DNA of 32,000 bases from Planctopirus limnophila DSM 3776 (GTDB lineage: Bacteria > Planctomycetota > Planctomycetia > Planctomycetales > Planctomycetaceae): positions 1,410,001 to 1,442,000 of the forward strand of contig NC_014148.1 of assembly GCF_000092105.1 (NCBI RefSeq). The letters run 5' to 3'. Shown one piece after another: positions 1-32,000 of this stretch. The notes beneath the pieces were generated by a model, which worked only from the letters and a program-made list of their open reading frames with translations, did no database searches and was not told the DNA's origin. The translations under genes were made by a program, and so were the position numbers. The stretch's first letter is position 1, and every line of letters starts with the position of its first letter.

Positions 1-1071
1 GTGAATCCCCAGCTTGCTGAGTTCAGTGACCACGGCCTGAATGCGATCCGTTTCTTTATGACGGACGTGAGCAATATTGCGAATCGTCGTGGGGCTTTGA
101 GCGAACGTGGCGACCACAGCCAATGTCTGAGCCGTGTCGCTGATGGCATTCATATCGATCTCAATCCCTTTGAGAGGATGGCCTTTGACGGTGATCTGCC
201 GCTCGCCCCAGTGAACTTCGCAACCCATCTGCTCGAGGGCTTTGACGAACATCACGTCGCCCTGTAACGCGTTGGCGTTGAGACCATCCACTGTCACCTC
301 GCCACCTGTGATCGCCGCCACGGCAAAGAAATAGCTGGCGGCTGAAGCATCCGGTTCAATGTCGTACCGAATCCCCTGGTACGTCGCTGGCTTGACGATG
401 TATGTGCCGGGCTGCGGGCATTCCACAGTCACCCCAAAAGCCGCCATCACACCGGAGGTCATTTCCACGTACGGCTCAGAAACCATTGTTCCGATTGTTT
501 CAATCTGCAGTGTTTGCTGATTGTAGGGGCTGGCCAACAGGAGCGCACTCAAAAACTGGCTCGACTTCTCGGCTCGAATCGCGACCTTCGAAGCGGATAA
601 CCCGGTCGATTCAATCACCACCGGCGGGCAGCCCGAATTAAGTTCGCACCGCGCCTGGCAGCCCATGGCCCCCAGGGCAGAAATCAGATCATCAATCGGT
701 CGCTCACGCATGCGGCCGTTACCATCCAGCCGGTAATTCCCCGGTTGACCATCTCCTGGCCCCAGTGCACACATCGCTGCCAGAAAACGAATGCTCGTTC
801 CACTGTTTTCGAGCCACAGGTCGGCCCGCGCATTGGGAATTTGCCCACCGCAACCCTGCACCACCACACGATGTTCGTCTGTGTACTCTTCGATTGAGAT
901 CCCCAGTCGACGGAGGCTGTCAATCATCACTTCTGTATCACGGCTGTGCAGCACACCGGTCAGCTCACTCGTTCCTGCAGCGAGTGCCGCCGTCACCAAA
1001 GCTCGGTTGGTTAAGCTTTTTGATCCCGGGGGACGCATCACGCCAGAAATCGCTCGTCCAACAGGTTGCAT
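1..1071 (-). CDS. aroA: 3-phosphoshikimate 1-carboxyvinyltransferase (EPSP synthase); the 3' end runs off the window start
   Basis: Absent from the supplied ORF track because it is open at the window edge. My own minus-strand translation from the ATG at 1071-1069 reads [58 protein letters not shown]...[14 protein letters not shown]...[14 protein letters not shown]...LSKLGIH. I checked every codon in this frame and found no stop down to base 1. PGSKSxxNRAL and SSQFLSALL are EPSP synthase signature regions. Confidence 0.85.
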
Positions 1072-1530
1072 GGCGTAAGTAGAATTGGCAGACACTCCCG
1101 AACATCCTCAATGTTGCTTCGACGTGAAAACTCAGATGCAAAGGCAATTCTGGCGGAAAAGCGAAACCATGATCTTAATCAAGAGCCGCAGTCTTTACCA
1201 TCACACGCGGCAATTCCCGCCCATCGAAGAGCGGAAGTGGCGAGCGGAACCGTTTGAACAGCAGCACAAAATTCGATGCCATAATTGGCTGCCACGGTTT
1301 GTGAAGTCATTCACGTGTTGAGAACCAGATGCCTCGCTCATGACCAATCGTGTGCTTTCCACGAAAACGTACCGGCATTTGAGGTTATCGTGTGCAGTTT
1401 TATCCGGTTCATCACGTAATACCTTTCAAAGCCATCTCTAGCCTGTCACAGGCACTTCACTGGGGAAATCTCGTTCAGCTCACGTGATGGGGCCAGTTCA
1501 AATGGAAGCAAATCCTGAGGTTGATGAACC

Positions 1531-2472
1531 ATGGCAGAACTTAGTGGCAAGCGGATTGTGATTGCAGGAGGAAGCGGCTTTATCGGTCTGTCGCTGGCAG
1601 AGCACTTCGTAGAGGCTGGAGGTCAGGTCACAATACTTTCCCGTTCCCAGCTGAAGAAAAGTGGTCGCTGGGAAACGGTCACGTGGGACGGTCGGACTCC
1701 AGGAAACTGGATGGAGTCACTGGACGGTGCAGATGCCGTTGTGAATCTGGCGGGCCGAACCGTGAACTGTATCAAGACTCCGGATCATCAGGATGAAATT
1801 CTTCGATCCAGAGTCGAATCGACGCGGGTACTCGGTGAAGCCATGCGTCTCGTCAACTCTCCGCCTCCTGTCTGGGTGCAGATGAGTACGGCACACATCT
1901 ATGGCGATCCGCCCACTGCCGTTTGTAGCGAGGAGAGTATCGAAGGCATCGGCTTTGCACCCATGATCGGTCGCGCCTGGGAGTCTGAATTCGCGCGAAG
2001 TCAATTATCTGGTCAGCGGGGTGTGATCCTGCGAACAAGCTTTGTGATCGGTCGTGATCGCGGTGCCGGTCGTGGTGCACTGGGAACTCTAGGCTTGATC
2101 ACAAAGCTGGGCCTGGGAGGCCGGGTCGGCAAAGGGACACAAGGCCTGTCATGGATCCACGAGCATGATCTAAACAGGCTTTTCACCAGAGCCATCACAG
2201 AGCAATCCATGTCAGGTATCTATATCGCATCGGCTCCGAATCCAGTTTCTCAAGCCGAATTCATGCGAATACTGCGAAAAACGATGGGAATGCCTATTGG
2301 TTTACCGGCATTCGAGTGGATGGTTCGGATCGGTGCTCCACTCTTCTTTCGCACGGATCCAGAACTCGTACTCTATGGCCGATATGTTGTCTCCCAAAGA
2401 TTAGCAAACGAAGGCTTCACGTTTACGTTTCCATTACTTGAAGCCGCCTTGGAAGATCTCTGTCGAAAATAG
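1531..2472 (+). CDS. NAD(P)-dependent epimerase/dehydratase-family SDR (TIGR01777 / YfcH-like)
   Basis: 313-aa ORF with an ATG start. It has an N-terminal Rossmann motif ([10 protein letters not shown]), and its length and C-terminal extension are typical of the YfcH/SDR39U1 group. Confidence 0.8.
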
Positions 2473-2515
2473 ATATCCTTTTGATTCAATAGTATCGTCT
2501 ATATCGATTCAGTAC

Positions 2516-4258
2516 CTACAGTCGACCACTCCGGAAGATCCCATAGATCAGCCAGAGAGCCAGCACGCTCGATGTAAAGTAAATGGGTACGCTGAACCAC
2601 AACGAGTCCATCCCCTGCCGGATAATCAGGGCCGAAGCGACGATTAAAGCCGAAACGACAAACCCGACCACCAGTCGATTACTCGCCCGCTCAAGTTCAA
2701 GAATCAGCTGCCCCAAACCCTGATGTTCCAGATGCACACGCAGGTCGTCCTGACTCAACTTGGCGACAGCCTTATTGATATGTGCCGGCAGCTCATGTGC
2801 GACATTCCAGAGCTTTGTCGCCTCTGCACGAAACTCCGCCCGCAATCGCTGCGGCGAGAAACGGGCCCTCACCACGTTTTCAATATAAGGTTGCAGCACA
2901 GGGGCCAGATTAAAATCGGGATCGAGCCGTCGGCCAATCCCTTCTAAAGTGACAATGGCACGAATCAGCAGCATCAGACTCCCCGGGCAACGGATCTGAT
3001 GTGTCGTCAGGAGCGACATGAAGTCGCCGAGCAACGTGCCGACATTCAGCTTATCGAGCGGCACACCGTAGTAATTCCCGAGAAAATCCCGCATATCGAC
3101 ATGCAGTAAAGCTTCATCCACTGCGGTCGAGCTTTCTCCAAATTTCAACACCGCACGCACCGCCAGCGGAACATCCTGCCGACTGATGGCCACAAACAAA
3201 TCGACCAGTTGCTCACGAATATCGGCATCCAGAATGCCAATCATCCCGAAGTCGAGCAGGACGATAGTGCCGCAAGGCTTGACTCGCACGTTCCCGGGAT
3301 GCGGGTCTCCATGGAACACGCCCAACTCAAACGCCTGTTTCATATAGAGCTTGGCGCCGCTGGCTGCCACCGCACACGGATCACAGCCCGCACTCAACAG
3401 CGCATCGCGATCATCGACTTTGATCCCGTCGATGTACTCCATTGTCAGGACAGCTTCTGTCGTCAGATCCATCCAGACTTTCGGCACATAGAGCGAAGGA
3501 TCATCGGCAAAGAGCCGACGGAACTCATCCATCGTCCGGCCTTCGCGTGCGAAGTTCACCTCGCGGCGAATGGAGCGCGCAAAATGCTTCACGAGTCCCG
3601 TCGGATCAAACACGCGCGTTTCCGGGACATGGGCTTCGGCCAGCACCGCCATCTGTTCAAGCAGCGAAAGGTCGCGCTCGATATCTCGCACGACGTTCGG
3701 CCGGCGAATCTTGACCACCAGTTGTGAGCCGTCAAACGCCACAGCCCGGTGCACCTGGGCCAGCGAACCGGCAGCCAGAGGCTCCATATCAAATTCGCGG
3801 TAAAGTTCGTGAACTGGCTTCCCTAACTCGCTTTCGACTTCGCGGATCGCTGCCTCGCTGCCAAAAGGAGGGACATGCTCCTGCAACTTCTTAAGTTCGG
3901 TGATCATCGCGGGCGGCACAATATCTGGCCGCGTACTCATCACCTGGCCGAACTTGATAAACGTCGGCCCCAGGCTTTCGAGCGAGAGACGCACTCGTTC
4001 AACAGTCGTGCATTTCTGCAGCGGTTTGTGCCTCCGCCAGAAGAAAACGCGGCGAATGCTCTGGTACCACACTTCGCGCAGCCCGATGCGATCGACGAGG
4101 TCGCCAAACCCATGATTCAGCAACACGGTCGCAATTTCTCGCGTGCGACTCAAATTCCGCAACAATCGAAACGGACTGCTTTCCAACGCCCACACCTCCT
4201 CAGCCGCATAAAGACCTCCCGGCAGTTTATCTGGCCAGCCAACCCACAGCCAGACCAT
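2516..4258 (-). CDS. ubiB: ABC1/UbiB-family atypical kinase with C-terminal TM helices
   Basis: Kinase-like motifs are present: AAGSLAQVHRA, VVKIRRPNV, HGDPHPGNV and LDFGMIG. The C-terminus is hydrophobic. The track ORF runs to 4366, but residues 1-36 (MGGGGRNMVRIADPTV...) are the reverse translation of dispersed repeat module P, so I place the start at the ATG at 4258 (MVWLWVGWPDK...). The start is uncertain. Confidence 0.85.
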   Translation of the reverse strand: MVWLWVGWPDKLPGGLYAAEEVWALESSPFRLLRNLSRTREIATVLLNHGFGDLVDRIGLREVWYQSIRRVFFWRRHKPLQKCTTVERVRLSLESLGPTFIKFGQVMSTRPDIVPPAMITELKKLQEHVPPFGSEAAIREVESELGKPVHELYREFDMEPLAAGSLAQVHRAVAFDGSQLVVKIRRPNVVRDIERDLSLLEQMAVLAEAHVPETRVFDPTGLVKHFARSIRREVNFAREGRTMDEFRRLFADDPSLYVPKVWMDLTTEAVLTMEYIDGIKVDDRDALLSAGCDPCAVAASGAKLYMKQAFELGVFHGDPHPGNVRVKPCGTIVLLDFGMIGILDADIREQLVDLFVAISRQDVPLAVRAVLKFGESSTAVDEALLHVDMRDFLGNYYGVPLDKLNVGTLLGDFMSLLTTHQIRCPGSLMLLIRAIVTLEGIGRRLDPDFNLAPVLQPYIENVVRARFSPQRLRAEFRAEATKLWNVAHELPAHINKAVAKLSQDDLRVHLEHQGLGQLILELERASNRLVVGFVVSALIVASALIIRQGMDSLWFSVPIYFTSSVLALWLIYGIFRSGRL

Positions 4259-4294
4259 CACCAATTTGCCACACCAAACTTCACCAGCGTTGGG

Positions 4295-4476
4295 CGCCAC
4301 TGCTGACTCGCCCACCAGCACCGTAGGGTCCGCTATGCGGACCATATTCCGTCCACCACCACCCACAGCGTCTTCAACAGCAAGGTGCCTGCCCCCGTGC
4401 CATGCTTGCGGCTCTGAGCAAGCATGTCTCTTCTACTTTGAACGATCAACTCCATCCACAAATCCGGCATGCTCAT
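4295..4476 (+). repeat. Mosaic repeat copy 1: degenerate Q, then P, then S
   Basis: P runs 4319-4392 (caccGTAGGGTCCGCtatGCGGACCat...ccaccaccacccac.gcgtcttcaa...aaggtgcctgcc). The S hairpin is CATGCTTGC (4401-4409) / GCAAGCATG (4418-4426), followed by tctcttctacttt and the tail ...ccatccacaaatcc.gcatgctca. The tail matches 15616-15690. Confidence 0.85.
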
Positions 4477-4616
4477 CCGTGCTGTGAACATGACGTGCAG
4501 CCAGAAACGAGGCGAAAAGACATAAAACAGAGAACTTCTTGAGTTATGTCCCGTTAAAAGTCATGATTCTTTGGGCAGGCTGAGAGGAAATCAAAACTTA
4601 TGAACAAGGGTCGCCC

Positions 4617-5111
4617 GTGAGTCCAGGTTTTCAGCGATTAATGTGTTGTGGTTTTGCCTTGATGGTGCTGGGTTGTGAACAGCTTTCTTTACCCAGCTTG
4701 AATGCCAAACCAGGTTCTGTACCTGTCGTTAATGAGACCGGGCAGGAACAGGCAAGTTCCCGTCCCGAGATTATCATCACTCCCGAAGCGTTCAATGAGA
4801 TCCGGCAGATCATGAAACGCATTCATGTCGCCGACGACGAATATTTGCGGATCGTCCTGAAATCAGGAGGCTGCACGGGCTATCTCTATGAACTTGGATT
4901 TGCAGAAGAGATCGAAGAAGGCCATCAGGTGATCCAATATCAAGGTCTGAACATCATCACTCCCAGGCATCTCGCAAAGGTCATCGATGGTACGACGATT
5001 TCATTTCTGGAGCTTGAAGATCGCAAAGGATTCCAAATGACCAATCCCAAGTTCGAGGGCGAAAACTCGGATTACTGGATTCAATGGCTCAAAGAGCATG
5101 ATCAGAAATAG
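4617..5111 (+). CDS. Exported (lipoprotein-type signal) HesB/IscA-like domain protein lacking the C-terminal Cys pair
   Basis: GTG start. The N-terminus MSPGFQRLMCCGFALMVLGCEQ has a lipobox-like VLGC. The core IIITPEAFNEIRQIMK...LRIVLKSGGCTGYLYELGF...GTTISFLE...GFQMTNP aligns by eye to the IscA/ErpA fold. Only the first ligand Cys (GGCTG) is kept and the terminal CGCG motif is absent. Confidence 0.7.
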   Translation: MSPGFQRLMCCGFALMVLGCEQLSLPSLNAKPGSVPVVNETGQEQASSRPEIIITPEAFNEIRQIMKRIHVADDEYLRIVLKSGGCTGYLYELGFAEEIEEGHQVIQYQGLNIITPRHLAKVIDGTTISFLELEDRKGFQMTNPKFEGENSDYWIQWLKEHDQK

Positions 5112-5148
5112 GAATTGTGAAAAAGTCGCCTCCCTTTATTGAACCTTT

Positions 5149-5320
5149 CACCGTAGGGTCCGCTGTGCGGACCATATTGCCCATAGCACTGCTAATGGAA
5201 ACATCTTCATAAGCAAGGTGCCTGCCAATGCCCCAATCCGCACGACAGGGTGGCACTGCTGGCTTGCCCAGCAGTGGTTTTAAGGGAACGTGGTTAAGGT
5301 GGTCCATTCGAGATCACCCT
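5149..5320 (+). repeat. Mosaic repeat copy 2: P, then an R/Q composite
   Basis: P starts at 5149, 38 nt after the stop of the previous gene. CAGGGTGGC lies at 5246-5254, followed by Q hairpin CACTGCTGG/CCAGCAGTG (5254-5276) and gtggttaagg (5290-5299). AGGGTG (5247-5252) can pair with CACCCT (5315-5320). Confidence 0.8.
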
Positions 5321-5425
5321 ATTGCTATAAAGGATTGATTGCAGTCTTGGTAAAAGCAATTGAGGATGTCATTCAAATGGTGATGTTAACTTGGCTGAAT
5401 GTGTGATCGTGGCAAAGTTATACGA

Positions 5426-5450
5426 GCACTGCTGGACAAGCCGGCAGTGC
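5426..5450 (+). repeat. Solo Q-type hairpin variant
   Basis: GCACTGCTGG-acaag-CCGGCAGTGC forms a 10-bp stem with one T.G pair. That pair is tolerated only if the + strand folds. Confidence 0.6.
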
Positions 5451-5573
5451 CACTCGGACGCTTTGTGGTATCGTGTGCTTGTTGCCGGTAATAAGATGCT
5501 GGTCTTTTGTTGTAAATAGGCAAAGTAATCTAATTACCTGAACCCATTTCTAAAAGATGTATAGCAATAACAA

Positions 5574-5663
5574 CACCGTAGGGTCCGCTGTGCGGACCAT
5601 CTCGCGATAACCACCACCCACGACATCTTCAAAAGTAGGGTGCATGCCAATGCACCAATTCGC
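5574..5663 (+). repeat. Mosaic repeat copy 3: P only
   Basis: caccGTAGGGTCCGCtgtGCGGACCatctcgcgataaccaccacccacgacatcttcaaaagtagggtgcatgccaatgcaccaatt, about 110 nt upstream of the S1-domain gene. Confidence 0.85.
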
Positions 5664-5770
5664 TCCGTGACACCTATAGTTCTCTACGAGCAATCCTCGC
5701 CACTTAGCGTATTTTACACAACAGCTTCTTGTGACAGTCGTCACCGTCACTTATTCTAGAGAAAAAAGCC

Positions 5771-6130
5771 TTGGGACAAAAAAGTCAACAACCGAACTCT
5801 TACGAGAGCATTTCAGCAACGTGGAAGAGTTACTCCCAGGAGGCATGGGAAGAACTCATGGCGAAGTTCCCTCCGGGTACACCCATGACTGGTCAGGTGA
5901 TTGATACGGCTGTCTTCGGTGTATTTGTCCGTTTGGATGAAATCCCAGACGTCAAAGCACTCCTGGAAATCATTCACTTCGGACCATTGTTTACCAAGCC
6001 ACCTGGCCAAAACAACTTTCCAGAAGACTATCCTCAAGTCGGTGACCAGCTGAAAGTCAGAGTTCTGGGCTGGTGCCTGAAGCCTGTGGACGTCCGATTG
6101 ACCAACCTCGACCATCTGGAATGGTATTGA
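5771..6130 (+). CDS. Small stand-alone S1 (OB-fold) RNA-binding domain protein
   Basis: The S1-like pattern is present: PGTPMTGQVIDTAVFGVFVRL ... VGDQLKVRVLGWCLKPVDVRLTNL. The track start at 5771 is TTG and the first ATG is at 5858. The upstream W..L..KF.PG context resembles S1 repeat linkers, so I keep the longer ORF. Confidence 0.6.
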   Translation: MGQKSQQPNSYESISATWKSYSQEAWEELMAKFPPGTPMTGQVIDTAVFGVFVRLDEIPDVKALLEIIHFGPLFTKPPGQNNFPEDYPQVGDQLKVRVLGWCLKPVDVRLTNLDHLEWY

Positions 6131-6146
6131 ACTAGGCTATCAATGG

Positions 6147-6233
6147 CACCGTAGGGTCCGCTGTGCGGACCATCTTCCGCCCACCACCACCCACGACATC
6201 TTCAAAAGCAGAGTGCCTGCCAATGCAACAATT
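6147..6233 (+). repeat. Mosaic repeat copy 4: P only
   Basis: It starts 16 nt after the stop of the S1-domain gene: caccGTAGGGTCCGCtgtGCGGACCatcttccgcccaccaccacccacgacatcttcaaaagcagagtgcctgccaatgcaacaatt. Confidence 0.85.
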
Positions 6234-6428
6234 ATTGGCACGATCACACAGATGCGGCCAACGATGACCACTTCTTCCGTGAGAGAACCGGCTTTGATCC
6301 GAGATTGTCCCTGAATCTGGGTGATCTCGTAATGCAAACCAAAACCCGACGATGCCAGATCGAACGTCATATCCGTGTGGAGATCGTCGGCTTGGGATGT
6401 GCCTGAGCCCATGATGGTCGCCATGGGA

Positions 6429-6506
6429 AGGGTGGTGCCCAAAAACCTCCTGTGGCAAAGCCACCCCGGTAGAAATCAGCATTTCAACCGGGGACACCCT
6501 GCGAAC
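6429..6506 (+). repeat. Compact R-type element: closing stem plus two internal hairpins
   Basis: AGGGTG (6429-6434) pairs with CACCCT (6495-6500). The internal hairpins are GTGGC-aaa-GCCAC (6452-6464) and CCCCGGT-16 nt-ACCGGGG (6464-6493). The 3' 12-mer caccctgcgaac (6495-6506) is identical to 16945-16956. Confidence 0.55.
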
Positions 6507-6671
6507 GATAGGCCCGAAATGTCTCCACGCCAAGACGAAAACCTGATTACGCCCGCCCCTCCCCGCCATCAAATCACCGACAGCACATGCCCCTCGCGCG
6601 TGCCTCCTACCGCTACGCGCTATCAACGAACTATCATACAACCGGCAGTGCCATTCGGGGCAGGACTCTTT

Positions 6672-6706
6672 GGTGGCAGGGTGGCTGCCGTTGAAATCCG
6701 ATTTCT
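6672..6706 (+). repeat. Solo 5' R module, also the right arm of an imperfect inverted repeat with 6471-6501
   Basis: ggtggcagggtggc (6672-6685) is identical to 16887-16900. Segment 6676-6706 matches the reverse complement of 6471-6501 at about 26 of 32 positions by manual alignment. Confidence 0.55.
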
Positions 6707-6870
6707 TTCGCAGTGTTGAAGCCGCAAGAGGTCTTATTCCCCGTCAACAACTGTTCTGATTCCGCCTGATTTTATGGTGTAGATGAGAGTGGCTTGCTGG
6801 TTGTTACGGTCATCTCCTCTGCGTGCGGCACACGGGTCGATCGAAGACGAGCAAGGTGTGTCAGCCTGTG

Positions 6871-7929
6871 TTAGCCCTCCATAAAAACGTCGAGTTTCTG
6901 GCCAGCGTAGATCCGGGTGGGGTTTTCAACGACTTCATAAACTACAAAGAGGACGCGGGTATCTACCCGTTCTGTTGTGCCGCCGGTCAGCGAACTTTTG
7001 GGAACGATCCGCGGATCGATGCGGACGAATTGAAGTTTGACGGCCGTTCTGTCCCTTCCGCGAACAAATGCTTCGGCTTTCGAATTGGCTTTGACCCTGA
7101 TGGCATCTTCTTCATCGATTTGCACGCGAACTCGAAGTGGTCCGTGCTGCCCAAGCTGGATCAGCGGTTTGTCGCGATTCCCTGCTTCGGCAAATTCTCC
7201 GGGCCGGACGTCTGCGTGAAGCACGAGACCATCAACAGGGGCACGAATCACCAAACGATCGAGATCGATCTGTATCATCGCCAGACTGGCGGCTGCAGCC
7301 TCCACTTCGCGCTGGGCGATTTCGAGATCGTGTTTCCATGTCCCCGCTTCGAGTTTTGCCAGATCGGCTTTTGCTTGAGACAGTTCTGCGGCGGACTGTT
7401 CGTACAGATAGCGACGAGCATTCTGCTCTTCTTCGCTCAAGGCCCGTTTGTCAATCAAGAGTTTAGCGCGATTCCATGCGTCTTCACTTCGTTTGAATAA
7501 TGCCGTCATGGCTTCGACCTTGGCGCGGCTTGATGGAAAATCTTCTGGCCGCGTGCCTGCTTCTAATTTGCCCAGTTTCGCCTGGGCGGTGGCCAGTGTC
7601 GCCTTGCGAAAATTGAGTTCGCCAGTGAGTGCGCGATCGTCGAGTGTGAACAAAGGATCTCCGGCTCGAACTGACTGGCCAGTGACCACGTGTACGCGGG
7701 TGACAATTCCAGAGAGCGGGGTGGCGATCGCGATGGGTTCTCCTGCCATCTGAACCTCTCCGAGACCCGAGATCGTGCTTTCGCTAATCGTCGATGAAGT
7801 GGGAGGATTGGGTGCTGGGGTGAGTTGCTCTTTGGGCGTGAGATGAGTCAACGTTGCAATTCCAAATCCCATGGCCAGGGCCGCCAAGAGGGGCGTACCA
7901 AATCTGATCAACATACTTTTACCCTTCAT
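6871..7929 (-). CDS. HlyD-family periplasmic adaptor (membrane fusion protein) of the ABC exporter
   Basis: It has an N-terminal TM segment (MKGKSMLIRFGTPLLAALAMGFGIATL), a lipoyl-like segment (GIVTRVHVVTGQSVRAGDPLFTLDD), a coiled-coil region and a beta-barrel C-terminus. The track start at 7962 is a TTG overlapping the upstream stop by 4 nt. I prefer the ATG at 7929, but either is possible. Confidence 0.8.
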   Translation of the reverse strand: MKGKSMLIRFGTPLLAALAMGFGIATLTHLTPKEQLTPAPNPPTSSTISESTISGLGEVQMAGEPIAIATPLSGIVTRVHVVTGQSVRAGDPLFTLDDRALTGELNFRKATLATAQAKLGKLEAGTRPEDFPSSRAKVEAMTALFKRSEDAWNRAKLLIDKRALSEEEQNARRYLYEQSAAELSQAKADLAKLEAGTWKHDLEIAQREVEAAAASLAMIQIDLDRLVIRAPVDGLVLHADVRPGEFAEAGNRDKPLIQLGQHGPLRVRVQIDEEDAIRVKANSKAEAFVRGRDRTAVKLQFVRIDPRIVPKSSLTGGTTERVDTRVLFVVYEVVENPTRIYAGQKLDVFMEG

Positions 7930-7958
7930 TAATGAATGGCAATCTCTATCAAATCGAT

Positions 7959-8687
7959 TCAATGTGCAGTGTCGTTCGTGCTGTCGGTAGAGCTGGGAGT
8001 CACAATACTTTCGACCTTGGCGACCAAACCATCTTCCATATGTACCACGCGATCAGCGAAGCTATAAACTCGTGGATCATGAGTGACAACAATAGCGGCT
8101 CGATCATCGGCGACCGCCAGCTCCTTGAGGAGATTCATTACGACTTTTCCCGATTGTCCATCAAGTGCTGCGGTCGGTTCGTCGCAGAGCAGCAGTCGGG
8201 GCTCATGGATCAGAGCTCTGGCGATGGCAACTCGCTGCTGCTGGCCGCCGGAGAGTTGACTGGGAAGTTTATCGATGTGGGCATTCATCCCCAGTTTGCC
8301 CAGTAAGATGCGCCCTTTTTCCAGTGCGACTGGCCAGCCTGTCCCACTGGCGACGAGCGGGACTGCGACATTTTCCGAGGCGGTTAAGCCTGCGAGCAAG
8401 TTGTATTGCTGAAAGATGAATCCGATGTTTTTCAGTCGATATGGGACGAGCATTGAAGCCGACATGGTCAACACTTCATTGCCGAAGACTTCCATTGTCC
8501 CCGAGGCTCCACGCAACAAGCCTGCGATCAACGAGATCAAGGTTGTCTTGCCGCATCCGCTCGGCCCGACGAGCATGGTCAGTTTGCCAATCGGGGCCTC
8601 GAAATCAACCCCTTTCAAGACGTTCACCGTTCCTGCAGCGGACTTAAAGGACATTTTCACGTTCTTGCAGTTCACACTCATGATCAA
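7959..8687 (-). CDS. ABC transporter ATP-binding protein (MacB/DevA/LolD type)
   Basis: Walker A GPSGCGKTT, signature LSGGQQQRVAIARAL, Walker B LLLCDEPTAALD and H-loop VTHD are all present. A 4-nt overlap with the upstream permease gene (8684-8687) suggests translational coupling. Confidence 0.9.
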   Translation of the reverse strand: MIMSVNCKNVKMSFKSAAGTVNVLKGVDFEAPIGKLTMLVGPSGCGKTTLISLIAGLLRGASGTMEVFGNEVLTMSASMLVPYRLKNIGFIFQQYNLLAGLTASENVAVPLVASGTGWPVALEKGRILLGKLGMNAHIDKLPSQLSGGQQQRVAIARALIHEPRLLLCDEPTAALDGQSGKVVMNLLKELAVADDRAAIVVTHDPRVYSFADRVVHMEDGLVAKVESIVTPSSTDSTNDTAH

Positions 8688-9829
8688 CCTCGGAAGACAA
8701 TCGCGGGATCAACTGTCAACACCTTTCGAACACTGACGATGCAGGCCAATAAGGTGACTAATACAATAAAAACTCCTGAACCCATGAAGATGAACGGATG
8801 CATGAACATCCCCCGTAAGCCGCCCGAGAGTTGAGTGCTGGAGATGGCAAAGAACAAACTGGCAACACCGATGCCGAGGCAGTATCCGATCAACGATACA
8901 AAGAGTGCCTGGATCATGATCATCTTGAGGATGATCCAGTTGGCGATACCAATCGCTTTCAAGGTCGCAAACTGCTTCAGGTTTTCGACGCTGAACATGT
9001 AGAAGGTCTGTCCTACAATTGCGACACCGATGACGACCCCCATTAAAATTGTGATTCCAAAATTTTCAGCAATACCTGAATACTTTAGGATCCAGAGTCG
9101 AGTTTCGTCCATAAATGCATTGCGAGTTCGCGCCTTAAGACCCGTTAAGCTGGTGATTTTCCGAGCGACTTCTTCGGGTGAGTTTCCTTGACGAGCCCTC
9201 GCCAGCACATAGGTCACGGGATTCAGAGTTTCTCTTGCCATGGCCACACCCAGGCTTCTTCGCGTGTAGATGCGAGGTAAACCGTTCCAGGAGGTGCCGA
9301 TGTAGCAAATCCCGACAATGACTGCGCGGCGCTGCCCGATTTCAACGGTGGCACCCGTCTGGGGTGGTGTCTCCGGGAAGATATTTATGTAGCCGGCAAT
9401 ATCCATGATGATTGCGTCGGGACGCTGCAGATCCTTGAGATCGCCGATCAGCATCTGCTGGGGAGCACCTACCATTGATAGATCGTCGATGCCTATCAAT
9501 TGCACAGACTTCATCCTGCCGTCCTCGGTCCGCAGCTGTGCAATGGATTGATAGTAGGGCACTGCCCATTCCACACCATCGATGGAACGGACGCGATTCA
9601 CGGCTAACTCCGCCATGGGGTAGCCTTGCTCAAGCGTTTCGACACTGGGCTTCATGACCCAGATATCGGCCTGGTTTGCTTCGAGGATTTCTCGTGTCGA
9701 TGCATACATCAGCGAGTGGAAAATTGCGGATTGCTGGCTGATGAGAAGCGTAGCGAATGAGATCCCTAACACGAGTGCCAGATACTTGGCCTTGTCGTGC
9801 AACAATATTTTGAATGCCACAAATATCAT
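8684..9829 (-). CDS. FtsX/MacB-like ABC permease (DevC-like, about 380 aa)
   Basis: 381 aa. An N-terminal TM helix is followed by a large extracytoplasmic domain and a C-terminal FtsX-type 3-TM bundle. It sits in an operon with the ATPase and the HlyD adaptor. Confidence 0.85.
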   Translation of the reverse strand: MIFVAFKILLHDKAKYLALVLGISFATLLISQQSAIFHSLMYASTREILEANQADIWVMKPSVETLEQGYPMAELAVNRVRSIDGVEWAVPYYQSIAQLRTEDGRMKSVQLIGIDDLSMVGAPQQMLIGDLKDLQRPDAIIMDIAGYINIFPETPPQTGATVEIGQRRAVIVGICYIGTSWNGLPRIYTRRSLGVAMARETLNPVTYVLARARQGNSPEEVARKITSLTGLKARTRNAFMDETRLWILKYSGIAENFGITILMGVVIGVAIVGQTFYMFSVENLKQFATLKAIGIANWIILKMIMIQALFVSLIGYCLGIGVASLFFAISSTQLSGGLRGMFMHPFIFMGSGVFIVLVTLLACIVSVRKVLTVDPAIVFRG

Positions 9830-9877
9830 GATTCCCTCTTTCGCCTTTCGATGATCTGATCGAGGAATGGCCTTGCT

Positions 9878-10522
9878 TCAATTTATTGTCGGGTACGCCT
9901 GTTCGTAGCGAGTGACCGCATCGAGGGTCACGTGAGCGATCATTTCCACAAAGGATTCGCTTTCTCGAACATTTTCGACAACCCTGGGTGCGAAGTCTTC
10001 AAGAAGCCGTCGGTGCGTCATAAAGGTCGAAGTGAGAAGATGCATCGAAATCGTGCCGAACCGAACAGAGTCAGAGTCCTTGGACTTGCCAGAAGCGCGG
10101 CTGATCACTTCGCAGAGCCAATCAAACTCGGGCAAGTAATGCCGCTTGAGAACCTTCCTAAACGAGGCTGACGGATCGATGGCTTCGCGTTCAATCAGCT
10201 TCAGGGGCCACGCGACCTTTTGAGCTGAGTAATCTTTGATCATCCATTGGATGGCCAACCGAAGACCCTCAGCGGGAGCAGCTGCGAGGGCTTGCTCCGC
10301 CAGGGGCTGGGCCTCCTCGGATATCTTGACTGCCGTAATGAGCACTTCGTCGTACAGCTTTTCCATGCTTCCAAAGTGGTAAGGAATCGCCCCCAGAGAA
10401 ACGCCAGCCTTTGAGGCAACTTGCCTGGCAGTAACGCCGGAGAAGCCCGAAATTGCGAACAATTCGCCTGCGGCCTGAATCACTGTGGCTTTCGTTTTTT
10501 GTGAATCTCTGGCAGCACCCAT
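9878..10522 (-). CDS. TetR/AcrR-family transcriptional regulator
   Basis: The N-terminal HTH TKATVIQAAGELFAISGFSGVTARQVASKAGVSLGAIPYHFGSMEKLY is typical of the family. It is the first gene of the co-directional exporter operon. Confidence 0.9.
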   Translation of the reverse strand: MGAARDSQKTKATVIQAAGELFAISGFSGVTARQVASKAGVSLGAIPYHFGSMEKLYDEVLITAVKISEEAQPLAEQALAAAPAEGLRLAIQWMIKDYSAQKVAWPLKLIEREAIDPSASFRKVLKRHYLPEFDWLCEVISRASGKSKDSDSVRFGTISMHLLTSTFMTHRRLLEDFAPRVVENVRESESFVEMIAHVTLDAVTRYEQAYPTIN

Positions 10523-10555
10523 TTCGGCTTTCTCCCATTCCAGCCTCTGCGTGTG

Positions 10556-10593
10556 GTACGGATGTATTGTACGAATGTATTACACAGCGTCAA
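10556..10593 (-). promoter_or_regulatory. Sigma-70-like promoter of the tetR-exporter operon, overlapped by a tandem 13-mer (candidate operator)
   Basis: Read on the minus strand: TTGACG (10593-10588), a 16-nt spacer, then TACAAT (10571-10566), about 45 nt upstream of the tetR ATG. On the + strand, 10556-10581 is gtacgGatgtatt gtacgAatgtatt, a 13-bp direct repeat that covers the -10 hexamer, part of the spacer and the predicted transcription start. Confidence 0.45.
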
Positions 10594-10689
10594 GTCTCGT
10601 CTGAAGAAAAAAACTGCTCTGACAAAATGACGGCGAAGAACGACTGTTATGCCGGTCGAGCGGCCACAATTGATTCATGAGAATCGTGC

Positions 10690-11040
10690 TCAACGTCTTG
10701 TTGAGTCGGGAGGTGTCTGGTTGGCCTGGCTTTGGGCCTGTTGCTGGGCTGCGTAGGCTTCCTGCTGGATCGAATCATAGCTGGGGCCGCCGTATTCGCT
10801 GCGCTGCGGTGTTTCGTTCTCGGCAGGCTTGTGATCCCAGTAATCGATCCGCCAATCCCCTGTGCGGTCGTTCTCGTAGTACTTGTAATACTGCGTATCA
10901 CTGGCCCAACCTTCACTCGACAGATGCCAGTCGCCCAGATACGACGGTTCATAGCCACCCATGGCGTTGGTGAACGCCTGGGGAATGAACGGCAGGTTGT
11001 AATAGTTGTACGGGGCCAGTGCCTGATTGATCAGGCTCAT
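10690..11040 (-). CDS. Hypothetical small protein, rich in Tyr/Trp/Asp with a Gln/Ala-rich tail
   Basis: 116-aa ORF with an ATG start and no family I recognise. The overlapping + strand ORFs are Arg-rich and look like junk, so this is the most protein-like frame in the region. Confidence 0.4.
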   Translation of the reverse strand: MSLINQALAPYNYYNLPFIPQAFTNAMGGYEPSYLGDWHLSSEGWASDTQYYKYYENDRTGDWRIDYWDHKPAENETPQRSEYGGPSYDSIQQEAYAAQQQAQSQANQTPPDSTRR

Positions 11041-11265
11041 GGGATTCGAAAAGGTCTACGCCCCGCAGAAACACATCAATGAGTGCTTACCTCTTGGATT
11101 CCCCCGTCATCACAGTTACAGTGAATTGTTCCTCAACACTGAAGTCGCGCCGACATCCAACCCTTGTGCCGCCAGCCCAAAGTTTGATTGTCGCGACAAA
11201 ACATGCCTGCCGAGTTTATCCATCCCATGTCGCACTATCCTGTCCTCAAATTTGTCCCTCACGTC

Positions 11266-13728
11266 ATGCCTCGAAATGGCATTGCGTTGCTTCGTGGGTT
11301 GTGTTGGGTCTGCCTCGCATTCGCCATCTGGCTCTGCTCACCATCGACGTCTGCATTTGCTCAGGTTGATTTTGCGCATCAGATCGTCCCGATTCTCCGC
11401 AAACACTGCGTGGAATGTCATTCCGGGACAAAAATCAGCGGCGGCCTCTCACTCAATGATCAGGCAACGTTTCTTCAAGGCAGTGAAAACGGTCGTATCG
11501 TCGATTTCGCACAGCCCGATAAAAGTCTGTTACTCCATGTGGTCACCACGGACGACACCGATTTCCGCATGCCTCCGAAAGGCCCGGGGCTCACAAAAGA
11601 AGAAGCCGCTCTGCTCCGCCAGTGGATCAAGGAAAAGGCACCCTGGGAACCTGGCTTCGCCTTCACCAGGCCCGCTTATGAACCTCCTTTAAAGCCACGA
11701 AAAGTGGAATTGCCCCCCATTCTGAATGGCCGGGCTCATCCCATTGATCGTCTGGTCGATGCTTCATTTGCCAGCAGACAAATCGAGCGCCCCGCCGGCA
11801 TTTCCGATGGTGAGTTTCTCCGTCGTGCCTCACTCGATCTGATTGGCTTGCTCCCCACACCGGAAGAATATGCCGCGTTCATGGCTGATCATCATCCGGA
11901 CAAACGCACGCGGCTCATTCAATCGTTATTGAATCGGGATGTCGATTACGCCGAACACTGGCTCAGCTTCTGGAACGACTTACTACGCAATGATTACAGC
12001 GGCACCGGCTTCATCACGGGGGGACGCAAACAGATCAGCAGTTGGCTCTATGAATCACTCCTCAACAATCTCCCCTACGATCAATTGGCCCGTGAACTCA
12101 TCGCACCACCCAACCCTGAAAGTCGTGGCTATATCGATGGGATTACCTGGCGCGGCACAGTCAGTGCCGGTCAGACCGTCGAGATTCAATTTGCTCAAAG
12201 CGTGGGCCAGTCCTTCCTGGGCATCAACTTGAAATGTGCTTCCTGCCACGACAGTTTCATCGATCGCTGGAAACTGGATGAAGCCTATGGACTCGCCGCC
12301 ATCTACTCGACGAGACCCCTGGAGATCCATCGCTGCGACAAGCCCACAGGCCGTATGGCGAAGGCCTACTGGCCCTTCCCGGAACTCGGGCAAGTCGACG
12401 CTGCCGCTCCGCGTGAAGAACGACTGAAACAACTGGCCAACCTCATGACGCATCCCGAAAACGGGCGTTTCACACGGACGATCGTCAATCGTTTATGGCA
12501 TCGCCTGATGGGCCGTGGCATTGTTCACCCTCTCGATGCCATGCAGAGCGAGCCCGAGAACGCCGACCTGCTCGATTATCTGGCCAATCATCTGCAGGAG
12601 CATCAATACGATCTCAAGCAGACACTGGAGTTCATCGCCACCTCGGAAATTTACCAGGCAAAAGCCGCATCCGTTTCCGAAGAATCGATGCAGGCGAACT
12701 TCCACGGCCCGAGAGCCAGACGCCTTTCCGCCGAGCAATTCGTCGATGCCGTCTGGCAACTCACCGGCACTGCTCCCAAAAAGCCTGATGCCAACGTCGT
12801 GCGAGGCAAACTCGATCCCTCTCTGCTGGAGGCCACAGCCCAGGCCATGACCGCCGCATGGATCTGGGGAGACTCTGCGCGAGATGGCAAGTCTCCACCA
12901 GCCAACGAAACGCTCACCTTCCGCACCACCATCAACCTGCTCGAAGTGCCTCACAAAGCAGCGGCGATCATTTCCTGCGATAACGAGTACACCATCTATT
13001 TGAACGGCAAGAAGCTGGGCGATGGCAAAAACTGGGAAACTCTTGGTAGCTATTCACTGACCTCCGCCCTCAAGGCCAATCAACCCAATGAACTGCTGGT
13101 CGTCGGCAAAAATGCGGGAGCAGGCAACAATCCCGCCGGTTTGTTTGTGGAAATACAACTCATTCAGAAAGACGGCAGCCGGCAGCACATTGGCAGCTCG
13201 ACCCAATGGGAATGGAGCCCCACGCTCCCGGACGCCAAAGGGAAATACGCCCAGCAGCCGACCGACTGGAAACCAGCCGTCAAAGTCCCGGCACTCGATG
13301 TCTGGACGCAGCGTACCATGCAGCCCGCCATCAACCGTCTCGTCGAACTCAACTTTGATCAAGACCACATGGTCCGCAGCTCGCTGGTGAAAAGTGATTT
13401 TCTCATGCGTTCCCTCGGACGCCCCAACCGCGATCAGATTGTTTCCATGAGGCCCAATGATCTCACAACGCTCGAGGCGATTGATCTCTCCAACGGAGAA
13501 ACATTAGCAACGGCTCTGGATCAAGGTGCCAGGTTGCTTCTGGAAAAAGATTTTGCCACAACTCCCGAACTGGTCAATTGGATCTATAGCTACGCACTTT
13601 CCCGGCCGCCAACAGAAACGGAATTAGCAACCACAGTGGCGGCTCTGGGTGACGAACCCACCCGGGAAAACGTGGCCGACCTGCTCTGGGCCATCCTGAT
13701 GCAACCCGAATTTTTCTATGTCAATTGA
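11266..13728 (+). CDS. Planctomycete PSCyt1 (CxxCH) / DUF1549 / DUF1553 (PSD1) protein with an inserted beta-sandwich-like segment
   Basis: The signal peptide is MPRNGIALLRGLCWVCLAFAIWLCSPSTSAFA, followed by FAHQIVPILRKHCVECHSG (a heme-binding-like CxxCH). A DUF1549-type region (FLRRASLDLIGLLPT) and a C-terminal DUF1553/PSD1-type region follow. The track start at 11188 is TTG. I chose the ATG at 11266 because it gives a canonical signal peptide. Confidence 0.85.
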   Translation: MPRNGIALLRGLCWVCLAFAIWLCSPSTSAFAQVDFAHQIVPILRKHCVECHSGTKISGGLSLNDQATFLQGSENGRIVDFAQPDKSLLLHVVTTDDTDFRMPPKGPGLTKEEAALLRQWIKEKAPWEPGFAFTRPAYEPPLKPRKVELPPILNGRAHPIDRLVDASFASRQIERPAGISDGEFLRRASLDLIGLLPTPEEYAAFMADHHPDKRTRLIQSLLNRDVDYAEHWLSFWNDLLRNDYSGTGFITGGRKQISSWLYESLLNNLPYDQLARELIAPPNPESRGYIDGITWRGTVSAGQTVEIQFAQSVGQSFLGINLKCASCHDSFIDRWKLDEAYGLAAIYSTRPLEIHRCDKPTGRMAKAYWPFPELGQVDAAAPREERLKQLANLMTHPENGRFTRTIVNRLWHRLMGRGIVHPLDAMQSEPENADLLDYLANHLQEHQYDLKQTLEFIATSEIYQAKAASVSEESMQANFHGPRARRLSAEQFVDAVWQLTGTAPKKPDANVVRGKLDPSLLEATAQAMTAAWIWGDSARDGKSPPANETLTFRTTINLLEVPHKAAAIISCDNEYTIYLNGKKLGDGKNWETLGSYSLTSALKANQPNELLVVGKNAGAGNNPAGLFVEIQLIQKDGSRQHIGSSTQWEWSPTLPDAKGKYAQQPTDWKPAVKVPALDVWTQRTMQPAINRLVELNFDQDHMVRSSLVKSDFLMRSLGRPNRDQIVSMRPNDLTTLEAIDLSNGETLATALDQGARLLLEKDFATTPELVNWIYSYALSRPPTETELATTVAALGDEPTRENVADLLWAILMQPEFFYVN

Positions 13729-13814
13729 TCCGATAATTTCCAATGACTTGAACATCAATCTCGTGGGAAGGCAACGGTTTCCCTTCGAGATCGCACCATA
13801 CGAAAGATGGAAAA

Positions 13815-15272
13815 ATGGCTTTTGAAATTGATCCTTCCACGCCGCGGTCGATTGTCCGGCGGGATTTTGTCAAAGCCTTGACGATGGCTGGTCTGGCCGC
13901 CATGGCCACAGGCGAACCACGAGTCGTACGGGCCAATTCCGAAGAGCCGCTGGTCCATCCCAAACCGACGGCCGATGCCTGCATTCTGCTGTGGATGGCC
14001 GGCGGTATGGCGGCTCCCGACAACTTTGACCCCAAACGCTACCGCCCTTTCGAAAAGGGCCTGGCCGTCGCGGAGATGCTCAGCACGTTCCCCGCCATCA
14101 ATACCTCCATTGATGGTGTGCAGATTTGCGAAGGGCTCGAAAACATCGCGCAGATCCTCCATCGCGGGACGCTCATTCGCAGTGCTGTCCAACCCGATCT
14201 GGGGAGCATTCTCCATAGCCGCCATCAGTATCACTGGCATACAGGCTATGTCCCTCCCCAGACAGTCGCCTGCCCGCATTTAGGTTCGTGGATGGCAAAG
14301 GTCCTTGGGCCGCGAAATCCCGTCATGCCCGCGTTCATCAATATCGGGCAGAGACTGGAAGGTGTCGGTGAAAGCGAAGAACTCAAGGCGTTTACGACAG
14401 CCGGATTCTTTGGCAGCGAGTTCGGGCCGATGAACCTTCCGTTCCCGGAAGAAGCGGCTCAATCGGTCAAGCCGCCCCAGGGCATGACCAACGCGCGATT
14501 CGCCAATCGTGAGCGGCTCTTCCGGCAGTTGATCGACAAAAATCCCCATCGCGACCAGCTCAGCGATTATCAGCAGCAATCGATGCTCCGCAGTCTCGAC
14601 AACGCCTACCGTCTGCTCAGTTCCAAAGAGCGGGAAGCGTTTGATATCACGCTGGAACCGAAAGAGGTTCAGGAAAAGTACAATACCGGTCGCTTTGGCA
14701 GAGGTTGTCTCCTTGCCCGCCGACTCATTGAGAATGGCGCACGGTTCGTGGAAGTCACGACCGAGTATGTTCCGTTCCTGCACTGGGACACGCATGCAAA
14801 TGGGCATGAAACCGTGGCCCGCATGCACCAGGAAATTGATCGCCCGATTGCCACACTCGTTCAAGAACTCGATGAACGAGGGCTGCTCGATCGCACCCTG
14901 GTGATTGTCGCCAGCGAGTTCAGTCGCGACGCCCTCATGGAAGGAAAACCCGGCTCAAACGCAGGGGATCAAGCCGCCTTCCGCGACGACAACATCAGTG
15001 AAATGGCCCATTACGGCCTGCATCGACATTTCACTGGCGGCAGCAGCGTCCTGATGTTTGGCGGTGGCATGAAAAAAGCCTACGTCCATGGCCAGACGGC
15101 TGATGAACGCCCGCTGATTGCCATCAAAGATCCCGTCACCGTCATGGACTTGCATGCCACAATCATGACGGCCATGGGCATCAGCCCCAAGACGGCCTAT
15201 TCCATTGAAGGCCGCCCATTCTATGTCACAGAAGATGGTAAAGGCCTCCCCGTCCAGCAGCTCTTCACCTAA
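13815..15272 (+). CDS. DUF1501 family protein (sulfatase / alkaline-phosphatase-like fold) with a twin-arginine signal
   Basis: The Tat motif is SIVRRDFVKALTMAGLAAMATG. The 485-aa length and the position right after a DUF1549/DUF1553 gene match the standard Planctomycete two-gene cassette. Confidence 0.85.
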   Translation: MAFEIDPSTPRSIVRRDFVKALTMAGLAAMATGEPRVVRANSEEPLVHPKPTADACILLWMAGGMAAPDNFDPKRYRPFEKGLAVAEMLSTFPAINTSIDGVQICEGLENIAQILHRGTLIRSAVQPDLGSILHSRHQYHWHTGYVPPQTVACPHLGSWMAKVLGPRNPVMPAFINIGQRLEGVGESEELKAFTTAGFFGSEFGPMNLPFPEEAAQSVKPPQGMTNARFANRERLFRQLIDKNPHRDQLSDYQQQSMLRSLDNAYRLLSSKEREAFDITLEPKEVQEKYNTGRFGRGCLLARRLIENGARFVEVTTEYVPFLHWDTHANGHETVARMHQEIDRPIATLVQELDERGLLDRTLVIVASEFSRDALMEGKPGSNAGDQAAFRDDNISEMAHYGLHRHFTGGSSVLMFGGGMKKAYVHGQTADERPLIAIKDPVTVMDLHATIMTAMGISPKTAYSIEGRPFYVTEDGKGLPVQQLFT

Positions 15273-15283
15273 CTGTCCCTGAG

Positions 15284-15305
15284 GTAGGGCAGGCTCCCGC
15301 CTGCC
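15284..15305 (+). terminator. GTAG plus GC-rich hairpin 12 nt after the DUF1501 stop (REP-like; possible terminator)
   Basis: GTAG-GGCAGGC-tccc-GCCTGCC forms a 7-bp stem and is followed by ttccttct. The T tract is weak, so a terminator role is tentative. Confidence 0.35.
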
Positions 15306-15319
15306 TTCCTTCTGCCTAG

Positions 15320-15472
15320 CACCGTAGGGTCCGCTCTGCGGACCATATTCGGCATCCCACCACCCGCGACATCTTCAAAGGTAGGGGACATGCCAATACA
15401 CCAACTCGCACAACCGGGTACCACTGCTGGCTTGCCCAGCAGTGGTTCTTCAGAAAGAGTGGTTAAGGAAAG
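15320..15472 (+). repeat. Mosaic repeat copy 5: P, then Q, then the lead-in to R
   Basis: P starts at 15320 (caccGTAGGGTCCGCtctGCGGACCat...). Q hairpin CCACTGCTGG-cttgc-CCAGCAGTGG lies at 15421-15445 and gtggttaagg at 15459-15468. The copy runs directly into the tandem array. Confidence 0.85.
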
Positions 15473-16337
15473 CAGGGTGGCCCAGGCGTGGCTCTAAACG
15501 TCTGGGTGAAGATAGAAACAAGAAACACCGTTTCCCGGGGTGGCACGTCCCTGAGGTCCCCCGAAGGGCGTGGTTTTGACCATGGATCAAGATAGAAATA
15601 TACCCCATTGTGTGCCATGCTTGCGGCTCTGAGCAAGCATGTGTTTTCAAATTCAAAGATCAATGCCATCCACAAATCCAGCACGCTCACTCAAAACCGC
15701 CACGATCGCACGAAGCTCTCTTATTCTGATCAAACAGGTTGGCCCAGGTTGACTGTACTCAGTCTACCTGGGTGGCAACGCCACAAGAGGTTAATGAGAT
15801 CGAAGTGAGCTCGCAGGGTGGCCCAGGCGTGGCTCAAAACGTCTGGGTAAAGATAGAAACAAGAAACACCGTTTCCCCGGGGTGGCACGTCCCTGAGGTC
15901 CCCCGAAGGGCGTGGTTTTGACCAGGGATCAAGATGGAAATATACCCCATTGTGTGCCATGCTTGCGGCTCTGAGCAAGCATGTGTTTTCAAATTCAAAG
16001 ATCAATGCCATCCACAAATCCAGCATGCTCAATTGAAACCGCCACGATCGCACGAAGCTCTCTTATTCTGATCAAACAGGGTGGCCCAGGCGTGGCTCTA
16101 AACGTCTGGGTGACGACAGTCACAAGAAACTCCATCGACGGGGTTGCACGTCCCTGAGGTCCCCCGAAGGGCGTGGTTTTAACCATGGATCACGATGGAA
16201 ATATACCCTATTGTGAGCCATGCTTGTGGCTCTGAGCAAGCATGTGTTTTCAAATTCAAAGATCAATGCCATCCACGAATCCAGCACGCTCACTCAAAAC
16301 CGCCACGATCGAACAAAGCTCATCCTCTCTGAACAAA
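15473..16337 (+). repeat. Tandem array of three units of about 262 bp (R, middle segment, S) plus a 79-bp partial unit
   Basis: Unit A is 15473-15734, the partial 5' module is 15735-15813, unit B is 15814-16076 and unit C is 16077-16337. A and B differ at about 9 positions, including a 1-nt indel. C diverges from them mainly within 16111-16140. No reading frame is conserved across units. Confidence 0.9.
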
Positions 16338-16449
16338 CCATCCAGCCGATGATTTCATGACGGCGAGAAATGAAGAACTGAAAGTATAACTAGAACGTTG
16401 TTTAAAGCGACTATTGACGGACCGTTGGCACACAAAAATAGGTGCATCT

Positions 16450-16878
16450 ATGGCGGAAATATCAGATATTGAAGAGGAATGTGAAGATTTAGACTGGTAT
16501 GCTGTTGATAAATCGGGGTGTATTGGGCACTTTGCGACCGGAGGGCGTGGATTCCTGCCTCGATCCGTCAAGAATTCTTCTGAAAATCGTTTGGCGTTGC
16601 ATTCTTTTTTTGTTGAATTGCCTGTGTCTTGTGCAAGCGTTTGTACTGACGCAGCCGGTAACAACGACTTCTTTCTTGCAATGTCGGGCAGGGGACTATA
16701 TTCATACGACTACCTACCTGGAAAAGGTCGCAATCTCGGCTATTCGCGCAACTGCATACCCACGTCTCCTCTAAAATGCGAAGCATGTCCAGAGAAAATA
16801 CAAGCGATACTTAAGCACACGATATCCTACGTATTGTTCTCTCAGGCTGAAAACGTCTCACCCCAAATGTTTTCGTAG
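16450..16878 (+). CDS. Hypothetical protein (orphan, lower-GC islet)
   Basis: 142 aa from the ATG at 16450 (MAEISDIEEECEDLDWYAVDKSGCIGHFATGGRGFLP...). The track start at 16414 is TTG. My hand count gives 37-47% GC over 16321-16500, against 57% in the one core-gene line I counted (12001-12060). I recognise no family. Confidence 0.5.
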   Translation: MAEISDIEEECEDLDWYAVDKSGCIGHFATGGRGFLPRSVKNSSENRLALHSFFVELPVSCASVCTDAAGNNDFFLAMSGRGLYSYDYLPGKGRNLGYSRNCIPTSPLKCEACPEKIQAILKHTISYVLFSQAENVSPQMFS

Positions 16879-16886
16879 CGCTGTTA

Positions 16887-16957
16887 GGTGGCAGGGTGGC
16901 CCAGACGTGACTCTGCACGTCTGGGTGACGAAAGTCACATGACGCACCCTGCGAACT
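16887..16957 (+). repeat. Compact R-type element with a predicted three-way junction
   Basis: The closing stem is GCAGGGTG (16891-16898) / CACCCTGC (16945-16952). Hairpin 1 is CCCAGACGTG-actctg-CACGTCTGGG (16900-16925, 10 bp perfect). Hairpin 2 is TGAC-GAAA-GTCA (16926-16937). It is homologous to the first ~80 nt of each tandem unit. Confidence 0.75.
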
Positions 16958-17112
16958 CGCCATTGCCTGGATCGAGTGTATGATGCTACCCATCCACCTC
17001 ACACGCTCGTGGTGACCTGGGCCTCGCAGGAGGCGAACACCGAGCAGAATCACACTCAATGAGTCCTGACCCCTCTTGATTTCATTCGTTTTAATTCTTT
17101 ACTGCAAGGACG

Positions 17113-17562
17113 TCAATGATCGCAATAAACATCGACGCATTCACCATTCCGCACCCTCACACCTACCATGCGACCAGAATCGGAAATGGAAAACCACACC
17201 CTGAGATCATTCCATCCATGAAGTACCACACCATCAATACGCAAGCCACTCGCAGCATCGATAATAGGCCCGTATACTGACCCAATAGCATATTTGCGTG
17301 CAGCAACAATAATTTGCTCCAGCGAGTCTAACAGGTCTCGTACCCTGCTGGCATTTGATGACAAGAACATAAAGCCAGCATTGTCATCCAGAAACAAAGT
17401 GAATCGACCCAGCCTGTCACACTCCTGAATAGCGACCCATGATCCATTCTCGTGTTTGAACATACTCTGAACATCATTCACGTTAAACACCTTTCTAGGG
17501 AAATCAAAGAGCCCTGACCCCTTTGATACTTCCTGATCCGGAAGCTGGCCTCTCACACCCAA
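17113..17562 (-). CDS. Hypothetical protein (orphan, convergent with 16450-16878)
   Basis: The maximal ORF is 149 aa and starts at a TTG at 17562. The first ATG is at 17463 (MFKHENGSWVAIQECDRLGRFTLFLDDNAGFMFL...). I recognise no family and the start is uncertain. Confidence 0.45.
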   Translation of the reverse strand: MGVRGQLPDQEVSKGSGLFDFPRKVFNVNDVQSMFKHENGSWVAIQECDRLGRFTLFLDDNAGFMFLSSNASRVRDLLDSLEQIIVAARKYAIGSVYGPIIDAASGLRIDGVVLHGWNDLRVWFSISDSGRMVGVRVRNGECVDVYCDH

Positions 17563-18041
17563 CAGCCTTTAGCCACATCCTTGGATTGAGTTAAAGTGTG
17601 TGGCGTATCCAATCGGCAGGCGGGAGACTGGCATACGGGACTCTTTAGATCTCTTTGATCTCTTTCGAGTGCCCGTCGTTGACGCTTCCGGCTCGTTGGT
17701 ATACCGAGCAACCTGTGCCACCCTGTGGTTTGCACTCCACCACCCACCGCCCACCATGATGCTTGATTGGCTTTGTCCTTGTCACGCATTCTGGCTCATG
17801 CCCATCAGCCCCATCATCCATCCCTCCCCAAACAAATCCACCACTGAACAAACGCATCAAGCCAGACTTCTCCCCATCGCAGGTTTTCGAGTAAACTTCC
17901 CAAGGTCATTCTCACGGGTTCATTCTCACGAGATGTCTCTCGCAAACGTAAACAGGGTGTTGTCCTGGGTGGTCAGTCGTAATCCGTGGCACCACAACTG
18001 GCGTCACGATCGCAGCGTACCGATACAGATTTGAGGCTTGA

Positions 18042-19907
18042 ATGGGATTGACGGCGAAGAGTACCTGGTTTGGTAAAGGAGTCGCAGTTCCGTCGGCTTC
18101 GCTGGCCGCTCCCCAGGCGAAGACGCGCGTCCGCTCCGGGAATGATACGCGGGAAGTCATTGAGTCCATTGCCTTTGCGTTCATTCTCGCCTTCATTCTG
18201 CGCACGTTTCTTGCCGAGGCCTTTGTCATCCCCACCGGATCCATGGCGCCCACGTTGTATGGCCGCTGCAAAGAAGTGACCTGCAGCCAGTGCCGACATC
18301 AGTTCGCGATTGGTGCCAGCGATGAACTCAATCGCTCGAATGGCACTCTCGAAATGCGGATCGAAACGGCCACCTGCCCCAATTGCCGCTTTGAGAACGA
18401 TATCAAGGACCGCCCGGTCTTCAGTGGCGACCGAATTCTCGTCAACAAATGGACTTACGAACTCGCCAAGCCCAGCCGGTGGGATGTGGTCGTCTTCAAG
18501 TTCCCCGAAGAGCCCGAGACCAACTACATCAAACGTCTGGTCGGTCTTCCCGGCGAAATGCTCCGTGTCTGGCGGGGCGATATCTACGTCCGTCCCGGCT
18601 TGGATGGCGAATACAAGATCGCTCGCAAGGATGATCCCAACAAGCAGCGCGTTATTCAGCAATCAGTTTACGACGACACCGAAGCACCACGAGTTCTCAT
18701 CGATGCCGGCTGGCCCGAACGCTGGCAGGGTGTGGAATTTCCCGCCAACGATGTTTCCCCAGCCGACTGGAAAGAAGATCCTGCCGGGTGGAAAGCCGAT
18801 CGAAAAGCCAGATCCTTCTCGATCACCGGGAACGAGTCTCAATCTGGTAAATGGCTCAGGTACCGGCATTATCTCCCCACTCCCGAAGCCTGGAGTCAGG
18901 CCCTGGAAAATCAGCCGATGATCTTCCCCGCGAAACCTCAACTGATCGCCGATTTCTGTTCCTACAACCATTACGCCCCCATGGGAAATGGCCAGCGTGG
19001 GGAACCCGATCCCTACTGGGTCGGCGATATCGCCGTTACCGGGAGATTCCGGCTGGGCCCTGCCGCAGAAGGGGTCGAGAATGCAAACGTGATTATCGAA
19101 CTCACACGTGGCGTGCGAGTGTACCAGTGTGTCATTGGAACCGATGGTTTCATCACACTGAGAATGTCCGATGAACTGGCTGGCGAAGAGGCCTTTCGCT
19201 CCATTGCCCGCAGCAAAAGTCCTGTCGTTGCGACAGGTTCTTGGTTCAATCTGGAATTTGCCAACTTCGATCAGAGACTCTGCGTCTGGATCAACGATCA
19301 ACTGGTCGAATTCGATGCCGAGACCACCTATGCACCGCCAGCTCTCTATGGTCCACAATTGCGAGACCTTTCTCCCGTGGGGATTTTTGCTCAGGGCCGC
19401 GAAGTCGATGTCGAAGAACTCCGCATCTTCCGCGACATTTATTACCGGGCCGACCGCGATCTGAGTGACGGACGGGCCTTTCCCGATGCTGCCGTTTCAC
19501 CCAGCGAGTATTCGAGCCCTGGTCGTTTAGCCGCACTTTTGAGCGATCCGCTCGCCTGGGGAGCCGAGTACGAAGCCCATGCGTTTGCCGCCGAATTCCC
19601 CGCTCTGGGAGCCGACGAATACTTCATGATGGGCGATAACTCACCGCGAAGTCAGGATGCCCGCCAATGGTCGAATACTCGCGGGGCCGACCGCAGGCAT
19701 GCTGTCCCTGGCTCAGCATTAGTCGGTAAGGCCTTCAGTATCTTCTGGCCGCACGGTGTTCCCTTCATGAACGATGGCAAAGGGTACGCACCGTTGCCAT
19801 TCTTCTATCACAAGGTCAATAAAGCCCAGAACCCGGATGTCGAAAACTATCCCAGGTTCTCCATCCCCTTCTATCCCCAGTGGTGGCGCTGGACTCGTAT
19901 TCGCTAA
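18042..19907 (+). CDS. lepB: Signal peptidase I, unusually long (621 aa)
   Basis: The catalytic boxes are present: GSMAPTL (Ser), GDRILVNKW, RWDVVVFKFP, YIKRLVGLPGE (Lys box) and GDNSPRSQDAR. There is a Cys cluster CKEVTCSQC...CPNC between the Ser box and box C, and about 360 aa between the Lys box and the GDNS box. Confidence 0.9.
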   Translation: MGLTAKSTWFGKGVAVPSASLAAPQAKTRVRSGNDTREVIESIAFAFILAFILRTFLAEAFVIPTGSMAPTLYGRCKEVTCSQCRHQFAIGASDELNRSNGTLEMRIETATCPNCRFENDIKDRPVFSGDRILVNKWTYELAKPSRWDVVVFKFPEEPETNYIKRLVGLPGEMLRVWRGDIYVRPGLDGEYKIARKDDPNKQRVIQQSVYDDTEAPRVLIDAGWPERWQGVEFPANDVSPADWKEDPAGWKADRKARSFSITGNESQSGKWLRYRHYLPTPEAWSQALENQPMIFPAKPQLIADFCSYNHYAPMGNGQRGEPDPYWVGDIAVTGRFRLGPAAEGVENANVIIELTRGVRVYQCVIGTDGFITLRMSDELAGEEAFRSIARSKSPVVATGSWFNLEFANFDQRLCVWINDQLVEFDAETTYAPPALYGPQLRDLSPVGIFAQGREVDVEELRIFRDIYYRADRDLSDGRAFPDAAVSPSEYSSPGRLAALLSDPLAWGAEYEAHAFAAEFPALGADEYFMMGDNSPRSQDARQWSNTRGADRRHAVPGSALVGKAFSIFWPHGVPFMNDGKGYAPLPFFYHKVNKAQNPDVENYPRFSIPFYPQWWRWTRIR

Positions 19908-20007
19908 AACAGCCAGCGAGCGGTTGTCCCACAATCTCGGGCTGCCAACATCATCTGTACGGTTCGCCTCAATCAGGCTAAACTGACATCGGATCAAGGA
20001 GGATCAG

Positions 20008-20796
20008 ATGCCCAAACTGCTGGAATGCACAGGTCTCGTCAAGCAATACCCGCGCAAGCTGGCTGTGGCGGATGTCAGCTTCCATGTGAACCCAGGCGAA
20101 GTCGTCGGTCTGCTCGGGCCCAACGGGGCCGGGAAATCGACCAGCTTCCGCATGACGTGCGGGCTGGTCACACCCACTCGCGGCAAGGTCATGTTCAACG
20201 GCATCGATGTCACCAACTGGCCCCTTTATCGGCGGGCTCAGGCCGGGATGGGTTATCTCCCGCAGGACACGAGCATCTTCACCAAGTTGACTGTCGATCA
20301 GAATTTGATTGCTGTCCTCGAATTCATGCCGCTGACAGCCAAAGAACGAAATTACCGTTGCGACGAACTCCTCAATGAGTTTGGCATTGCCGAAAAGCGG
20401 CATCAGATCGCCTCCACACTTTCTGGTGGGGAACGCCGCCGGCTGGAAATCGCCCGCTGTCTGGCCAGTCGCCCCAATCTCATTCTGCTCGATGAACCTT
20501 TCACGGGGATCGATCCCGTCACCATCAACAGCATTCAGGATATCATTGCCGAACTCCGGAACTCCGGGATATCGATTCTCCTTACGGATCACCGCGAACG
20601 GGAAACGTTGACGATTACCGATCGCAGCTACATCGTCTTCGGCGGGCGCATTCTCTGCAGTGGCGATGCGGAACAGGTCCTGAATGACCCGGACGCCCAG
20701 CGCTATTACTTCGGTAGCCGCTTTGACGCCAAGTCGATTATCGAGAGCAAAGGGATCTTTCAGGCCGGGCAATTCGAAGAACGCCGCGCTGCGTAA
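20008..20796 (+). CDS. lptB: LPS export ABC transporter ATP-binding protein
   Basis: Motifs GPNGAGKST, GYLPQDTSIF, LSGGERRRLEIARCLA, LLDEPFTGIDP and TDHRERETL are present, along with an LptB-type C-terminal YFG motif. A strong Shine-Dalgarno AAGGAGG lies at 19996-20002. Confidence 0.85.
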   Translation: MPKLLECTGLVKQYPRKLAVADVSFHVNPGEVVGLLGPNGAGKSTSFRMTCGLVTPTRGKVMFNGIDVTNWPLYRRAQAGMGYLPQDTSIFTKLTVDQNLIAVLEFMPLTAKERNYRCDELLNEFGIAEKRHQIASTLSGGERRRLEIARCLASRPNLILLDEPFTGIDPVTINSIQDIIAELRNSGISILLTDHRERETLTITDRSYIVFGGRILCSGDAEQVLNDPDAQRYYFGSRFDAKSIIESKGIFQAGQFEERRAA

Positions 20797-20807
20797 CAAA
20801 GGTCGTC

Positions 20808-22007
20808 ATGGCTGGCATCACAATCGGGCGCAATGTTTCGCCAACCAGCAGAAGTTCGTTTTCAATGACGGGCTTTTTCTCGCACCCGTCGCTCATTCTC
20901 CTGGCTTGTGCATTCGGTCTTGTCGTCCTGGGTCTCTGTGGCATTGCCCGGGCTGATCAACTGCAGACCGTCACGCCCCGGTACGAGCGGCAGGTCGTCT
21001 GGCTCATTCCGGCAGTGATCGCGTTTGCTCTCGTCGTGGCCATTCCTTACTCCCGCTGGAAGCGGTTCAGTGACTGGCTCTTTGTGGCCTCTCTGCCGCT
21101 CTTGGTGCTGGTACTTGCCATGCCGCCTCGCAATGGGGCTCGAAGCTGGATTCCTTTGGGCATTCTCGATTTCCAACCCTCGGAAATGGCCAAACTCACC
21201 TTCATCATGGCTTTGGCACATTACCTGATGTACCGCGATAATCATCGCACATTGCGCGGTTTAGTGATCCCCTTTGTCGTCATGCTGTTTCCCGTCGCAC
21301 TCATCCTGCTGGAGCCAGATCTTGGCTCGGCAATGCTCTTTATCCCCGTCCTCTTCAGCATGCTGTTTGTTGCGGGAGCAAGGGCCAGGCATCTGCTGGC
21401 GGTCATGCTGCTGGCCGCCTGTCTGATGCCTTTCTTCTGGCAGGGGATGAATGCCGAGCAACGCTCACGGGTGACGGCACTTTTCAATCAGACCGATGGC
21501 GGGCCAGCCCCACGAGGTGACGGCTATCATCAACATCAGGCCAAGCAGGTCATCGCACTGGGAGGCTTCTGGGGAAGTGAGCTCCAGGGACAGTTGCTCG
21601 AAGAACCGGCCGCTTATCACCTGCCCGCCGGCCAGACTGACTTTGTGTTCTGTATGGTCGCCGAACGTTTCGGCCTGGGTGGAGCTCTGGCGACGGTTGC
21701 TCTCTATGCCATCTTCCTGATGCAGGGCATGCAGATTTCGCAGCGATGCAAAGAGCCTTATGGGCGATTAGTCGCCACGGGCATCACTGTGCTTCTGATC
21801 ACGCAAATGATCATCAACACAGGCATGGCTGTCGGATTACTGCCGATCACAGGGATCACGCTACCGCTCATGAGCTACGGTGGTTCCAGTTTAGTCGCCA
21901 CCTCGATCGCTCTGGCCATGCTGGTCAATATCGACTTGAATGGACGATCAGAAATTCAATCCGAGTCGTTCATGTTCAAGGATTTGAATACCCGTTCCGG
22001 CAGTTGA
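20808..22007 (+). CDS. SEDS-family peptidoglycan glycosyltransferase (FtsW/RodA/SpoVE family; RodA-like by exclusion)
   Basis: 399-aa polytopic membrane protein with FQPSEMAKL, EPDLGSA and PLMSYGGSS motifs. It is not adjacent to mraY. Confidence 0.8.
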   Translation: MAGITIGRNVSPTSRSSFSMTGFFSHPSLILLACAFGLVVLGLCGIARADQLQTVTPRYERQVVWLIPAVIAFALVVAIPYSRWKRFSDWLFVASLPLLVLVLAMPPRNGARSWIPLGILDFQPSEMAKLTFIMALAHYLMYRDNHRTLRGLVIPFVVMLFPVALILLEPDLGSAMLFIPVLFSMLFVAGARARHLLAVMLLAACLMPFFWQGMNAEQRSRVTALFNQTDGGPAPRGDGYHQHQAKQVIALGGFWGSELQGQLLEEPAAYHLPAGQTDFVFCMVAERFGLGGALATVALYAIFLMQGMQISQRCKEPYGRLVATGITVLLITQMIINTGMAVGLLPITGITLPLMSYGGSSLVATSIALAMLVNIDLNGRSEIQSESFMFKDLNTRSGS

Positions 22008-22190
22008 TACCCGTCTTTTTCGAGGTGCTTGTCAGACGGTGGGAGGGCGTTCGCAGAGATCAGTTTTCTCTGCAAAAAATCTCATCAGCAATTTTGCTGA
22101 AGTTCGGCCGTTAAACCTCAAGTCACGCTGCGGTTCGTTGTGCAGGATCACTTGTCCGAACAACTAATCGGCTGCTATTAAAGGTTTGAC

Positions 22191-23321
22191 ATGATTGCAA
22201 CTTTGGAAAGATCCAGAAGCAAAAGCAAGAAGTCTCCCTCGGGATCAAAGACAGCCAGATCGAAATCGGCAACTGCTGCGACGAAAGTTTCTGGCAGAAT
22301 CCCCAGCAAATCTCAAAATTTGACAGAGGAACTCTGCCTTTCGACCCTCGTGTCTGAAAAGCGTATTTGCAAGTCTTTGAATTCATCCGCAGTCACGGCT
22401 GCGAAGAATAAACCAACTGCCCGAGCTCCACGCCCTGTGGCTCCCCAGCGGTTGATTCCCCCTCCTTTGGCCTACGTGGATCATCCACTCTTCGCACGGA
22501 AAAAAGCCGAAGCTCAACTGGAACAGTTGAAGCCACTCACAATTGATTCTCTGAGTGCCTCACCTGTCTCTCAGGCGACCACGGCCGGAGCACTGTTGCC
22601 CGCCTTCGCCCGCTCTCGCCTACTGGCTCCGGACGAAGAAAATTATCTCTTCTTATGGATGAACTTCTGCCGTTATCAGGCCGAAGCCGCTCGCAAGAAG
22701 CTCGCCAAATCTCCTGCCAGTGATGCCTACTTTGCTCAGTACAACCTCTGGCTGAACAAATCGATCACCGCTCGCAATCAGATTGTTCAGGCCAACCTCC
22801 GGCTCGTCGTAGCCCTGGCTCGTAAATGCTGTGGATCGATTGAACAGCTTGCCGAACTCGTGTCCGAAGGGGTCATGCCTCTGATCCGTTCGGTTGAGCT
22901 GTTCGATATCAGCTTGGGAAATCGCTTCAGCACTTACGCCACCTGGGCCGTCCGCAATCAGATGCACCGCCACTTCAAAAAGGTGCAGACTTGGAATGAA
23001 CACACGACGGCTTACATCCATGAAGCCCTCGAGCAGTTCGAAGATTTCCGCAGCCCGGTAGAAACCCAGCCTGGAGAATCTCAAGAGGCCTGCCAGCGCG
23101 AGCTGACATCACTTCTGGAAACATTGTCGGATCGCGAGCGAGCCGTCATTGCCGCTCGATTTGGTCTCGATGGCCAGCCTCGTGGCCAGTCACTTTCCGA
23201 GATCTCCGGACGAATTGGTCTGAGCAAAGAACGCGTCAGGCAAATCGTGCTCAAAGCTCTCGATAAGCTGAAACTCTATGCCGAGCAGAAGCCAGTCCTT
23301 GTGGAATTGTTCCAGGCCTGA
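22191..23321 (+). CDS. Sigma-70 family RNA polymerase sigma factor with a Lys/Ser-rich N-terminal extension
   Basis: Region 2 is NLRLVVALARK...FSTYATWAVRNQMHRHF. Region 4.2 is LSEISGRIGLSKERVRQIVLKALDKLK. The first ~45 aa (SRSKSKKSPSGSKTARSKS...) are basic and low-complexity. Confidence 0.85.
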   Translation: MIATLERSRSKSKKSPSGSKTARSKSATAATKVSGRIPSKSQNLTEELCLSTLVSEKRICKSLNSSAVTAAKNKPTARAPRPVAPQRLIPPPLAYVDHPLFARKKAEAQLEQLKPLTIDSLSASPVSQATTAGALLPAFARSRLLAPDEENYLFLWMNFCRYQAEAARKKLAKSPASDAYFAQYNLWLNKSITARNQIVQANLRLVVALARKCCGSIEQLAELVSEGVMPLIRSVELFDISLGNRFSTYATWAVRNQMHRHFKKVQTWNEHTTAYIHEALEQFEDFRSPVETQPGESQEACQRELTSLLETLSDRERAVIAARFGLDGQPRGQSLSEISGRIGLSKERVRQIVLKALDKLKLYAEQKPVLVELFQA

Positions 23322-23426
23322 GTGACTCCTGCATACGGAATTCTTACAGGCTTTCCGTGAAATAAGTGCCGCAGGCATGGAACACAGACCGCTGTCGTTT
23401 CGTGGAAAGTCTATCAACCGCTTCGG

Positions 23427-23470
23427 CAAACAAAACAGCCGATGGAACTTAACCAGAAAGTTCCATCGGC
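23427..23470 (-). terminator. Rho-independent terminator for the minus-strand gene ending at 23525
   Basis: A perfect 13-bp stem, GCCGATGGAACTT (23438-23450) / AAGTTCCATCGGC (23458-23470), has a 7-nt loop. On the minus strand it is followed by TGTTTTGTTTG. Confidence 0.6.
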
Positions 23471-23524
23471 CTGTGAGCCGCGATATCGTAGCGAGATGTT
23501 GTACAGACTCGTTGGCGGTGCTTG

Positions 23525-24475
23525 TTAGCGAACGGAATAGATTTTGGGATCATCGACAATAAATCGCGTTGACCAGGTCTTGCCATCATCCATGTTGACG
23601 ATGTTGAAGAAGAATGTATTCACCTGCTCACAGCGATAGCTGTAAGGGAAGCTCGAATACAGGTGATCGCTCGCCTTGAGATCTTCAACACCGGGATGGG
23701 CATAATAATGCACCTGTCCATCAGGGGTGAAAGACATCCCCAAGGTCCACCAGCCGGGCTGAGTGATTTTCGGCCCGGGAACATCTTCACCGCGTGAGCC
23801 CGAGCGAAGCAAGAGAATCGCGTGGTCTTCCTGATATCCATCGGCTTTGCGATTGTACTGCACGAAAAAGCCCGGCCAGTAATTCTCAAGTTTTTTGGCA
23901 GGGGTGGAGTTGCGTCTCAATCGACCAAAGCCACTGCTGGCTGCTGGATTGTTAATCGTTGTCTGACAATCGGTACGGAAGCCAAACTGTGAGCCGGTGC
24001 GCTTTTCCCACTGTTCAAAAGGGGGCATATAGACGCGTACCACAAAGCTGGGAGATCGATTGACTGGCAGGTAACCAATCGTCTGAGCGACACCAGCGAT
24101 CAGATCATCCTGCTGGAACTTGCCGGAGAGCTGACCGGGGATTCCTGAATTCAAAGTCTGAATCGCGAGTGCTCCTTTACTGCCGGCGATTCCGCCAGCA
24201 GGAGTTTCCACGCGTTTGACAAAATCGGGAGTGCCGCGATAGGTGCTCTCGTGCCATTTGTAATTGGCAGAAAATCCAGCCGGATGGCGAACGGTCTTAT
24301 CAATGTTCGAACTTGCCTTAGGCAAGTTGTAAGTAAAGTTCCAGTTTTCGTCTTCGAAGTCATCACAGGCATTGGAAAGGAGTGTCCCAGTACCGGGGAC
24401 GAGTTGTGCATCAGCCAGGGCAGGAACCAACCCCAGAAGAATCGCCGCAGAACAGGCCAAAGTACGCAAAGACAT
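23525..24475 (-). CDS. Secreted hypothetical protein
   Basis: The ATG at 24475 gives a classical signal peptide, MSLRTLACSAAILLGLVPALADAQ. The track start at 24493 is GTG. The rest of the protein looks beta-rich, and I recognise no family. Confidence 0.6.
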   Translation of the reverse strand: MSLRTLACSAAILLGLVPALADAQLVPGTGTLLSNACDDFEDENWNFTYNLPKASSNIDKTVRHPAGFSANYKWHESTYRGTPDFVKRVETPAGGIAGSKGALAIQTLNSGIPGQLSGKFQQDDLIAGVAQTIGYLPVNRSPSFVVRVYMPPFEQWEKRTGSQFGFRTDCQTTINNPAASSGFGRLRRNSTPAKKLENYWPGFFVQYNRKADGYQEDHAILLLRSGSRGEDVPGPKITQPGWWTLGMSFTPDGQVHYYAHPGVEDLKASDHLYSSFPYSYRCEQVNTFFFNIVNMDDGKTWSTRFIVDDPKIYSVR

Positions 24476-24776
24476 TGCATTCCCCGAAATCACAAGAGGA
24501 CTAGAGCCCGAGGCGAAAGCTGCAGTCGCGACATCTTGCCGCGACTTGCAGTTTCATCGACTCTCGCATCCGTGCGAGATGGCTGGGCTATCCACCATGC
24601 GAGAAGTATCGGCGATGTCGATTCTTCCAGTTGATTCACAAGTGGAGCCAGAGCCGGCCTGATTGATCGATTTTATCCATCAGCACCTTACAGCCGATGG
24701 TAACGTTACAGCCGATAATCTCAACGCAAATTGACTGATTGATCGACTCAGTCCTCAAGATCGTCAGACAAGGGCT

Positions 24777-25997
24777 TCAAGATGGTAAGACAGGGGCTTC
24801 AGGAGATTTACTTTGTCTCGTCAGGCTTAAAATCATGCCCATACTGACGAGGCTGACAATGAGATTGCTCCCCCCCGCACTGATGAGTGGATGAGAAATT
24901 CCCTTGGGCGGAACCATCGCTGTCACCACAGCGATATTCAACAGAGCCTGCCCGACCAGTTGAGTGAGCAGCACAAAACTCGCCAATCGTCCGACATTCA
25001 GTTCTGGCCTCTCTTGCCCTCCCGCTTGTCGAATGAGTTGCAGTCCAAAACAGAAGAGGCTGCCCCATAAAATCAGCAGAGAAAGCGTTCCCACCAGCCC
25101 CAGTTCCTCACCGATCACGGCGAACACAAAATCGGTATTCGCTTCTGGCAGAAAGCTGAGCTTCTGATACCCCATTCCTAAACCAACGCCTGTCCAGCCG
25201 CCACTTCCTAAAGTCACCAACGATTGTTTCAACTGATAAGGTGCTTCGCGCCAATCACTCCATGTCTCCAGAAAGCCTGTAATTCTGCGAAGCTGATAGT
25301 CCTTCAGGAGAAAAACTCCCAGACTGGCAGGAATCAACGACAATAGCCCCCATCCAAAATACCTCAGCGGTAAACCGGCAGTGAACAATGTGAGTAGGAC
25401 TCCGCCAAAGAGAAACAAGGTCGTCCCCAGATCGGGCTGCAGAGCCACCAGTCCCATGACAATGAATGGCGGAAGGAGCAGCGGGACGCGAAAGCCAGTC
25501 AATGTTTCACTCAGCGACCAGCGAGGCAAAGTCGGATTCTGCAGGGAAATTCTCACGGCAACCCAAAGTGGCAAGGCAATCTTGGCCAGTTCTGAAGGTT
25601 GCAGTGTCAATCCCGCCAGGCGCAGCCAGCGCCGGGCTCCTTTCACCCGAACCCCAATTCCCGGGATCAGCACAAACACCAGCAGAATCATGACTCCCAA
25701 AAGCAGCCAGGGTGCGGCTCTCACCCAGATTTTGGCCGGGATTGCAGCGGCCACACCAGCCGCAACCAGCCCCAGGGCGATGAATGTCAGATGCTTGGAA
25801 AGATAAACCTGATCAATTTCTGTGGGGCGACTGGTCACACTGGCACTGTGGACCACGAAGAGCCCGAAACCTAGCAGCAATCCCGCGAGAGCGACAAAAA
25901 CAGTTCTCGTAAACTCGATCTGAGAGGCCAGTTTTTCGTCGCTGGTGGGAACAGTGGGCTTAAGTTCCAGGATTTCCGGGGAAATGGCAGTGCTCAT
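24777..25997 (-). CDS. ftsW: SEDS-family protein, FtsW-like (immediately downstream of mraY)
   Basis: Polytopic membrane protein with LQPSELAKI, LQPDLGT and HPLISAGGSN motifs. The gene symbol is assigned only from its adjacency to mraY. The ATG is at 25997 and the track GTG at 26015. Confidence 0.75.
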   Translation of the reverse strand: MSTAISPEILELKPTVPTSDEKLASQIEFTRTVFVALAGLLLGFGLFVVHSASVTSRPTEIDQVYLSKHLTFIALGLVAAGVAAAIPAKIWVRAAPWLLLGVMILLVFVLIPGIGVRVKGARRWLRLAGLTLQPSELAKIALPLWVAVRISLQNPTLPRWSLSETLTGFRVPLLLPPFIVMGLVALQPDLGTTLFLFGGVLLTLFTAGLPLRYFGWGLLSLIPASLGVFLLKDYQLRRITGFLETWSDWREAPYQLKQSLVTLGSGGWTGVGLGMGYQKLSFLPEANTDFVFAVIGEELGLVGTLSLLILWGSLFCFGLQLIRQAGGQERPELNVGRLASFVLLTQLVGQALLNIAVVTAMVPPKGISHPLISAGGSNLIVSLVSMGMILSLTRQSKSPEAPVLPS

Positions 25998-26063
25998 TTG
26001 TCCCCTCGGCTCCACATTTCACGCGACAACGACACTCCCCGGGCAATTTCTCACCATGAGTAT

Positions 26064-27167
26064 TTATCGGAGCTTGAGGCTGGCCACAGCCAACAATGCC
26101 AACACAGCCGCTCCAATCCAAAATCTCACCACGATCCGAGTTTCCGGATCACCTCGAAAGACGAAGTGGTTATGCAGTGGCGAGCAGAGGAGTACGCGTT
26201 TGCCCGTCAATTTGAAGGACGCAACTTGAGCTATCACACTCAAAGTTTCCACAACAAAGATCCCGCCAATCATCATCAGCAGGAGTTCCTGCCGAATGAC
26301 AAGGGCTCCAAATGCCAGCAAAGCCCCCAGTGGCAGTGAGCCAGTATCCCCCATAAAGACCATGGCCGGATGACAATTGAACCAGAGAAAACCCAGGATC
26401 GCCCCGGTCATCGCTCCATAGACAATGCACAACTCCCCCGCACCGACGACATGGGTCATTTCGAGATAGGCCGCCATCGTCTTATGCCCCGAAAGGTAAC
26501 AGAGAGCGGCCATGGCCGACCCGGCGATCAACAGACATCCGCCCGCCAGTCCATCGAGTCCATCCGTCAGATTCACTCCATTGGAACTGCCGACCATGAC
26601 GAAGCTGCCCCACAACACAAACGCAGGGCCCAGACTGATGGTTGCCAACCCCAGATTCAGTGGCAGATCTTCAAGTTGCGGTGCGGCTCGTAAATTCCAG
26701 TAGAGTGGAAACAGCACCAGCATGCTGGCGATGCATTGGGCGGCGAATTTTTGACGAGCCGTCAGACCGCGCCGCGAGGTACGGTTCTTGACCCAGTCAT
26801 CAATAGCACCAATCGCACCGAACAGCACGACAGTTAACAATGCCAACTGAAGGTATCGATTGCTGAGGTCGCCACACAACAGGGCCGCCACAACGATTGC
26901 CACGACGATAAAGAGCCCCCCCATCGTTGGTGTCGACTTTTTCGAGGAATGCAACTCGTTCAATCGTGCGGAGGCACTATCGATACGCTCCTGAAAGTTC
27001 GACTTCAGCCAGCGGATGGCAAATGGGCCGTAAAAGATTGCCACCAGGAACGAAGAAAACGTGGCGAGAGCCGTTCGAGCCGTTAAATAGACGCGAGTCT
27101 CGCCAGGCGAGGTGCTCTGCCAGCGTGAGATCTCGTCGGCGTACATGTTCAACAGCCAGAACAGCAT
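26064..27167 (-). CDS. mraY: Phospho-N-acetylmuramoyl-pentapeptide transferase
   Basis: Motifs KKSTPTMGGL, NGVNLTDGLDGLA, FMGDTGSLPLG and PLHNHF are present. The ATG at 27167 (MLFWLLNMY...) is preferred over the TTG at 27233. Confidence 0.9.
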   Translation of the reverse strand: MLFWLLNMYADEISRWQSTSPGETRVYLTARTALATFSSFLVAIFYGPFAIRWLKSNFQERIDSASARLNELHSSKKSTPTMGGLFIVVAIVVAALLCGDLSNRYLQLALLTVVLFGAIGAIDDWVKNRTSRRGLTARQKFAAQCIASMLVLFPLYWNLRAAPQLEDLPLNLGLATISLGPAFVLWGSFVMVGSSNGVNLTDGLDGLAGGCLLIAGSAMAALCYLSGHKTMAAYLEMTHVVGAGELCIVYGAMTGAILGFLWFNCHPAMVFMGDTGSLPLGALLAFGALVIRQELLLMMIGGIFVVETLSVIAQVASFKLTGKRVLLCSPLHNHFVFRGDPETRIVVRFWIGAAVLALLAVASLKLR

Positions 27168-27369
27168 CCTTGCTGCGATCCCTCTGAGAAGGAAAGACCA
27201 TAACCCAAGTGATAGCGGCGAGATTGTGGCCAAATCGGTGAACTTACACCAGCCCCAATCCCGCCCTCAAATCACCGCCAAACGATTGGCAGACTTTCTT
27301 CTCTCTACCGAGAGAAAAGAAGTTCTGGCGATGCATGTCGATGTTCTGGGAATTCAGTCGCATCGGAGA

Positions 27370-29460
27370 TTAGTGAATGCGATGCCCCACTTTGGCACCA
27401 CTATCCGGGCTCAGGACGAAAACCTGAGTACCACCTTCACCAGCAGCGAGAACCATCCCCTCACTGGTGCCAAAACGCATCTTGCGAGGGGCCAGGTTGG
27501 CACAGAAGACGACCATTCGGCCGACCAGAGTGGCAGGTTCATAGGCCTGACGGATGCCCGCAAAAATTGTTTTGGTCACATCTCCCCCGAGAGAAAGTGT
27601 GAGCTTCAGCAGCTTGTCGGAACCATCCACAAAATCGGCTGTCAGCACACGCCCCACCCGCAGATCGACTTTCACGAAGTCATCGATCGAGCAGTAAGCC
27701 TCGGTAAGCGGCTCTTTCGTGAGTGCTTCGAGCGTGTCACCAAAGGCATTGGCGGTTGTCGGTGCGGGGGTCGCGGCGGCAGAGGAGCTGTCGACTTGAG
27801 GAGTAGCAGCCGGGGCTGCAGCCGGTGCGGATTGGCTTTCTTCGGTCATCGCTTGAACCTGTGCGGGATCAACCCGCTTCATGAGGTGTTCGAATAGATT
27901 AACAGGCGAAGCGACCAGAGGAGTCTGGGCTTCATCCCACGATTTCATCGGTGCATTCAACAGGCGTCCGGTCTGTTCGGCCAACTGCGGCAACACGGGA
28001 GCCAGATAAACTGCCAACTGACGGAACAGATTGAGCGCCACGGTACAGACATCCTGAAGCTTCCCCGCCTGCGCAGGATCTTTCTTGAGTGTCCAGGGAG
28101 CGTTGTCTTCGACATACTTATTGGCCTTCTCCGCGAGAACCATAATGGCCCTCATGGCCTGAGCATATTCACAGGCTTCATAGAGCTCTGCGATTTTGCC
28201 AGCTTCGGCAGCGGCTTCGGCGAAGAGGCCGCCATCGTCGGGATATTGAGCCGAAAGACCGGTTGGCTGAGCAAATCGAGCCGTCCGGCTGGCGAGATTG
28301 ACCACCTTCCCCACCAGATCCGAGTTGATACGGGCCACGAACTCGTCGAGGTTCAGATCGAGGTCTTCCACTCGGCTGCTGAGCTTGGAGGCGTAGTAGT
28401 ATCGCAGATAAGCCGGATCCAGATGCTTCAGGTAAGTCGACGCCATGACGAAGGTCCCCTTCGACTTGGACATTTTCTCACCATTCACCCTCAGGAAGCC
28501 GTGAATATGCACTTTCTTCGGCAGGTTCAGCCCTGCCGTTTTGAGCATGGCTGGCCAGAAAAGGGTGTGGAAATAGGTGATATCTTTCCCGATGAAGTGA
28601 TGGATTTCCGTCCGGTCACTCTTCCACCAGTCTTCCAGTTTTTCACCATTTGCCTTGCACCACTGATGTGTGGAGGCGATGTAACCAATCGGCGCATCGA
28701 ACCAGACATACCAGTAGTTGCCGGGCGAGTCGGGAATCTCGAAGCCAAAGTAACGCGCAGGTCGAGAAACATCCCAGTCGCGCAAAGGATCGTTCAGAAA
28801 GTGGCCCTGGAGGTAATTGGCAATCTCTTCCTGAAGATGGCCGCCTGTTTGCGTCCACTCGTTGAGCCAGCCGTGCAGCTTCTCCAACTCGACAAAGAGC
28901 TGCAACGACTCCCGGCGAACAGGTGTGGCACCCGACAGCGTGCTGATGGGGTTGATGACTTCCGTCGCGTCGTAAGTTGAACCGCATTTATCGCAATTGT
29001 CGCCATACTGATCCTCGGCCCCACATTTGGGGCAGGTTCCTTTGATGAATCGATCTGCCAGAAACGTTTCCTCCACCGGGTCGTAGAATCGCTCGACGTT
29101 CCGTTCGACGATCAGATCGGCCTGACGAAGCGATTGCCAGATCTCGGCGCACAGGGCCCGGTTTTCATCGGAGTGGGTGCTGCCGTAGTTGTCGAACTCA
29201 ATCCCGAAGCCAGTGAAGTCCTTGAGATGCGACTCGCGCATTTCGCCAATGACTTCGAGTTCTGATCGGCCTTCCTGGCGGGCGCGGATCATAATGGCCG
29301 TGCCATGAGTGTCGTCAGCACAGACGTAAACGCAGCGGTTCCCCACCAGTTTCTGGAAGCGAACCCAGATATCAGTCTGGAGATACTCGACCAGGTGGCC
29401 AATGTGAATGTGGCCATTGGCGTAAGGGAGAGCAGAAGTCACAAGAATCTGGCGTGTCAT
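27370..29460 (-). CDS. metG: Methionine--tRNA ligase with a C-terminal tRNA-binding (Trbp111/EMAP-like) domain
   Basis: The HIGH motif ([11 protein letters not shown]), KMSKS motif (EKMSKSKG) and a Zn knuckle ([18 protein letters not shown]) are present. An Ala/Pro-rich linker precedes the C-terminal OB domain. Confidence 0.95.
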
Positions 29461-29893
29461 GGATCTCGATTTCTCAGCGATTCAATACTTCGAGTTCAAA
29501 CTCTCTGGCGATTGGTCCGGTTTGATCAACTGTGGCCGATGATTCACTGGGGCTGTTGATTATTCAGGCCCGTTGATCATCTGGGACTAAGCGCTCACAG
29601 AGCACGATAGCGTAGAACCTGTCTGCCATGGTGTCTACGTTGAGGATACCAGACCCGATCCAGCGAACGGTCTGGCCATCAGGTTTTGACGGAAACGGTC
29701 AGGTTTTTCCGCTGATTTCAAAAATTCTCTGTGGACACGGACTGATCGCTCAATTGCTGTTCACGAGTGGTCAGGCTAACCTGCATTGAGGTTTGATACT
29801 CGCCGAACAGTGGTCTTGGTACCGGGACTTTGATTTTCCCACCCTTGAGATATTTCGCAGCCGAACATGGCCTGCACTAAGGAGTTAACGAAC

Positions 29894-30883
29894 ATGACGA
29901 AGCCTCTCCGCGTGGCAGTGACTGGTGCCGCTGGTCAGATTGGATACGCCACACTTTTCCGCCTCGCCTCGGGCGAGATTTTTGGTGCTCAGCAGCCCGT
30001 TATTCTGCACCTCATTGAGTTGCCCCAGGCCCAGGGGGCTTTGGATGGCATTCACATGGAACTGGATGACTGTGCCTTCGCGACTCTGGCGGGCGTCGAA
30101 AAGTTTTCGAGTGACAATCTCGAACTGGCTTTCAAAGATGTCGATTGGGTGCTGTGCATTGGTTCAATTCCTCGTGGAAAGGGGATGGAACGCAGCGATC
30201 TGATTCGCATTAACGGCCCGATCTTCACCAATACTGGCAAGGCCATTAATGCAGCAGCCTCTCGCGATGTGAAGGTGCTGGTTGTGGGGAACCCCTGCAA
30301 TACCAACTGCCTCATTGCCATGTCCCATGCTCCAGACATTCCCCGTGCAAATTGGTTCGCCATGACCCGTCTGGATCAGAACCGGGCAGCTTCACAACTG
30401 GCCATTAAAGCCCAGCGTCCTGTGGCAGCCGTTCAGAACGTGGCGATCTGGGGCAATCACTCCGCCACTCAGTACCCGGATTTCATGAACGCCAAGATTG
30501 ATGGGCAGCCAGCTTCTCAGGTCATTACTGATCATGAATGGCTGAAATCGACCTTTATCTCGACTGTCCAGCAACGCGGTGCTGCCGTGATTGCTGCCCG
30601 TGGCGCTTCCAGCGCAGCCTCTGCAGCGAATGCTGCTCTTGATACCGTCAAGAGTCTGGTGAATCCTACACCGGCTGGAACCTGTATTTCAGCCGCCGTC
30701 TTGAGCGATGGCAGCTACGGTGTCGAAGAAGGGATCATCAGCGGCTTCCCACTCTCCAGCGACGGCAAAAACTGGAAGATCATTCAGGGCTTCCAGGTGG
30801 ATGAATTCAGCCGCTCGAAAATCGATGCGACCATCAACGAACTGAAGACCGAGCGGGACACTGTGAAAGATCTGCTCCCTTAA
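29894..30883 (+). CDS. mdh: Malate dehydrogenase (LDH-like type 2 MDH)
   Basis: [40 protein letters not shown] and IWGNHS motifs are present. The Shine-Dalgarno AAGGAG at 29879-29884 lies 9 nt before the ATG at 29894, so I prefer that start to the track start at 29867. Confidence 0.9.
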
Positions 30884-30923
30884 CCGCCTCGGTGCTCTTT
30901 CGATAAACAGAAGACTTCAACGT

Positions 30924-30965
30924 AAAAACCGGTCGATTGCCTCGAGGCAATCGACCGGTTTTTTT
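30924..30965. terminator. Bidirectional rho-independent terminator between the convergent mdh and glgA genes
   Basis: AAAAA, then CCGGTCGATTGCC (30929-30941), loop tcga, then GGCAATCGACCGG (30946-30958), then TTTTTTT. The 13-bp stem is perfect and has an A run and a T run on either side. Confidence 0.85.
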
Positions 30966-30993
30966 GATGGATCGACCATGTCAACTGGTCGAA

Positions 30994-32000
30994 TCAATGA
31001 CCATGTGATCGCTTGAGGCAAGCCTGCTGGTAGGCGTTGAGATACTCTTGAGCACTCCGTTTCCATGACCAGTCACGTGTCATGCCGGTCTTCTGCAGTT
31101 TAAGCCAGGTGGTTTTGTCGAGGAAGTAACCCAGAGTTCGGCAGATCTGCCGGAAAAGAACTTCGCTTTTATATTCATAGAAGCTGAAGCCATTGGCTGT
31201 CCCTTTACCGAGATTTGCTTCGGTGACATCAATGACCGAATCGGCCAGGCCACCCACAGCTCTCACGATAGGAACAGTGCCATAAGCGAGGCTGTACATC
31301 TGATTGAGGCCGCAAGGCTCGAACTGGCTGGGCATCAGAAAAATGTCACTGCCGGCTTCAATCTGGTGCGAGAGCGCTTCGTCATAGCCAATCTTGACGG
31401 CGAATTTTTCGGGATGCTCTTTCGCGAGTGCCATCAATCCTTTTTCGAGGACAGGATCTCCCGTTCCCAGAAAGACACATTGCACATTCAAATCGGCCAG
31501 ATCGCGGGAACATCCCAGAATCAGGTCGAGGCCCTTTTGCGAAGTAATCCGACTGATCATTCCGAAGAGCGGAACATTCATGTGGACAGGGAGCCCCATC
31601 GCCTTTTGCAAGGCCACTTTACAGACGGGCTTACCGATGGACACTGTCGTGTGGTCGTAGTTCTCTGCAATGTAAGGATCGGTGGCTGGGTTCCAGACTT
31701 CTTCATCAATGCCATTGAGAATGCCGACCAGGTCTTCCCGGCGGGATGTCAGCACGCCATTGAGGCCATTACCGAATTCGGCCGTCTGAATTTCCCGGGC
31801 GTAAGTCGGGCTGACAGTCGTCAGCATGTCGGCAAAAGTGATCCCGGTTTTCAGCAGGTTGAGCTGTCCGTGGAACTCCATCTGTCGCCAGTTGAAGTAC
31901 TTCCAGTCGAGACCTGTGAGTACCATATCCCAGTGCCAGAACTGGCCTTGAAAAGCCATATTATGGATGGTGTAAATGCTGGCGGTGCGCTCGAGGCCGT
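30994..32000 (-). CDS. glgA: Glycogen synthase (GT5); the 5' end runs off the window end
   Basis: The track ORF starts at 31959, but the frame stays open to 32000 (..GLERTASIYTIHNMAFQGQF, the HNxxxQG motif). VSPTYAREI, FLMPSQFEPCGL and GGLADSV motifs are present. Confidence 0.85.
   Translation of the reverse strand, partial: GLERTASIYTIHNMAFQGQFWHWDMVLTGLDWKYFNWRQMEFHGQLNLLKTGITFADMLTTVSPTYAREIQTAEFGNGLNGVLTSRREDLVGILNGIDEEVWNPATDPYIAENYDHTTVSIGKPVCKVALQKAMGLPVHMNVPLFGMISRITSQKGLDLILGCSRDLADLNVQCVFLGTGDPVLEKGLMALAKEHPEKFAVKIGYDEALSHQIEAGSDIFLMPSQFEPCGLNQMYSLAYGTVPIVRAVGGLADSVIDVTEANLGKGTANGFSFYEYKSEVLFRQICRTLGYFLDKTTWLKLQKTGMTRDWSWKRSAQEYLNAYQQACLKRSHGH

Follow-up and report, generated by a model that had tools for sequence, protein, structure and literature searches.

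The intergenic region behind the DUF1501 gene of Planctopirus limnophila DSM 3776 carries three head-to-tail units of about 262 bp, the hairpins of which keep pairing through wobble and compensatory changes, and the question is what kind of element can maintain its stems in this way. The original prediction left two answers side by side, a tandemly amplified gene family of a structured non-coding RNA or a repeat that is active as single-stranded DNA. We have analysed the locus within a window of 32,000 nucleotides, to which all coordinates below refer unless another locus is named. In our opinion the region 15273-16340 is quite probably a BIME-like cluster of repetitive extragenic palindromes (REPs), and the array is most likely an ordinary selfish-DNA cluster mobilised by a RAYT-type system (REP-associated tyrosine transposase), not a new RNA gene family.

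The layout of the array was recovered as it had been described: units A, B and C, the 79-bp copy at 15735-15813 and the solo H1 element at 16892 were all found by MAFFT alignment, by Tandem Repeats Finder (period 261, score 832 in the window) and by a repeat-family search, which resolved the array into four families (D1, D4, D5, D6). Units A and B are 96.6% identical, and the roughly nine differences counted earlier, a 1-nt indel among them, proved to be 9 substitutions and 1 indel. The identity of A and C is 90%; C does diverge at 16111-16140, where most of its differences had been placed, and its final ~20 nt differ from A and B as well. Direct reading confirmed the G.T at pair 6 of the H1 stem of unit A, the T.G pair in stem 2 (CACGTCC/GGGCGTG), the S hairpin at 15616-15641 and the loop-closing T.G pair of S in unit C (16227/16236). 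The piece between A and B consists of an H1 element of another subfamily and of a 20-nt spacer (15794-15813). The stem of this H1 counts 13 pairs with a single T.T mismatch, its second hairpin (GGC-AAC-GCC) is intact and its tail is ACAAGAGG; its closest relatives among the matches listed are L080, L005 and L049. The solo H1 starts 14 nt past the stop codon of the ORF 16414-16878 and is kept in the related locus L127 at 6289-6344. All modules in 15273-16947 are on the + strand, in the orientation of the upstream + strand genes. Since the Logan contigs of the isolate stop after the first 30 nt of unit A, they cannot serve to confirm the copy number. The GC skew is negative across the window and is confounded with gene orientation.

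Table 1. Repeat elements in the window.
Feature	Coordinates	Strand	Details
Independent GTGC-tagged S hairpin (4401-4426) with tail	4397..4475	+	families D5, D6
H1-type REP, compensatory stem variant CCCCG...CGGGG	6443..6501	-	covariance model 29.6 bits
Degenerate H1-type REP, weak match	6677..6734	+	covariance model 16.5 bits, E = 0.017
GTAG-tagged REP family 'b' (GTAG-GGCAGGC-TCCC-GCCTGCC)	15284..15305	+	fuzzy search
GTAG-tagged REP family 'a' (CACC-GTAG-GGTCCGC-NNNN-GCGGACC) with conserved ~60-nt extension	15320..15406	+	
Family 'c' hairpin, GGT(G/A)-headed (CACTGCTGG-CTTGC-CCAGCAGTG)	15417..15444	+	
Unit A	15473..15734	+	H1 REP 15473-15528, stem 15481-15506; covariance model 54.3 bits
Unit A, second hairpin of H1			decayed
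Unit A, stem-2 hairpin	15544-15572	+	followed by GTTTTGACC
Unit A, S hairpin, GTGC-tagged	15612-15641	+	followed by TGTTTTC
Unit A, tail	15642-15734	+	spacer and decayed inverted S partner
Stand-alone H1 REP, other subfamily	15735..15793	+	covariance model 40.7 bits
Unit B	15814..16076	+	H1 15814-15869, stem 2 15886-15914, S 15958-15983
Unit C	16077..16337	+	H1 16077-16132 (second hairpin intact), stem 2 16147-16175, S 16219-16244; covariance model 68.8 bits
Solo H1 REP	16892..16947	+	covariance model 71.3 bits

The element which opens each unit, H1, is distributed across the Planctomycetota. It is about 55 nt long and is composed of a GGGTGG head, a CCCAG…CTGGG hairpin, a small second hairpin and ACAAGAGG: GTGG stands directly 5' of a hairpin of 9-10 bp, behind which a second hairpin of 4-5 bp and then ACAAGAGG or ACAAGAAAC follow, and in every copy of the window the GTGG abuts the first base of the stem (C9). 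Since the pattern used for the genome scan fixed the head and the outer stem, the conservation of those parts is partly given by construction; the heads at the RAYT loci that were fetched by protein, mostly GGGTGG with the variants GGGTGC and GGGTAT, confirmed the GGGTGG-type head. The main hairpin is an imperfect palindrome of 26 nt, within the ~20-40 nt looked for, and it has complementary variants. Its four free inner pairs were paired in 196 of 196 cases with three to four pair types per position, at a shuffled mean of 56% (at least 49 unique copies from ~55 planctomycete loci, among the matches listed). A covariance model finds at least 131 copies, in which 94.6% of the stem cells are paired as compared with 74.3% after shuffling, and all 14 of 14 pairs change on both sides; the observed values were reached in none of 500 shuffles.

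It had also been argued that the differences between the copies keep the stems paired only if the + strand folds. This holds for the few local changes; in the family as a whole the stem mismatches among the matches listed are G.T in 17 and A.C in 13 cases, and since the two are about equally frequent the argument for the + strand fails at this level. H1 occurs in both orientations, and 66 of the 131 elements listed form 33 convergent doublets, whose gaps are close to 22 or 53 nt. Inverted doublets of the REPIN kind are thus a property of the wider H1 family and not of units A, B and C, which are direct repeats; the Planctopirus copies are mostly singletons or head-to-tail. Among the matches listed 96 of 131 copies lie outside ORFs of at least 150 aa, and H1 is rarer between divergent genes (4/63) than the background (35/150, p = 0.003) and favours the 3' ends of genes. 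The window holds 7-8 copies in 32 kb, and a closely related population has ~8 per 240 kb.

A candidate enzyme for this palindrome is encoded in the same genome. ADG66729.1 (WP_013109160.1) of P. limnophila DSM 3776, which shares its 5,423,075-bp record with the DUF1501 protein of the window (ADG66956.1), scores 120.3 bits against the NCBIfam model REP_Tyr_transpos, the cut-off of which is 80, and its best match among solved structures is the E. coli TnpA-REP (PDB 4ER8, E = 2e-4). The recognition features of this E. coli enzyme are a GT[AG]G foot and a hairpin. Homologs of the RAYT number more than 1,200. The association of gene and repeat was seen at related loci: the Kolteria ORF L049 4679-5191(-), which reaches 105.8 bits against REP_Tyr_transpos (cut-off 80), has tandem H1 arrays on both sides, and at four of the four loci fetched by protein alone (L124, L128, L129 and L130) the order is H1(+), RAYT(+), H1(-), as it is in L042, which was fetched by pattern. 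Judged from these loci, the RAYT gene appears to be flanked by inverted H1 copies in the manner of a REPtron. For the enzyme of DSM 3776 itself the link to H1 rests on L124, whose RAYT is at least 90% identical to it, and on the other relatives. Taken together, a clade of RAYTs in the planctomycetes appears to have H1 as its REP sequence; the action of the RAYT on H1 is predicted from sequence similarity to the E. coli TnpA-REP (4ER8). The original prediction of a repeat active as single-stranded DNA is borne out by the inverted H1 copies around the RAYT gene and by S as a second family of tagged palindromes. The accompanying statement that the units belong to no described RNA family or IS end stood as far as Rfam is concerned and missed the connection to REPs and RAYTs.

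Two other groups of hairpin-recognising enzymes had to be compared. The subterminal hairpins of IS200/IS605 elements are likewise recognised as folded single-stranded DNA by a Y1 enzyme of the HUH superfamily (TnpA-Y1) through a short guide or foot; in contrast to these elements, the hairpins described here are spread on their own and in far larger number than the gene, a TnpB partner is absent, and the protein passes the cut-off of REP_Tyr_transpos and not that of IS200 (39.4 bits, cut-off 55). TnpA-Y1 proteins of class 3, with 'CnGA-foot' structures, have been reported mainly from Planctomycetes and Acidobacteria (Quentin et al. 2018, PMC6006769), and our case resembles them in the phylum and in the atypical secondary structures, high in copy number, on either side of a Y1 enzyme. 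The foot found here is GTGG, however, and not CnGA, and the motifs (P/Q)DHVH, WQ and Y(L/M)HxNP look like class 2 (RAYT) signatures, not like the YV..EQ of class 3.

The S hairpin behaves in a similar way to H1. In one metagenome 32 copies were found, 31 of which have GTGC immediately 5' while their flanks are otherwise unrelated, and several have an inverted partner ~50 nt downstream. In the window the S pattern has 4 matches as against none in 100 shuffles, which excludes chance, and the copy at 4397-4475 is joined with its tail to a family 'a' REP and not to H1. S is a second dispersed family of tagged palindromic repeats, and the tail of the unit is a spacer with a decayed inverted S partner. 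This bears on the idea that the units are no REPs at all but what is left of a degraded gene or of a mobile element of conventional type (MITE or IS end, with terminal inverted repeats), for which it could be said that a 107-aa ORF runs on the minus strand through unit B (15730-16053) and that one minus-strand frame of the tail spells ...AGFVDG[IV]D..., with a few third-position differences between the copies. We find this idea scarcely credible: the 107-aa ORF is closed in A and C and matches nothing in Pfam, the H1 ends CAGGGTGG... and ...ACAAGAGG are not mutual inverted repeats, and no DDE transposase is associated with the units. The codon-like reading of the tail was dropped, since a spacer and a decayed inverted S explain it better.

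Stem 2, present in low copy number, is a hairpin with a GGTGGC head and with GTTTT behind it. S and stem 2 alike precede T-runs, and the changes between orthologs all keep the pairing (G-C to C-G, G-C to G.T, C-G to T.G), two of them through G.T pairs that form only on the + strand. These features, together with the common orientation of the modules and the upstream + strand genes and with the preference of H1 for gene 3' ends, would suit repeats that were exapted as cis-acting RNA, the hairpins serving in the mRNA of the DUF1501 operon, S and stem 2 as intrinsic terminators and all hairpins as shields against 3' exonucleases, so that the REP origin would be history. In E. coli the hairpins of REPs were shown to protect 3' ends against exonucleases. 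S, with 9 bp and TGTGTTTTC, was called terminator-like in all three units, as against 2.4 sites expected for the region from shuffles; stem 2 precedes GTTTTGACC, and its copy in L054 lies 52 nt past the stop of an ORF. We consider such an exaptation unlikely, because the S copy at 4401 stands between divergent genes, a place with no transcript to end, three reiterations give termination no obvious gain, the relatives do with one unit or none, and in the set of sequences from this locus stem columns are as variable as non-stem columns (10/58 versus 39/205).

The possibility that each unit is an independent sRNA gene, with TTGACC-N17-TATACC as promoter and S as terminator, has even less in its favour and appears highly improbable to us. 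The hairpins are conserved through wobble and compensatory changes, the unit is syntenic in two relatives and the + strand of unit C folds better than its shuffles (z = -3.6); the minus strand does so too (z = -2.4), therefore folding does not discriminate between the strands. The promoter match is present at 15576-15604 and degraded to TTAACC in C, as had been noted; it fails the sigma-70 scan, which called no promoter-like site inside the units, and it reads GTGACC in L127. Moreover, it lies only ~7 nt ahead of the S region, thus its transcript would be a bare S hairpin of ~35 nt. A sigma-54 reading of TGGCAC in the heads was rejected on inspection for wrong spacing. The whole window gave no Rfam match at the gathering score, and 15200-17100 gave only chance-level miRNA and snoRNA hits (E ~1-7), none of them relevant even at E <= 10. 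The second hairpin of H1 is destroyed in A and B and intact in C, modules recombine freely elsewhere, and H1 flanks a transposase gene, occurs in both orientations and forms inverted doublets. With the unconserved promoter and the one or no unit of the relatives, these findings count against the RNA-gene half of the original prediction, and the REP reading is followed below.

Comparison with relatives indicated how the array may have come about. Against three units and a partial copy here, the locus holds one unit in L127, one in L125 and none in L126, hence the copy number varies; positions 16077-16948 align with L127 5473-6345 at 93%, and with L125 from 16102 onward, and unit C is the copy orthologous to the single unit of the relatives. 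The two 142-aa genes that flank the unit in L127, tested for paralogy, have no similarity to each other. In L054 the order is REP 'a', S with tail, then H1, with stem 2 elsewhere, and in L124 the H1 beside the RAYT gene is immediately preceded by S; from such arrangements the 262-bp unit was shown to be a composite of independent modules, as judged from the sequences, namely H1, stem 2 and S with spacer and tail. The relatives compared offered no clean case in which one REP had been gained or lost at an orthologous site, since larger rearrangements fall on the breakpoints. In this lineage an ancestral composite, of which two relatives still have just one copy, would have been duplicated in tandem; A/B and C would have separated first, and A and B later, in line with their identities, and a REP of the other subfamily sits between A and B.

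The surroundings of the array are of the same nature. The family 'b' REP opens an intergenic region made entirely of repeats past the stop codon of the DUF1501 gene (15272), and it also forms an inverted doublet in L054 (2249-2270 and 2339-2360). Family 'a' occurs five times in the window, each time on the + strand (4323, 5153, 5578, 6151 and 15324), family 'c' recurs as an inverted doublet at 5249-5276(+) and 5427-5454(-), and a 3' fragment of H1 lies at 5723-5745(-). Hairpins of no fewer than five families (REP-a, REP-b, REP-c, H1 and S) fill 15273-16340 and 4297-6233 together with stem 2. This is a reiterated mosaic of several REP types and other short conserved motifs in intergenic DNA, as in the BIMEs and tandemly reiterated REP clusters of E. 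coli, which are also reiterated together with flanking DNA and differ in copy number between related genomes (Di Nocera et al. 2013, PMC3733652). The BIMEs alternate in Y/Z orientation with a period of tens of bp, whereas successive REPs in 15273-16947 do not alternate and form direct modules with a period of 262 bp; head-to-tail tandem order is reported to be rare for REPs (PMC3733652).

With the REP/REPIN-RAYT systems of E. coli (TnpA-REP, PDB 4ER8) and Pseudomonas the likeness is close: a GT[AG]G-type tag, here GTGG, directly 5' of an imperfect palindrome, a mostly extragenic location with gene 3' ends favoured and probably many copies per RAYT gene (PMC3733652), common inverted doublets and a RAYT gene flanked by inverted copies, and stem subfamilies that differ by complementary changes and contain G.T pairs. 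The differences are the host, which belongs to the Planctomycetota and not to the Proteobacteria, the mostly single or head-to-tail copies in Planctopirus, and the build of H1, which is longer than a classical REP and bipartite, with a second short covarying hairpin and the ACAAGAGG tail in a total of ~55 nt. The main REP survey covers a single planctomycete, Rhodopirellula baltica, and no description of these tagged palindrome families was found in the literature searched. We tentatively put forward that H1 might represent a previously undescribed, bipartite class of REPs (GTGG foot, main hairpin, second covarying hairpin and conserved tail) which co-diversified with a RAYT clade extending over the Planctomycetota; its second hairpin and tail would then be a new recognition or cleavage module, and its clusters would double as terminator or stabiliser arrays in 3'-UTRs.

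The maintenance of the stems would find a simple explanation in the REP-RAYT model. The RAYT, an HUH/Y1 enzyme, would recognise REPs in the form of folded single-stranded DNA and cut them, so that stem variants would persist only as paired variants; an effect at the RNA level, for example if S and stem 2 terminated the DUF1501 operon or stabilised its 3' end, would be a side effect. Since the genome encodes a dedicated RAYT, the units are most likely ordinary selfish DNA. The candidate 'new RNA family' thus drops off the list, its covarying hairpins being explained by a REP-RAYT system. Annotators should be warned that such clusters break short-read assemblies and produce spurious ORFs. The Planctomycetaceae host several co-resident families of tagged palindromes, of which H1 is tied to its transposase, and they offer a deep-branching, non-proteobacterial system with clear stem-switching subfamilies for the study of REPIN-RAYT co-evolution.

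The stretch around units A, B and C is a mosaic of repeats and not one 262-bp entity: from the stop of the DUF1501 gene (15272; protein ADG66956.1/WP_013109387.1, identical sequence) to about 16340 it is composed wholly of repeats which recur at 4297-6233, and the genes around the array encode PSCyt/PSD1, DUF1501 and S26 signal peptidase proteins. In the window Tandem Repeats Finder gave a period-261 array (score 832), and the repeat search a 218-nt family in three copies and a 5' module in four; together with the MAFFT alignment these confirmed the predicted tandem units and the additional H1 copies at their coordinates. A and B are 96.6% identical, their 9 substitutions and one indel agreeing with the roughly nine differences, including a 1-nt indel, of the original prediction, and A and C are 90% identical. 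The three stems with their G.T and T.G pairs, as well as the TTGACC-N17-TATACC string, were read directly from the sequence where they had been placed. The divergence of C had been located mainly within 16111-16140; this segment does differ from A and B, nevertheless the last ~20 nt of C differ too. Isolate short-read contigs break off 30 nt inside unit A, which a repeat would be expected to cause. The modules recur in a different order in the relative L054, with stem 2 apart, directly after an ORF.

Coordinates of repeats and associated features in the window and in sequences from other genomes or metagenomes
Feature	Sequence	Position	Remark
Unit A	window	15473-15734	MAFFT alignment
H1-only copy	window	15735-15813	MAFFT alignment
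Unit B	window	15814-16076	MAFFT alignment
Unit C	window	16077-16337	MAFFT alignment
Solo H1 copy	window	16892	MAFFT alignment
Second repeat-rich zone	window	4297-6233	
CACC-GTAG-GGTCCGC-NNNN-GCGGACC family	window		five copies, all + strand
87-nt CACC-GTAG-GGTCCGC… module	window	4319, 5574, 6147, 5149 (shorter)	four copies in second zone, all +
GTAG-GGCAGGC-TCCC-GCCTGCC	window		second GTAG family
GGTGGC-headed hairpin CACTGCTGG/CCAGCAGTG	window	5249-5276, 5427-5454	inverted doublet
CACTGCTGG hairpin doublet	window	5243-5276 / 5427-5460	inverted, 150-nt spacing
S hairpin + tail, further copy	window	4397-4475	different partner there
Segment similar to L054 3478-3904	window	5153-5576	96% identity
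H1-type REP (-)	window	6443-6501	compensatory stem variant CCCCG…CGGGG; divergent to next, 175 nt between
H1-type REP (+)	window	6677-6734	degenerate
Motif ACACTCAATGAGTCCT(G/A)…	window	17050-17074, 17504-17522, 11076-11094	near H1 copies
Same motif	L054	1568-1585	near H1 copies
22-bp tandem repeat (TCAAGATCGTAAGACAAGGGCT)	window	24755-24801	2.1 copies; at/just past 3' end of ORF 24777-26015(-)
Perfect 40-nt palindrome AAAAACCGGTCGATTGCCTC/GAGGCAATCGACCGGTTTTT	window	30924-30963	convergent ORFs 29867-30883(+) and 30994-31959(-) on either side; resembles an intrinsic terminator working in both directions
H1 arrays	L049 (Kolteria novifilia)	4463-4680, 5213-5520	five copies each, one orientation, opposite to RAYT gene; many overlapping spurious ORFs
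Further H1 copies	L049	2791, 5941, 6204	
H1-like hairpin	L074 (Acidobacteriota)	6962-7058	same head
RAYT homolog	L087 (Acidobacteriota)	136-549	37% identity
S hairpins	L155	11165, 12111, 14221	near-identical ~120-nt contexts, spacings 946 and 2110 nt
Composite, twice	L156 (metagenome VFQR01002112.1)	8950-9310	H1-like REP GGGTGGCCCGGCCA…TGGCCGGG, second hairpin TTGTCGTG/CACGACAA
Single unit	L127 (related MAG)	5473-5734	continuous with downstream ORF and solo H1

The pattern CAGGGTGGCCCAG-N10-30-CTGGGT, scanned against one genome per species, matched at least 120 stretches; among the matches listed about half are from Planctomycetota (Planctomycetaceae, Schlesneria, Pirellulaceae, Kolteria, Brocadiia) and the remainder are evident chance matches in high-GC genomes. 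Beyond the part fixed by the pattern, the planctomycete matches have a common layout: CAGG-GTGG, then CCCAG-stem-loop-stem'-CTGGG, then T-NNN-loop-N'N'N'-A, then CAAGAGG. For a REP, this bipartite form with a second hairpin and ACAAGAGG is unusual. Across 49 unique H1 copies, pairing holds at 196/196 positions of the four stem pairs that lie within the fixed part (6 G.T, 0 A.C), with three or four pair types per position, against 56% on average and 66% at maximum in the partner-shuffled control. A covariance model trained on 13 copies recovered 131 copies in 437 kb: 94.6% of the cells are paired versus 74.3% when shuffled, 14/14 pairs have changed on both sides (341 cells with double changes), and sliding the partner by an offset lowers pairing to 28-47%. 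This larger alignment is fitted to the model, and the count of inner pairs in the 49 copies is the independent check. Convergent inverted doublets, with gaps clustering near 22 and 53 nt, hold 66 of the 131 elements, which is a REPIN arrangement. Classified by crude ORF calls, 43 H1 sites fall between tandem genes, 16 between convergent and 4 between divergent ones (background 86, 29 and 35), H1 being rarer between divergent genes (Fisher p = 0.003).

A transposase of the REP-associated kind was found beside H1. K. novifilia carries a 170-aa ORF with the motifs PDHVH, WQARYY and YMHENPVRAGL, which matches the NCBIfam model 'REP-associated tyrosine transposase' (RAYT) with 105.8 bits (cut-off 80) as well as Pfam Y1_Tnp, and tandem H1 arrays of ~61-bp period stand on both sides of it. 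According to tblastn, RAYT homologs adjoin H1 in three further loci (L042, L097, L034), in L042 in the order H1(+), RAYT(+), H1(-). Since all four loci were chosen via H1 and are subject to ascertainment bias, RAYT loci were also taken by protein alone (L124, L128, L129 and L130, the last from Tautonia), and H1 in inverted orientation was present on both sides in 4/4. The RAYT of P. limnophila DSM 3776 itself (ADG66729.1/WP_013109160.1) shares a 90%-identity cluster with the L124 protein. It reaches 120.3 bits with REP_Tyr_transpos but only 39.4 with the IS200 model, whose cut-off is 55, and has E. coli TnpA-REP (4ER8) as closest solved structure. No RAYT gene was found inside the window by tblastn. 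The S-selected loci, 240 kb in all, contain one RAYT, and RAYT genes are far fewer than REP copies. The Acidobacteriota loci give hints of the H1/RAYT family beyond Planctomycetota.

A metagenome scan that allowed any base at four positions of the stem or loop found 32 copies of S in 28 stretches from two related assemblies of a Planctopirus-like population. GTGC stands directly 5' of the stem in 31/32 copies and the flanks are otherwise unrelated, thus S is a second tagged palindromic repeat family. Several copies have an inverted partner ~50 nt downstream, CATGCTCAC-TCAAAGCC-GTGAGCATG-GCAC, which is the S design with compensatory stem changes. The tail in the window (…CAGCACGCTCAC-TCAAAACC-GCCACGATCGCAC…) is a decayed form of this partner, so S and tail together are a worn REPIN-like doublet, and the reading as a fragment of a gene was rejected. 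The triple S of L155 suggests a larger repeated segment or a gene family carrying S. Stem 2 has few copies and occurs at two further loci, L054 and L155; GT(T/C)TTAA always follows it directly, and the GGTGGC head is common to stem 2 and H1 in the window, not in L054. One stem 2 lies just past an ORF stop and a terminator-like scan called the S hairpins of A, B and C (3/3); a secondary cis-RNA role of both, as terminators or 3' stabilisers, is plausible.

Copy number in the DUF1501-to-lepB (S26) interval differs among relatives, the comparison proposed originally: there is one unit in L127, one in P. ephydatiae (L125), where the 5' half of H1 is lost, and none in the orthologous interval of P. 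hydrillae (L126). Unit C, 89.7% identical to the L127 unit, is the orthologous copy; as this value is close to that of A and C, the first duplication would date from roughly the time of the species split, and that of A and B, from their identity, would be recent. In A and B three pairs of H1 hairpin 2 are lost and the hairpin is destroyed, which looks like neutral decay. In the small locus set stems vary as often as other columns (10/58 vs 39/205), and the changes in S and stem 2 are all pair-preserving (G-C to C-G, C-G to T.G, G-C to G.T). S and an H1-like REP are also duplicated at 263-nt spacing in L156, therefore duplication of the composite at a ~263-nt period recurs.

Earlier work on REPs has reported tandem reiteration of clusters along with the DNA that flanks them, a tag that can read GTGG, G.T pairs as a frequent feature, and the occurrence of REPs in Planctomycetes (PMC3733652). 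A different class 3 Y1 enzyme of Planctomycetes has a CnGA foot (PMC6006769), whereas the foot here is GTGG, and the motifs do not match either. The searched literature yielded no account of the present REP families of Planctopirus or Planctomycetaceae.

It had been proposed that pairing is kept only if the + strand folds. For H1 this was not supported: family-wide, stem mismatches are about equally G.T (17) and A.C (13), and unit C folds better than its shuffles on either strand, which leaves strand-specific RNA folding unsupported as a constraint. That the units are independent sRNA genes is unlikely, since they are without a usable promoter, their modules occur independently of each other and H1 is found in both orientations; Rfam gave no relevant match at gathering score or E <= 10, in line with the earlier view that no described RNA family is involved. 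The array is best explained as a BIME-like REP cluster, in which a composite of REP-type modules would have been duplicated in tandem. E. coli TnpA-REP is known to recognise folded ssDNA, and we infer that the stem covariation here may likewise come from a RAYT recognising folded ssDNA. The finding is real and of modest interest, the REP-RAYT kind of system being already well known.
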